Source of the DNA: Clostridia bacterium
GTDB lineage: Bacteria > Bacillota > Clostridia > Oscillospirales > CAG-272
NCBI GenBank assembly: GCA_017508605.1
Contig: JAFVYN010000175.1
Coordinates: forward strand, 1 to 49,149
Direction: 5' to 3'
DNA: 49,149 bases
Shown here: positions 1 through 49,149 of the stretch, piece by piece
Layout: each line of letters begins with the position of its first letter
Position numbering within the stretch: the stretch's first letter is position 1
Notes under the pieces: generated by a model
The model's database searches: none
What the model was told of the DNA's origin: nothing
The model's input: only the letters and a program-made list of their open reading frames with translations
Program-made: the position numbers and the translations under genes

Positions 1-45
1 CTTCACTGCGTAGCAACTTCACTTTTGCGATAGCAAAAACTTCAC
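1..45. repeat. Short hairpins separated by (A)CTTCAC direct repeats; truncated by the window start
   Basis: CTTCAC-TGCgtaGCA-ACTTCAC-TTTTGCgataGCAAAA-ACTTCAC. Confidence 0.6.
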
Positions 46-50
46 AAAGC

Positions 51-102
51 AGAAAAAGAGATAACATTTCGGCTACGAACCGATTTGTTATCTCTTTCTT
101 CT
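51..102. terminator. Long imperfect inverted repeat, possible bidirectional terminator downstream of the CotH gene
   Basis: AGAAAAAGAGATAACATTTCGG-ctacgaa-CCGATTTGTTATCTCTTTCTTCT. Confidence 0.55.
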
Positions 103-244
103 GTATAAGGGTTTGGGCTTAGCCCATAAAGCATTTGACCGGTCAAATGCGATGCTCGCACTGAATAGCGCTTTTCAAATTCTCCGCTAAAAACAGCACC
201 TATTCGGCTTTCGTGTCTTTTGGTATGGCGGTCACAATGCGCGA

Positions 245-1699
245 TCAGTTCCACCAGTCGCCCCACCAGCCGCCGCCCGAGCTTTCATAACCGCCCTGAG
301 CGTACAGCTCTTCGGAATTGAAGAGGGTGTCGATATAGGTGTAGCGTTCGGTGAACCAGGTGCGAAGATGATCTACGTTTTCCTTATAGGATTTGAAGCG
401 AAGGACCGCGCGCGGCTCCTGGTTGATCTTTCTGTTGAAGACCTTCCATAGGGTGAAGTTTTGTGACATATCGTCATTGAAACAGACGAGGAAACGGTCG
501 ATCTCATACAGCATGGCATCGTAAAGGGTGGTCTTGACCTCATTCCAGCGTTTTAAGAGCATATCGCAGAACCAGGTCTGATTCATAAGAAGATAAAACC
601 ACTCGTGCTGCTGCATCATGTCGGTCTTTTCGCCGACGTAAAGGGTCTCTACCGCGCCGTTGTCGAGTCTTTCATCGTTGCCGAGCGCAAGGTCAAAGTC
701 CCAGGGGCAGGTGAAATAAATCTTATCCCCCGCCTTTTTGACCATGAAGAAGGAGGAATAGCCCACGTCGGTATTCTTGACGAGTGCTTGCAGAATGAAG
801 GTGTCGATGAAGGAGTCAAGGTCGATATAGCGGCTGACCTCTGCCCGATTGCCGTTTCTGATGGCTTCGTGCGTATCCTCGAAATAGCGGCGCAGGAATT
901 CGCATTTGTCATCAGCAAGCTCGGAATCAAGATAATCGCTCTTGATATTGTACTTGGTACGGTTGATGCGGAAATACGAAATGCCCTCTGTACCGTCCTG
1001 GTCAGCATAGCTGTCACGCTCGATGAGATAATCGGTGTCGATCTCGTTGGGGTTTTCGGCAATATTGATACGGTAATCGTTGATATTATGCTGTTCGACT
1101 ACCTGATACACTCCGGCATATTCCCCGTTGACGTAAAGCTGAACGAAGGAGGATGAGGAGCAGAACTCAATATGCGAAAGCAAGCGTCCCGCCGTGAAAG
1201 CGAGATGGTTGCGAAGAAAACTCTTGTCGCAGTGATTGGCAAGCAGGACCCAGCTTTTGGCGGGGCCGTAGCCCTGACCGAAGAGATTGACCTTTTCGGT
1301 GAATTTGAGGCGGTAGGATTTCTTTTCGGTGTCAGTATAGGTGTAGTTGCCGCGGCAACGCACCTCAGTCGAGCGGTCGGAGAAGCCGAAGATGCTGTCA
1401 TCCAGCGTACCCGATACCGATACCGTCGCGCCGATATACTCATCGCGCGAGACGATCGGAGCGTTGTCGGTCGTGTTGATATGGATGGTGGGCAGGGCTG
1501 CGTTCTTTTCGGATTCCATGCCGATGGCGGAGGGGTTGCCCACCGTCAGGGGCTTTTCGGTGGTGATCGGCAGAGTCATTTCGGGCGAGGCGGTTGTGCC
1601 GCCGCCGATATCCGTTGTGCCGTCGGGTGTCTCACAAGCCGTGACGAACAGCGCGATCATAAGAGCAAGAAGGGCAAAAAGCAAATACTTTGTTTTCAT
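245..1699 (-). CDS. CotH kinase family lipoprotein
   Basis: Lipobox FVTA-C; CotH motifs RGN, KKSYRLKF, WVLLAN.CDKSFLRN, YVNGEYAGVY, N.D, PWDFDLALGN. Confidence 0.9.
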   Translation of the reverse strand: MKTKYLLFALLALMIALFVTACETPDGTTDIGGGTTASPEMTLPITTEKPLTVGNPSAIGMESEKNAALPTIHINTTDNAPIVSRDEYIGATVSVSGTLDDSIFGFSDRSTEVRCRGNYTYTDTEKKSYRLKFTEKVNLFGQGYGPAKSWVLLANHCDKSFLRNHLAFTAGRLLSHIEFCSSSSFVQLYVNGEYAGVYQVVEQHNINDYRINIAENPNEIDTDYLIERDSYADQDGTEGISYFRINRTKYNIKSDYLDSELADDKCEFLRRYFEDTHEAIRNGNRAEVSRYIDLDSFIDTFILQALVKNTDVGYSSFFMVKKAGDKIYFTCPWDFDLALGNDERLDNGAVETLYVGEKTDMMQQHEWFYLLMNQTWFCDMLLKRWNEVKTTLYDAMLYEIDRFLVCFNDDMSQNFTLWKVFNRKINQEPRAVLRFKSYKENVDHLRTWFTERYTYIDTLFNSEELYAQGGYESSGGGWWGDWWN

Positions 1700-1746
1700 G
1701 TGTTAAGTCCTTTTGACATCGTATCGGAAAACACCGACCAAATTCC

Positions 1747-1775
1747 ATTATACTATGGATCATTGGTTTTGTCAA
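1747..1775 (-). promoter_or_regulatory. SigmaA promoter of the CotH gene
   Basis: Minus strand TTGACA-17 nt-TATAAT, perfect consensus. Confidence 0.8.
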
Positions 1776-1815
1776 TTGACGAATTGTAAACAATCAGAGC
1801 CAAGGCGCATGAGAC

Positions 1816-4347
1816 TCAGCGCTTGATCAGGCGCCAATAGGTGTCGGTGCAGTGTGAGAAGCGTTCGTAGTCGGAGACCGATTCTCTTTGGTGAGGCTCG
1901 GTGAAGGTCAGGGCTTTTCCATGACAGAAGAAGCCGATGACCTCGCCGTCCTTGACAAGCGCGTGGCGGGGATACAGCCGTTTGTACGTCACGGTATAGT
2001 CGGGATAGCCGTCCTGCGACCATTCGAAATCGGTACCGCTGTAATCGGTATAGGAACGTGTGCCGTATTCGAGCTTCCAGCCGTTACAGATCGGAATCAT
2101 CGCGTCGACTTCCTCTTTGTTGCACGCAACGTACTCAAAGCTTCCGACACCCTTGACGTCGACGGCGTCGCGCGAGGACGCCTTGCTGAAGCGGTAGCAG
2201 TGCGTAAAGCTGTCGGGATCGTCGGGATACGGGGGCAGACGGATATCGTCAAAGGCAATATCGGAGATCACGATATCGGTATCGGGCAGGTTGACCGCCT
2301 TGAGCGAGGGGCAACCGAAGAAGGCAAGCGCTTCAATCGTTCTGACGCTTGCGGGAACCGTGACGGCTCTGAGATCTACGGCGCGCATAAATGCCTTGGC
2401 GGCGATCGTCTCGACCCCGTCGGGAATGACAAGCTCAGTTATGGGCTTGCCGTTCAGACGGTAGCGGCGGTTCAGATTCTCGGGAAAACGGAGGGTACCC
2501 TGACAGAGCTTGAAAAGATCGTGATCCGAAAGGTCGACGGTCAGCGCGAGATCCTCGGAAAGCGCCTTCTTTCCGAAGTTTTGGCATTCGGCGGTGATTG
2601 TAAGGGAGGTGATCCCTGTATTTGTCAGCGCTTCGTCACCGATCCCGGTGAGAGCCTTTGTCAGCGTGAGCGATTCAAGATCGGAACAGTCATAAAAGAT
2701 ACGCTCGGGCAGATAGTTGCCGAGAAGCGTGGCGCTCTTCAGATGCTTGCAGTAAGCAAACGCGCTCTCACCCCAGCAGTCCGCATCGGGAACGGTGATC
2801 TCGCCAATCGCCGTGTGATAAAACGCTTGCATGCCGATGGTTTTTACAGCGGCGGGAAGCGTGATCTCTTCAAGGCTTGTACAGTCTTTGAAGGCTTCGC
2901 TTTCGATCTCGGTGAGCGTTTCGGGAAGAACTGCCGACCGAAGAGAGCTACAGCCGCTGAACGCCTTATATCCGATACGCTTGCATTGCTTCGGAAGTGT
3001 CAGACTGACAAGGGAGGTACAGCGAGAGAACGCGCCCGTTCCGATCTCTTCGAGGTTCTCGCCAAAGACGGTCTCGCGAAGCGAGGTACAGCCATGGAAT
3101 GCCATATTGCCGATCGACTTGAGGCTTTGGGGAAGCGCTACGGTCTCCAAGGAGGTGAAATGGCAAAATGCCTTCTCGCGGATCGTCTCGACACCCTCGG
3201 GGATCACAAGATCCTTCACATTCTCGCCATGGATCAGATACGTAAGACTGGTATAGTAACTGAGGGGAAGCTCTTTGGGAGTCGTACACCAGGCGTTGAG
3301 GTCGGTGATGTTCAGCTTGAGGGTCACCTTGCCCGATTGATATGTTCCCTTACTGAAAGCATCCGCTCCGATCGATCGGATGCCGTCGGGCAGCGTGACG
3401 GAGGTCAGCCCGTCACAGGAATGAAATGCCTTTTCGCCGACCGTTCTGACACCTTCGGGCAGGATGACGTCGGAAAGCTTTTTACAGCCGCTGAACGCAT
3501 AATCTTCAATGGCGTCAAGTCCCTTCGGAAAACCGACCTCCTCCAGCACGGTGCAACCATTGAACGCGAATTTGCCGATCACCTCGATGCCGTCGGGCAG
3601 ATCGATCTTCCGAAGGCTTGTACAGCCGTAAAACATACTGCTTCCAAGCTCCTTGAGTCCCGCGGGCAATGTGACGGAGGTGAGAGCGCCGCAACTTGCA
3701 AAGGCATTTCCGCCAATGGTCCCGACGGTGTCGGGCACCGTGATCGATCTCAGGTTTATGCAATTACCGAAGGCACCGTCTCCGATGCTGTTCAGGGAGT
3801 CGGGCAGGGTGATGGCGACCAGGGAGCGGCAGTCGAAGAAGGCAGAGGATGCGATCTCAACAAGGCTTTCGGGAAGGGTAACAGATGTGAAGGCGCGGCA
3901 GTGTGAAAAGGCAGAATCCGTGATCCTTGTCACACTCTCGGGAATGACAAGCTCGGTGATCTCCTCGCCATTCAGAAGAAAATGCATTTCTTCCACACGG
4001 GACAGCCCGGGTGCATGCTCACACCACGAGCGAAGCTCGTCAAGGCTCTTCAGTCTGACGGTGACGGTGATATTTTGGGCAAACTGTTCCTCTCGCCCGA
4101 AGGCTCCTTTGCCGATCGTTTGGACACTCGCGGGGATGGAGATCTTTTTCAGGTGAAAATAAATACTGCTGAAGGCTCCCTCACCGACCCTTGTCACGCC
4201 GTCAGGCAGGGTGATCTCACGGACGATGCCGGGACAGTAGAGGTTGTCGGCGATCTCGGTCACGCCGTCGGGAATGACGAGACGGCTGCCGCCGGTATCG
4301 TGAATCGCTTCCAAAACACCGTTTTTGATCGTTACTATCGGATTCAT
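1816..4347 (-). CDS. BspA-type leucine-rich repeat (LRR_5) protein with an uncharacterised 144-aa C-terminal domain
   Basis: Many ~23-aa repeats of the form LxxvxLPxxLxxIgxxAFxxCxxL; no signal peptide; RBS AAGGAG upstream. Confidence 0.9.
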   Translation of the reverse strand: MNPIVTIKNGVLEAIHDTGGSRLVIPDGVTEIADNLYCPGIVREITLPDGVTRVGEGAFSSIYFHLKKISIPASVQTIGKGAFGREEQFAQNITVTVRLKSLDELRSWCEHAPGLSRVEEMHFLLNGEEITELVIPESVTRITDSAFSHCRAFTSVTLPESLVEIASSAFFDCRSLVAITLPDSLNSIGDGAFGNCINLRSITVPDTVGTIGGNAFASCGALTSVTLPAGLKELGSSMFYGCTSLRKIDLPDGIEVIGKFAFNGCTVLEEVGFPKGLDAIEDYAFSGCKKLSDVILPEGVRTVGEKAFHSCDGLTSVTLPDGIRSIGADAFSKGTYQSGKVTLKLNITDLNAWCTTPKELPLSYYTSLTYLIHGENVKDLVIPEGVETIREKAFCHFTSLETVALPQSLKSIGNMAFHGCTSLRETVFGENLEEIGTGAFSRCTSLVSLTLPKQCKRIGYKAFSGCSSLRSAVLPETLTEIESEAFKDCTSLEEITLPAAVKTIGMQAFYHTAIGEITVPDADCWGESAFAYCKHLKSATLLGNYLPERIFYDCSDLESLTLTKALTGIGDEALTNTGITSLTITAECQNFGKKALSEDLALTVDLSDHDLFKLCQGTLRFPENLNRRYRLNGKPITELVIPDGVETIAAKAFMRAVDLRAVTVPASVRTIEALAFFGCPSLKAVNLPDTDIVISDIAFDDIRLPPYPDDPDSFTHCYRFSKASSRDAVDVKGVGSFEYVACNKEEVDAMIPICNGWKLEYGTRSYTDYSGTDFEWSQDGYPDYTVTYKRLYPRHALVKDGEVIGFFCHGKALTFTEPHQRESVSDYERFSHCTDTYWRLIKR

Positions 4348-4401
4348 ACAAAGGTTCTCCTTTTCGGTTGTATTCTGCGAAAGGGTATGGCTTTTTATTT
4401 C

Positions 4402-4430
4402 AGTATAGCACGGTTTTGATGAATTTGCAA
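4402..4430 (-). promoter_or_regulatory. SigmaA promoter of the first LRR gene
   Basis: Minus strand TTGCAA-17 nt-TATACT with extended -10 TG. Confidence 0.65.
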
Positions 4431-4463
4431 TGTTTTTTTATGCTTTCGGGAATGTTTTTGCCC

Positions 4464-4508
4464 AAAAACAGATGCCCCCGATCGCCTTGCGGCGATCGGG
4501 GGGTTATC
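4464..4508 (-). terminator. Intrinsic terminator of the second LRR gene
   Basis: CCCCCGATCGCC-ttgc-GGCGATCGGGGG hairpin with a T-run on the minus strand. Confidence 0.75.
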
Positions 4509-7361
4509 TCAGCGCTTGTGAAGACGCCAGAAGTAATCGGTGCAATGCTCAAATCTTGCGTTGTCGGAAATCTCACGGTGATCATAGGGCTTTGAGAAGA
4601 GCATGGCTTTGTCATCGAGAAAGAAGCCGATGACCTCGCCGTCCTTGACGAGGCAGTGACGGGGATAGAGCTTGCGGTGGGTTCTTTTGTAATCGGGGGG
4701 ACCGTCGTATGACCATTCGAAATCGGTACAGCTGTAATCGGTATAGGAGCGCTCGCCCGAGGTCCACTTCCAACCGTTGCAGACGAGGGTGAGTGCCTTT
4801 GTCTCTTCCTCGGTGCAGGCTGTATCGGTGAAATATCCGACGTCCTTGACCAAAACGGCATTCTCGGAAGGTGTTTCGGTATAGCGGTAGCAATGCGTGA
4901 AGGCTTCGGGATCGTTGGTGTAGGGCGGCAGATGAATATCGTCAAAGGCGGTTTCCGAGATCCTGATATCGGTGTCGGGCAGAATGACCTTCGTGAGCGC
5001 GGGACAGCCGAAGAAGGCGAAGCTTTCGATCGAGGTCACACTCTCGGGGACGGTGAGAGAAACGAGATCAACGGCGCGGCGGAAGGCGTCCTCGGCAATC
5101 ACGGTAACGCCGTCGGGGACCGTAAGCTCTCTCAAGGGCTTACCGTCCACGATGAAGTGCATGGGATGATCGGGCAGAACACGTGAAGCACAGCGTGCCT
5201 TGAGATCGGTGACGGTCATATACAGCTGAAGCGAGGAACACTCGGCAAAGGCATGCTCATCTATGTGAGAGAGTGTGTCATAAAAGGCAACGGTCTTCAG
5301 ATTAAGACAGCCCTTGAAGACCTCTTCTTCGATGCTTGATACCTCGCTGCCGAGAGAGATGCTCTCAAGCGCGGTCAGATCGGAGAAGACGTGTGTCTCA
5401 AGCGTCTTAATACCGTTTCCGAGGGTGACATTCTTCAGCCCCGTACAATTCGAAAAGGCATATCTGTTCAGCGCCGTGACGCTATCGGGCAGCGTGATCT
5501 CCTTAAGGCTTTGGCAGAAGCCGAAGGCAAAGGTTCCGATCGATTTTACGCCTTGGGGAATCGTAACTGCTTTCAGCTTGCCGCATCCGAAAAAGGCGTA
5601 ATCCCCGATCGCTTCCAGGCTTTCGGGAAGGGTAATGGATTCAAGATCCACGTATTCTCTGAATTGATTATTCGAAATCTCGCGCGTTCCCTCGGGCAGG
5701 GTGATATGGGTGATCGGCTTGCCGTTCATGACAAGACGCAGATGGAGGGAAGAATCGCTGACGGAAAGGGTCGGGGAAGCAAGCCAGCTTTCCACACTGT
5801 CGATCTCACAGGTGATAGCAATGGGATCGAATCGGTAAAAGGCTCTGTAGCCAACGGTTTTGACGCTTGCGGGAAGCGTGACCTGTTTGAGTGCTTTACA
5901 GCCGTTGAACGTGTTCTTACGGATCTCGGTGATGCCGTTTTCGATCATAAGGCTGTCGAGCAACAGGCAGTCCCGGAAGGCATCCTCGCCAAGATAGGTA
6001 AGGCTTGATGGCAAGGTAACGGAATTCAGAACGGTGCAGCCCGAAAATGCGGCGTTGCCGATGATCTTGATCCCGTTCGGCAGTGTGATGCGCTCCAATT
6101 GTCTGCAACGCTCGAAGGCGGACGCGCCGATCTTTTGTATGCTTGACGGCAGGGTGAGAGAGCGAAGCGACGTGAAATCCGCAAAAGCGGAGTCGGCGAT
6201 CGCCATCACGCCTTCGGGGATCACAAGATCGGTGACAGGCTTTCCGTTGAGAAGGTATCCTGACTGAAAATAGCCGCCCTTCATGGGGGTTTGGCAGAAC
6301 GCGGCAAGATCGCCGATCTCACGTATGACGGTGACGCTGCCACCGAAGGCATTGTACGCTACCTCAGTCAAGCTGCACGGCAATATCACGGTTTTCAGCG
6401 CCTTGCAGCTGTAGAAGGCATAGGGCTTGATGATCCTGACGCCTTCTTTGATGACAACGGAAGAGAGTGTGTCACAGTTTTCAAAGGCTTTTTCACCAAC
6501 GGTATCAACGCTGCCGGGAATGACGATGGCAGCGAGAGCGTCGCATTCTCGGAAGGCGCCCTCTTCAATCGTTTCGATGCCTTCGGGAAGGATCGCCTCA
6601 CTAAGGCTTCGACAGCCCCCAAAGGCGCTTTCACCGATGTGCTTCAGGTTTTTGCCGAAGGTGACAGACGTCAGCTTGGAGCAGCCTCCAAACGCATTCT
6701 CCTCAATGGCAGTCACGCTGTCGGGCAGGGTGACTGAGGTCAATTCCTCCGCCCAATAGAATGCCTTGGGACCAACCCTTGTGATTCCCTCGGGCAGGGT
6801 CACGGCGCGGAGCTTGGTGAAATAAAAGGCTTCCTCACCGATCTCGCGAAGGGATGCGGGCAAGCGGATCTCGGTCAGGTTGAAGCAGGAGGAAAAGGCA
6901 CCCTCTTCAATCGTCGTGACGGTATCGCTCAAGGAGACGCTTGAAAGATCGTAGCAATCGTCAAACGTACCCTCACGGATCTCGGTCACGCCGCTGCCGA
7001 CCGTAACGGACCTCAGGCTCTTACATGAGCTGAATGCCCAGGCGTCAAGCAACGTGACGGTGTCGGGAATCGTGACCTCGGTGAGACTTTCGCAAAGGCT
7101 GAACGCCGATCTTCCGATGGTCGTGACGCTTTTGGGAATGTCGATCTTTTTCAGCTTGTGGCAAGAGGAAAACGCGCGATCGCCGATCTCCGTTACGCTG
7201 TCGGGGATCGTAACCGAAACCAGGCGGTCATTGGCGGCATATTTGCCGTCAGTAAAGGCTTTTGATGCGATCCTGACAACGCCGTCCGGAATATCAATAT
7301 GCTTGGCAGAGGTGCTTGCGTGGACCAGAACGCCGTTTTCGATGATAAAATCTTTTGACAT
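4509..7361 (-). CDS. BspA-type LRR protein, paralog of 1816-4347 with the same C-terminal domain
   Basis: LRR_5 repeats; start moved to ATG 7361 (MSKDFIIENG) behind RBS AAGGAG; last 144 aa align without gaps to the neighbour. Confidence 0.9.
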   Translation of the reverse strand: MSKDFIIENGVLVHASTSAKHIDIPDGVVRIASKAFTDGKYAANDRLVSVTIPDSVTEIGDRAFSSCHKLKKIDIPKSVTTIGRSAFSLCESLTEVTIPDTVTLLDAWAFSSCKSLRSVTVGSGVTEIREGTFDDCYDLSSVSLSDTVTTIEEGAFSSCFNLTEIRLPASLREIGEEAFYFTKLRAVTLPEGITRVGPKAFYWAEELTSVTLPDSVTAIEENAFGGCSKLTSVTFGKNLKHIGESAFGGCRSLSEAILPEGIETIEEGAFRECDALAAIVIPGSVDTVGEKAFENCDTLSSVVIKEGVRIIKPYAFYSCKALKTVILPCSLTEVAYNAFGGSVTVIREIGDLAAFCQTPMKGGYFQSGYLLNGKPVTDLVIPEGVMAIADSAFADFTSLRSLTLPSSIQKIGASAFERCRQLERITLPNGIKIIGNAAFSGCTVLNSVTLPSSLTYLGEDAFRDCLLLDSLMIENGITEIRKNTFNGCKALKQVTLPASVKTVGYRAFYRFDPIAITCEIDSVESWLASPTLSVSDSSLHLRLVMNGKPITHITLPEGTREISNNQFREYVDLESITLPESLEAIGDYAFFGCGKLKAVTIPQGVKSIGTFAFGFCQSLKEITLPDSVTALNRYAFSNCTGLKNVTLGNGIKTLETHVFSDLTALESISLGSEVSSIEEEVFKGCLNLKTVAFYDTLSHIDEHAFAECSSLQLYMTVTDLKARCASRVLPDHPMHFIVDGKPLRELTVPDGVTVIAEDAFRRAVDLVSLTVPESVTSIESFAFFGCPALTKVILPDTDIRISETAFDDIHLPPYTNDPEAFTHCYRYTETPSENAVLVKDVGYFTDTACTEEETKALTLVCNGWKWTSGERSYTDYSCTDFEWSYDGPPDYKRTHRKLYPRHCLVKDGEVIGFFLDDKAMLFSKPYDHREISDNARFEHCTDYFWRLHKR

Positions 7362-7413
7362 AACAGACTCCTTTGAATGTTTTCGCCGTGTCATGGGAAA
7401 ATACCGTATATTC

Positions 7414-7442
7414 ATTATAACACAAAAAGCGTCCTTTGGCAA
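7414..7442 (-). promoter_or_regulatory. SigmaA promoter of the second LRR gene
   Basis: Minus strand TTGCCA-17 nt-TATAAT with TG extension. Confidence 0.7.
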
Positions 7443-7556
7443 GGTGTTTTTATGATTTCATCGTCCGTGAAACGCTTTTTTGCGCAGGGAGACCTTTTCT
7501 CGCGGGTCATCCTTCAGGGATCATCCTTCGCGGATGAGATAGTTTCAAGATAACTC

Positions 7557-7585
7557 TTGACTGAGAAGAAATTTTGTGCTATAAT
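7557..7585 (+). promoter_or_regulatory. SigmaA promoter of ruvCAB
   Basis: TTGACT-17 nt-TATAAT with TG extension. Confidence 0.75.
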
Positions 7586-7638
7586 GTACTATCTATTACT
7601 ATGGGTAAGTATGACCGTTTGAAAATGGAGGTGATTTC

Positions 7639-8139
7639 GTGATCATTCTTGGGATCGACCCGGGGCTTGCGATCGTGGGCTATGGGGTGATCGAATATAA
7701 CAAGGGGCGCTTTCGCACCCTGGCGTACGGGGCGATCACGACACCGGCGCATACAGCAGTGGAGGCGAGGCTTTCGCTGATCTACCGTGACATGAAGGCA
7801 CTGATCGACAAGTATCATCCCGATGAGGTGGCGATCGAGGAGCTGTTCTTCAATACCAACTCCACCACGGCGATCGCGGTTGCCGAGGCGAGAGGCGTGA
7901 TCTTGCTCGCCTGCCATCAGAACGGTATCGCTTGTTATGAATACACGCCCCTTCAGGTGAAATCCTCGGTGGTCGGCTACGGTAAGGCTGACAAACAGCA
8001 GGTCATGATGATGGTGAGGACGATCCTGAAGCTTGACAAGGCGCCGAAGCTTGACGATACCGCCGACGCGCTTGCCATTGCCATCTGCCATGCGCACACG
8101 GGCGGCTCGATTCTGAAGAATTTCTACAATCTGCCCTGA
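7639..8139 (+). CDS. ruvC: Holliday junction resolvase RuvC
   Basis: ILGIDPG, AIEELFF, EYTPLQVK, GYGKADK, DDTADALAIAICH; GGAGG RBS and GTG start. Confidence 0.97.
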   Translation: MIILGIDPGLAIVGYGVIEYNKGRFRTLAYGAITTPAHTAVEARLSLIYRDMKALIDKYHPDEVAIEELFFNTNSTTAIAVAEARGVILLACHQNGIACYEYTPLQVKSSVVGYGKADKQQVMMMVRTILKLDKAPKLDDTADALAIAICHAHTGGSILKNFYNLP

Positions 8140-8156
8140 GGGGCCAAGGAGGACGC

Positions 8157-8765
8157 ATGTTCCATTATTTCAAAGGTATTCTCGCTCACTGCGTGGGATC
8201 GGTGGCGGTGGTGGATTGCGGCGGCGTGGGGTATAAGCTCACGGTCAGCGGCACGACCTCGTCCAAGATCGCGGGTAAGGTGGGCAGTGAAGTCAAGCTG
8301 TATTCCTATCTCGCCGTCCGTGAGGACGCCATGGAGCTGTACGGCTTTTATAACGAAGAGGAGCTTGACGCCTATAAGCTTCTGACAACGGTATCGGGCA
8401 TCGGTCCGAAGGCGGCGATCGCGATCCTTTCGATCCTGACGCCCACCGCTTTGGCGGCGGCGATCGCATCGGGTGACACCAAGGCGATCTCCCGCGCGCA
8501 GGGTGTCGGCGGCAAAACGGCAGCCCGCGTGGTGCTTGAGCTGAAGGATAAATTTACCTTCTTCGGCGAGGGCGATGCCGACACTTCGCCTTCGGGCGGC
8601 GGTGCCGCGGCGGTGGTTTCGACCTCCGCTTTTGCCGAGGCGAGCGAGGTTCTGACGGTGCTTGGGTTCTCGCGCGCGGAGATCGCGGGCGCTCTCAAGA
8701 AAGCCGATCCCTCCCTTGACAGTGAAGCGCTTGTCAAATACGCCCTGAAGCAACTGACGAAATAA
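8157..8765 (+). CDS. ruvA: Holliday junction branch migration protein RuvA
   Basis: GGVGY, VREDAMELYGF, VSGIGPKAA, GVGGKTAARVVLELKDK. Confidence 0.97.
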   Translation: MFHYFKGILAHCVGSVAVVDCGGVGYKLTVSGTTSSKIAGKVGSEVKLYSYLAVREDAMELYGFYNEEELDAYKLLTTVSGIGPKAAIAILSILTPTALAAAIASGDTKAISRAQGVGGKTAARVVLELKDKFTFFGEGDADTSPSGGGAAAVVSTSAFAEASEVLTVLGFSRAEIAGALKKADPSLDSEALVKYALKQLTK

Positions 8766-8780
8766 CGGTAGGTGAACGCT

Positions 8781-9869
8781 ATGAGTAATTTTGAAGAATT
8801 TGAACTGGATTCACGCCTTCTCGCTCCCGAGGAGACGGGGGAGGACAGTGACGAGGGCGCGGAATTTTCGCTCCGTCCCCAGCGCCTTACCGAATACATC
8901 GGACAAAGCCGCGCGAAGGAGAATCTTTCGGTCTATATCGAAGCTGCCAAGAGCCGCCGCGACGTGCTTGACCATGTGCTGTTATACGGTCCTCCCGGTC
9001 TCGGTAAGACCACGCTTTCCAATATCATCGCCAACGAAATGAACGTGTCGATCCGTGTGACCTCGGGTCCCGCCATCGAAAAGCCCGGCGATCTTGTGGC
9101 GCTTCTCACCAATATGGCGGAAAACGATATTCTCTTCATCGACGAGATCCACCGTATGTCCCGCGCGGTCGAAGAGGTGCTGTACCCCGCCATGGAGGAC
9201 TATGAGATTGATATCATCATCGGCAAGGGTCCCGCGGCGAGATCGTTCCGCATGAAGCTTCCGAAATTCACCCTGATCGGCGCGACGACGCGCGCGGGTC
9301 AGCTTTCCCAGCCGCTTCGCGACCGCTTCGGCGTTCTTCTGAAGCTGGAGCTGTACTCCCCCGAGGAGCTTTACGAGATCGTCAAGCGCTCGGCGGGTAT
9401 TATGAATTACGAGATCACCCGTGACGGTGCGATGAAGATCGCCGCCTGCAGCCGCGGTACGCCCCGTATCGCCAACCGCCTACTGAAGCGCGTCAGAGAC
9501 TTCGCGCAGGTCAAGGGTACAGGCGTGATCGACGAGGAGATCGCGACCTACGCTCTCCGTCAGCTTGAGATCGACCATCTCGGTCTTGACAGCGTGGACA
9601 GACGCATGCTCGAGACCATCATTACGCTCTATCACGGCGGTCCCGTCGGTCTTGAAACGCTTGCCGTCACCATCGGCGAGGAGGCGGTGACCATCGAGGA
9701 CGTGTACGAGCCATACCTCATCCGTATCGGCTTTATCGCGCGTACCTCACGGGGCAGATGCGCGACCCGTCTTGCCTACGATCACCTTGGCATCCCCTTC
9801 CCGAAGCAGTCCGGCGCAGGCACAGTCGCAGCGCAGACCGGCATGTTTGACGGTGAGGAAGAGTCGTAA
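8781..9869 (+). CDS. ruvB: Holliday junction branch migration helicase RuvB
   Basis: [42 protein letters not shown]; start could also be GTG 8772. Confidence 0.97.
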
Positions 9870-9977
9870 AAAATCGAAAGATCTTGTTTTTCCGTTTTTC
9901 GGAATCGCCCTCTCACCCTTCGGGAGAGGTGGCGGCGCCGGGGAGGATAGGGTAACCGAAGCAGGCAACCGGAACGG

Positions 9978-10082
9978 GTGACTAAGCGAGATCATTCAGT
10001 TAAAGTAAATTCTCATGCTTGACAGAAAGCCCTCTCACCCGCTGCGCGGGAGCTCTCCCGTGGGGAGAGCCTTGGGTTAGCG
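9978..10082. repeat. Repeat A copy 1 (105 bp)
   Basis: GTGACTAAGCGAGATCATT...CTTGACAGAAAGCCCTCTCACCCGCTGCGCGGGAGCTCTCCCGTGGGGAGAGCCTTGGGTTAGCG. Confidence 0.95.
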
Positions 10083-10137
10083 ATCGCGGCCGGATACAAG
10101 CTTCATTGATATAGTACAGAAGTGAATATGTTTTCAT

Positions 10138-10203
10138 GATCAATCGGACAGTAATGGAGCCTCTCCCCACGGGAGAGGTGGCGGCGTAGCCGACGGAGAG
10201 GGC
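10138..10203. repeat. Repeat B copy 1 (66 bp), approximately the reverse complement of the A core
   Basis: GATCAATCGGACAGTAATGGAGCCTCTCCCCACGGGAGAGGTGGCGGCGTAGCCGACGGAGAGGGC; ends 3 nt before the DUF559 ATG. Confidence 0.95.
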
Positions 10204-10206
10204 GCA

Positions 10207-10625
10207 ATGGAAAAGATTCAGGTGAAGAAGAATTACGATTTATTAAATATTGCTAAAATATTGCGTCGCAATATGACACCGCAAGAAAAACATTTGTGGT
10301 ATGATTTCCTGAAAAACTATCCGATCAAGATTTACAAGCAACGCATTATAGACAATTTTATCGCGGATTTTTACTGTTACCGAGCGCGCCTTGTTATTGA
10401 AATTGATGGATTGCAGCATTACACCAAAAAGGAATATCTCATGATGAGGCAAGAACCGAGGCAATGAAAAAATACGGTTTGAAAGTAATACGGTTCTCTA
10501 ATGAAGATGTTGATAAACGATTCTATACTGTATGCTGTGAAATAGATATGAAGATCCAAGAAAGAATCAATGAATTGACCGCCTTTCGTAACGTGAATAA
10601 CATTGCCGGCGAAAAGAGTGACTAA
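10207..10625 (+). pseudogene. DUF559 / Vsr-like endonuclease domain protein with a -1 frameshift at A5 (10426-10430)
   Basis: Frame 1 gives LRRNMTPQEKHLW...FIADFYC...LVIEIDGLQH. The frame from 10431 gives GISHDEARTEAMKKYGLKVIRFSNEDVDKRFYTVCCEID...SD*, the typical DUF559 C-terminus. Markedly AT-rich compared with its neighbours. Confidence 0.85.
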
Positions 10626-10722
10626 GCGAGATCATTTAGTAAAAGTAAATTCTCATGCTTGACAGAAAGCTCTCTCACCCGCTACGCGGGAGCTCTCCCG
10701 TGGGGAGAGCCTTGGGTTAGCG
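10618..10722. repeat. Repeat A copy 2; contains the DUF559 stop codon
   Basis: Near-identical to 9978-10082 at an offset of 640 bp. Confidence 0.95.
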
Positions 10723-10776
10723 CCGGCGATTGAACAGGGATGCAGATATGACAAGCAAAAGCCAATCAGCCCGAAC

Positions 10777-10842
10777 GATCAATCGGACAGTAATTGAGCC
10801 TCTCCCCACGGGAGAGGTGGCGGCGCAGCCGACGGAGAGGGC
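10777..10842. repeat. Repeat B copy 2
   Basis: Matches 10138-10203 with 2 substitutions. Confidence 0.95.
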
Positions 10843-10879
10843 AACCGAAGCAGGTAACCGAAGCGGTCAACCGGAACGG

Positions 10880-10975
10880 GTGACTAAGCGAGATCATTTA
10901 GTTAAAGTGAATTCTCATGCTTGACAGAAAGCCCTCTCACCCGCTGCGCGGGAGCTCTCCCGTGGGGAGAGCCTT
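10880..10975. repeat. Repeat A copy 3
   Basis: Near-identical to A1 and A2 up to ...GGGGAGAGCCTT. Confidence 0.95.
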
Positions 10976-11233
10976 TGGTACAGATCTTTATTGAGCGTGG
11001 CACGTTTTTGATTGGAATTAAAATAAAAGGGTATTGGATTAAAGATGTGAAAGAGTGTTGGCACGTGTCGGCATTGTGCTTCACATTGGATATGAAAAGT
11101 TATTGAAAGGATGCAGGAATCTTTTTCGTTGTCTTGAAACATAAAACAGACATCGTCCCGAAGGGTTTTGAAAGGGCGCGAGAAAACTTTTTTCAAAATT
11201 TTTCTCGCAAAAAGTTTCCGCGCGGAAGAACGT

Positions 11234-12100
11234 ATGTATATTGCAGATAAATGGACAGAGTATAAGCTGATCGATGCCGATGACGGTAAGCGGCTTGAGG
11301 ACTGGGCGGGGCATGTTCTTGTGCGCCCCGATCCGCAGATCATCTGGAAGGAATGCGCCAAAAGTCCCCTTTGGAAGCGTGCCGACGCGGTGTATAAACG
11401 CTCGAAATCGGGGGGCGGCGCGTGGACGCAGTTCAAAAAGCTGCCCGAGGAATGGGAGCTTTCTTATGAATCTCTCGGGCTTCGCTTCGTTGTCAAGCCG
11501 ATGGGCTTCAAGCACACGGGCGTTTTTCCCGAGCAGGCGGCGAACTGGGAATGGTTTTCTCACTTGATCCGCGATGCCAAAAGACCCATCAAGGTGCTGA
11601 ATCTCTTTGCCTATACCGGCGGCGCGACGATCGCGGCGGCAAAGGCGGGGGCTTCGGTGGTACACGTGGACGCTTCGCAGGGCATGAACCGTCAGGCGCA
11701 GAAAAATGCCGAGCTTTCGGGTCTTTCCTCGGCGCCCATCCGCTATATCACCGATGACTGCGCCAAATTCGTACAGCGCGAGATCCGTCGGGGCAACCGT
11801 TACGATGCCATCATTATGGATCCTCCCTCTTACGGACGGGGTACGTCGGGCGAATTATGGAAGTTGGAGGATATGATCTTCGATTTCGTCAAAATGACGT
11901 CGGAGCTTTTGTCGGATCAGCCCCTCTTTTTCCTCATCAATTCTTACACGACCGGACTTTCGCCCTCCACGATGGGCTGTATTCTCTCGCTCGCTCTGAA
12001 GGAGCGCGGGGGCAATGTGGCGTGTGACGAGGTCGGCCTTCCCATCGGAGACGGCAGGATCTGTCTCCCCTGCGGCGCGGCGGCAAGAATGACATTCTGA
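11234..12100 (+). CDS. Class I SAM-dependent methyltransferase (RlmI/RlmK-like)
   Basis: FKHTGVFPEQAANW, VLNLFAYTGG, HVDAS, IMDPPSYGRG; start moved to ATG 11234. Confidence 0.88.
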   Translation: MYIADKWTEYKLIDADDGKRLEDWAGHVLVRPDPQIIWKECAKSPLWKRADAVYKRSKSGGGAWTQFKKLPEEWELSYESLGLRFVVKPMGFKHTGVFPEQAANWEWFSHLIRDAKRPIKVLNLFAYTGGATIAAAKAGASVVHVDASQGMNRQAQKNAELSGLSSAPIRYITDDCAKFVQREIRRGNRYDAIIMDPPSYGRGTSGELWKLEDMIFDFVKMTSELLSDQPLFFLINSYTTGLSPSTMGCILSLALKERGGNVACDEVGLPIGDGRICLPCGAAARMTF

Positions 12101-12114
12101 CGGGTTTTCGGTCT

Positions 12115-12393
12115 GTGCCTTCCCGCAAGATTGCTTATACACACCTTCTCTCTCTGCCGGGAGGTTCGCCCATCCCCTTGCCCAAAACGTTTACCGTAAG
12201 CGAGATCAACGAGCATTGTGAGAAATACGGAGTCAATCCCTTTTTTTCCGATCCCCATGATACCTCATCCGCTATCGCCATCAGAGAAAATCTGATCCGT
12301 CTTGAAACCAAAGAATTCCGGAACCGCTATTTCGGTGTCAGCTCCTTTGCGGAATACTGTCCGCCGATCTATGATCCCAACGAAAACACCTGA
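12115..12393 (+). CDS. Hypothetical protein (92 aa)
   Basis: Fills the gap between the methyltransferase and ecfA1 co-directionally; GTG start with no clear RBS. Confidence 0.35.
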   Translation: MPSRKIAYTHLLSLPGGSPIPLPKTFTVSEINEHCEKYGVNPFFSDPHDTSSAIAIRENLIRLETKEFRNRYFGVSSFAEYCPPIYDPNENT

Positions 12394-12403
12394 AAGGAAC
12401 GCT

Positions 12404-13258
12404 ATGGCTTTTATTGAAATACAAAATCTGACCTATGCCTATGACGGCGAGGGTGACACCCGCGAGGAAGCGCTCAAGGGTCTGACCTTTTCGGTAGAAA
12501 AGGGGGAATTCGTCGCCCTGCTCGGACATAACGGCTCGGGAAAATCGACCCTTGCGAAGCTGCTTGCCTCAGTGCTGGAGCTTCAGGAGGGCGAGATCGT
12601 CATTGATTCGCAGAAGCTTTCCGAGCTGAAGACCGAGGAGGAGCTGTTCAGAATCCGCAACAAGGTGGGCATGGTCTTTCAGAATCCCGACGATCAGCTT
12701 GTGGCGACCGTGGTGGAGGAGGATATTGCCTTCGGACCCGAAAACGCGGGTCTTGATCCCATTGAGATCCGCCGCCGTGTTTATCGCGCACTCAAGGCGG
12801 TTGACATGCTGCCCTACGCCAAGCACGCGCCCCACCGTCTTTCGGGCGGTCAGAAGCAGCGCATCGCCATTGCGGGCGTGCTTGCCATGATGCCCGAATG
12901 CATCGTTTTCGACGAGGCGACCGCCATGCTCGATCCCAAGGGCAGACGGGACGTCATGGAGATGATCGAAAAGATCCACGAAAGCGGCATCACCGTTCTG
13001 CACATCACGCACAATATGAAGGAAGCGTTGCTTGCCGACCGCGTGATCGTGATCAATGACGGCAAGGTCTATCTTGAGGGTACGCCCCGTGAGGTCTTTT
13101 CGCACGTTGAGGAGCTTCGCTCGATCGGGCTGGAGTCACCTCAGGTGACCGAGCTTTGCCACGCCTTGAAGCAACTCGGCTTTTCGCTTCCCGACGACGT
13201 CGTGGATGATGAAAAAGCCATTGATCTGATCCTCACGCTATATGAGGAAAGCCAGTAA
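12404..13258 (+). CDS. ecfA1: ECF transporter ATPase EcfA1
   Basis: GHNGSGKST, VFQNPD, LSGGQKQRIAIAG, FDEATAMLDP; ATG 12404 behind AAGGA. Confidence 0.92.
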   Translation: MAFIEIQNLTYAYDGEGDTREEALKGLTFSVEKGEFVALLGHNGSGKSTLAKLLASVLELQEGEIVIDSQKLSELKTEEELFRIRNKVGMVFQNPDDQLVATVVEEDIAFGPENAGLDPIEIRRRVYRALKAVDMLPYAKHAPHRLSGGQKQRIAIAGVLAMMPECIVFDEATAMLDPKGRRDVMEMIEKIHESGITVLHITHNMKEALLADRVIVINDGKVYLEGTPREVFSHVEELRSIGLESPQVTELCHALKQLGFSLPDDVVDDEKAIDLILTLYEESQ

Positions 13259-13274
13259 GAGAGAAGGTAGTGTT

Positions 13275-14162
13275 ATGGAAGGACACAAGCTGAATACAAC
13301 CGAATATCTTCTCTATGCCGAGCATCTGAGCTATGAGTACGGCATCGGTACGCCCTTTCGCAAAACGGCGCTCGATGACGTGACCTTCGGCATCAGAGCG
13401 GGACGGATCACGGGCATTATCGGACATACGGGCTCGGGCAAATCCACGCTGGTGCAGATGATGAACGGTCTTCTGAAGCCTCAGAAGGGAACGGTCTATT
13501 ACCGCGGCGAGGACATTCACAAGGACAAAAAGACCCTTCCCGCGCTCCGTCACAAGGTTGGGCTGGTCTTTCAGTATCCCGAATATCAGTTATTTGAAGA
13601 AACAGTACGGCGCGATATTGCCTACGGACCTCACAATATGGGGCTTTCGGAGGAAGAGATCGCGTGCCGTGTGGAAGAGGCGGCGGAATTCGTCGGCCTC
13701 GATAAATCGCTTCTCGACAAATCGCCCTTCGATCTTTCGGGCGGTCAGAAGCGGCGCGTTGCCATTGCGGGCGTGATCGCGATGCGCCCCGAGCTTCTCA
13801 TTCTCGACGAGCCTGCCTCGGGACTTGACCCGATCGGCAGAAGGAGTATTTTTGAGGGACTTCTCCGTTACCGCGACAAGACCGGGGCGGCGGTGGTCAT
13901 CGTCAGCCATTCGATGGAGGATATGGCGACCTATGCCGAGGACATCGTGGTGCTGTCTCAGGACAGACTGATCCTCTCGGGCACGCGCGACGAGGTCTTC
14001 TCGCATGCCGACGAGCTGATCGCGCATTCTCTCGATATCCCCGACGTCGCGCGTATTGCCGCAAGACTTCGCGCGGCGGGACTTATGCTTCCTAAAAATC
14101 TTTATACCGTCGAGGAGACGGCAAAGGCACTCGCGGTGCTTCTGAAAGGGGGAGCGGTATGA
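13275..14162 (+). CDS. ecfA2: ECF transporter ATPase EcfA2
   Basis: GHTGSGKST, VFQYPEYQLFEETV, SPFDLSGGQKRRVAIAG. Confidence 0.92.
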   Translation: MEGHKLNTTEYLLYAEHLSYEYGIGTPFRKTALDDVTFGIRAGRITGIIGHTGSGKSTLVQMMNGLLKPQKGTVYYRGEDIHKDKKTLPALRHKVGLVFQYPEYQLFEETVRRDIAYGPHNMGLSEEEIACRVEEAAEFVGLDKSLLDKSPFDLSGGQKRRVAIAGVIAMRPELLILDEPASGLDPIGRRSIFEGLLRYRDKTGAAVVIVSHSMEDMATYAEDIVVLSQDRLILSGTRDEVFSHADELIAHSLDIPDVARIAARLRAAGLMLPKNLYTVEETAKALAVLLKGGAV

Positions 14163-15013
14163 TCAAGGACATTACCCTCGGGCAGTATTTTCCGGGCGAT
14201 TCCTTTCTGCACAGGCTCGATCCCCGCATGAAGCTTCTGCTTTCCATCTTATATATTATGATGATCTTCACCGCCACCAGCGTGATCTCGCTGATCGTGA
14301 TGACAGTCTTCACCTTTTTGCTTCCCGTGGTGGCAAAGCTATCGGCAAAGACCGTGATGGGCGCGATCAAGCCCCTTCGCTGGGTGATCCTCATCATGCT
14401 GCTGCTCTTTCTTCTGAACGGCGCGGGTGAGGGCTATCACGTTCTCTGGGAATTCCATTACGGCTTTGTGAATCTCGTGCTTTCGATCGAGGGCATCATC
14501 AAGGCTGTGGCGGTTTCCGTCAGGATCGTTCTTCTCGTGCTTTCGGTGAGCGTGATCCTGTCGTATACCACCTCACCCATCGCGCTTGCCGACGCCATCG
14601 AATCCCTTCTCATGCCGCTCAGCTATCTGCGTGTGCCGGTGCATGATTTTGCTATGATGATCACCATTGCCATGCGCTTTATTCCCATTCTCATCGAAGA
14701 GACCGACAAGATCATGTCGGCGCAGTCGGCAAGAGGCGCGGATTTCACCACCGGTTCTCTCGTCAAGCGCGCCAAGGCGCTGATCCCCGTCTTCATTCCG
14801 CTGTTCGTATCCTCGGTGCGCCATGCCGACAATCTGGCGACGGCAATGGAATGCCGTCTCTACCGCGGCGGTAACAACCGCACGAGAATGCGCTCGCTCC
14901 GTTATACCGTGAGAGACTTCGTTGCCCTCTTTCTGATGGGCGTGCTTTTACTCTTCATTGCCGTTCTGACCCGGGAGTTCACCTTCGGATATCTCGGCTT
15001 TCACTACGTATAA
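14159..15013 (+). CDS. ecfT: ECF transporter transmembrane T component
   Basis: ITLGQYFPGDS.LHRLDPR, IAMRFIP, AQSARG, AMECR. Confidence 0.93.
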   Translation: MIKDITLGQYFPGDSFLHRLDPRMKLLLSILYIMMIFTATSVISLIVMTVFTFLLPVVAKLSAKTVMGAIKPLRWVILIMLLLFLLNGAGEGYHVLWEFHYGFVNLVLSIEGIIKAVAVSVRIVLLVLSVSVILSYTTSPIALADAIESLLMPLSYLRVPVHDFAMMITIAMRFIPILIEETDKIMSAQSARGADFTTGSLVKRAKALIPVFIPLFVSSVRHADNLATAMECRLYRGGNNRTRMRSLRYTVRDFVALFLMGVLLLFIAVLTREFTFGYLGFHYV

Positions 15014-15055
15014 CCTTCATTCACCCGTTTCACTCACCGATCTCTGAGGATCCTT

Positions 15056-15793
15056 ATGAAAATACTCATAGAACTTGCCTACCTCGGCAGTGCTTACAGC
15101 GGCTTCCAGGTACAGGAGAACGCACCGAGCGTGCAAAAGGCTTTACAGGAATCGCTGGAGATCTTTCTCGGCATGCCCCTTCTGATCACGGGTTGCAGCC
15201 GTACCGATTCCGGTGTCCACGCGCGGCAGTTCTTCGCCACAGCCGAGGGCAATATCGCCGAAAGCTTTCCCGTTGAAAAGCTGCCGAAGGCAACGGCGCG
15301 CGTGCTTCCGCGCGATATCGTGATCCTGTCGGCATCCCGTGTCGACGAGAGCTTTCACGTGCGGTATGATGTTGAATATAAAGAATATGAATACGTGATC
15401 GCCAACACCGAGATCCTTGATCCTTTTATGAAGGACCGCGCTTACCATTACCCCCATCCGCTTGACGAGACGCTTCTCAACGAGGCGGCGGGACATTTTG
15501 TGGGCAGGCACGATTTCAGGGGCTTTATGTCGCAGGGCTCCAAGGTGGTGGACACCGTCAGGGAGATCCGCTATTTCACCGTTCACCGCGAGGGCGCGAC
15601 CGTCCGCATGCGGGTGGCGGCAGACGGCTTTCTCTATAACATGGTGCGTATTCTTTGCGGTACGCTGATCGCGGTGGCGGAGGGCAAGATCCCGCTTGAC
15701 AGCCTGGATGACGTCATTGCTTCCAAGGACCGCACGAGGGCGGGCGCGACCCTGCCGCCCCAGGGACTGTATCTTTCGCGCGTGGTATACTGA
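15056..15793 (+). CDS. truA: tRNA pseudouridine(38-40) synthase
   Basis: YLGSAYSGFQ.Q, GCSRTDSGVHA, GFLYNMVR, PQGLYL. Confidence 0.96.
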   Translation: MKILIELAYLGSAYSGFQVQENAPSVQKALQESLEIFLGMPLLITGCSRTDSGVHARQFFATAEGNIAESFPVEKLPKATARVLPRDIVILSASRVDESFHVRYDVEYKEYEYVIANTEILDPFMKDRAYHYPHPLDETLLNEAAGHFVGRHDFRGFMSQGSKVVDTVREIRYFTVHREGATVRMRVAADGFLYNMVRILCGTLIAVAEGKIPLDSLDDVIASKDRTRAGATLPPQGLYLSRVVY

Positions 15794-15841
15794 TCGGCAG
15801 AAAAAGGATGATCGGAGGATCCGATCGGAAAGGAGGACGGT

Positions 15842-17044
15842 ATGAAAAAGACAGGCGTGATCTATCATAACGGATATTACCGCGTTGCCCGTCGGCTGGG
15901 AGTGGTCAGATATCTGACACTTTTCGTGCTTATGGTGTTTTCGCTGACCCTCTTTTTTGCCTTTCGTCAGGATATGACGCTCGATCATTTCCGTTATCTC
16001 CTTCGCAATTTTGACTTTACGCCGAATGCCTCGTCCACATCGGGGGACACTATTCACTACAACGGCGATCCCGACGCGACCTTCGGCTTTGTTTCGGGAG
16101 GCTTTGCGACCGTGACCGACACCCGTGTGTTTGTGACCGACCGCTCGTCCTCCACCACCTTTTCGGCATATCACGGCTACCGTGAGCCGAGAGGGGTCTT
16201 TTCGGACACCTATATGCTCTTATACGATCGGGGCGGCTCGGAGCTTTCGGTCTACAACGCCTTTTCGCTGATCAAGAGCTTTTCTTACGAGGGCACGGTC
16301 ATTGCCGCCGCGGCGGCGGATGACGGGACCTTCGCCGTTGCCGTGACACCATCTGACGGCTATTATTCGGTGGTGTACGTTTACGATCGGCAAATGAAGT
16401 GTGTCAACACGATTTCCAAATACAAATACCTGACCTCGCTTTCGCTTTCACGCGACGGCTCGACCCTTCTGGTGGGCAGCCGCTATCCCTCGGAAAGCGG
16501 TGCGGAGGCATATGAGCTTCTGACCCTTGAGGTCGGCAGTAAAACGCCGACTGTCAGTCTGACGCTGTCGAAGACGGTCTATGCCGCCGCTCTGAGTGGA
16601 TCGGGCGGGATCATGGTACTGACAGAAGACGAGGTGCAATTTTATGCCGAGGACGGCAGTCTTCTTTCTGCCTTTGCGACCGAGGGCGCGCCGCGGAAGA
16701 GCAGCTTTACCAAGGAAGGGGTACTGCTTGTCACAAGCGGTGCTGACGGGCGTGAGGAACGTCTTGCCTATGTGACCCCAGCGGGCAAAACGCTTTACAG
16801 CCTGCCCTGTCGTGCCGTATCCTTCGGCGAGGATGACAAGCGCCTCTACTGTCTTCTTGAAAATTCGCTGGCTGTGATCGACAAAGAGACAGGTGTCTTT
16901 ACCGAAACGGCGGTAGACGTCAGCGAGGCGATCGCCCTTGTCAACGACGTTGAGCGTGTCTATCTTGCCTCGGCTGACCTTGCCGAGAGGCTGGATCACA
17001 AGGCGCTCGGTGAGAAAAATTCACAAACCGACACAGAACGCTAA
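15842..17044 (+). CDS. Membrane-anchored beta-propeller-like protein (DUF5711-like)
   Basis: One N-terminal TM helix followed by beta-rich repeats (YMLLYDRGG); lies upstream of the CvpA gene; family call is by recollection. Confidence 0.6.
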   Translation: MKKTGVIYHNGYYRVARRLGVVRYLTLFVLMVFSLTLFFAFRQDMTLDHFRYLLRNFDFTPNASSTSGDTIHYNGDPDATFGFVSGGFATVTDTRVFVTDRSSSTTFSAYHGYREPRGVFSDTYMLLYDRGGSELSVYNAFSLIKSFSYEGTVIAAAAADDGTFAVAVTPSDGYYSVVYVYDRQMKCVNTISKYKYLTSLSLSRDGSTLLVGSRYPSESGAEAYELLTLEVGSKTPTVSLTLSKTVYAAALSGSGGIMVLTEDEVQFYAEDGSLLSAFATEGAPRKSSFTKEGVLLVTSGADGREERLAYVTPAGKTLYSLPCRAVSFGEDDKRLYCLLENSLAVIDKETGVFTETAVDVSEAIALVNDVERVYLASADLAERLDHKALGEKNSQTDTER

Positions 17045-17103
17045 CATAAACAACAGATTCCGCGCTTATATTGTAGCGTAAGACCGTCATAAGGAGGAAT
17101 TTT

Positions 17104-17676
17104 GTGTCAAGCTATGTCATTGACGGTATTCTGATCCTCATTTTTCTGGCTGCGGTGCTGTATTACACCTACCGCGGCTTTGTGGCATCGATCATCGGAT
17201 TTTTGAAATTCTTCGTTGCCACGGGGATCGCGACCCTGTTTTCCCCCATGCTTGGGGAGAGATTTCAACCCTTTATTTCCGAAAAGCTCGGCACGGGGCT
17301 GGGCGAGGATTTTTTCTCGGTCATGCTTCAGGAAATGGTTTCGTCGGGCTATATCGCAAAGGCACTTGCCTTCACGCTTCTCTTTGTTGCCGTGATGCTT
17401 CTTGTGAAGATCATCGAGCTTCTGTCGGGCGTGATCACAAGATTGCCCGGTATTCGCTTTATCAACCGTACACTCGGCATGCTCATCGGCATCATCGTGG
17501 GCTTTTTCTGGGTACAGCTCATCACCTTCGCGGGGGTGGCGCTCGGAGAATATACCCACGGCTCGATCTCCTTTATTCCCGAAGGCACCTACCGTGCCAC
17601 GGTCGTATGCCGTTGGCTGTATGAGCATAATATGTTTAAATGGATCATCGAACGCCTGATGGAGGCTTTGGCATAA
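17104..17676 (+). CDS. CvpA family membrane protein
   Basis: ID.ILILI...YRGF, INRTLGMLIG; 4 TM segments; AGGAGG RBS and GTG start. Confidence 0.8.
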   Translation: MSSYVIDGILILIFLAAVLYYTYRGFVASIIGFLKFFVATGIATLFSPMLGERFQPFISEKLGTGLGEDFFSVMLQEMVSSGYIAKALAFTLLFVAVMLLVKIIELLSGVITRLPGIRFINRTLGMLIGIIVGFFWVQLITFAGVALGEYTHGSISFIPEGTYRATVVCRWLYEHNMFKWIIERLMEALA

Positions 17677-17737
17677 GCCTCTGTCGGCTGTTATAACAGA
17701 AAGGATAAGGAGCGGACGATGCCGCTCGGTACGAACG

Positions 17738-20047
17738 ATGGAAATGTGTTCCAGATGTAAAAAACGAGTCGCCGTCGTGTTTATCACACGCATCGAAGGT
17801 GACAAATCGACCAATGAAGGACTGTGCATGAAATGTGCCAAGGAGCTTGGTATCAAGCCGGTCAGCGACGTTCTTGAGAAAATGGGTCTGACCGATGACG
17901 ATATTGAAAATATGGAGGACGAGGTCGGCACCATGATGCAAATGCCCGACATGCCCGTAAATCCCGACGGCGATCCCAACGGCAAGACCCCGCCCCTGGA
18001 TTTCAAGCGTCTGTTCGGCGATATGCTTCGCATGAATCCCCAGAATCCGCAGGGCGGAGAGGGACAGGACGCGCCCTCCGATAAGGAAAAGAAGACTAAA
18101 GAGAAAAAGGGCAAGAAATTTCTCTCGGCATACTGCTCCGACGTGACCGAGAAGGCACGTGAGGGCAAGATCGACGGGATCATCGGCAGAGACCGTGAGC
18201 TGGAGAGACTGATGCAGATCCTCTGCCGCAGACAGAAGAACAATCCCTGTCTCATCGGTGAGCCCGGTGTCGGTAAGACTGCCATTGCCGAAGCACTCGC
18301 ACAGCGCATCGTGGAGGGCAGAGTTCCCTATAAGCTCGAGGGCAAAGAGGTGCATATGCTCGACCTGACAGCGCTCGTGGCGGGTACGCAGTTCCGAGGT
18401 CAGTTCGAGACCCGTATGAAGGGGCTGATCGACGAGGTCAAGGCGCTCGGCAACGTGATCCTTGTGATCGACGAGGTACACAGTATCGTGGGCGCGGGTG
18501 ACTCCGAGGGCAGTATGAATGCCGCCAATATCCTGAAGCCCGCTCTTTCGCGCGGCGAGATCCAGGTGATCGGCGCCACCACCCTGACCGAATACCGCAA
18601 ATACATCGAAAAGGATTCGGCACTGGAGCGCCGCTTCCAGCCGATCATCGTGGAGGAATCCTCGGTGGAGGATTCGATCGCGATCCTGAAGGGTATCAAG
18701 GGCTATTATGAAAAATTCCACGGGATCAAGGTCCCCGACGCGGTGGTGGAGCGGGCGGTCATTTTGTCCGAGCGCTATATTACCGACCGTTTTCTGCCCG
18801 ACAAGGCAATTGACCTGCTTGACGAGGCGCTGGCACATCTCGCGCTGCATTCCGAGGTCGTGAGCGCCGCCGCCAAGAACGAAGCCCTTCTCAAAGCCAT
18901 CACCGCCGAGCGCGAGGCGCTTGAGGCGGCGGATGCCGAGACCGAGGAGGCACAGAATCAGAAATACCGCGCCGTTGCCGAATGCCGCTCGCGTGAGCTT
19001 GCGACAAGAGAGGCGCTTGACAAGGCGCTTGCCGAACGCGAGGCGCTTTCGCTGACCGTCAAGGATCTCGCTGAGGTCATCGAGGTCTGGACGGGTATCC
19101 CCTCGTCGAACATTACCGAAAACGAATATCTCAGGATCGACCGTCTCGGTGAGAGACTTTCCTCCCGTATCATCGGTCAGGACAGGGCGGTCGACGCCGT
19201 GGTACGCGCCATCAAGCGCAACCGCGCGGGCGTTTCCTATAAGCGTAAGCCTGTGTCCTTCATTTTCGCGGGGCCGACCGGTGTGGGTAAGACCGAGCTT
19301 GTCAAACAGCTTGCGGCAGAGTTGTTCGACTCTCCCGACGCGCTCATCCGTCTTGACATGTCAGAATTCATGGAAAAATTCGCGGTCTCCCGTCTGATCG
19401 GCGCGCCTCCCGGATACGTGGGCTATGACGATGCGGGTCAGCTCACCGAAAAGATCCGCCGCAAGCCCTACTCAGTCGTGCTGTTTGACGAGATCGAAAA
19501 GGCGCATCCCGACGTGATGAATATCCTTTTGCAGATCCTTGATGACGGCGTGATCACCGACGCGCGCGGCAAGAAGGTCAATTTTGAGAACACCGTGATC
19601 GTGATGACCACCAACGCGGGCGCGGTCGGAGTATCGGCAACGGCAGGCTTTATGACGGGCAGTGCCGCCGATACCGACAGCGACAAGACCGACAAGGCGC
19701 TCTCACAGTTCCTGCGTCCCGAATTTTTAAACCGTGTCGACGAGATCATCACCTTCCGCTCGCTTGACGAAAAGGATTTCGTGAAGATCGCCAAGATCAT
19801 GCTCCGCGATCTCGAAAAAGCCCTTGCCGAAAAGGGTATCTCGCTCAGCTTTACCGAAAAGGCGGTGGAGGCGCTTGCCAAGAAATCCTTCTCGATCAAA
19901 TACGGTGCGAGAAATCTCCGCCGTACCATTCAGCGCGACGTGGAGGATGCCCTCGCGACCCGTCTGATCAGCGACTATGAGGCGAAGATCACCGCCGTAT
20001 CGGTCGATGCCGATGAGAACGGCAACATGCTGATCGCTTGCGACTGA
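17738..20047 (+). CDS. ATP-dependent Clp protease ATP-binding subunit (ClpE/ClpC-like) with N-terminal Zn finger
   Basis: CSRC...CMKC; two AAA+ modules ([16 protein letters not shown]), [19 protein letters not shown]. Confidence 0.92.
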
Positions 20048-20062
20048 AAAAATAAGACACCC

Positions 20063-20115
20063 AAGAGCAAAAAGCAAGACGGTTTTGTCTTTCGCTTTTT
20101 GCTCTTTCTTTTTTC
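20063..20115 (+). terminator. Intrinsic terminator after the Clp gene
   Basis: AAGAGCAAAAAGC...GCTTTTTGCTCTT followed by a T-rich tail. Confidence 0.65.
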
Positions 20116-20165
20116 GGAAGGCGTCGGGAGAATCTGACGGGTGTGTGAAACTTCGGGGGAAGCTC

Positions 20166-20194
20166 TTGCTTTTTTTGGAAAAATCGTTTATAAT
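20166..20194 (+). promoter_or_regulatory. SigmaA promoter of the P-type ATPase-like gene
   Basis: TTGCTT-17 nt-TATAAT. Confidence 0.65.
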
Positions 20195-20228
20195 ATCCGC
20201 ATAACGATATGAGGAAGGGAGGGGTCAT

Positions 20229-22790
20229 ATGACGTGGCATGAGCTGCCGCCGTCGGAGGTGATCGAGCGGCTCAATTCTTCGTCCTCGGGGATGCCGAAG
20301 GACGCACCGAAGGGGAAGAACCGCCTGTTCAGGCGACGTGAGACGCTTGAGCGCGAGGCGATCAAGCCGATCGTGACAGCCCCCCTTCTGTTTCTCTTTG
20401 CCATTACCGCCCTTGCCGCCTTCGTGGCAAACGAGCCTGCGGTGGGACTTCTTTCCCTTTTATCCCTGGGTTTTTCGGCGCTGTTATGGTATATGGCGCA
20501 CCGCTATGCTCTTGAGGTCAGGGAGCGCTGCCGCGAGAAGACCGACGGCTTTGCCCGTGTGATCCGCGAAGGTGTCCTCTATCTGATTGCCGACGAGGAT
20601 CTGGTTCAGGGGGACGTGATCCTTTTGCAAAAAGAGGACTACGTGCCTGCTGACTGCCGTATTCTTTCCTGTAACGGGCTTACCGTTCGCGAGAGTGCTG
20701 CGCTTTCGGGCAAGGCGGCCTCTTACGAAAAATCGGCAGAGACGGCGGTGAATACACGCTATGAGGATGCTGACAACATGCTGTGGGCAGGCAGTGCCGT
20801 TGAGACGGGAAGCTGCCGCGCGATCGTCACCGAGGTGGGGGATACCTGCCGCATTGCCGCGTTTTCGGAAAAGCATGATGCTCTCGGCGACAAAAAGAGC
20901 TTTCACGCCCTTCTCGGAAGGCTGTCCTTTGTGATCTCCACCTCGCTTCTCGGGCTTCTCTTTCTGACGGCTGTCTTTTCCTTTACGCCCCTTTCCCGAC
21001 ACGGGCTGTTTTCTGACTGGCTTCTGATCGTTTCCTTTGCGGGGGCCTCGGCTTCCGAGCTTTTATGTCTGATCGATACCGTTTCTCTCGGTATCACGCT
21101 CCGCCGATCCCGTACGGTGCTGATGCGCCGTCCTTCGGCGGTCGGGACGCTGGCACGGGTGGATACCGTCATGCTCCGTGCCTCGCTGTTTCACGACAGC
21201 GCGCTTGACGGCGTGAGCGACGTGATCCTGCCCGACGGCAAACGGCAGCCCCTTGCCATCGGGCTTTCTCCCGAGGGCGCGCGTATCCTTCGCAACGCTC
21301 TCGTTGCCACCGGGGGCGTGACGGCACCCGCCTCGCAAAGCGAGACGGTCTACGGCGAAAAAACACTCCGTGAGCATATCCTCTCGGCATGTGAGGGCGC
21401 GTCCGTGGTGCTGAACCGTGAGCCTTACACCATGGTGGCGTCGGGTGTGACCGAGAGCGGGGTGTCATACGGCTTGTTCAGAAGACGGGACGATCTTCTT
21501 CTGTCGATCACCGCCGATGCCCGCACGGTCACCTCGCTTTCGGGCTTCGTTTATGAAAACGATACCATCGAGGCACTGCCCGAGGAGAAAAAGGAGATGC
21601 TTTGCGCGATGCTTCCCGAAGGAGAGGATCACGCGCTCTACGGTGTTGCGATCGGCTATCTGAAGGAGATCCCCGACAGACGGCTGAACGACGAGACCCT
21701 CCGCGCATTGCTGGGGGGCAGTCTCGTTTACGAAGGCGCGTTTCTCTTTGTGATGAGAAAGGATTCTCCCACAGCGCTTCAGAGAGCGCTTTCGCCCCTT
21801 GGGGTTTCGCTGACACTGATCGACACGAAGGCATCGGCTGACGGCGTCGCGCGTATGGTCGCGCCCACGAGACGGGAGGTTTTTGACGCGATCCGCGAAA
21901 ATAAGGCGGCAGGGCATACCGTACTGCTTCAGGGCGAGACGCTTCCCGATCTTGCGCTGATGAAGGAGGCGGATCTCTCGTTGACACTCGGAGACGCGCC
22001 TGACAGAAAAGAGCCGCTGTCTGTTACCAAGGACAGCGAGGCGCTTCTCGTTCAGGGCACGAAGGCGATCCGCCTGTTCGGGGACGGTCTTCTGCTTTCA
22101 CGGACGAGTGATGCCATTTCCGAGGCGATCGTTCACGCGAGAAGTCATTTTTACCGTATGTCGACGGTGCTTTCCTATCTTCTGACCCTTCTCGGCATCA
22201 AGCCGATCTTCGCGGTTGCCTCATTCTTTATGGAATCCCCCGCCGTGACACCCATGCTCTTTTTCCTGCTCGGCTTTGTGTTTGATACCTTGGCGGTAGC
22301 GGCTCTTCTTCTGAAGCCCTGCCGTGAGATACGCCCGCCGCTTGAAGCCAAAGATCAGCTGAGGAGCTTTCTCGCTTCCTTTATAACGGGGCTTCTGTCG
22401 GGGGGCGGTATGCTTCTCGTCATGCTTCTCTCCCTTCGGGATTCCCCCCTTCCCGCCGAGATCTATGCGACGGTTTTGCTTTTTGCGGTCTCGCTTTTCG
22501 TCTTTCTCACCCATTACGTATCATTTGAAGTGGGAAAGCGGCCCACGGCATCGCTCTCACTCGGCACGCTTCTCATCGTTGGCGGCACGCTCGTTCTGTT
22601 CCTTCTGATCTTCACGCGCGGGGGCTTTGGCAAGGCGGGGCTTCTGTCCCTTCTTCTGGCGCTCGGCATTTATGCCGTTGCCGAAGGCGCTAAAAGACTC
22701 TTTCTCCTCAGAAAGGATCCTCGGAAAAAGCCTCGGAAATATACCAAAAAAAATAAAAAAATATCCAAAAAAAGTGATAAACCCTCTTGA
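20229..22790 (+). CDS. Degenerate P-type (P2-like) cation ATPase homolog lacking catalytic motifs
   Basis: A-domain LVQGDVILL..DYVPADCRIL and DNMLWAGSAV..G.CRAIV are recognisable; TGES, PEGL, DKTGT and GDGVND are all replaced. Confidence 0.8.
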   Translation: MTWHELPPSEVIERLNSSSSGMPKDAPKGKNRLFRRRETLEREAIKPIVTAPLLFLFAITALAAFVANEPAVGLLSLLSLGFSALLWYMAHRYALEVRERCREKTDGFARVIREGVLYLIADEDLVQGDVILLQKEDYVPADCRILSCNGLTVRESAALSGKAASYEKSAETAVNTRYEDADNMLWAGSAVETGSCRAIVTEVGDTCRIAAFSEKHDALGDKKSFHALLGRLSFVISTSLLGLLFLTAVFSFTPLSRHGLFSDWLLIVSFAGASASELLCLIDTVSLGITLRRSRTVLMRRPSAVGTLARVDTVMLRASLFHDSALDGVSDVILPDGKRQPLAIGLSPEGARILRNALVATGGVTAPASQSETVYGEKTLREHILSACEGASVVLNREPYTMVASGVTESGVSYGLFRRRDDLLLSITADARTVTSLSGFVYENDTIEALPEEKKEMLCAMLPEGEDHALYGVAIGYLKEIPDRRLNDETLRALLGGSLVYEGAFLFVMRKDSPTALQRALSPLGVSLTLIDTKASADGVARMVAPTRREVFDAIRENKAAGHTVLLQGETLPDLALMKEADLSLTLGDAPDRKEPLSVTKDSEALLVQGTKAIRLFGDGLLLSRTSDAISEAIVHARSHFYRMSTVLSYLLTLLGIKPIFAVASFFMESPAVTPMLFFLLGFVFDTLAVAALLLKPCREIRPPLEAKDQLRSFLASFITGLLSGGGMLLVMLLSLRDSPLPAEIYATVLLFAVSLFVFLTHYVSFEVGKRPTASLSLGTLLIVGGTLVLFLLIFTRGGFGKAGLLSLLLALGIYAVAEGAKRLFLLRKDPRKKPRKYTKKNKKISKKSDKPS

Positions 22791-22815
22791 CAAGCGCTCA
22801 AAAATGTGTTATTAT
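22787..22815 (+). promoter_or_regulatory. SigmaA promoter of rplJL with upstream A-tracts
   Basis: TTGACA-17 nt-TATTAT with TG extension; A-tracts at 22746-22773. Confidence 0.8.
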
Positions 22816-22825
22816 ACACCAGTGA

Positions 22826-22964
22826 GCCAAAGACAGTAGGTTACCGTAAAAGCGAAAGCCACCCTACCGAGGTTGAGAAATTCAAGAAGACCGTCACAGA
22901 CGGTGTTTTATCATGCTTTTTGATTTTCCTTCTTGTTCTTTGGTGAGAACAAGAAGGTTTTTTT
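22826..22964 (+). ncRNA. Ribosomal protein L10 leader with attenuator hairpin
   Basis: AAGACAGTAGG...CCTACCGAGG core typical of L10 leaders, then CCTTCTTGTTCT-ttggtg-AGAACAAGAAGG-T7, directly before rplJ. Confidence 0.88.
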
Positions 22965-22993
22965 GTTCTCTCAATTTTATAGGAGGTGAAACC

Positions 22994-23521
22994 ATGCCGA
23001 GCGCAAAGATTCTCGAACAAAAGAAAGCCGTTGTAGAAGAGCTTGCTGAAAAACTGAAGAACGCAGTTTCCGCAGTTGTTGTTTCCTATCAGGGCATTAA
23101 CACCGAAGACGATACCAAGCTTCGTGCAGATCTCAGAAAGGCAAACGTAGAATACAAGGTCTACAAGAACTCTGCTATGGCAAGAGCTTGCGAAATCGCA
23201 GGCTATGCTGATATGAAGCCCATGTTCGAAGGTATGACTGCAATCGCGTTCACAGCTGATGACGCAGTTGCTCCCGCTAAGATCCTGAAGGAATATGCCG
23301 ACAAGATCAAGCTTGATACCTTTAAGCTCAAGGGCGGCTTTATCGATGGCGAAGTCATCGACACCGCGAAGGTTGAGGCACTTGCCGCAACTCCCGCAAA
23401 GCCTGTTCTCGTTTGCAAGCTGATGGGCTCTATGATGAGTCCCCTTTACGGTCTTGCTTATGCTCTTCAGGCCGTTATTGACAAGTCGGGCGAAGCTCCT
23501 GCTGAAGACGCAGCCGAATAA
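22994..23521 (+). CDS. rplJ: 50S ribosomal protein L10
   Basis: KKAVVEEL, LRADLR, YKVYKN, KGGFIDG; AGGAGG RBS and ATG 22994. Confidence 0.97.
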   Translation: MPSAKILEQKKAVVEELAEKLKNAVSAVVVSYQGINTEDDTKLRADLRKANVEYKVYKNSAMARACEIAGYADMKPMFEGMTAIAFTADDAVAPAKILKEYADKIKLDTFKLKGGFIDGEVIDTAKVEALAATPAKPVLVCKLMGSMMSPLYGLAYALQAVIDKSGEAPAEDAAE

Positions 23522-23621
23522 TCGCACCGCACCCGTCGGATCTCTCCGACACCAATCACTGCCGAACACGGCAAAACATTTAATTTTAAAAAATATTTAA
23601 ACTATTTTGGAGGATATGAAA

Positions 23622-23999
23622 ATGGCTAGCGAAAAGATTACTAACATTTTTGAAGAGATCAAAACCCTTACCATTCTTGAAATGGCTGAACTTGTAAAGA
23701 TGCTTGAAGAGGAATTCGGCGTATCCGCTGCTCCTGTTGCTGTTGCTGCAGGTCCTGCTGCCTCTGCTGCTCCTGTTGAAGAAAAGACCGAATTTGACGT
23801 TGTTCTTACCGGCTTTGACGCAGCTAAGAAGGTTGCTGTTATCAAGGTCGTTCGTGAGATCACCGGTCTCGGCCTTAAGGACGCTAAGGACGCTGTTGAA
23901 GGCGCTCCCAAGGTTCTCAAGGAAGCTATCTCGAAGGCTGACGCTGAAAAGTATAAGGAAGACCTTACTGCTGCAGGCGCAACTGTTGAAATCAAGTAA
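23622..23999 (+). CDS. rplL: 50S ribosomal protein L7/L12
   Basis: [34 protein letters not shown]; ATG 23622. Confidence 0.98.
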
Positions 24000-24076
24000 T
24001 TAACTATTACTTGATTCAACGTGAAATCAAGTAATTAACCATTACTTGATTCAACATGAGATCAAGTAATTGATTC
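23987..24076. repeat. 35-bp palindromic tandem repeat (about 2.5 copies) starting inside the 3' end of rplL
   Basis: TGAAATCAAGTAATTAACYATTACTTGATTCAACR twice, then TGAGATCAAGTAATTGATTC. Confidence 0.9.
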
Positions 24077-24092
24077 GAGCGTTGAGACAACC

Positions 24093-24137
24093 AAAACATC
24101 CCGATCTGCCGGATACGGCGGGTCGGGATGTTTTTTT
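24093..24137 (+). terminator. Intrinsic terminator of rplJL
   Basis: CATCCCGATCTGCCG-gata-CGGCGGGTCGGGATG-T7. Confidence 0.85.
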
Positions 24138-24196
24138 GTCGGGAATGTATTTCAAACAAAATGTCTTTATATTGGAAAACTTTTTAAAAAAGAAAC

Positions 24197-24225
24197 TTGA
24201 AAACTGTCGGGATCCGTGGTATAAT
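24197..24225 (+). promoter_or_regulatory. SigmaA promoter of ferritin
   Basis: TTGAAA-17 nt-TATAAT with TG extension. Confidence 0.75.
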
Positions 24226-24279
24226 AAGGTATCCCTTGTCGCTACGGGCGGCAAAATCATACTTTTGGAGGATGAACCA

Positions 24280-24789
24280 ATGAATCAAAAGGTACACGAG
24301 CTGCTGAACAGCCAGATCAACAAGGAGTTTTACTCCGCTTATCTTTATCTTGATTTTTCCAATTATTTCAAGGCAATGGGTCTTGACGGCTTTGCCAATT
24401 GGTATATGGTGCAGGCACAGGAGGAGCGCGATCACGCCATGCTTTTCTATCAGTATCTGCAGAATGAGAGCATGACGGTGACGCTGGAGGCGATCGCTAA
24501 GCCCGACAAGGTCTTCACCTGCTCGATGGACGTTCTCAAGGCGGGTCTTGAGCATGAAAAATACGTGACCTCGCTGATCAACGAGATCTATGCCGCGGCA
24601 TATGAGGTCAAGGATTTCCGTACCATGCAGTTCCTCGACTGGTTTGTCAAGGAGCAGGGCGAGGAAGAGACCAACGCCAACGATATGATCACCAAAATGG
24701 AGCTGTTCGGTTCTGATCCGAGAAGCCTCTATATGCTCAATCAGGAGCTTGCCGCACGCGTATATACCGCTCCCTCGCTGGTGCTGTAA
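24280..24789 (+). CDS. ftnA: Non-heme ferritin
   Basis: QINKEFYSAYLY, QAQEERDHA, EHEKYVT, FLDWFVKEQGEEE ferroxidase residues; ATG 24280 behind GGAGG. Confidence 0.93.
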   Translation: MNQKVHELLNSQINKEFYSAYLYLDFSNYFKAMGLDGFANWYMVQAQEERDHAMLFYQYLQNESMTVTLEAIAKPDKVFTCSMDVLKAGLEHEKYVTSLINEIYAAAYEVKDFRTMQFLDWFVKEQGEEETNANDMITKMELFGSDPRSLYMLNQELAARVYTAPSLVL

Positions 24790-24808
24790 GACGTTTATAA
24801 CGAAATAC

Positions 24809-24855
24809 GAAAGACCGACACAAGCCGAAAATTTCCGACTTGTGTCGGGTTTTCT
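24809..24855 (+). terminator. Terminator after ferritin
   Basis: CCGACACAAG...CTTGTGTCGG followed by a T-rich tail. Confidence 0.65.
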
Positions 24856-24935
24856 TATATTTTGTCTACTTTTGTCATATTTTGCCGATCGGTGTCGGGG
24901 AATTTTTGCAAAGAGGTGTGGAGGCGCTCTCTTTC

Positions 24936-24964
24936 TTGACAAGCGGGGAAAAGCGTGATACAAT
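24936..24964 (+). promoter_or_regulatory. SigmaA promoter
   Basis: TTGACA-17 nt-TACAAT with TG extension. Confidence 0.75.
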
Positions 24965-24992
24965 AGAAAAAAACGCCGAAGGAGTACTTACG

Positions 24993-27095
24993 ATGAAGCT
25001 ATACAATCGGGAAGAAGAACGTACCGGTGTGCAGGAAGTACGCGATTGGGATCCCCGTTATGACGTGCAGTGTGATTTCGTCATGGTCTACGGCTTTCAC
25101 GATCTCAAAAAACGTATCGCGCATTACAAAAAGCACGGCTATACCGTGCATCTCATGACGGGTGTGTCATGGGGTGAGTATCAGGACTATCTTTTTGGAA
25201 AATACGATGGCAAGGAGCATTTCGATGAGGGTCAGAGACGGCGTGACGGCTCGGAGATCGCGCACGGCAAATTTGTGCCGTATATGGTGCCCTCGGTCTC
25301 GTTTTCACGCTATCTTGCCGACAATCTCAAAAAGGCTGTCGACTACGGTGTGGAGGCGATCCATCTGGAGGAGCCTGAATTCTGGGTGGCTTCGGGCTAT
25401 TCCGAGGCATTCAAGCGCGAATGGAAGCTCTTTTACAAGGAAGACTGGCAGGATCCCGAGGCATCTGCCGAGGGGCAGTACATGGCGTCCCGTCTGAAGC
25501 AGTATCTTTACACCCGAACACTCGACCGTCTGTGCGCCGAGCTGAAGGAATACGCGCTGACGAAGTATGGCCGTGTGCTTCGCTTCTACGTGCCCACGCA
25601 CTCGCTGATCAACTATTCGCAGTGGCGCATCGTTTCTCCCGAATCCGCGCTGATCGATCTTCCGACGGTGGACGGCTATATCGCGCAGATCTGGACGGGA
25701 ACCTCGCGCGAGAAGAACACCTATCGCGGCGTGACGAAGGAGCGCACCTTTGAAACCGCGTTTCTCGAATACGGCGTCATGCAGGAGCTTGTCAGAGGGA
25801 CGGGCAGAAAGATGTGGTTCCTGCAGGACCCCATTGAGGACAATCCCCGCTATACCTGGGCGGATTACCGCAGGGATTACTATAAGACGGTAACAGCCGC
25901 CCTCTTCCATCCCGACGTTTCGTCATATGAGGTCTGCCCCTGGCCCGCGCGTGTCTTTGCGGGCAAATATCCCAAGGCGGACGGATCGGGACGGGAGGAG
26001 ATGCCCGAGGATTACAAGACGAATCTCGTCACGGTGATGCACACCCTCCGCGATATGGAGGGCGGAAAAGCCTCCTTCCGTGACAAAGCCGATGAGATCG
26101 GCATTCTGATGGCGGATTCGGCGATGTTCCAGCGCCATTATCCCGACGGCTCACCCGAGGCGGATGAGAACAAGACGATCACCTTCTCGGCGTTTTACGG
26201 GCTGGCGCTCCCCCTACTCAAGCGCGGCGTCTTCGCGCGCCCCGTTCAGCTTGACAACGTGCGCCGTTTTGCCTCCTATCTCGACTGCTACAAGACCCTT
26301 GTTCTGTCATACGAATTCATGAAGCCCTCCTCCCCCGATATCAATACCGCGCTTGCCACCTGGGTGAAAAAGGGCGGCAGACTGATCTACGTTGGGGACG
26401 GCAGTGACGATTTTCACAAGCTGCGCGCCTTCTGGAACAGAGAGGGACTGCCCTACGAGAACCCCGCCGAGCATCTGTTTTGTGAAATGGGGCTTACAAA
26501 AGCGCTCTCTGAGGGACGGTATCCCGTGGGAGACGGCTCGTTTACCTATCTTTGCCGCCATCCCAAGGCGCTTGCCAACGATCCCCTTGAAGCAGACCGC
26601 TATCTTGCCGCCATGGAAGAGGCGCTCGGCTCACTGACAAAGCAGAGCCATCTCGTTATGGACCGTGGTGCGTATACCGTTGCCGCTCTCATGGACGAGG
26701 GTGACGCCGAATCCTATACCGTGAAGGGTGACTATATCGATCTCTTCACCCACACCCTTGACGTTGTCCGCGATCCTGTCCTGAAAGCGGGAGAGGTCAG
26801 GCTCTATTACCGCCTTGACGCGATCGACAGGGAGGCTTCTTCCGATATTCTCGCGATCGCGGGCAGAGTGGAGACTTTCGTGCAGTCTCAGAGAACGCTC
26901 AGCTATACCGTGAAAGGTCCCGAGCCTATGACGGTTGCCGCGCGGATCTATACCAAGCGCCCCATCAAGGATGTGATCGCGACTGTGGGCGGGGAAAAGC
27001 TGCCCGTTTGCTTCACGTATGACGCATCCACCAAAACCACCCTTGTAACGCACCCCTCCTCCACGCGCGGCGTGAAGGTGAAGGTGACGTTCTGA
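24993..27095 (+). CDS. Conserved hypothetical cytoplasmic protein, glycoside hydrolase-like architecture
   Basis: 700-aa ORF with AAGGAG RBS; HLEEPEFW acidic motif and WVKKGGRLIYVG segment recall GH42-like trimerisation domains (inference). Confidence 0.6.
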   Translation: MKLYNREEERTGVQEVRDWDPRYDVQCDFVMVYGFHDLKKRIAHYKKHGYTVHLMTGVSWGEYQDYLFGKYDGKEHFDEGQRRRDGSEIAHGKFVPYMVPSVSFSRYLADNLKKAVDYGVEAIHLEEPEFWVASGYSEAFKREWKLFYKEDWQDPEASAEGQYMASRLKQYLYTRTLDRLCAELKEYALTKYGRVLRFYVPTHSLINYSQWRIVSPESALIDLPTVDGYIAQIWTGTSREKNTYRGVTKERTFETAFLEYGVMQELVRGTGRKMWFLQDPIEDNPRYTWADYRRDYYKTVTAALFHPDVSSYEVCPWPARVFAGKYPKADGSGREEMPEDYKTNLVTVMHTLRDMEGGKASFRDKADEIGILMADSAMFQRHYPDGSPEADENKTITFSAFYGLALPLLKRGVFARPVQLDNVRRFASYLDCYKTLVLSYEFMKPSSPDINTALATWVKKGGRLIYVGDGSDDFHKLRAFWNREGLPYENPAEHLFCEMGLTKALSEGRYPVGDGSFTYLCRHPKALANDPLEADRYLAAMEEALGSLTKQSHLVMDRGAYTVAALMDEGDAESYTVKGDYIDLFTHTLDVVRDPVLKAGEVRLYYRLDAIDREASSDILAIAGRVETFVQSQRTLSYTVKGPEPMTVAARIYTKRPIKDVIATVGGEKLPVCFTYDASTKTTLVTHPSSTRGVKVKVTF

Positions 27096-27122
27096 TAAAC
27101 GATAAGGATATAAAAGGACAGT

Positions 27123-27239
27123 ATGAAAGAAAACGAAGCACCGAACACCGAAAAGAAACAGGGGCAAAATGACGTTGTTACGATTGCCGAGGAGATCCTT
27201 CGGGTCTATGCCGCGGCATTTGAGGAGCTTGCGAAATGA
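27123..27239 (+). CDS. Putative minimal antitoxin of Doc (38 aa)
   Basis: MKENEAPNTEKKQGQNDVVTIAEEILRVYAAAFEELAK*; AAGGA RBS; ATGA overlap with the doc start; too short for the ORF track. Confidence 0.7.
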   Translation: MKENEAPNTEKKQGQNDVVTIAEEILRVYAAAFEELAK

Positions 27240-27619
27240 AAGTGCTGACACCCGATGAGATCATACGACTGCACAGGCTTCTTTCCGAGAGGGAAGGGAC
27301 CGAGGGCGGCCTTCGGGACAGAGGACTTCTCGAGTCGGCGGCATATGCCCCGAACGCCGCCTTCGGCGGTGTGGAATGCTACCCCACCGTTCCCGAAAAG
27401 GCGGCAAGGCTCTTTTATTCGCTGACGAAGAACCATCCCTTTGCCGACGGCAACAAGCGGATCGGACTGTTGGCGGCGCTGGTCATGCTGAAGCAAAACG
27501 GCATTCCGTTTGCGGCAAGCGATCGCGAGCTGGTGGAACTGACGCTTGCCCTTGCCTCGGGAAAGGCGTCATATGAGGACGTTCTTTCTTTTCTGAAGGA
27601 TCATATTCCGAACGGATAA
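27236..27619 (+). CDS. doc: Death-on-curing (Doc/Fic family) toxin
   Basis: GLRDRGLLESA, YP...KAARL, NHPFADGNKRIG (Doc-type motif with Lys). Confidence 0.92.
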   Translation: MKVLTPDEIIRLHRLLSEREGTEGGLRDRGLLESAAYAPNAAFGGVECYPTVPEKAARLFYSLTKNHPFADGNKRIGLLAALVMLKQNGIPFAASDRELVELTLALASGKASYEDVLSFLKDHIPNG

Positions 27620-27692
27620 CCGAAAATAAACTCGAATACAGTATGAACAAAATCGAGAAAATGTGAATTCAATGTAAATATAATGAACATGA

Positions 27693-27745
27693 TGTAACAG
27701 ATATGTTAAGAAATACTTGACAAATGCGGAAAAATATGATAAACT
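27693..27745 (+). promoter_or_regulatory. WalR/OmpR-type direct-repeat box plus sigmaA promoter of the first SipW-signal gene
   Basis: TGTAAC-N5-TGTTAA (27693-27709), 7 nt, TTGACA-17 nt-TAAACT with TG extension. Confidence 0.7.
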
Positions 27746-27797
27746 TTAGCTGTATCGGTATCTCTGCCGATCAACATTTTCAGAAAGGATGAAAGAG

Positions 27798-29453
27798 ATG
27801 AAAAAGAAGATTATTCTCTCCTCGATTCTGTCGATCGTGCTTTGCCTCAGTCTGATCGCAGGATCAACCTTCGCGCTCTTCACCTCGACGTCGAAGGTAA
27901 GTATCGCCGTCAACTCCGCTAAGGTCGAAGTCATCGCCTCCATCAGCGATCTCAAGACCTATTCGCTTGAAGTTGAGCAGGCAGTCGGCACGTTTGAAAA
28001 CGGCGGTTCCGCTACCATTACGGCGGATCAGACCCTCGTTCTCAACAACATCACCCCCGGCGATAAGGCAACCTTTAATGTTGCGATCGCCAACAACAGC
28101 AACGTTCAAACCGCATACCGCATCAGAACCTATACCGAAGGCGGTCTTGCAGGCGGTCTTGTTTCGACGGTTACCGTTGACGGTACCGACATCAAGCTGA
28201 CCGGCATTGACGCTCTCACCCCTTGGTATGAGCTTCCCGCTACCGGCGCAAACGTTCCCGTTTCGATCGCGCTTCCTGTTGAAGCAGGCAACGAATATCA
28301 GGAACAGACCGCATCCGTTACCGTGGTTGTTGAAGCAATCCAGGGCAATGGCAAGGGTACGCTTTACGTAGGTGAAAAGGGCTTTGATAACTGGACCGAC
28401 GCGATTGCCGCCGCAGGCGCAAACGGAACCGTCAAGGTTTCGGGTACGGTCGAGCTTCCCCAGAACACCGCTGATCTCGACGGTCTTACCATCGTTGGTC
28501 TTGACTATGCTACCGTAAGCTTCAAGAGCAATCTCAAGGGTTCGATCACCTTCAAGAATATTACGGTATCGAGTGCGATCAACCTCAACATGGGTGCCGG
28601 TGAAACCGTTACCTTTGAAAACTGCACCTTCCTCGGCAAGGTCGGTAATATCTATCAGGGTGTTGTTGCCAACATCGTTCTCAAGAACTGCGTGTTCAAG
28701 AACAGCCTTCATCTTGACAACCCCGTCGATGGCTCCACCTTTGAAATGGATGGCTGCGAGTTCTATCCCACTGCGTTCTTCAAGCTCGGCGCAGGCTTTG
28801 TGACTACTACCGTCAAGAACACCACCTTCAGCGCAGTTCCCGCATCGGCTTCGATCTGGAGCGTTAAGGGTATTATTTCCTACAACCCCATCAGCTTTGA
28901 AAATTGCGAATTCAACAACCGTCTCGTGCTTGTCGGCGCTCAGGGTATGGCAGCGAACTTCACGAACTGCACCATGAACGGCGGTAAAGACGTATTCTTC
29001 GATAACGGCGCTGACGATATCATCGGCGGCGGCAACGTTCCCACCGTTACCATCAACGGCAAAACGATCGTTCTCGATCCCGTTGTTGGCGACAGCGTTG
29101 GCGAAACCTATGAGGGCGAGCTTTTTGACAATCTCAGCGACGCGCTGATCCTTCAGAACAAGACGCTTACGGGCAACGCTACCATTACCGCAAAGCGCGT
29201 CTATAAAACCGTCGTTCTTGAGGATGTCGTTGCCAACGTCAACGGCAATCTTGTGACCTCCGAAACTGATAACACCATCGTTCTTCATGATTGCGACATC
29301 ACCCTTCCCGCGGGTGCCAAGCTGATCGTCGCGACAAACGGTGCTACCATCGGTCAGGTCATGATGCACAACGTTACGGTAAACGGCGTACTTCTGACTC
29401 AGGCAACCGCCGCTCAGTATCTTGAGGGTGTTAACTGGTACCAGGTCTGGTAA
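27798..29453 (+). CDS. SipW-dependent signal peptide protein (TasA/CalY-like N-domain) with beta-helix-like repeats
   Basis: Signal ...LIAGSTFALFTS, NITPGD, GNEYQ; repeated F.NC.F motifs; start 27798 chosen by alignment with the paralog. Confidence 0.82.
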   Translation: MKKKIILSSILSIVLCLSLIAGSTFALFTSTSKVSIAVNSAKVEVIASISDLKTYSLEVEQAVGTFENGGSATITADQTLVLNNITPGDKATFNVAIANNSNVQTAYRIRTYTEGGLAGGLVSTVTVDGTDIKLTGIDALTPWYELPATGANVPVSIALPVEAGNEYQEQTASVTVVVEAIQGNGKGTLYVGEKGFDNWTDAIAAAGANGTVKVSGTVELPQNTADLDGLTIVGLDYATVSFKSNLKGSITFKNITVSSAINLNMGAGETVTFENCTFLGKVGNIYQGVVANIVLKNCVFKNSLHLDNPVDGSTFEMDGCEFYPTAFFKLGAGFVTTTVKNTTFSAVPASASIWSVKGIISYNPISFENCEFNNRLVLVGAQGMAANFTNCTMNGGKDVFFDNGADDIIGGGNVPTVTINGKTIVLDPVVGDSVGETYEGELFDNLSDALILQNKTLTGNATITAKRVYKTVVLEDVVANVNGNLVTSETDNTIVLHDCDITLPAGAKLIVATNGATIGQVMMHNVTVNGVLLTQATAAQYLEGVNWYQVW

Positions 29454-29512
29454 TTGTCAGCGCCTGTGTCGGTCATTTGTCCGATCAGCCGCTTTGCACG
29501 GATTCTATCATC

Positions 29513-29551
29513 AAAAAGACAGAGGGTCACAATGATCCTCTGTCTTTTTTT
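29513..29551 (+). terminator. Intrinsic terminator
   Basis: AAAAAGACAGAGGGTCA-caa-TGATCCTCTGTC-T7. Confidence 0.85.
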
Positions 29552-29668
29552 GCTTACAGGGTGGGAAAACGTATGAATCAGGGTTCACGGGTCAGAAAAC
29601 AGTCAAAAGAGCAAAAATATTAAGAAAATAAAAACTTTATGAATCAATTATGAAAAAAACGAACGCTT

Positions 29669-29721
29669 TGTAAAGCAAATGTAAAGAAAGACTTGACAAG
29701 GTCATAGAAAAATGATATACT
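29669..29721 (+). promoter_or_regulatory. WalR/OmpR-type direct-repeat box plus sigmaA promoter of the second SipW-signal gene
   Basis: TGTAAA-N5-TGTAAA (29669-29685), 7 nt, TTGACA-17 nt-TATACT with TG extension. Confidence 0.72.
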
Positions 29722-29775
29722 TACATCTGTATCGGCATCTTTGCCGAACAACATTATTAGAAAGGACGAAAAGAG

Positions 29776-31734
29776 ATGAAAAAGAAAATTATTCTCTCGT
29801 CGATTCTGTCGATCGTGCTTTGTCTTAGCCTGATCGCAGGATCTACCTTCGCGCTCTTTACTTCGACGTCGAAGGTAAACATCGCCGTTAACTCGGCAAA
29901 GGTTGACGTTCAGGCTGTGATCGGCAACATCGAGCTTTACTCCCTCGACGTTCTCCAGCCCGGCATGACCTTTGAAAACGGCGGTACTGCCGCAGTTGTG
30001 GGCTCTGACATCACCCTCACCAACATCACCCCCGGTGACGCTGTCAAGTTCCCCATCACCGCAGACAACAAATCCACCGTTAAGATCAAGTACAGTGTTA
30101 CCGTTCACGCGGAAGGCCCTCTGGCTCCCCATCTGAACGCGACTGTTACGATCGGTTCGACCGAATACGCGCTCGAGCCCGGTACGGCAACCACTCCCTG
30201 GACCACCGTTCTTCCCGGTGAAGCCATTGATACCGTAAACGTCAAGATCCTTCTTCCCGTTGAATTCGAAGATCAGTCCCTCGAAACGGCAAAGATCTCG
30301 GTTACGCTGAACGCAATTCAGTTCAACGGCAGAGAGGAATCCACCGTTACCCTCAACGGCTACGGCTATGACACGCTTGAAGAGGCTCTCGCGGCTGCTA
30401 AGGGCGGCGAGACCATCGTGATCAGCACCAACCAGGATGTGATCGGCGCAGCCGGTACCAGCCAGGTTCGTGACTTCAAGGGTGTTACCATTACCTCGGA
30501 TAACAACTCGACGGTTACCTTCAAGAACGTTGCCGGCAGCAATTCGACCGGCACCTGCTCGATCGCTAACCTCAACATGAAGGACGTTACCTTCGTTGAC
30601 GAGACCTTCTACACCGGTGAAAACGGCGAAAACGCTTGGGAATTCACTTATTTTGAGATCGCAGGCAACAATAAGTTCGAAAACGTAGTCTTCACCGACG
30701 GTATCTTCGTGGAAGACGGTCATTCCGATTTCGTTGACTGCTCCTTCATCGGTCACAACAACGACTCTTCGGCATACGGCAACGGAACTATGTACGGCGC
30801 ATGGGTATATTCCGGCTCTGCAACCTTCACCGGTTGTGATTTCACCGGCACCCGCGGTCTTAAGGTTGCTGATATGTATGCCGGTTCCGACGTTACCGAA
30901 GTCATCGTCGATGACTGCTTCTTCGGTCCTCTCTCCGAAAAGCCCGGTATCGCTGTTGACAACCGCAAGGGCAAGCTCAACCTCGTGATCAACAACTCCA
31001 CCTTCGCAGGCACACAGCCCGGCGACGGCGAGACGAACTCCGACAACGGCGTTCCTTACATTTATGAAAATGACAACAGAACCCCCGCTGACACCACCAT
31101 CACCGTTACCGGTGAGAAGGTCGTGAAGGCAGCGGCTTCTCAGACAGAGATCAATACCGCGGCTACTACCAAGGATGAGGTCGTTGTTCTCGGTGCGGGC
31201 AGCTGGACGCTTCCCGGTCTTGCTGAAGGCGTAACGATCATCGGTGAAGACGGCGCCAAGGTTACCTCGACTCTCAGCGGTACTCTGAACAACACGACCA
31301 TCAAGAATATTACCTTTGAGGGCGCAAACGCACAGCGTTGGGCATATTCGAGAGGAACTCTCGTGTTTGAAAACTGCGAATTCATCGCGACCAGTGTTTA
31401 CGCGATCCACTATGACGGTCTGAACAATGCGAACATCACTTACAAGAATTGTAAGATCGTTGGTTGGGTTGCGATCGGCAGCGGTGCTGAGCACGTTACC
31501 TTCGAGGGCTGTGAGATCTATGGCAACGGCGCGTACGGCGTTATCCGTCTCTACTCCGAAGGCACGATCAAGGATTGCACCTTCGACGTTTCTGCCGTTA
31601 ATCCTACCGACGTTTTTCAGGACGGTATCCACGCCGTTGACTGCAATATTGACGTGATCAACTGCACCAACGTAAACGGCGCGATTGACGACATCTTCAA
31701 TATTTCCGGTACCGGTACCATTACCAAGAAGTAA
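29776..31734 (+). CDS. SipW-dependent signal peptide protein, paralog, with beta-helix-like repeats
   Basis: First ~34 aa identical to the 27798 gene; NITPGD; YDTLEEALAAA; F.GC.F / F.NC.F repeats. Confidence 0.82.
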   Translation: MKKKIILSSILSIVLCLSLIAGSTFALFTSTSKVNIAVNSAKVDVQAVIGNIELYSLDVLQPGMTFENGGTAAVVGSDITLTNITPGDAVKFPITADNKSTVKIKYSVTVHAEGPLAPHLNATVTIGSTEYALEPGTATTPWTTVLPGEAIDTVNVKILLPVEFEDQSLETAKISVTLNAIQFNGREESTVTLNGYGYDTLEEALAAAKGGETIVISTNQDVIGAAGTSQVRDFKGVTITSDNNSTVTFKNVAGSNSTGTCSIANLNMKDVTFVDETFYTGENGENAWEFTYFEIAGNNKFENVVFTDGIFVEDGHSDFVDCSFIGHNNDSSAYGNGTMYGAWVYSGSATFTGCDFTGTRGLKVADMYAGSDVTEVIVDDCFFGPLSEKPGIAVDNRKGKLNLVINNSTFAGTQPGDGETNSDNGVPYIYENDNRTPADTTITVTGEKVVKAAASQTEINTAATTKDEVVVLGAGSWTLPGLAEGVTIIGEDGAKVTSTLSGTLNNTTIKNITFEGANAQRWAYSRGTLVFENCEFIATSVYAIHYDGLNNANITYKNCKIVGWVAIGSGAEHVTFEGCEIYGNGAYGVIRLYSEGTIKDCTFDVSAVNPTDVFQDGIHAVDCNIDVINCTNVNGAIDDIFNISGTGTITKK

Positions 31735-31776
31735 GAAACCGAAAAAACGGATGTAAACGATTCCGCTTATATACCC

Positions 31777-31814
31777 AAAAGGGGCAGAGAACCGCTTGGT
31801 TCTCTGCCTCTTTT
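31777..31814 (+). terminator. Intrinsic terminator
   Basis: AAAAGGGGCAGAGAACC-gctt-GGTTCTCTGCCTCTTTT. Confidence 0.8.
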
Positions 31815-31906
31815 GCTATTGGGCGGGGCTTGTCAAAAAAGCACAAATTATCATGTATCAAAATGATATTTTTGCAAAAAACTACAATTCGAATCGAAAA
31901 GAATTC

Positions 31907-31935
31907 TTGACAATGGGCATAATTCATTATATAAT
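31907..31935 (+). promoter_or_regulatory. SigmaA promoter of the rnf operon
   Basis: TTGACA-17 nt-TATAAT, perfect consensus. Confidence 0.85.
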
Positions 31936-32004
31936 AAAATCGGTGCAGTCTCACAAGGTGACATCGCTTTGTACTGCAATCCTTCCGTAATGAAAGGTAG
32001 AAAC

Positions 32005-33318
32005 ATGATGAAGTTTTCTCTTCCCGGAGTTCACGTGCCTCACAGAAAGCACACTGCTTCTTCTGTGGGTGAGAGAATTCCTACGCCCCAAACGGTCACG
32101 ATCCCGACCGCCATGCACATCGGTAAGCCCGCAAGGCTTCTTGTGAAGGTGGGAGACACGGTGTTCGTCGGCACAAAGATCGCGGAGGCTGACGGCGCGG
32201 TTTCCTCGGTGATCCATGCCTCGGTTTCGGGAACCGTTACTAAAATATACGATATGCTCCAGTCAAACGGCAGAACGGTGCCTGCCGCCGTGATCACCTC
32301 GGACGGCAATATGACACCCGACCCCTCGCTCGCTCCTCGTACGGTATCCTCCCGTGAGGAGCTGATCGCCGCCATCAGGGAAAGCGGCGTTGTCGGTCTT
32401 GGCGGCGCGGGTTTCCCGACACACGTGAAGTTCAGCGTTCCCGAGGACGCCATCGAGGAGCTTGTGATCAACGGCGCGGAATGTGAGCCGTATATCACGA
32501 GCGACACCGTCACCATGCTGACGAGAGCCGACGAGATGGCATACGCGATCTCTCAGCTCAGGACCTATTATCAGATCAAGCGCGTTGTGATCGGCATTGA
32601 AAAGAACAAGCCCGAGGCGATCGCCTCGATGCAGAAGATGGCAGCGTCCCTTGAGGGCGTGGAAGTGAAGGTACTGCCCTCGCTCTATCCCCAGGGCGGT
32701 GAAAAGGTGTTGGTCTATCACACCGTCGGCAAGGTCATTCCGATGGGCAAATTGCCCCTTGACGTGGGTTGCGTCGTGGTGAACGTGACCACCCTTGCCG
32801 CCATCGGCAGATATCTCATGACGGGCATGCCCCTTGTCGAAAAATGTCTGACCGTCGACGGCGGTGCGGTGAAGAAGCCGCAAAACGTGATCGCGCCCAT
32901 CGGCACGCCCCTTTCCGAGGTCTTTGCGTTCTGCGAGGGCTTTTCGTCAGAACCCGCCAAGCTTCTCTACGGCGGACCGATGATGGGCGTTGCGCTCAGC
33001 GATATGTCAGCTCCCGTTCTGAAAAACACCAACGCGATCCTCGCTCTGACCGCCAAGGAAGCGAAGCTTCCGAAGACCACGGCGTGTATCCGCTGCGGTG
33101 CCTGTACCAATCACTGTCCCTTCGGGCTGAATCCCGCCGCCCTGGAGCGCGCTTATGAGCGCCGCGATGCCGAGGCGCTCGACAGCCTGTGTGTTACGCT
33201 CTGTATGGAGTGCGGCTGCTGCAGCTTCAACTGCCCCGCCAACCGTCCTCTCGTGCAGACCCATAAGCTCGCCAAGGTATTTTTGCGCGATGCCAAAAGC
33301 AAGGAGGCGAAATCATGA
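32005..33318 (+). CDS. rnfC: Rnf complex subunit C
   Basis: HASVSG, GVVGLGGAGFPTHVK, NGAECEPYITSD, YPQGGEK, GGPMMG, CIRCGAC..CP and CMECGCC..CP. Confidence 0.96.
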   Translation: MMKFSLPGVHVPHRKHTASSVGERIPTPQTVTIPTAMHIGKPARLLVKVGDTVFVGTKIAEADGAVSSVIHASVSGTVTKIYDMLQSNGRTVPAAVITSDGNMTPDPSLAPRTVSSREELIAAIRESGVVGLGGAGFPTHVKFSVPEDAIEELVINGAECEPYITSDTVTMLTRADEMAYAISQLRTYYQIKRVVIGIEKNKPEAIASMQKMAASLEGVEVKVLPSLYPQGGEKVLVYHTVGKVIPMGKLPLDVGCVVVNVTTLAAIGRYLMTGMPLVEKCLTVDGGAVKKPQNVIAPIGTPLSEVFAFCEGFSSEPAKLLYGGPMMGVALSDMSAPVLKNTNAILALTAKEAKLPKTTACIRCGACTNHCPFGLNPAALERAYERRDAEALDSLCVTLCMECGCCSFNCPANRPLVQTHKLAKVFLRDAKSKEAKS

Positions 33319-34244
33319 GTCAGCTTCACGTATCGGCGTCCCCCCATATCCATTCGGGCAATTCCACAAGCGGCATCATGCGTGACGTACTGATCGCCCT
33401 TCTTCCCACAACGCTTGCCGGTGTGATCATTTTCGGCTGGCGCGCTCTTCTTGTGCTTCTTGTTTCTGTTGGCTCAGCCGTGGGCTTTGAAGCGCTCTGG
33501 CAGTGGCTTCTCAAGAAGGATCAGACGATTACCGATCTCTCCGCCGCTGTGACGGGTCTTCTGCTCGGACTGAATCTGCCCGCAAATATTCCGCTCTGGC
33601 AGGTCGTGATCGGCAATCTCTTTGCTATTATCGTGGTCAAGTGCCTCTTTGGCGGACTTGGCTGTAATCTTGTGAATCCCGCCATTACGGGACGCGTGTT
33701 CATGCTCGTTTCGTTTGGCTCTTTGGTCAAAAACGCCTTTCCCGTCGGTGTGGATGCTACCACCTCCGCCACCCCTCTCGGCACGCTTGCCGCGGGCGGC
33801 ACGGTATCCTATGCTGATCTCTTCCTCGGAAATGTGGGCGGCGCGATCGGTGAGACCTGCAAGCTTGCTCTTCTCATCGGATTTGTGTACCTTCTGGTGC
33901 GCCGTGTGATCACCTGGCATTTGCCCGTTGTTTTCATTGCCTCGTCCTTTGTTCTGACCTTCCTTTTCAACGGCTTTGATCTCAACGCGGCGGCGCTGAT
34001 GACTCTTTCGGGCGGTCTTTTCATCGGTGCGATCTTCATGGCGACCGACTACGTAACCTCACCTGCCACGGCATGGGGCAAGGTGGTCTTCGCCGTTGGT
34101 GCGGCGCTTATCACCGTCATGGTCCGTCTTTGGGGCAATTATCCCGAGGGCGTTTCCTACGGTATTCTTCTCATGAATATTCTGACACCTTATATTGAAA
34201 CGTGGACACGTCACAAACGGTTCGGGGAGGTGAAAAAGGCGTGA
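33315..34244 (+). CDS. rnfD: Rnf complex subunit D
   Basis: SPHIH, FGGLG.N..NPA, DATTSATPL (FMN site), GAIGET, FMATDYVTSP, YPEGVS. Confidence 0.96.
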   Translation: MSQLHVSASPHIHSGNSTSGIMRDVLIALLPTTLAGVIIFGWRALLVLLVSVGSAVGFEALWQWLLKKDQTITDLSAAVTGLLLGLNLPANIPLWQVVIGNLFAIIVVKCLFGGLGCNLVNPAITGRVFMLVSFGSLVKNAFPVGVDATTSATPLGTLAAGGTVSYADLFLGNVGGAIGETCKLALLIGFVYLLVRRVITWHLPVVFIASSFVLTFLFNGFDLNAAALMTLSGGLFIGAIFMATDYVTSPATAWGKVVFAVGAALITVMVRLWGNYPEGVSYGILLMNILTPYIETWTRHKRFGEVKKA

Positions 34245-35407
34245 AAGCTGCTTACAAAAACGTGCTTGCCCTCTCGATCATCTCGGCAATCGTGGCGATC
34301 CTGATGGCGATCACCAATTATATCACCGCTCCCATCATCAAGGAAAACGAGGATAATGCCGCCAACGAAGCGCTTACGGTCGTCATGCCCGACGGCGGCA
34401 GCTTTACGGCGCTGGATCTTTCGTCCTACTCGTTGCCCAAAACCGTGACCGATGCCTATGCGGCATCGAATGGAGGCTACGTGATCAAGCTTTCGACCAC
34501 GGGCTATGCCTCAAACATGGTCATTCTCTGCGGCGTTGCCTCTGACGGCAGTGTCACGGGCGCGACCTGCCTTTCAAGCGGCGAAACGCTTGGCTACGAA
34601 AAAACCTACGGCGACAATTTCAAGGGCCTTTCTCTCGAAGGCGTCGCGAGTGTGGATACGATCTCCTCGGCGACCAAGACCACCTCGGCTTACCGTCAGG
34701 CGGTAAGTGACGCGATCAATGCCGCTACCATTCTTTCGGGCGGCTCTGTCGATCTGCGCGATGAGGAGACCATTCTCCGTGATGCAATGACCGAGCTTCT
34801 CCCCGCCTCCAAGGGCGAATTCACCCGTGTGGTGATCGCGGAATACCTTGAGGGTCTGACAGCGATCTACGAAGCCGGAAACGGCGCGGGTACGGTCTTC
34901 CACTTCGGCGATACCATGCTGGCGCTGACGTCCGACGGCACGGTCATCGGCGATGCCGATGACACCCTGAAGGCTTCGCTTGTCAGCTACGGCGAGCAGA
35001 TGGCGTCCACCAAGTTCACACAGGTTGAGATCGGCTCGCTCGGTCTCAATAAGGCGATCCAATCGGTAGAAAAGACCGAAAGCGGCAACTATCAGATCTA
35101 CGTCAGTGTGGACGGCTACTCGATGCAGGAGCATCCCAGCTGGGGCGCGCCCATCGTCATCATGCTGTCTGTCACGAAGGACGGCGTGATCCTCGACTGC
35201 TATACCGTATCTCACAAGGAGACCGAGGGCTTCGGCGCGGCTTGTGAGGACGATGACTTCACCTCGCAGTTCATCGGCAAGACCGATGGCACTTACCGTG
35301 AGATCGACGGCATTTCGGGTGCGACCAAGACCACGAATGCCTATCTGCGCGGCATCAAGCTTTGTTATGAAGCACTGAGTATTCTGGAAGGAGGCACGGC
35401 TGAATGA
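34241..35407 (+). CDS. rnfG: Rnf complex subunit G with two FMN-binding domains
   Basis: N-terminal TM; ETLG...DTISSATKTT and ETEG...DGISGATKTT; GTG 34241 behind GGAGG, overlapping the rnfD stop. Confidence 0.88.
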   Translation: MKAAYKNVLALSIISAIVAILMAITNYITAPIIKENEDNAANEALTVVMPDGGSFTALDLSSYSLPKTVTDAYAASNGGYVIKLSTTGYASNMVILCGVASDGSVTGATCLSSGETLGYEKTYGDNFKGLSLEGVASVDTISSATKTTSAYRQAVSDAINAATILSGGSVDLRDEETILRDAMTELLPASKGEFTRVVIAEYLEGLTAIYEAGNGAGTVFHFGDTMLALTSDGTVIGDADDTLKASLVSYGEQMASTKFTQVEIGSLGLNKAIQSVEKTESGNYQIYVSVDGYSMQEHPSWGAPIVIMLSVTKDGVILDCYTVSHKETEGFGAACEDDDFTSQFIGKTDGTYREIDGISGATKTTNAYLRGIKLCYEALSILEGGTAE

Positions 35408-36105
35408 AGAAGAATTCCTCTCTTTCGATCATTCTGAAGGGTATTCTCTTTGAAAACCCTGTCTTCATCCTGGTTCTCGGCACGTGTCCGACGCTTGCGA
35501 CCACCACGGGTGTCGTGGGGGCTGTCAGCATGGGTCTTGCCGCCATGGCGGTGCTGATCTGCTCGAATTTCGTGATCTCCCTTCTTCGCAAGCTCATTCC
35601 CGACACGGTGCGCATCCCCTGTTATATCATCATTATCGCGGGCTTTGTCACCATCGTGGAAATGCTCATCCACGCCTTTTTGCCCGATATTTACGAAATG
35701 CTCGGCGTGTATCTCGCGCTCATCACTGTCAACTGCATCATCCTCGGCAGAGCTGAGATGTTTGCCAGCAAGAATTCTGTGGGCAAGAGCGTTCTCGACG
35801 GCGTGGGCATGGGACTTGGCTTTACGGCGGCACTTTTCATGATCTCCACCGTGCGTGAGGTTCTGGGCGCGGCATCCTTTGCGGGCATTCCGATCACCTT
35901 CCTTGAGCCTTATAAGATCGAGATCTTCGTCAAAGCCCCCGGCGGTATGCTGGTCTACGGCTTTATGATCGCCCTTGTTTTTGTGATCACACAGGGCAAG
36001 GGTCCCAAAAAGAAGTCCTTCTCCTGCGAGGGCTGTCCCTCGGCATCGCTTTGCCGTAAGGGTCAGACGGGTGAGGGCTGTGATTCTCAGAAGGAGGTGG
36101 CATAA
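35404..36105 (+). CDS. rnfE: Rnf complex subunit E
   Basis: ENP...LGTCPTLATT, VRIP, LITVNCIILGRAE; Cys-rich tail. Confidence 0.95.
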   Translation: MKKNSSLSIILKGILFENPVFILVLGTCPTLATTTGVVGAVSMGLAAMAVLICSNFVISLLRKLIPDTVRIPCYIIIIAGFVTIVEMLIHAFLPDIYEMLGVYLALITVNCIILGRAEMFASKNSVGKSVLDGVGMGLGFTAALFMISTVREVLGAASFAGIPITFLEPYKIEIFVKAPGGMLVYGFMIALVFVITQGKGPKKKSFSCEGCPSASLCRKGQTGEGCDSQKEVA

Positions 36106-36705
36106 ATGACTCTTGTCAAGAGCTTACTTGTCATTCTTCTTTCCTCGGTTCTCGTCAATAACTACGTTCTGAGCCGTTTTCTCGGTATCTGCCCCTTCCT
36201 CGGCGCTTCGAAGAAATTCGATCAGGCATCGGGTATGGGTATTTCGGTCACCATCGTCATGCTGATCGCCACGGCGGTCACCTGGCCGATCCAGACCTTC
36301 ATTCTCGACCGCTTCGAGCTTGGCTATCTGCAGACCATCGTGTTCATTCTCGTCATCGCGGCTCTGGTGCAGATGATCGAGATCGTGCTTGGCAAAATTT
36401 CGCCCTCGCTTCATAAGAGCCTCGGCGTTTATCTGCCTCTGATCACCACCAACTGCGCCGTTCTCGGTGTGACGATCAACAATATCACCGACGGCTACAA
36501 TTTCCTTGAATCCATGGTATCCTCGCTCGGCGTCGGACTTGGCTTTATGCTTGCCATGATCCTCTTCTCGGGCATCCGCTCGCGCATTGAGGAATCGAAG
36601 ATCCCCACCCCCTTCAAGGGTCTTGCCTCCACGCTGATCGCCGCCTCCTTTATCTCGCTTGCCTTTTTCGGCTTTGCGGGGATCATTGACAACCTGTTTT
36701 CATAA
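36106..36705 (+). CDS. rnfA: Rnf complex subunit A
   Basis: NNYVL.RFLGICPF, LGVYLPLITTNCAVLG. Confidence 0.96.
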   Translation: MTLVKSLLVILLSSVLVNNYVLSRFLGICPFLGASKKFDQASGMGISVTIVMLIATAVTWPIQTFILDRFELGYLQTIVFILVIAALVQMIEIVLGKISPSLHKSLGVYLPLITTNCAVLGVTINNITDGYNFLESMVSSLGVGLGFMLAMILFSGIRSRIEESKIPTPFKGLASTLIAASFISLAFFGFAGIIDNLFS

Positions 36706-36714
36706 GGAGGGCAT

Positions 36715-37533
36715 ATGTTCATTCCGATCTTAACTGCATTTCTGGTGGTCGTGGCGGTCGGTCTTGTCGCTTCGATCCTCTTATCCCTGGTATCCCGCTA
36801 TTTCGGTGTGGAAAAAGACCACAGAGAAGCCGAGCTTCGTGCCATTTTGCCCGGTGTCAACTGCGGTGCCTGCGGCTTCAAGGGCTGTGACGATTACGCC
36901 AAAGCGCTGGCAAACGGCACTGCCAAGCCCAATCTCTGTACCCCCGGCGCGGCGGCTGTTGCCGAAGAGCTGGCACAGTATCTCGGCGTTGAACCCGAAG
37001 TGCCGAAGGATGTGGTTGCCTTCGTGCATTGCAACGGCAACTGCGAGGTCGCAAAGCTCGATTATCAGTATGACGGCATTCACTCCTGCTCGGCGGCAAA
37101 CGCCATGTACGGCGGACAGTTTCTCTGCAAATTCGGCTGTCTCGGCTTTGGCGACTGCGCCAACGCCTGCCCGAACGATGCCATCTGCATTGATGACGGC
37201 ATTGCGCACGTTGATACCTCGCGCTGTCTCGGTTGCGGCATCTGTGCCGCGGCATGTCCCAAAAAGATCATCACCATGGTGCCCCAGGAGGCGCGCACGG
37301 TCGTGATGTGCCGAAATCACGATAAGGGTGCTGACGCGCGTAAGGCCTGTGCCAACGCCTGCATCGGCTGTCACAAATGCGAAAAGAACTGTCCCGTCGG
37401 GGCGATCAAGGTGCAGAATAATCTGGCAATCATTGATTATGAGATCTGTACCTATTGCGGCAAATGTGCCGAGGTGTGCCCGACGCACTGCATCAAGGAA
37501 GTGTATTTCCCCGATCTCGGAGAAAAAGCATGA
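36715..37533 (+). CDS. rnfB: Rnf complex subunit B
   Basis: LPGVNCGACGFKGC and several CxxCxxCxxxCP ferredoxin motifs. Confidence 0.95.
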   Translation: MFIPILTAFLVVVAVGLVASILLSLVSRYFGVEKDHREAELRAILPGVNCGACGFKGCDDYAKALANGTAKPNLCTPGAAAVAEELAQYLGVEPEVPKDVVAFVHCNGNCEVAKLDYQYDGIHSCSAANAMYGGQFLCKFGCLGFGDCANACPNDAICIDDGIAHVDTSRCLGCGICAAACPKKIITMVPQEARTVVMCRNHDKGADARKACANACIGCHKCEKNCPVGAIKVQNNLAIIDYEICTYCGKCAEVCPTHCIKEVYFPDLGEKA

Positions 37534-37913
37534 CATCCCGTCTTCATCGGGCGAGGCGAAACGATATCCTTCTGATCGCCTCGCTCGTTTTCCTTGCCCT
37601 TGTCGGCATTTTGCTCTCCCTTTTTCTTCGCCGTGACGGCGCGTACTGCGTGATCACGAAAAACGGCGAGGAGGTCGGGCGCTTTTCTCTCTCTGCCGAC
37701 AGAGAGATCACGTATTACGAGGAGGACGGTGTGGGCTTTAACACCGTCCGGATCGAAAACGGCAGAGTATCGGTGACTGCGGCGAGCTGTCCCGATAAGA
37801 TCTGCGTCAGAAGCCGTGCCATACGGTATCACGGCGAAACGGTTGTCTGTCTGCCCCACGGCCTTGTCGTCACGGTATACGGCGATGAGGAGGGTCCTGA
37901 CATAATCGTGTGA
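37530..37913 (+). CDS. NusG domain II-containing membrane protein
   Basis: N-terminal TM; NTVRIENG.V...ASCPDKICV...VVCLPH; ATG 37530 overlaps the rnfB stop. Confidence 0.88.
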   Translation: MTSRLHRARRNDILLIASLVFLALVGILLSLFLRRDGAYCVITKNGEEVGRFSLSADREITYYEEDGVGFNTVRIENGRVSVTAASCPDKICVRSRAIRYHGETVVCLPHGLVVTVYGDEEGPDIIV

Positions 37914-37927
37914 AAGCTGGACATACT

Positions 37928-38440
37928 ATGAGCGAAAAAACCAAAAAACTCACCTTTTTAGCCCTTTCCTGCACGCTCGCTTTGATGCTTTCCTATATTG
38001 AATCGCTGTTACCTCCTGTTGTGACAAGCGTGCCGGGCATCAAAATGGGGCTTGCCAATCTTGTGATCATCACCGTACTCTATCTGTACGGGCTGAAGGA
38101 GGCGGCGGCTGTGTCGCTTCTTCGGTTGGTTATGACCTTTCTTCTGTTCGGAAATCCGCTGACTGCCCTGTATTCGCTGGCAGGGGCTGTGATCAGTCTT
38201 CTTGCCATGGCGCTCTTCAAAAGGCTTCGCCTGTTTTCCACGGTCGGTGTCTCTGTCACGGGAGGTGTTCTTCACAATCTCGGGCAGATCCTTGTGGCGA
38301 TCGTTTTATTCGATTCCTTGTCGATCGGCTATTACATGCTGATCCTCACACTGACGGGAACGCTGGCGGGCGCTCTGATCGGCATAACGGCGTCTTTTCT
38401 GATCAAACGTCTGGAAAACGTATATAAACATCATTCATAA
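37928..38440 (+). CDS. Gx transporter family protein (often annotated heptaprenyl diphosphate synthase component I)
   Basis: LSYIESLLP, PGIKMGLAN, GVSVTGGVLHNLGQ; start may be GTG 37910. Confidence 0.88.
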   Translation: MSEKTKKLTFLALSCTLALMLSYIESLLPPVVTSVPGIKMGLANLVIITVLYLYGLKEAAAVSLLRLVMTFLLFGNPLTALYSLAGAVISLLAMALFKRLRLFSTVGVSVTGGVLHNLGQILVAIVLFDSLSIGYYMLILTLTGTLAGALIGITASFLIKRLENVYKHHS

Positions 38441-38451
38441 CGGAGGTTTTT

Positions 38452-39210
38452 ATGAAAAAACTCATTTCTCTTCTGCTTCTTCTTACCACCTGTCTTTCTC
38501 TTTTCGCCATGACGTCCTGCGGTTCGGAATACCGTTTGGGTCTTGGCGTGATCTACAACGCAACCAACCCCACCGATGCTTTGGGTGGTGAAGGTGACGA
38601 GGTCGACCTCGGTGTTACCACCGCCACCTACACCGTCTGCGCCATGACGCTTGACAAGGACGGCAAGATCGTTGCCTGCACCTTTGACACCCTGGAGACC
38701 AAGCTTCAGTATTCCCATGACGGCAAGGCTGTTGAGATCACGAGCCTCAAGACCAAGCGCGAGCAGGGTAAGGGCTACGGCATGGTCGAGTGGGGCGGCT
38801 CCACGCTCGAATGGTTCGAGCAGGCTGACGCCTTCGCTACCGTTCTCGTCGGCAAGACCAAGGGCGACATCGCTTCTCTGGCAACGGCTGACGGCAAGGG
38901 TAACAGCGACGTGATCACCGCGGGCTGCACCATCACGGTTTCGGACTTCGTCAAGGCTGCCGAAAAGGCATATGCCGCCGCTGAATCGGGCACGGTCGTC
39001 AAGGACAGCGCGGTCACGCTTTCGGTCAACAGCACCCAGACCAAGGCTGACGCGACGGCTGACGCAAACGGCAACGTAACGGTCAACACCACCTTCGAGG
39101 CTTCTGTGGGCGGCAATAAGGTATCGGCTTCCTACAAGGCGGCTGTCACCTTCGACGCAAGCGGCAAGGCTACCGTTCCCGCTGACGGCGTCATCACCGC
39201 GGCAAACTGA
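38452..39210 (+). CDS. Lipoprotein with a putative extracytosolic FMN-binding domain
   Basis: Lipobox MTS-C; KTKREQG..YGM...EWFEQADAF...GKT...TAGCTI.VSDF; adjacent to apbE. Confidence 0.65.
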   Translation: MKKLISLLLLLTTCLSLFAMTSCGSEYRLGLGVIYNATNPTDALGGEGDEVDLGVTTATYTVCAMTLDKDGKIVACTFDTLETKLQYSHDGKAVEITSLKTKREQGKGYGMVEWGGSTLEWFEQADAFATVLVGKTKGDIASLATADGKGNSDVITAGCTITVSDFVKAAEKAYAAAESGTVVKDSAVTLSVNSTQTKADATADANGNVTVNTTFEASVGGNKVSASYKAAVTFDASGKATVPADGVITAAN

Positions 39211-39250
39211 TCTCCTTCACAATATCCTGACGGCTGATCCTCCTACAGCA

Positions 39251-40276
39251 ATGAAACGGTTTTTCGCTTGTTTTCTCGCGTGTCTTCTTCTGATCCCGCT
39301 TGCGTCCTGCGGCGGGATCGGAGGGGGCAATGAAAAGTATACCGCTTACACACTTGACTACTTCGATACGGTAACGACGGTGATCGGCTACGCTGACTCC
39401 AAAGAGGCGTTCGATCTCGTTGCCAATGACATATTCGCGACACTGCGCCGCTACCACGAGCTGTTTTCGATCTATGACAGCGTGGACGGTATCAACAATC
39501 TCAAAACCTTGAATGAAGAACGCTCGGCGGTCGTTTCCGAGGAGCTTCTCGATTTTCTTGAATACGGCAAGGCGATGTACGAAAAGACCGACCGACGGAT
39601 GAATATCGGTATGGGCGCGGTCCTTTCTCTCTGGCACAAGGCACGGGAAGAGGGTCTTCTCGATCCCGTCAAAGCCGCTTTGCCCGATGAAGAGGCGCTC
39701 AGGGAGGCGTCGCTTCACTGCGATCTTGACGCGCTTGTCCTCGACCGACAGACGATGACAGCTACCCTGACCGATGACAAAATGCTCCTCGACGTAGGGG
39801 CGCTCGGCAAGGGCTATGCCGTGGAAATGGCGGCAAAACAGCTCGAGGAGGCGGGCATCACGGGATATATCCTCAACGCGGGCGGGAACGTCCGCACGGT
39901 GGGAACACGTGCCGACGGCTCTTTCTGGCTTGTCGGTGTGGAGGATCCGAACCGTGAGGGTGAGTATCTTTCGACCGTCCCGGTTGCTGATGCTTCGCTC
40001 GTGACGAGCGGCTCATATATGCGCTATTACTACGTCAAGGGTAAGGCGTATCATCACATCATTTCCCCCGATACTCTGATGCCGAGCGAGTTTTTCGTCT
40101 CGCTGACCGTACTTTGCCGTGATTCCGCCGAGGCAGACGCCCTTTCGACGGCGCTGTTCACGGTGAGCTATGAGGAAGGCCTCAGAATGCTTGAGAATTT
40201 TCCCGATGCCGAGGTACTTTGGCTCTTTCCCGACGGAGAGATCAGAACCACCGAGGGCTGGCAGGGTGAAATGTAA
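39251..40276 (+). CDS. apbE: FAD:protein FMN transferase lipoprotein
   Basis: Lipobox LAS-C; FDT, DVGALGKGYA, NAGGN, VTSG.Y.RY, YHHII.P.T, ADALSTALF. Confidence 0.95.
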   Translation: MKRFFACFLACLLLIPLASCGGIGGGNEKYTAYTLDYFDTVTTVIGYADSKEAFDLVANDIFATLRRYHELFSIYDSVDGINNLKTLNEERSAVVSEELLDFLEYGKAMYEKTDRRMNIGMGAVLSLWHKAREEGLLDPVKAALPDEEALREASLHCDLDALVLDRQTMTATLTDDKMLLDVGALGKGYAVEMAAKQLEEAGITGYILNAGGNVRTVGTRADGSFWLVGVEDPNREGEYLSTVPVADASLVTSGSYMRYYYVKGKAYHHIISPDTLMPSEFFVSLTVLCRDSAEADALSTALFTVSYEEGLRMLENFPDAEVLWLFPDGEIRTTEGWQGEM

Positions 40277-40298
40277 AATCAAAATCAAATTTTCCATG

Positions 40299-40359
40299 AA
40301 AATACTGCTATTTTTGTCTTCCTGTGCTAAAATGAAGACAAAAACAGCAGTATTTTTTT
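40299..40359 (+). terminator. 23-bp-arm inverted repeat after apbE; terminator and/or operator overlapping the next promoter
   Basis: AAAATACTGCTATTTTTGTCTTC-ctgtgctaaaat-GAAGACAAAAACAGCAGTATTTT, ending in a T-run. Confidence 0.65.
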
Positions 40360-40375
40360 GATGGGAGGAACTCAC

Positions 40376-41157
40376 GTGGCATATTTTTGGGAAACAAGCG
40401 GCTCGATCCCGAAGGGGCATGGCTTTTCGCTGTTTGACGGAACGCACCTGTTCTGGCTTTTCCTGTGTCTTGCGGCGGCGGTCATTGTGCCGTATACCTA
40501 CCGTAGATGCTCGGCATCCGGGCGTAGGCGCTACCGCCGTGTGATGGCGCTCCTCATCCTTGCCGATGAGCTTGGCAAATGGATCATGCTGCTCTCAACC
40601 GGGCTGTTTACGAAGAATTATCTCCCCTTTCAGCTTTGCACGATCAATATTTTCATCATTCTGATCCACATGGTTCTGCCGAAAAAGTCATTGCGGATTT
40701 TCTCTACGCCGTCTGTCTACCCGGCGCTTTGCTCGCCATCGTTTGTCCGTCCTGGACGAAGCTGCCCTTACTCAATTTCATGCACATCCACTCCTCGACG
40801 ATCCACATTCTGCTCTTTTTGTATCCCCTGATGCTGGTGGCGGCGGGCGAGGTCTCGCCACGGTTCCGTGACGCGTGGAAATATCTTCTCATTCTTCTGG
40901 CGCTTGCCGTTCCCGCCGTGATTGCCAATCTGACGCTCGGCACAAATTACATGTTCCTCGCAGAGCCCGATGCCGCCATTCTGCCGATCTTTGAAAAGCT
41001 CTTCGGCAACCATCTCGTTGGCTTTCCGATCCTGCTTGCCGTTTTATGGGGTTGTCTTTTCACACCGTTTGAGATCCTCAGGTCGCGCCGCAGATCGGCG
41101 GAAGACAAAAAGAAAAACCAAAAGGAAGACAGCGCTTGTGATCGTGTTTCGGCGTGA
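40376..41157 (+). pseudogene. YwaF/TMEM164-like integral membrane protein split by a -1 frameshift at A5 (40682-40686)
   Basis: Frame 1: FSLFDGTHLFWL...YLPFQLC. Frame 2: GALLAIVCPSW...HSSTIH...GTNYMFL. GGAGG RBS and GTG 40376. Confidence 0.8.
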
Positions 41158-41163
41158 TTATCA

Positions 41164-41200
41164 AAAATCCTCTTTTTTGAAAAGAGGGTTTTTGTTTTTT
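41164..41200 (+). terminator. Intrinsic terminator
   Basis: AAAATCCTCTTTT-ttg-AAAAGAGGGTTTT followed by T-runs. Confidence 0.65.
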
Positions 41201-41252
41201 TAAAATTGTTGCTCTTTGAAGAAAATTATTAGAATATTTTCACAAAAAACTC

Positions 41253-41282
41253 TTTACAAACGCACCTTTTCTGTGTTAGAAT
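41253..41282 (+). promoter_or_regulatory. Probable sigmaA promoter of the large secreted protein
   Basis: TTTACA-18 nt-TAGAAT with TG extension. Confidence 0.5.
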
Positions 41283-41324
41283 GAACACAGCATATCCCTA
41301 TTTTATCCAAAGTGAGGAATCTGT

Positions 41325-44300
41325 ATGAAGATCAAAAGTATCATATCCCTTATGCTTGCTTTGATCCTTGTCGTCTCGACGGCGATCCTTCTCGGTACGT
41401 TCTCTTTGAATGCCGCAGAAAGCGACATCGCGAGTGCTGAGGATTTTATGGCAATGACAGACGGCAGCTATACGCTGACCGAAGACATCACCCTGACGGA
41501 GACGCTTGCTTCCTTCTCGGGTACGCTTGACGGTAACGGTCATACCATCACCGTTTCGGCACCCGTTTTTGCGGAGCTGACGGGTACGGTCAAGAATCTT
41601 ACCGTCGCGGGCGCGATCGAGATCACCGAGGGCGGTAATGTCGGCGCTCTGGCAAGTGTTGTCAGCGGCGCGACCGTAGAGGGCGTGACCTCGACGGTTA
41701 CCTTTACAGGCTCGGCAAACGGCAGCGTTCTTGTCGTTGGCGGTGTTGTCGGTAAGGTAAGCGCTTCGACGGTCTCGAAGTCGGTCTTTGACGGCAGTAT
41801 TGACGTTAAGGACATCGCTCACGGCGAAAACTCCAACGGTATCGGCGGTGTTGCCGGCTTTATCGAAAACGAGACCACGGTATCCGAATGTATCAACAAG
41901 GGTTCTGTCAAGACCACTGCCTCCGCGACCTCTAACAAGGGCCCTCAGGGCGGCGTTGTCGGTTTCGGTCAGAGCTCGACCATCACCAAGTGCATCAACA
42001 CCGGTGACGTTACGGCTGATGCCTCCAAGTTTACCATCGGCGGTATTCTCGGCAGAAACCAGCCTACGACGGGCAAGCCCATTTATATCACCTACTGTGC
42101 CAATACCGGCGCGATCACCAAGACCAACAGTGCGGGTGAGCATGCGGCGGGTATTGTCGGTTACTTCAAATACGGCTCGATCAAGTATTCGTACAACAGC
42201 GGCACCATTGCCAATTCGAACGGTAATGCCGGCGGTATCTTTGGTTATATCAACGTTGCCTCTGACGTTGTCAATAATTTTGATATCAGCTGTAACTACA
42301 ATATCGGTACCGCTCCGTTCGGCATCGGTTTTTCCAAAAATGACAGCCTGGCAACCTTTATCGCAAAGGACAATTACTATCTCTCGACGGCAGCTGCCGA
42401 AAGCGGTTCTTCCAACAAGCTGAAGGGTACGACAGTTGACAGTGCCGAGGCGCTCAACGCCATCGTTCTGGCATATGAAGAAACGCCCTTCGTTGTCGAT
42501 CCTGACTCGAATAACGGCTTTGCCGTTTTCTCCTGGCAATGCACACACTCGGGTGAGCTTGAACCCTCCTGTGTCGGTAATGTTTGCGCGATCTGCGGCG
42601 CGCTTGTCGACGAAAACGGCTCGGGTAAGCATCAGTATCCCGACACGTGGACGACGGTTGATCCCGCGACCGTGACTGAGGACGGCTCGGAAGAGCGTGT
42701 TTGTACGGTCTGCGGCGCTACCGAGACCAAGGTGATCGACGCCCTTGGCAAGATTACTCCCGTTGACGGCGTATACGGTGTTACCACCGAGGATCAGCTT
42801 GTCTGGCTCGTTTACGGTATCAACAACGGCACGCTTGATGCGGATATTTCAATCGCCCTCAAGGCGGATATCACGCTGACCAACGGTCTTGACATGATCA
42901 CGACCACCTTCAAGGGCAGCTTTGACGGCGAAAATCACACTCTTTCGGGTCTTACTAATGTTCTTTTCAAGAGAGTTGAGGGTTCGTTCGTCTTCAAGAA
43001 CGTCACGCTCAACGGTGACGTTGATTGCACCGCGTATACCGACGGTGACGTACATAAGCGTGCGGCAACGATCACGGCTTATGCCGCAAGAGGCTATCTC
43101 GTCGAAAACGTCGTTTCGAACGTCAACATCAAGGTGAACACCACCGATCTGAACGCAGGCGGTCTTCTCGGCTTTGCCAACGCGGGTACTGTCAGAAACT
43201 GCACCTATGCCGGCACCTATACCGTCAACTGGACTTCGGGTAAGGCGGGTGCGCTCGGCGGTATCATCGGCTGGTTGAACGATGACGGTAAGGAAAGCAC
43301 AGTCACCGACTGCGCCTTCACGGGCAAATTCGTGCTGACCAACAGCGAAGAGACCGATAAGACCATGTATGCCGGCGGTATCGTCGGTTGGGTCAGAAAC
43401 GATAGCGCCAAAGACAAGATCATCGGCTGTGTCAACACGGGTACCTTTGAGGTAACGGCAACCGGCTCCGCGATCTACGTCGGCGGTATCGTGGGCGGCT
43501 TCAAGAAGGTCGCTTCCAACGTGCTTCAGGACTCTGTTTTCAACGGCACGATCACGGCTGATGCCGCTAAGGTCGGCACACTCGTCGGTCTTGCGGGCGG
43601 CGAAGTTCCCACCACCAACTGCGTTTCTCTCAAGGAAGGCGCGCTTGTCGGTGAGGGTACGCTTGCGCTGACTGACTGCTATGACGGTGCGTCGGTTGAA
43701 AAGATCGGCGGCGCTATCGTCAGAGAAGGCGTGACCTATCAGAAATATAATTTCGGCTATCTCAATGAGACGACCTCCGCTCTCGTTGATCCCGCCGATA
43801 TCCCCGCAGGCAGCTTTAACGGTACCTGCACAGAGGGTGATGACGGCGTATGGACCATCGCAACCGATGAATTTGCCGCTTTCATCTCCGCGAGAAACGG
43901 CAAGCAGGCAACGATGAGCGACCTTCGTTTCGTTATTGCGGCGGATCTTGACACCCTGGCAAACTACAGCGATCTTTACGTGACCATTACCTTCACGAAG
44001 GGTGACGCTACCGTGGTCACCCTGACCAAGAAGCTTGTGGAAGACCTTTCGGTCTACCTCTCGGTCCAGGCGGCAGGTCTCTCCTATACCGCCGCTGAAA
44101 ATGACGTTCTCTTCGGTCAGATCATCACCGACGTTCCCAACACCGCTTGGGATTCGGTCACCCTGATGCTGACTGACGGCGAGCTTCCCCTTGTCAAGGG
44201 CGCGATCACGCCCGAAGACGCGGGTGCTGTGACCGACGGTATCGATCTTAGGGCAAGCGGCATGAGCAATCTTGCCATTGAAGATCATCATGACATGCAT

Positions 44301-45098
44301 GACAAAAATCTCGCTCTCGCGTTCTATCTCGGTGATACCACCGCTTGGAGCGCTCTGTACAATTCGGGTACTCCCGTCAGCGAAAACGGACTCTGGACGC
44401 TGAACGAGGGTTATACCGCGACGGTCATCGTAAACGGTAAGGTCACCGACGCCAACAGATATTCTTACTACGGCTTCAAGGACGGTGACGTTGTCACGCG
44501 CGGCTTCTTCCGCTTCGAGCTTGGCGCGTTCTCGCTCTTTACGACCGACGGCATTACCTGTAAGCTGAACGTCAGCGTGACGATCAAAGATCCCAACGGC
44601 GACGTCGTATGCTATGCGGAATTCAGCGATCTTTCGTATTCGACGCTTGATTACACGCCCGATGCCGACAATCCCGGCAAGTCGATCCTTGCGGTAACGC
44701 CCATTAGCGGTCCCGCTTCGGGCGAAAACGAAGGCTTTGAAAAGCTCTTCGATACCAAAACGAACACCAAGCTCTGCAAGACTGACAGAACGCCTGTGAT
44801 CTTCTCGCTGGAAGAGGCAAAGGCGCTCAGCGGTATTTCGCTTCTGACGGCAAACGATAACGCTGCGTATACCGGCAGACTGGTTTCGGGCTTCACGGTC
44901 TACGGCTGTGCCACCAACAGCACCACCGATTCCGATTGGGCAGTTGTTCTCGACGTGGATAACGCCGGTATGTCCGACGTGAACTTCACCGAATACTACT
45001 ACGCCATCGACGGCGCTTCGGCATATTCGTATTACAAGATCGTATTCGACGGCACCAACCTGATCCAGCTCTCCGAGCTGTGGGTATACGCCGACTGA
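41325..45098 (+). CDS. Large secreted protein: two GLUG-type beta-solenoid regions, a Cys/His-rich linker and a C-terminal discoidin/F5-8C-like domain
   Basis: Signal peptide ...SLNA; F.G.lDG..HTI twice; many GGIVG / C.N.G repeats; CAICG...H...CTVCG; LFD....TK.C, LTAND, YYKIVF, QLSELW. Confidence 0.8.
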   Translation: MKIKSIISLMLALILVVSTAILLGTFSLNAAESDIASAEDFMAMTDGSYTLTEDITLTETLASFSGTLDGNGHTITVSAPVFAELTGTVKNLTVAGAIEITEGGNVGALASVVSGATVEGVTSTVTFTGSANGSVLVVGGVVGKVSASTVSKSVFDGSIDVKDIAHGENSNGIGGVAGFIENETTVSECINKGSVKTTASATSNKGPQGGVVGFGQSSTITKCINTGDVTADASKFTIGGILGRNQPTTGKPIYITYCANTGAITKTNSAGEHAAGIVGYFKYGSIKYSYNSGTIANSNGNAGGIFGYINVASDVVNNFDISCNYNIGTAPFGIGFSKNDSLATFIAKDNYYLSTAAAESGSSNKLKGTTVDSAEALNAIVLAYEETPFVVDPDSNNGFAVFSWQCTHSGELEPSCVGNVCAICGALVDENGSGKHQYPDTWTTVDPATVTEDGSEERVCTVCGATETKVIDALGKITPVDGVYGVTTEDQLVWLVYGINNGTLDADISIALKADITLTNGLDMITTTFKGSFDGENHTLSGLTNVLFKRVEGSFVFKNVTLNGDVDCTAYTDGDVHKRAATITAYAARGYLVENVVSNVNIKVNTTDLNAGGLLGFANAGTVRNCTYAGTYTVNWTSGKAGALGGIIGWLNDDGKESTVTDCAFTGKFVLTNSEETDKTMYAGGIVGWVRNDSAKDKIIGCVNTGTFEVTATGSAIYVGGIVGGFKKVASNVLQDSVFNGTITADAAKVGTLVGLAGGEVPTTNCVSLKEGALVGEGTLALTDCYDGASVEKIGGAIVREGVTYQKYNFGYLNETTSALVDPADIPAGSFNGTCTEGDDGVWTIATDEFAAFISARNGKQATMSDLRFVIAADLDTLANYSDLYVTITFTKGDATVVTLTKKLVEDLSVYLSVQAAGLSYTAAENDVLFGQIITDVPNTAWDSVTLMLTDGELPLVKGAITPEDAGAVTDGIDLRASGMSNLAIEDHHDMHDKNLALAFYLGDTTAWSALYNSGTPVSENGLWTLNEGYTATVIVNGKVTDANRYSYYGFKDGDVVTRGFFRFELGAFSLFTTDGITCKLNVSVTIKDPNGDVVCYAEFSDLSYSTLDYTPDADNPGKSILAVTPISGPASGENEGFEKLFDTKTNTKLCKTDRTPVIFSLEEAKALSGISLLTANDNAAYTGRLVSGFTVYGCATNSTTDSDWAVVLDVDNAGMSDVNFTEYYYAIDGASAYSYYKIVFDGTNLIQLSELWVYAD

Positions 45099-45113
45099 TC
45101 CTTTCCCATAACG

Positions 45114-45155
45114 AAAGGCTGTCGCAAATGAGACATCATTTGCGGCAGCCTTTTT
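45114..45155. terminator. Terminator between convergent genes
   Basis: AAAGGCTGTCGCAAATGA-gaca-TCATTTGCGGCAGCCTTTTT. Confidence 0.85.
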
Positions 45156-45250
45156 GCGTGAAAGCGTGTTTTATGGGTGCGCGGCGGGAGTTTGGGGGAG
45201 GTGACGGGGATTTTGGGCGATAGGGAGGGTTTTGGTGTCTTTGCCCGGGA

Positions 45251-47605
45251 TCACGCGCTCTCGCGGTTGGCCCTGACACGGATGACGGTGACCGAGGCAT
45301 CGTCATCGGCGGCGAAGGTTGAAAGGATCGATCCCGCAAGCGCGTCTGGGGTCTCGTTTTGGTGGGCTCTCAGATGGGCGGCGAGGGTATCGTCACTCAG
45401 CGCGATGCCGTCGCTTGCGAGAATGATGAGATCGTCCTCAGAGAGCGGAAGCTCACGCAGTGCGGGGGTGAAATCGCGGGTGATCCCGATGGGAAGGGAA
45501 TGCAGATCGATCGAAATGAGGTTGTCCGCCCGCCAGAGGAAGGAGGGCGCGGCGCCGCATTTCAAGAAGATCGCGCGTTTCTGATAGGTGTCGATCTCCA
45601 ACAGATCGCAGGTGGAGTGACATTCCTCGCTTTTTGAACGGAGAAAATTCGAGAGCATTTTGAGAACGACCTCCTTGGGATTGCCCGCCGCGATCATGGT
45701 CTCAAGAAAAACAGTAGCGATCCTTGCGGTGATGGCGGCTGTCTTGCCGCTTCCCATACCGTCGCAGATGAGAAAATAGGGCGTTCCCGCGGTATCCTCG
45801 AAGCCGCAAAGGGCATCCCCCGAGACCGCGCCCTCCTCCTTGGCGCGAAGGGCGGATGCCGAGAGCAGGGAGATGGCGGGAGCGGTGGTGACAGTCATGG
45901 TGACGAAATCCCCGCTGAAATCAAAATGCGGCTCATGGAATTCAAGTCCCGTTGCCTCGCTGAGGCGCTTGGCGATCTCCTTGCTTGAGATAGAAAGGGA
46001 GGAGATCTCCACCCCTGAGGCAAGAACGGTCTTTTGCCGTCTGCCCCATGCCGAATAGCCGAGGGCGACAAGCCCTGTTTCACGGAGTGTGTGGGAGGCT
46101 TTTTTATAGAGTGCCGTGTCTTTTTCGAATTCATCCTCACCCTCGCGCGCGGTCTCGGCGAGAAGCTGTGCCATGGCTTCGTAATCGAGAGCAAACAGCT
46201 CGGTCTTGTCCCGCCGTATGGCTCGCTCGACGAGATCAGCCGCCGCATTGTTGATGTCGCGCAGAATCTTCTCTAAGTGGCGGCAACGCTTTGAAAAAGC
46301 TTCGGGCAGATCGCAGGTGGTGGCGCGCTCTCCCTTTTGCACCTTGCGGAAAAGCGCGGATACTGCCTCGTCGGTCTCGCCGCCCTCCCTCTGCCAGCAG
46401 ATGCTTTTGAGGGCGCATGGCTCACAGTAGCGGGAAAAGACCTCGTCCCCCGCCTCACGGATCTCATAGCCGCCCGGACGGCGGCTTTTTTCGGACAGCT
46501 CCAAAAAGACGTCGGATAATTCCTCAAATGCCGACGAGAGGGCTTTCAGCTTGTTTTGCCGGAATTTCTTTCTGACGCCCTCCACGTATTTCATGTCGGG
46601 CATTTCCTCCGGCTCGTCGGCGAAAAAATGGATCTCGGGAATGAGCTTCGCCTTGGCAAGAGGCAGAAAGAGAAGGGCGGTGAAGATGATGTCGGCGGAA
46701 AAGCTGAAGGCGTTCGCCACGCCGTTAAGATAGAGATTCATCACAAGAGTGAGAGCGGTGGAGGCAAGCACCGAATAGCTGAGGTGCAGATTGGAGCCAA
46801 GCCCTGTGACAAGCCCCGCGATAGCGAAGATCGGCGCGTAGACGCCCCCGAGGGCAAGTCCCGTGACAAGTCCCATCAGAGCCCCACGGAGTCCGCCGCC
46901 CGTAATGGCGATCGAAAGGGTGAGAAAATACGCCAGTACCGCACCGAGGGCAAAGCCCAGGATCCCCACGGTATTCAGGGTGTAAACGAGGAAAAATACG
47001 ATGCTCAGCCGCCCGATCTCCCGCCACGCGCCCTCCTTGGCAGGGGTAGTGATCAGCGAGAAAAAGAGGGCAAGAATCGGCGATGAGACGGTGGCAACGA
47101 GCATGGCAATAAGGGAATCCTTTCCGAAGCCATCAAGGGCAGAGAGCGCAAAGGCGTGAAGAAAGGCGAGGACGGCAGCGATCGCCACACGTTCACCGCG
47201 TGTTTCGTCAAAAATACGGCTCTTCATCCGTGCGCGCTTGATGAGAAGGCGCATGAGGATCCCGAGCAGAAGGGTGAACGCCCCTACCAAGGGGCTTTTC
47301 TGCCAGAAAAGGGAGAGCGCCATGCCAATGGCTGAGACCGTTGCCATGTGTCCCGAAGCCGCCGCGAAAAAGGCGTAACCGAGGGGTCTCGCGCCGTAGA
47401 ACAGGGGTGTTTTCGAAAAGAGCATCGATACTGCGAGATAGAGCGTGAAAAAGAGAAGTCCCCGTCGGTGCTTTCGTGAGAGAATGCGCTCTTCCTCGCC
47501 CGCAAGATCCTTGCCGAGGGTGATGCGCAGGGTGTTTTTGAGAGATGCGAGAGATGCCTGCAGGCGGTTTTTCTGAGTTTTAACGGCGTTTTGTTTGTCT
47601 TCCAT
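45251..47605 (-). CDS. spoIIE: Stage II sporulation protein E (membrane PP2C phosphatase)
   Basis: About 10 TM segments; C..C.....CW and C in the middle domain; SGD, ICDGMGSG, TCD, KCGAAPSF, LPIGI, ASDG, DD. Confidence 0.88.
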   Translation of the reverse strand: MEDKQNAVKTQKNRLQASLASLKNTLRITLGKDLAGEEERILSRKHRRGLLFFTLYLAVSMLFSKTPLFYGARPLGYAFFAAASGHMATVSAIGMALSLFWQKSPLVGAFTLLLGILMRLLIKRARMKSRIFDETRGERVAIAAVLAFLHAFALSALDGFGKDSLIAMLVATVSSPILALFFSLITTPAKEGAWREIGRLSIVFFLVYTLNTVGILGFALGAVLAYFLTLSIAITGGGLRGALMGLVTGLALGGVYAPIFAIAGLVTGLGSNLHLSYSVLASTALTLVMNLYLNGVANAFSFSADIIFTALLFLPLAKAKLIPEIHFFADEPEEMPDMKYVEGVRKKFRQNKLKALSSAFEELSDVFLELSEKSRRPGGYEIREAGDEVFSRYCEPCALKSICWQREGGETDEAVSALFRKVQKGERATTCDLPEAFSKRCRHLEKILRDINNAAADLVERAIRRDKTELFALDYEAMAQLLAETAREGEDEFEKDTALYKKASHTLRETGLVALGYSAWGRRQKTVLASGVEISSLSISSKEIAKRLSEATGLEFHEPHFDFSGDFVTMTVTTAPAISLLSASALRAKEEGAVSGDALCGFEDTAGTPYFLICDGMGSGKTAAITARIATVFLETMIAAGNPKEVVLKMLSNFLRSKSEECHSTCDLLEIDTYQKRAIFLKCGAAPSFLWRADNLISIDLHSLPIGITRDFTPALRELPLSEDDLIILASDGIALSDDTLAAHLRAHQNETPDALAGSILSTFAADDDASVTVIRVRANRESA

Positions 47606-47636
47606 ATTCCAAGTCCTTTCATTGACGGTCTTTTGA

Positions 47637-47681
47637 TGACAGTTTCACTGTGACAGTTTCACTGTGACAGTTCCACTGTCA
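47637..47681. repeat. 14-bp palindromic tandem repeat (3 copies) in the spoIIE leader
   Basis: TGACAGTTTCACTG twice, then TGACAGTTCCACTG-TCA. Confidence 0.9.
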
Positions 47682-47714
47682 GTATAGCAGAAAGAGGGGG
47701 CGCATTCTGTCGGA
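47681..47714 (-). promoter_or_regulatory. Putative Spo0A-activated sigmaA promoter of spoIIE
   Basis: Minus strand TCCGACA (6/7 match to the 0A box TTCGACA), 21 nt, TATACT with TG extension. Confidence 0.6.
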
Positions 47715-47780
47715 ACGGGGCGGGGATACGGTGAAACGGCTCTTTTTCCGAAAAAAAGCGGAAAAAATGAGAAAAGACTC

Positions 47781-47808
47781 TTGCATTCTTTTGAAAATGT
47801 GATATACT
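47781..47808 (+). promoter_or_regulatory. SigmaA promoter of the Mrp gene
   Basis: TTGCAT-16 nt-TATACT with TG extension. Confidence 0.55.
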
Positions 47809-47846
47809 ATTACATAGTGTAACAATTGAAAAGGTAGGTATTTCCC

Positions 47847-48704
47847 GTGGCAAATCAAAACACAACTCCCGAAGGATGCACGCACGATTGCTCGACCTGT
47901 TCGGCAAACTGCTCGTCCAAGGATAAAAAGAATAGCCTTCTTGAGGCTGCCAATCCCTTAAGTGATGTCAAACACATGATCGCCGTTGTCAGCGGTAAGG
48001 GCGGTGTGGGTAAATCACTCGTCACCTCGATGCTTGCTGTCAACAGCCAGAGAAAGAATTATAACACCGCTATCCTCGATGCCGATATCACCGGTCCTTC
48101 GATTCCGAAGATCTTTGCGGCAAAGGGTGAGGTTACCGGCTCGGAATACGGTATGTATCCCCTGGAGACCAAGACGGGCATCCGTCTGATGAGTGTCAAT
48201 CTGCTTCTCGACGATGAGACCAAGCCTGTCGTCTGGCGCGGCCCCGTGATCGCGGGTACGGTCAAGCAGTTCTGGACCGACGTCTGCTGGGGCGAGGTCG
48301 ACTATATGTATGTCGATATGCCTCCCGGAACGGGCGACGTTCCGCTGACGGTCTTCCAGTCCCTTCCCATTGACGGCATTGTGATCGTGACCTCTCCGCA
48401 GGATCTCGTTTCGATGATCGTCGAAAAGGCGGTGACGATGGCAAAGCTCATGAACGTACCGATCCTCGGTATTGTAGAGAACTACAGCTATTTTGAATGT
48501 ACCGACTGCGGTAAGCGTCACTATATCTACGGCGAAAGCCATATTGATGAGGTGGCGAAGAAGCACGGCATCAAGGTGCTTGCCAAGATCCCGATCGATC
48601 CGAAGCTTGCCGCTCTCTGCGACAGAGGTATGCTGGAGCTGATGGAAAACGATTATCTCGACGAAGCCTTCCGCGAGATTCAGAAGGCAACCGCCGAAGA
48701 CTAA
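47847..48704 (+). CDS. Mrp/NBP35 (ApbC) Fe-S cluster carrier ATPase
   Basis: N-terminal CxxxCxxCxxxC; SGKGGVGKS, DADITGPS, WRGP, DMPPGTGD, ENYS.F.C..CG. Confidence 0.93.
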   Translation: MANQNTTPEGCTHDCSTCSANCSSKDKKNSLLEAANPLSDVKHMIAVVSGKGGVGKSLVTSMLAVNSQRKNYNTAILDADITGPSIPKIFAAKGEVTGSEYGMYPLETKTGIRLMSVNLLLDDETKPVVWRGPVIAGTVKQFWTDVCWGEVDYMYVDMPPGTGDVPLTVFQSLPIDGIVIVTSPQDLVSMIVEKAVTMAKLMNVPILGIVENYSYFECTDCGKRHYIYGESHIDEVAKKHGIKVLAKIPIDPKLAALCDRGMLELMENDYLDEAFREIQKATAED

Positions 48705-48734
48705 AAAATAACCCTTTTTTGTAAATGAACGATC

Positions 48735-48769
48735 AAAACCGTCGGGAGCAGGATACTTCCGACGGTTTT
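48735..48769 (+). terminator. Intrinsic terminator
   Basis: AAAACCGTCGGGAG-caggata-CTTCCGACGGTTTT. Confidence 0.75.
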
Positions 48770-48793
48770 CGTTTGGGCTTTCCGGACCGGAAA

Positions 48794-48846
48794 TTGTTAA
48801 AAAATTCTCAAAAACTATGGACAAAAACTCAAGACTGGTGTATAAT
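48794..48846 (+). promoter_or_regulatory. Rex-like operator plus sigmaA promoter
   Basis: TTGTTAA-AAAA-TTCTCAA (48794-48811) against TTGT(G/T)AA-N4-TT(C/A)ACAA; then TGGACA-17 nt-TATAAT (48818-48846). Confidence 0.65.
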
Positions 48847-48922
48847 GAAGACAAGAATGCCCCTTTTGGGGCATCATGGCTCAGATATGTCTTCGGAAAT
48901 CGAAAGAAAGGATCGAAAACGA

Positions 48923-49149
48923 ATGAAAATCAGCGAAATTGCAAGTCTTTTGAATGCGCGTGTGCTTTGCGGTGAGGAGGAGCTTGACCGCGAAGTGAAA
49001 TCGGCGTGCGGATGCGATATGATGAGCGACGTCCTTGCATTCGTTAAGGATCAGGCAGTGTTGCTTACGGGGCTTTGCAATCCTCAGGTCGTCCGTACTG
49101 CAATGATGATGGATATGAGATGTATCGTTTTCGTGAGAGGAAAAGAGCC
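48923..49149 (+). CDS. DRTGG-domain protein, 5' part only (runs off the window)
   Basis: MKISEIASLLNARVLCG...CGCDMMSDVLAF...LLTGL.NPQVVRTA...IVFVRGK; AAGGA RBS; missing from the ORF track. Confidence 0.85.
   Translation, partial: MKISEIASLLNARVLCGEEELDREVKSACGCDMMSDVLAFVKDQAVLLTGLCNPQVVRTAMMMDMRCIVFVRGKE

Follow-up and report, generated by a model that had tools for sequence, protein, structure and literature searches.

A DUF559 nuclease gene carried between inverted triplex-type repeat modules in Clostridia

Why should a gene for a small nuclease-like protein lie inside an ordered array of inverted hairpin repeats, between two housekeeping genes of a Clostridia bacterium? DUF559 (PF04480), the domain encoded by this gene, is widespread in bacteria and to our knowledge has no assigned role; likewise, we know of no function, origin or mobiliser for the BoxC/PIT/triplex-motif repeats, which have been catalogued since the 1990s. 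The physical and phyletic link between DUF559 and such repeats described below merges these two open questions into one hypothesis that can be tested at the bench. The locus lies in a stretch of 49,149 nucleotides (hereafter, the window) of the genome designated G000.

The interval is bounded upstream by ruvB (8772–9869, forward strand; Pfam RuvB_N, AAA_lid_4 and RuvB_C), orthologues of which were present in 10 of 10 same-genus genomes, and downstream by a SAM-dependent methyltransferase gene of the PF10672 type (11234–12100, forward strand; Pfam). The Pfam check of neighbours covered these two genes and agreed with a preliminary description of the locus, which had called them housekeeping genes. 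Between them lie three head-to-head B-A repeat doublets with the DUF559 gene inside the middle one, and repeat mapping reproduced the element order proposed in that description, B0-A1-B1-[gene]-A2-B2-A3, with B0 degenerate. B0 (9907–9941, forward strand, direct-repeat family D4) is a weak match to R1, a covariance model trained on DUF559-flanking modules (8.2 bits, E 0.76). It is followed by the linker of the gene-less B0-A1 unit (9942–9976, with a 13-nt AACCG motif, repeat family D3) and by A1 (9977–10077, reverse strand, reference copy of family D1), which consists of a 52-nt AT-rich leader and a reverse-oriented module (10029–10072, R1 18.8 bits; 10032–10070 by the triplex-motif finder). 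B1 (10138–10205, forward strand, family D2) comprises a leader and a module (10158–10205, R1 35.4 bits, E 4.5e-11; 10160–10202 by the triplex-motif finder) and precedes the DUF559 gene (10207–10625, forward strand). A2 (10617–10717, reverse strand, D1 copy), whose leader holds the DUF559 stop codon, contains a reverse-oriented module at 10669–10712 (R1 18.4 bits). The last doublet consists of B2 (10777–10842, forward strand, D2 copy with 97% identity; leader and module, the latter at 10797–10842, R1 32.8 bits, E 4.3e-10), a gene-less linker (10843–10878) that resembles the B0-A1 linker by repeat comparison, and A3 (10879–10979, reverse strand, D1 copy with 96% identity; leader and module, the latter at 10931–10974, R1 18.8 bits). 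The AT-rich sequence from 10980 to 11233, which reaches the methyltransferase start, is the rest of a 1.36-kb insertion, as seen by comparison with genomes G001, G002, G004 and G007.

Repeat A spans about 127 nt (9951–10077, 10591–10717 and 10853–10979; 83–96% ungapped identity to the reference copy), and repeat B 66 nt (10138–10203 and 10777–10842, 97% identity). In an R1 search over 107 kb, A1, A2 and A3 were each found at about E 1e-4, and a generic triplex-motif finder placed all six motifs of the window within 10032–11000 and none in the reversed window. The repeat array is not due to chance. The tight fit of gene and repeats was also as first described: the ATG at 10207 follows closely on the end of repeat B1 at 10203, while the stop codon, TAA at 10623–10625, falls within the first 9 nt of the conserved part of A2. 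The G-rich third block of B1, 4 nt 5' of the ATG, probably serves as the ribosome-binding site. The gene-less units B0-A1 and B2-A3 are present as proposed, and derivation of their linkers from the gene did not hold up: the local alignment score of 15 was reached by 161 and 188 of 500 shuffles. Thus, "gene replaced by linker" is a purely descriptive phrase.

In the assembly of the window, the gene is split into two frames near an A-run at 10426–10430. All three of the DNA runs compared, which come from three studies, show an extra A behind position 10425 at full depth; it restores the frame, and the same-genus orthologue in G005 is in frame at this position. The frameshift is therefore not general, the A-run being 1 nt shorter in this assembly, and, since other samples carry intact alleles, the frame repair that had been thought necessary is not needed. 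An RNA run covered only the modules and one diverged 45-nt stretch, without evidence of gene expression. Pfam DUF559 was matched by the N-terminal part at 60.7 bits (E 1.5e-16; cutoff 20.6 bits) and by the C-terminal part at 25.3 bits; in the scan for other domains, DUF559 was the only match on the 86-aa N-terminal part and the 53-aa C-terminal part had none. The intact allele encodes about 139 aa, the DUF559 proteins compared here having 115–140 aa. Catalytic residues D54, E65, D67 and H71 are invariant among 17 sequences and D80 is nearly so; the window protein retains the first four, all of which precede the frameshift.

The closest solved structure is 3hrl, a DUF559 protein of Neisseria gonorrhoeae (E 1.4e-25), which, like E. 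coli YcjD, belongs to the same family as the window protein, and neither has an assigned function. NCBIfam PRK09767 was matched at 72–74 bits, below its 218-bit cutoff. Caulobacter VsrA shares the fold superfamily, contains a DUF559 domain and causes DNA damage in vivo (PMC12907096). Vsr itself is different in that Pfam assigns DUF559 here, with no Vsr-family match, and that no cytosine-5 methyltransferase partner accompanies the gene. A weak match (E 0.0015, 21.4 bits) was obtained with the homing endonuclease I-Bth0305I (3r3p), which likewise has a Vsr-like domain with E-D-x-H-D residues and is encoded by a selfish element spreading by break repair (PMC3239194). However, I-Bth0305I carries an N-terminal NUMOD/HTH region and resides in an intron of a phage gene, whereas the DUF559 proteins considered here are free-standing and encoded intergenically within repeats. 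Membership of a known defence system was also considered and set aside because PADLOC returned only weak nuclease-domain likenesses (mREase_II, DpdF, HEase).

Each module consists of a C-rich/G-rich hairpin 1, a hairpin 2 and a G-rich block that mirrors the 3' arm of hairpin 1. In an alignment fitted to the model, changes on both sides were seen in 13 of 14 pairs across both hairpins, and paired cells amounted to 94.8%, against 75.8% in shuffles and 49–68% in slid controls. Among 208 distinct modules, identity between the third block and the 3' arm of hairpin 1 was 0.76 when mirrored (0.649 ± 0.006 in shuffles) and 0.67 when direct, and the closing base covaried, with 51 G-G and 46 C-T combinations (97 of 106 in total). 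Searching for the third block as an exact copy of the arm recovered only a minority of the modules, owing to its mirrored rather than directly repeated sequence. Loop 2 is itself a hairpin; it measures 13–16 nt in the window, and relatives have lengths of up to about 30 nt. The modules are dispersed and mostly intergenic, as gene-less singles or inverted doublets, so that the gene-less copies of the preliminary description do exist, and nested insertions were seen among them. In one doublet element of about 170 nt in genome G012, the left module matches the module upstream of a DUF559 gene with 98% identity over 51 nt; the 15 aligned copies of this element have AT-rich inverted ends, TAAATTA...TAATTTA, at which a clear target duplication could not be called.

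On their sequence, the repeats are a long-loop variant of the BoxC/PIT/intrastrand triplex motif and not a new kind. As described in the main-text passages of Holder et al. (2015, PMC4666352), BoxC/PIT/TMECO repeats have C-rich, G-rich and mirrored G-rich blocks and are intergenic, multi-copy and often arranged as inverted pairs; for TMECO, a promoter or terminator role is not known there, and the authors never found transposases or integrases nearby. The window modules share the three-block plan, the dispersal, the inverted pairs and the lack of mobility genes nearby. However, loop 2 has 3 nt in those repeats, whereas in Clostridia it is a covarying hairpin of 15–30 nt, and since loops in the published ITxF/TMECO search were limited to 1–6 nt, the long-loop variant falls outside that search. 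A link between DUF559 and the repeats does not appear in these main-text passages, the flanking genes being given in Supplementary Table S2, outside their scope. A search by title, abstract and passages, with subscription journals and supplements outside its scope, found no literature that makes this connection.

Gene and modules recur together. An R1 module was found within ~150 nt of an ORF end in 69 of 80 DUF559 genes but in only 10 of 170 control ORFs from the same loci, and 136 of 185 R1 modules lay in the corresponding 8% of locus sequence (15 expected); neither these nor the other association figures for this group are independent samples, because the genomes compared share ancestry, DUF559-flanking modules served to train R1, and the 80 loci represent the highest-scoring relatives within one DUF559 subfamily. 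An untrained triplex-motif finder gave a motif at an ORF end in 72 of the 80 genes, mostly in inverted pairs. Of its 263 motifs, 184 lay close to an ORF end (21.5 expected); the reversed-sequence control yielded 19 motifs, none of them near. The orientation was inverted in 34 of 35 flanked pairs, being forward upstream and reverse downstream in 30, the opposite in 4 and the same in 1. Thus, the gene within inverted modules is a recurrent unit, the B-gene-A cassette that had been proposed from the window.

Co-occurrence extended to whole genomes. A full DUF559 was present in 13 of 41 related genomes, and every one of these 13 holds from 8 to at least 146 R1 modules; the six DUF559-positive genomes outside the R1 training contain 17, 14, 9, 146, 8 and 29. 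The 28 genomes without a full DUF559 include 15 with no module and 4 with at least 8; G013, G022 and G023, in which DUF559 was not detected, are motif-rich (16, 16 and 11, respectively). With several motif-rich genomes in which DUF559 went undetected, a strict dependence of repeat on enzyme is not established. In the following cases the hairpin type matches that flanking the DUF559 gene of the same genome: for CTCTCCC, 17 hairpins were counted in G000 and 12 in G005; for CTTCCCC, 87 in G020, 28 in G012 and 26 in G027; and for CTCCCTC, 34 in G012 and 7 in G036. Exceptions to this match with lineage are G022 and G027, the latter having 29 CTCCCTC hairpins and no DUF559 flanked by CTCCCTC. On a 79-sequence protein tree, upstream module class required 16 changes, compared with 32.5 when shuffled (minimum 29), and downstream module class 25, compared with 46.3. 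On this evidence repeat type tracks the DUF559 clade, with exceptions, and both the enrichment and the co-phylogeny that the preliminary description had proposed to look for were found.

Similar arrangements were detected beyond Clostridia. In Sphingomonas, pntAA and pntAB are separated by a cassette that has the same module architecture on either side, and triplex-type motifs also occur near DUF559 in Sinorhizobium, Deinococcus, Picosynechococcus, N. gonorrhoeae and at E. coli ycjD. In Chloroflexota, a motif was present within 250 nt in 20 of 30 loci (19 of 29 without locus L167 of the unpublished genome G081), and 41 of 76 motifs lay near DUF559, compared with 11.8 expected; the control gave 10 motifs, none near. 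At least five motifs of the same pattern were found in 7 of 23 DUF559-positive Chloroflexota genomes (6 of 22 without G081) and in 6 of 38 negative ones, negative meaning no DUF559 at E <= 1e-10 in genomes whose completeness is not given; motif counts reached 66 in G078, 42 in G068, 23 in G091, and 22 each in G088 and G103 among the negatives. Short-loop forms adjoin DUF559 in Chloroflexota and in E. coli, where a BoxC copy lies ~170 nt downstream of the DUF559 gene ycjD. The sapF-fabI site is occupied by ycjD in some cases and by the eef efflux operon in others (PMC12817139). TMECO copies per E. coli chromosome were 23 and 11 with ycjD and 3 and 11 without it, and no conclusion is drawn on ycjD and TMECO number because only four chromosomes were compared and phylogroup is confounded.

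What, then, could hold gene and repeats together? It is quite possible, if somewhat short of probable, that they form a selfish cassette, in which the nuclease recognises and nicks or cuts its own modules and repair spreads them, a REPIN/RAYT-like logic with homing-endonuclease chemistry. Such a cassette would be compact, with the gene for the ~139-aa EDxHD nuclease carried between two inverted modules, each predicted to fold into hairpin 1, hairpin 2 and the mirrored G block, that is, a BoxC/PIT-type triplex motif whose second loop holds a hairpin. The upstream module would give the ribosome-binding site and the downstream module the stop codon, and gene-less modules, single or in inverted doublets, would be non-autonomous family members. 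The nuclease might recognise its own module type, either as an extruded hairpin or triplex or as an inverted doublet, and nick or cut there; recombinational repair among copies would then maintain and spread the modules and keep the gene inside a doublet. Host recombination is assumed because a PD-(D/E)XK nuclease alone is incapable of strand transfer. Both the binding or cutting of the modules by the protein and a role of this activity in spreading them are inferred. If true, a non-HUH structure-recognising nuclease would join the short list of bacterial enzyme-repeat partnerships.

The likeness to REP/REPIN-RAYT systems, as these are treated in the passages of Di Nocera et al. cited here (PMC3733652), lies in a nuclease gene present in one or a few copies and flanked by inverted hairpin repeats, and in a repeat that is dispersed as singlets or inverted doublets and matches the gene in type. 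The RAYT enzyme is, however, an HUH Y1 transposase (PF01797) in place of a PD-(D/E)XK EDxHD nuclease, and its repeats bear a GTAG tag, whereas a triplex-type mirror block and a looser-looking dependence on the gene are found here; no GTAG-type tetranucleotide beside a palindrome was seen in the module alignments. The candidate RAYT/REPIN-like system put forward in the preliminary description stands as regards co-occurrence, type matching and inverted flanks, and not as regards a strict enzyme-repeat dependence. A pair of MITE and autonomous IS is different again, as the full-length copy in the window has no transposase of a known family; by ORF and Pfam scan, DUF559 alone lies between the modules.

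A doubtful but serious alternative is that the repeats arise and spread without DUF559, by slippage, recombination or another enzyme, and that the gene encodes a small selfish or restriction-like nuclease and is a passenger or parasite surviving inside doublets, which would be recombination-prone and neutral and supply it with a ribosome-binding site and a stop codon, so that gene and flanks travel together. The nuclease would then have a different DNA target, such as the mismatches or unmethylated sites suggested in the case of Caulobacter VsrA. Such a reading accommodates the many motifs in genomes of relatives, E. coli and Chloroflexota where DUF559 went undetected, and the congruence with the protein tree could come from co-inheritance alone. 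It also agrees with the unusual rearrangement of triplex-motif loci in E. coli reported in the passages on local instability (PMC4666352), and with the SOS response that, in the cited part of the VsrA study (PMC12907096), the Caulobacter DUF559 protein causes when the cytosine methyltransferase is missing. On the other hand, a mere passenger would not account readily for modules that seldom flank other genes, an inverted orientation that is nearly fixed, a matching module type in tens of copies where the gene is present, and the same architecture from Bacillota to Alphaproteobacteria.

The distribution of the insertion bears on a further reading, that DUF559 is a host genome-maintenance nuclease which processes repeat hairpins or triplexes at replication forks and is encoded beside its substrates. 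According to Holder et al. (PMC4666352), triplexes formed by this repeat class are stable in vitro and the repeats are associated with instability at their loci; moreover, a genome that has DUF559 usually has one copy or a few. Against this, the gene is patchy within the genus (3 of 9 other members) and AT-rich, as had been remarked at the outset (GC 0.35–0.37, compared with 0.55–0.61 in ruvB), occupies different sites in different species and has close homologues of 54–59% identity in other phyla (L034, Megasphaera; L037, Desulfovibrionaceae; L041, Brevefilum). Because of these four properties, a mobile element fits better than a host function, which we consider improbable. Empty ruvB-methyltransferase sites, which the preliminary description had proposed to look for, were found in G001, G002, G004 and G007, where only about 10–30 nt separate the ruvB stop from the methyltransferase ATG; the same-genus comparison thus gave empty junctions as well as a shared insertion, and in relatives without the cassette the methyltransferase directly follows ruvB. 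Such empty alleles of the insertion site are a likeness to homing endonuclease genes. Contig joints skipping 483–609 nt were considered as possible excision products and rejected; they carry 15–37 other nucleotides in between or have short sides, and look like other repeat loci or organisms.

It is very unlikely that the association is one of RNA, with the modules as structured 5' and 3' untranslated regions of the DUF559 mRNA and the dispersed copies as unrelated terminators: the covarying hairpins and the resemblance of the third block 5' of the ATG to a Shine-Dalgarno site are as expected, but modules are found in either orientation, in gene-less inverted doublets and with insertions nested among them, their copy numbers run from tens to above 100, purine-motif triplexes are reported not to arise in RNA (PMC4666352), and an Rfam scan of 9800–11300 gave only a chance microRNA match (E 0.065, far under the gathering score). 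Least credible of all is that DUF559 plays no part and that the repeats are mobilised by a classical RAYT/IS200 transposase encoded in the third of the genome missing from the assembly. G000 is indeed only 64.55% complete, but no Y1_Tnp was found in it, nor at E <= 0.001 in the near-complete relatives richest in repeats, G012 (124 modules, 98% complete), G020 (146, 97%) and G027 (90, 98%), while genomes with strong Y1 matches, such as G026, G034 and G037, hold 0–1 modules. Y1/RAYT transposases do not track the repeats. Neither an absence of DUF559-repeat association nor repeats following a RAYT/IS200 gene, the outcomes named beforehand as speaking against the proposal, appeared in the sequence data.

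Extending the selfish-cassette reading, one may speculate, with more doubt than confidence, that DUF559 is the long-missing partner enzyme of BoxC/PIT/triplex-type repeats across bacteria, each clade co-evolving with its own type. This would amount to a second, chemically distinct partnership of the REPIN/RAYT kind, in which a PD-(D/E)XK nuclease would read and cut DNA folded otherwise than in B form, as a hairpin joined to a purine-motif triplex, and leave host recombination to copy the repeats. Tentative examples would be ycjD with BoxC, and the rhizobial, sphingomonad, cyanobacterial, Deinococcus and Clostridial modules. The hypothesis could be tested within E. coli K-12, which has ycjD and the 23 TMECO copies.

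Some minor features of the modules were also observed. On the reverse strand, hairpin 2 often has CGTC at its start and CCA at its end. These ends resemble the "CGTC-tagged REPs" which, in the passages of Di Nocera et al. (PMC3733652) that deal with them, lack a dedicated transposase; the Sphingomonas modules do not have the tag. Metagenome assemblies break at the modules, many copies of which lie at contig ends, and modules were found mistranslated into the termini of annotated DUF559 proteins.

The 1.36 kb between ruvB (8772-9869) and the gene for a PF10672-type SAM methyltransferase (11234-12100) is occupied by repeats and one small gene. Repeat finding and alignments placed ~127-nt A copies at 9951-10077, 10591-10717 and 10853-10979, 66-nt B copies at 10138-10203 and 10777-10842, and a degenerate B (B0) at 9907-9941, in agreement with the repeat map of the preliminary description. 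Its proposals of a tightly bounded cassette and an AT-rich gene were also confirmed: 3 nt separate the end of B1 from the ATG (10207), the TAA (10623-10625) lies inside the first bases of A2, and GC content is 0.35-0.37 in the small gene versus 0.55-0.61 in ruvB. From these positions and bounds, the locus reads as three head-to-head B-A units, with the gene in the middle one. The linkers of the gene-less units had no detectable derivation from this gene. In these linkers (9942-9976 and 10843-10878) a 13-nt AACCGAAGCAGGT-like motif occurs one to three times; they are similar to each other and unlike the gene.

In the same-genus comparison, the cassette at this junction was common to the window's genome (G000) and G005 only. 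The gap from the ruvB stop codon to the ATG of the methyltransferase gene was 10-30 nt in G001, G002, G004 and G007 and 150-290 nt in G006 and G009. G003 had a different insert of ~450 nt (L106, G003:C5, 2094-2540) with a ~58-aa Cys-rich ORF and no modules. The insertion is polymorphic, and this junction is an insertion hot spot.

The small gene encodes a DUF559 protein (PF04480, 60.7 bits) split over two frames. We aligned contigs of three DNA runs, from three studies, to window positions 9700-11400; in all three an extra A was present behind 10425 at full depth, and the gene was otherwise identical. In addition, the orthologue in G005, which occupies the same position after ruvB, is open across the frameshift position. 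The frameshift is not general, the five-A run in the window stems either from misassembly or from a mutation in the strain, and an intact protein of ~139 aa occurs naturally. A 17-sequence profile matched 3hrl, the structure of a DUF559 protein of unknown function from N. gonorrhoeae (E 1.4e-25), and 3r3p, from the homing endonuclease I-Bth0305I (catalytic domain; E 0.0015). D54, E65, D67 and H71 were invariant in the 17-sequence alignment; their counterpart is the EDxHD motif described for the I-Bth0305I family in the available part of PMC3239194. PADLOC and NCBIfam scans added nothing specific for this protein. A DUF559 protein of Caulobacter is reported to trigger a DNA-damage response upon deletion of a solitary cytosine methyltransferase (PMC12907096).

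Each module consists of hairpin 1 (C-rich/G-rich stem of 8 bp, loop of 3-5 nt), one to three bases, hairpin 2 with a variable stem, and a G-rich third block. R1, a covariance model trained on DUF559-flanking modules, recovered the window copies (E 4.5e-11 to 1e-4). In an alignment of 77 R1 matches from 21 sources, which was fitted to the model, two-sided changes occurred in 13 of 14 base pairs, and 94.8% of cells paired versus 75.8% in shuffles and 49-68% with slid partners. Weak R1 matches elsewhere in the window, at 16290-16328 (+), 23526-23573 (-) and 36953-37015 (+) (E 0.0065-0.65), may be decayed modules or chance. The third block is a mirror image, not a direct copy, of the 3' arm of hairpin 1: in 208 distinct modules the best identity was 0.76 mirrored versus 0.67 direct, with 0.649 +/- 0.006 in shuffled pairings. 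Closing bases covaried, G with G in 51 and C with T in 46 of 106 cases. The combination of C block, G block and mirrored G block is the definition of the "intrastrand triplex motifs" (BoxC, PIT elements, TMECO) in the available text of PMC4666352. This paper counts 3610 TMECO copies over 262 genomes of proteobacteria, describes in vitro triplex formation and more local rearrangement at TMECO than at control sites, and reports that TMECO have no promoter or terminator role and lack transposase or integrase remnants in their neighborhoods. Loops were restricted to 1-6 nt in the search described there, which would have missed a motif with a hairpin as its second loop. Its mirror-block architecture and hairpin second loop make the window repeat a long-loop variant of this known, unexplained class.

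The nuclease gene and inverted triplex-type modules form a recurrent unit. Among 40 relatives, we inspected 21 DUF559 hits in 13 genomes by eye, and nearly all had a module of this architecture immediately ahead of the start codon, across the stop codon or at both places, with differing stem sequences. A second, non-random sample comprised the best 80 of 579 confirmed relatives in a species-genome collection, mostly from Clostridia and of one subfamily. In it a module lay no more than ~150 nt from an ORF end for 69 of 80 DUF559 genes versus 10 of 170 other ORFs of the same loci, and 136 of 185 modules fell in 8% of the sequence, where 15 were expected. Flanking pairs were oriented up+/down- in 30 of 35 cases, -/+ in four and the same way in one. 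An untrained triplex-motif finder detected the motif at 72 of the 80 genes and placed 184 of 263 motifs near an ORF end (21.5 expected); the reversed sequences of these loci gave 19 motifs, none near an ORF end. The link between DUF559 and modules is general.

Similar arrangements were found in other phyla. A protein search of a plasmid collection gave 45 records, of which six were picked by choice, a non-random set. In Sphingomonas (L136, plasmid NZ_CP155755.1, 520-975), a DUF559 cassette lies between pntAA and pntAB, inside the transhydrogenase operon, with inverted hairpin 1-hairpin 2-mirror-block modules on both sides; the annotated ORF extends through both of them. Just downstream of the Sinorhizobium DUF559 gene lies an inverted doublet with this architecture, and C/G hairpin-plus-G-block motifs flank the gene on one side or on both in Deinococcus, Picosynechococcus and N. 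gonorrhoeae. The finder returned zero motifs at the Azospirillum locus, where C-rich hairpins are visible by eye. The E. coli DUF559 gene, ycjD, lies between sapF and fabI in 3375 of 5426 complete genomes, with a BoxC/TMECO copy ~170 nt downstream; in both of two other genomes examined an efflux operon took its place (cf. the available part of PMC12817139). In a K-12-type genome (NZ_CP062240.1), 10 of 23 TMECO copies formed five inverted pairs 20-60 nt apart (e.g., 161034/161085, 620035/620098 and 3039348/3039412), the same doublet habit as in Clostridial genomes. DUF559 occurred at E <= 1e-10 in 23 of 61 Chloroflexota genomes, and a triplex motif lay within 250 nt of it at 20 of 30 loci (19 of 29 without L167, from the unpublished genome G081). 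Near DUF559 were 41 of 76 motifs (11.8 expected), compared with none of 10 in the control. The second loop was short and BoxC-like in most of these Chloroflexota motifs and a hairpin in a few; the presence of both forms ties the Clostridial variant to classical BoxC.

Full DUF559 was present in 13 of 41 related genomes, all of them with 8 to 146 or more R1 modules; the six outside R1 training had 17, 14, 9, 146, 8 and 29. Among the 28 genomes without full DUF559, 15 had zero modules and four had at least 8 (G013 and G022, 16 each; G023, 11; G016, 8). Counts per hairpin type were as follows: CTCTCCC in G000 (17) and G005 (12), CTTCCCC in G020 (87), G012 (28), G027 (26) and G001 (9), and CTCCCTC in G012 (34), G002 (12) and G036 (7). 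Each of these genomes has a DUF559 gene flanked by its abundant type, in G001 and G002 by a close variant (CCTTCTCC, CCTCCCTT), and the two DUF559 clades of G012 each have their own type beside them. Gene-less copies of the matching type occur in the same genomes; the exceptions, with no matching DUF559 gene, are CTCCCTC in G027 (29 copies) and CTTCCCC in G022 (8). A ~170-nt G012 element, present in many near-identical copies, has two inverted modules and AT-rich inverted ends, and its left module shares 98% identity over 51 nt with the upstream module of one DUF559 gene. In a 79-protein tree, the class of the upstream module required 16 changes versus 32.5 in shuffles (minimum 29) and the downstream class 25 versus 46.3 (minimum 42); the two classes were concordant in 32 of 44 cases. 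This congruence reflects gene and flanks travelling and diverging together and is not proof of recognition, because kin share labels. The reversed control pattern, in which the G arm precedes the C arm (GAGAGGG...CCCTCTC), had 32 matches per strand in G030 alone, which has no DUF559 hit; this is a different hairpin family.

The reading we favor, tentatively and from sequence comparisons, is action of the DUF559 nuclease on modules of its own type, after which break repair would maintain and spread modules together with the gene. Such a system would resemble REPIN/RAYT in logic and a homing endonuclease in chemistry. The main rival, possible but rather unlikely, is that the repeats spread by themselves and harbor DUF559 as a selfish or restriction-like passenger. 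Strict dependence of repeats on the enzyme is weighed against by the linker result and by counts in two groups. In several Chloroflexota genomes without DUF559 at E <= 1e-10, CCTCTCC-type motifs were abundant (G078, 66; G068, 42; G091, 23; G088 and G103, 22 each). At least five copies were present in 7 of 23 DUF559-positive genomes (6 of 22 without G081) versus 6 of 38 negative ones, and any copy in 14 of 23 versus 10 of 38, completeness not being given. E. coli chromosomes had 23 and 11 TMECO copies (two ycjD-positive) versus 3 and 11 (two ycjD-negative).

It is improbable that DUF559 is a host maintenance nuclease: DUF559 genes of other species lie at other genome positions. That the modules are RNA elements is very improbable. 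A RAYT in the unassembled part of G000 is the least credible reading: the assembled part has no Y1/RAYT, Y1/RAYT-type transposases do not follow modules (none at E <= 0.001 in G012, G020 and G027, each 97-98% complete, with 124, 146 and 90 modules; strong Y1 matches in G026, G034 and G037, among others, with 0-1 modules), and no RAYT accompanies the unit. Full-text searches of the literature outside subscription journals and supplementary files (such as the flanking-gene table of PMC4666352) found no report linking DUF559, ycjD or COG2852 with BoxC, PIT, triplex or other dispersed repeats.

G000 is a MAG of 1.99 Mb in 177 contigs (64.55% complete), of which the window is contig C139. It has 17 R1 modules, 17 exact copies of the 7-3-7 hairpin (26 with one mismatch allowed) and 57 generic motifs versus 19 in reversed sequence. 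Module copies occur on at least 11 further contigs, frequently at contig ends and together with other repeats, and the intergenic repeats are mosaics. At five loci (C45:7380-7480, C171:1-100, C11:1-100, C36:1-60 and C105:7400-7520) an insert of ~100 nt separates the two arms of hairpin 1, as if another small element had become nested in the module. A second, composite repeat (~250 nt), with a long GC hairpin (CCTTGTGTCAGCGCT...AGCGCTGACACAAGG) and a AAAAAGGTC palindrome, accompanies modules at many loci and contig ends (C105:6750-7650, C105:15250-15559, C111:1-400, C111:10750-11150, C11, C24, C92, C158, C5 and C45). Modules of a second family, whose stem is of the CTCCCTT type that flanks DUF559 of G002 (L007), form inverted doublets at contig ends (C5:10742-10887 and C99:6-126); no matching DUF559 was found in the assembled 64% of the genome. 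In G005 (L105, G005:C83, reverse strand), ~90-210 nt downstream of ruvB, a 20-nt piece comprising the C block and half of hairpin 2 of the A module is repeated in five tandem copies followed by a complete module, which suggests slippage at the structure.
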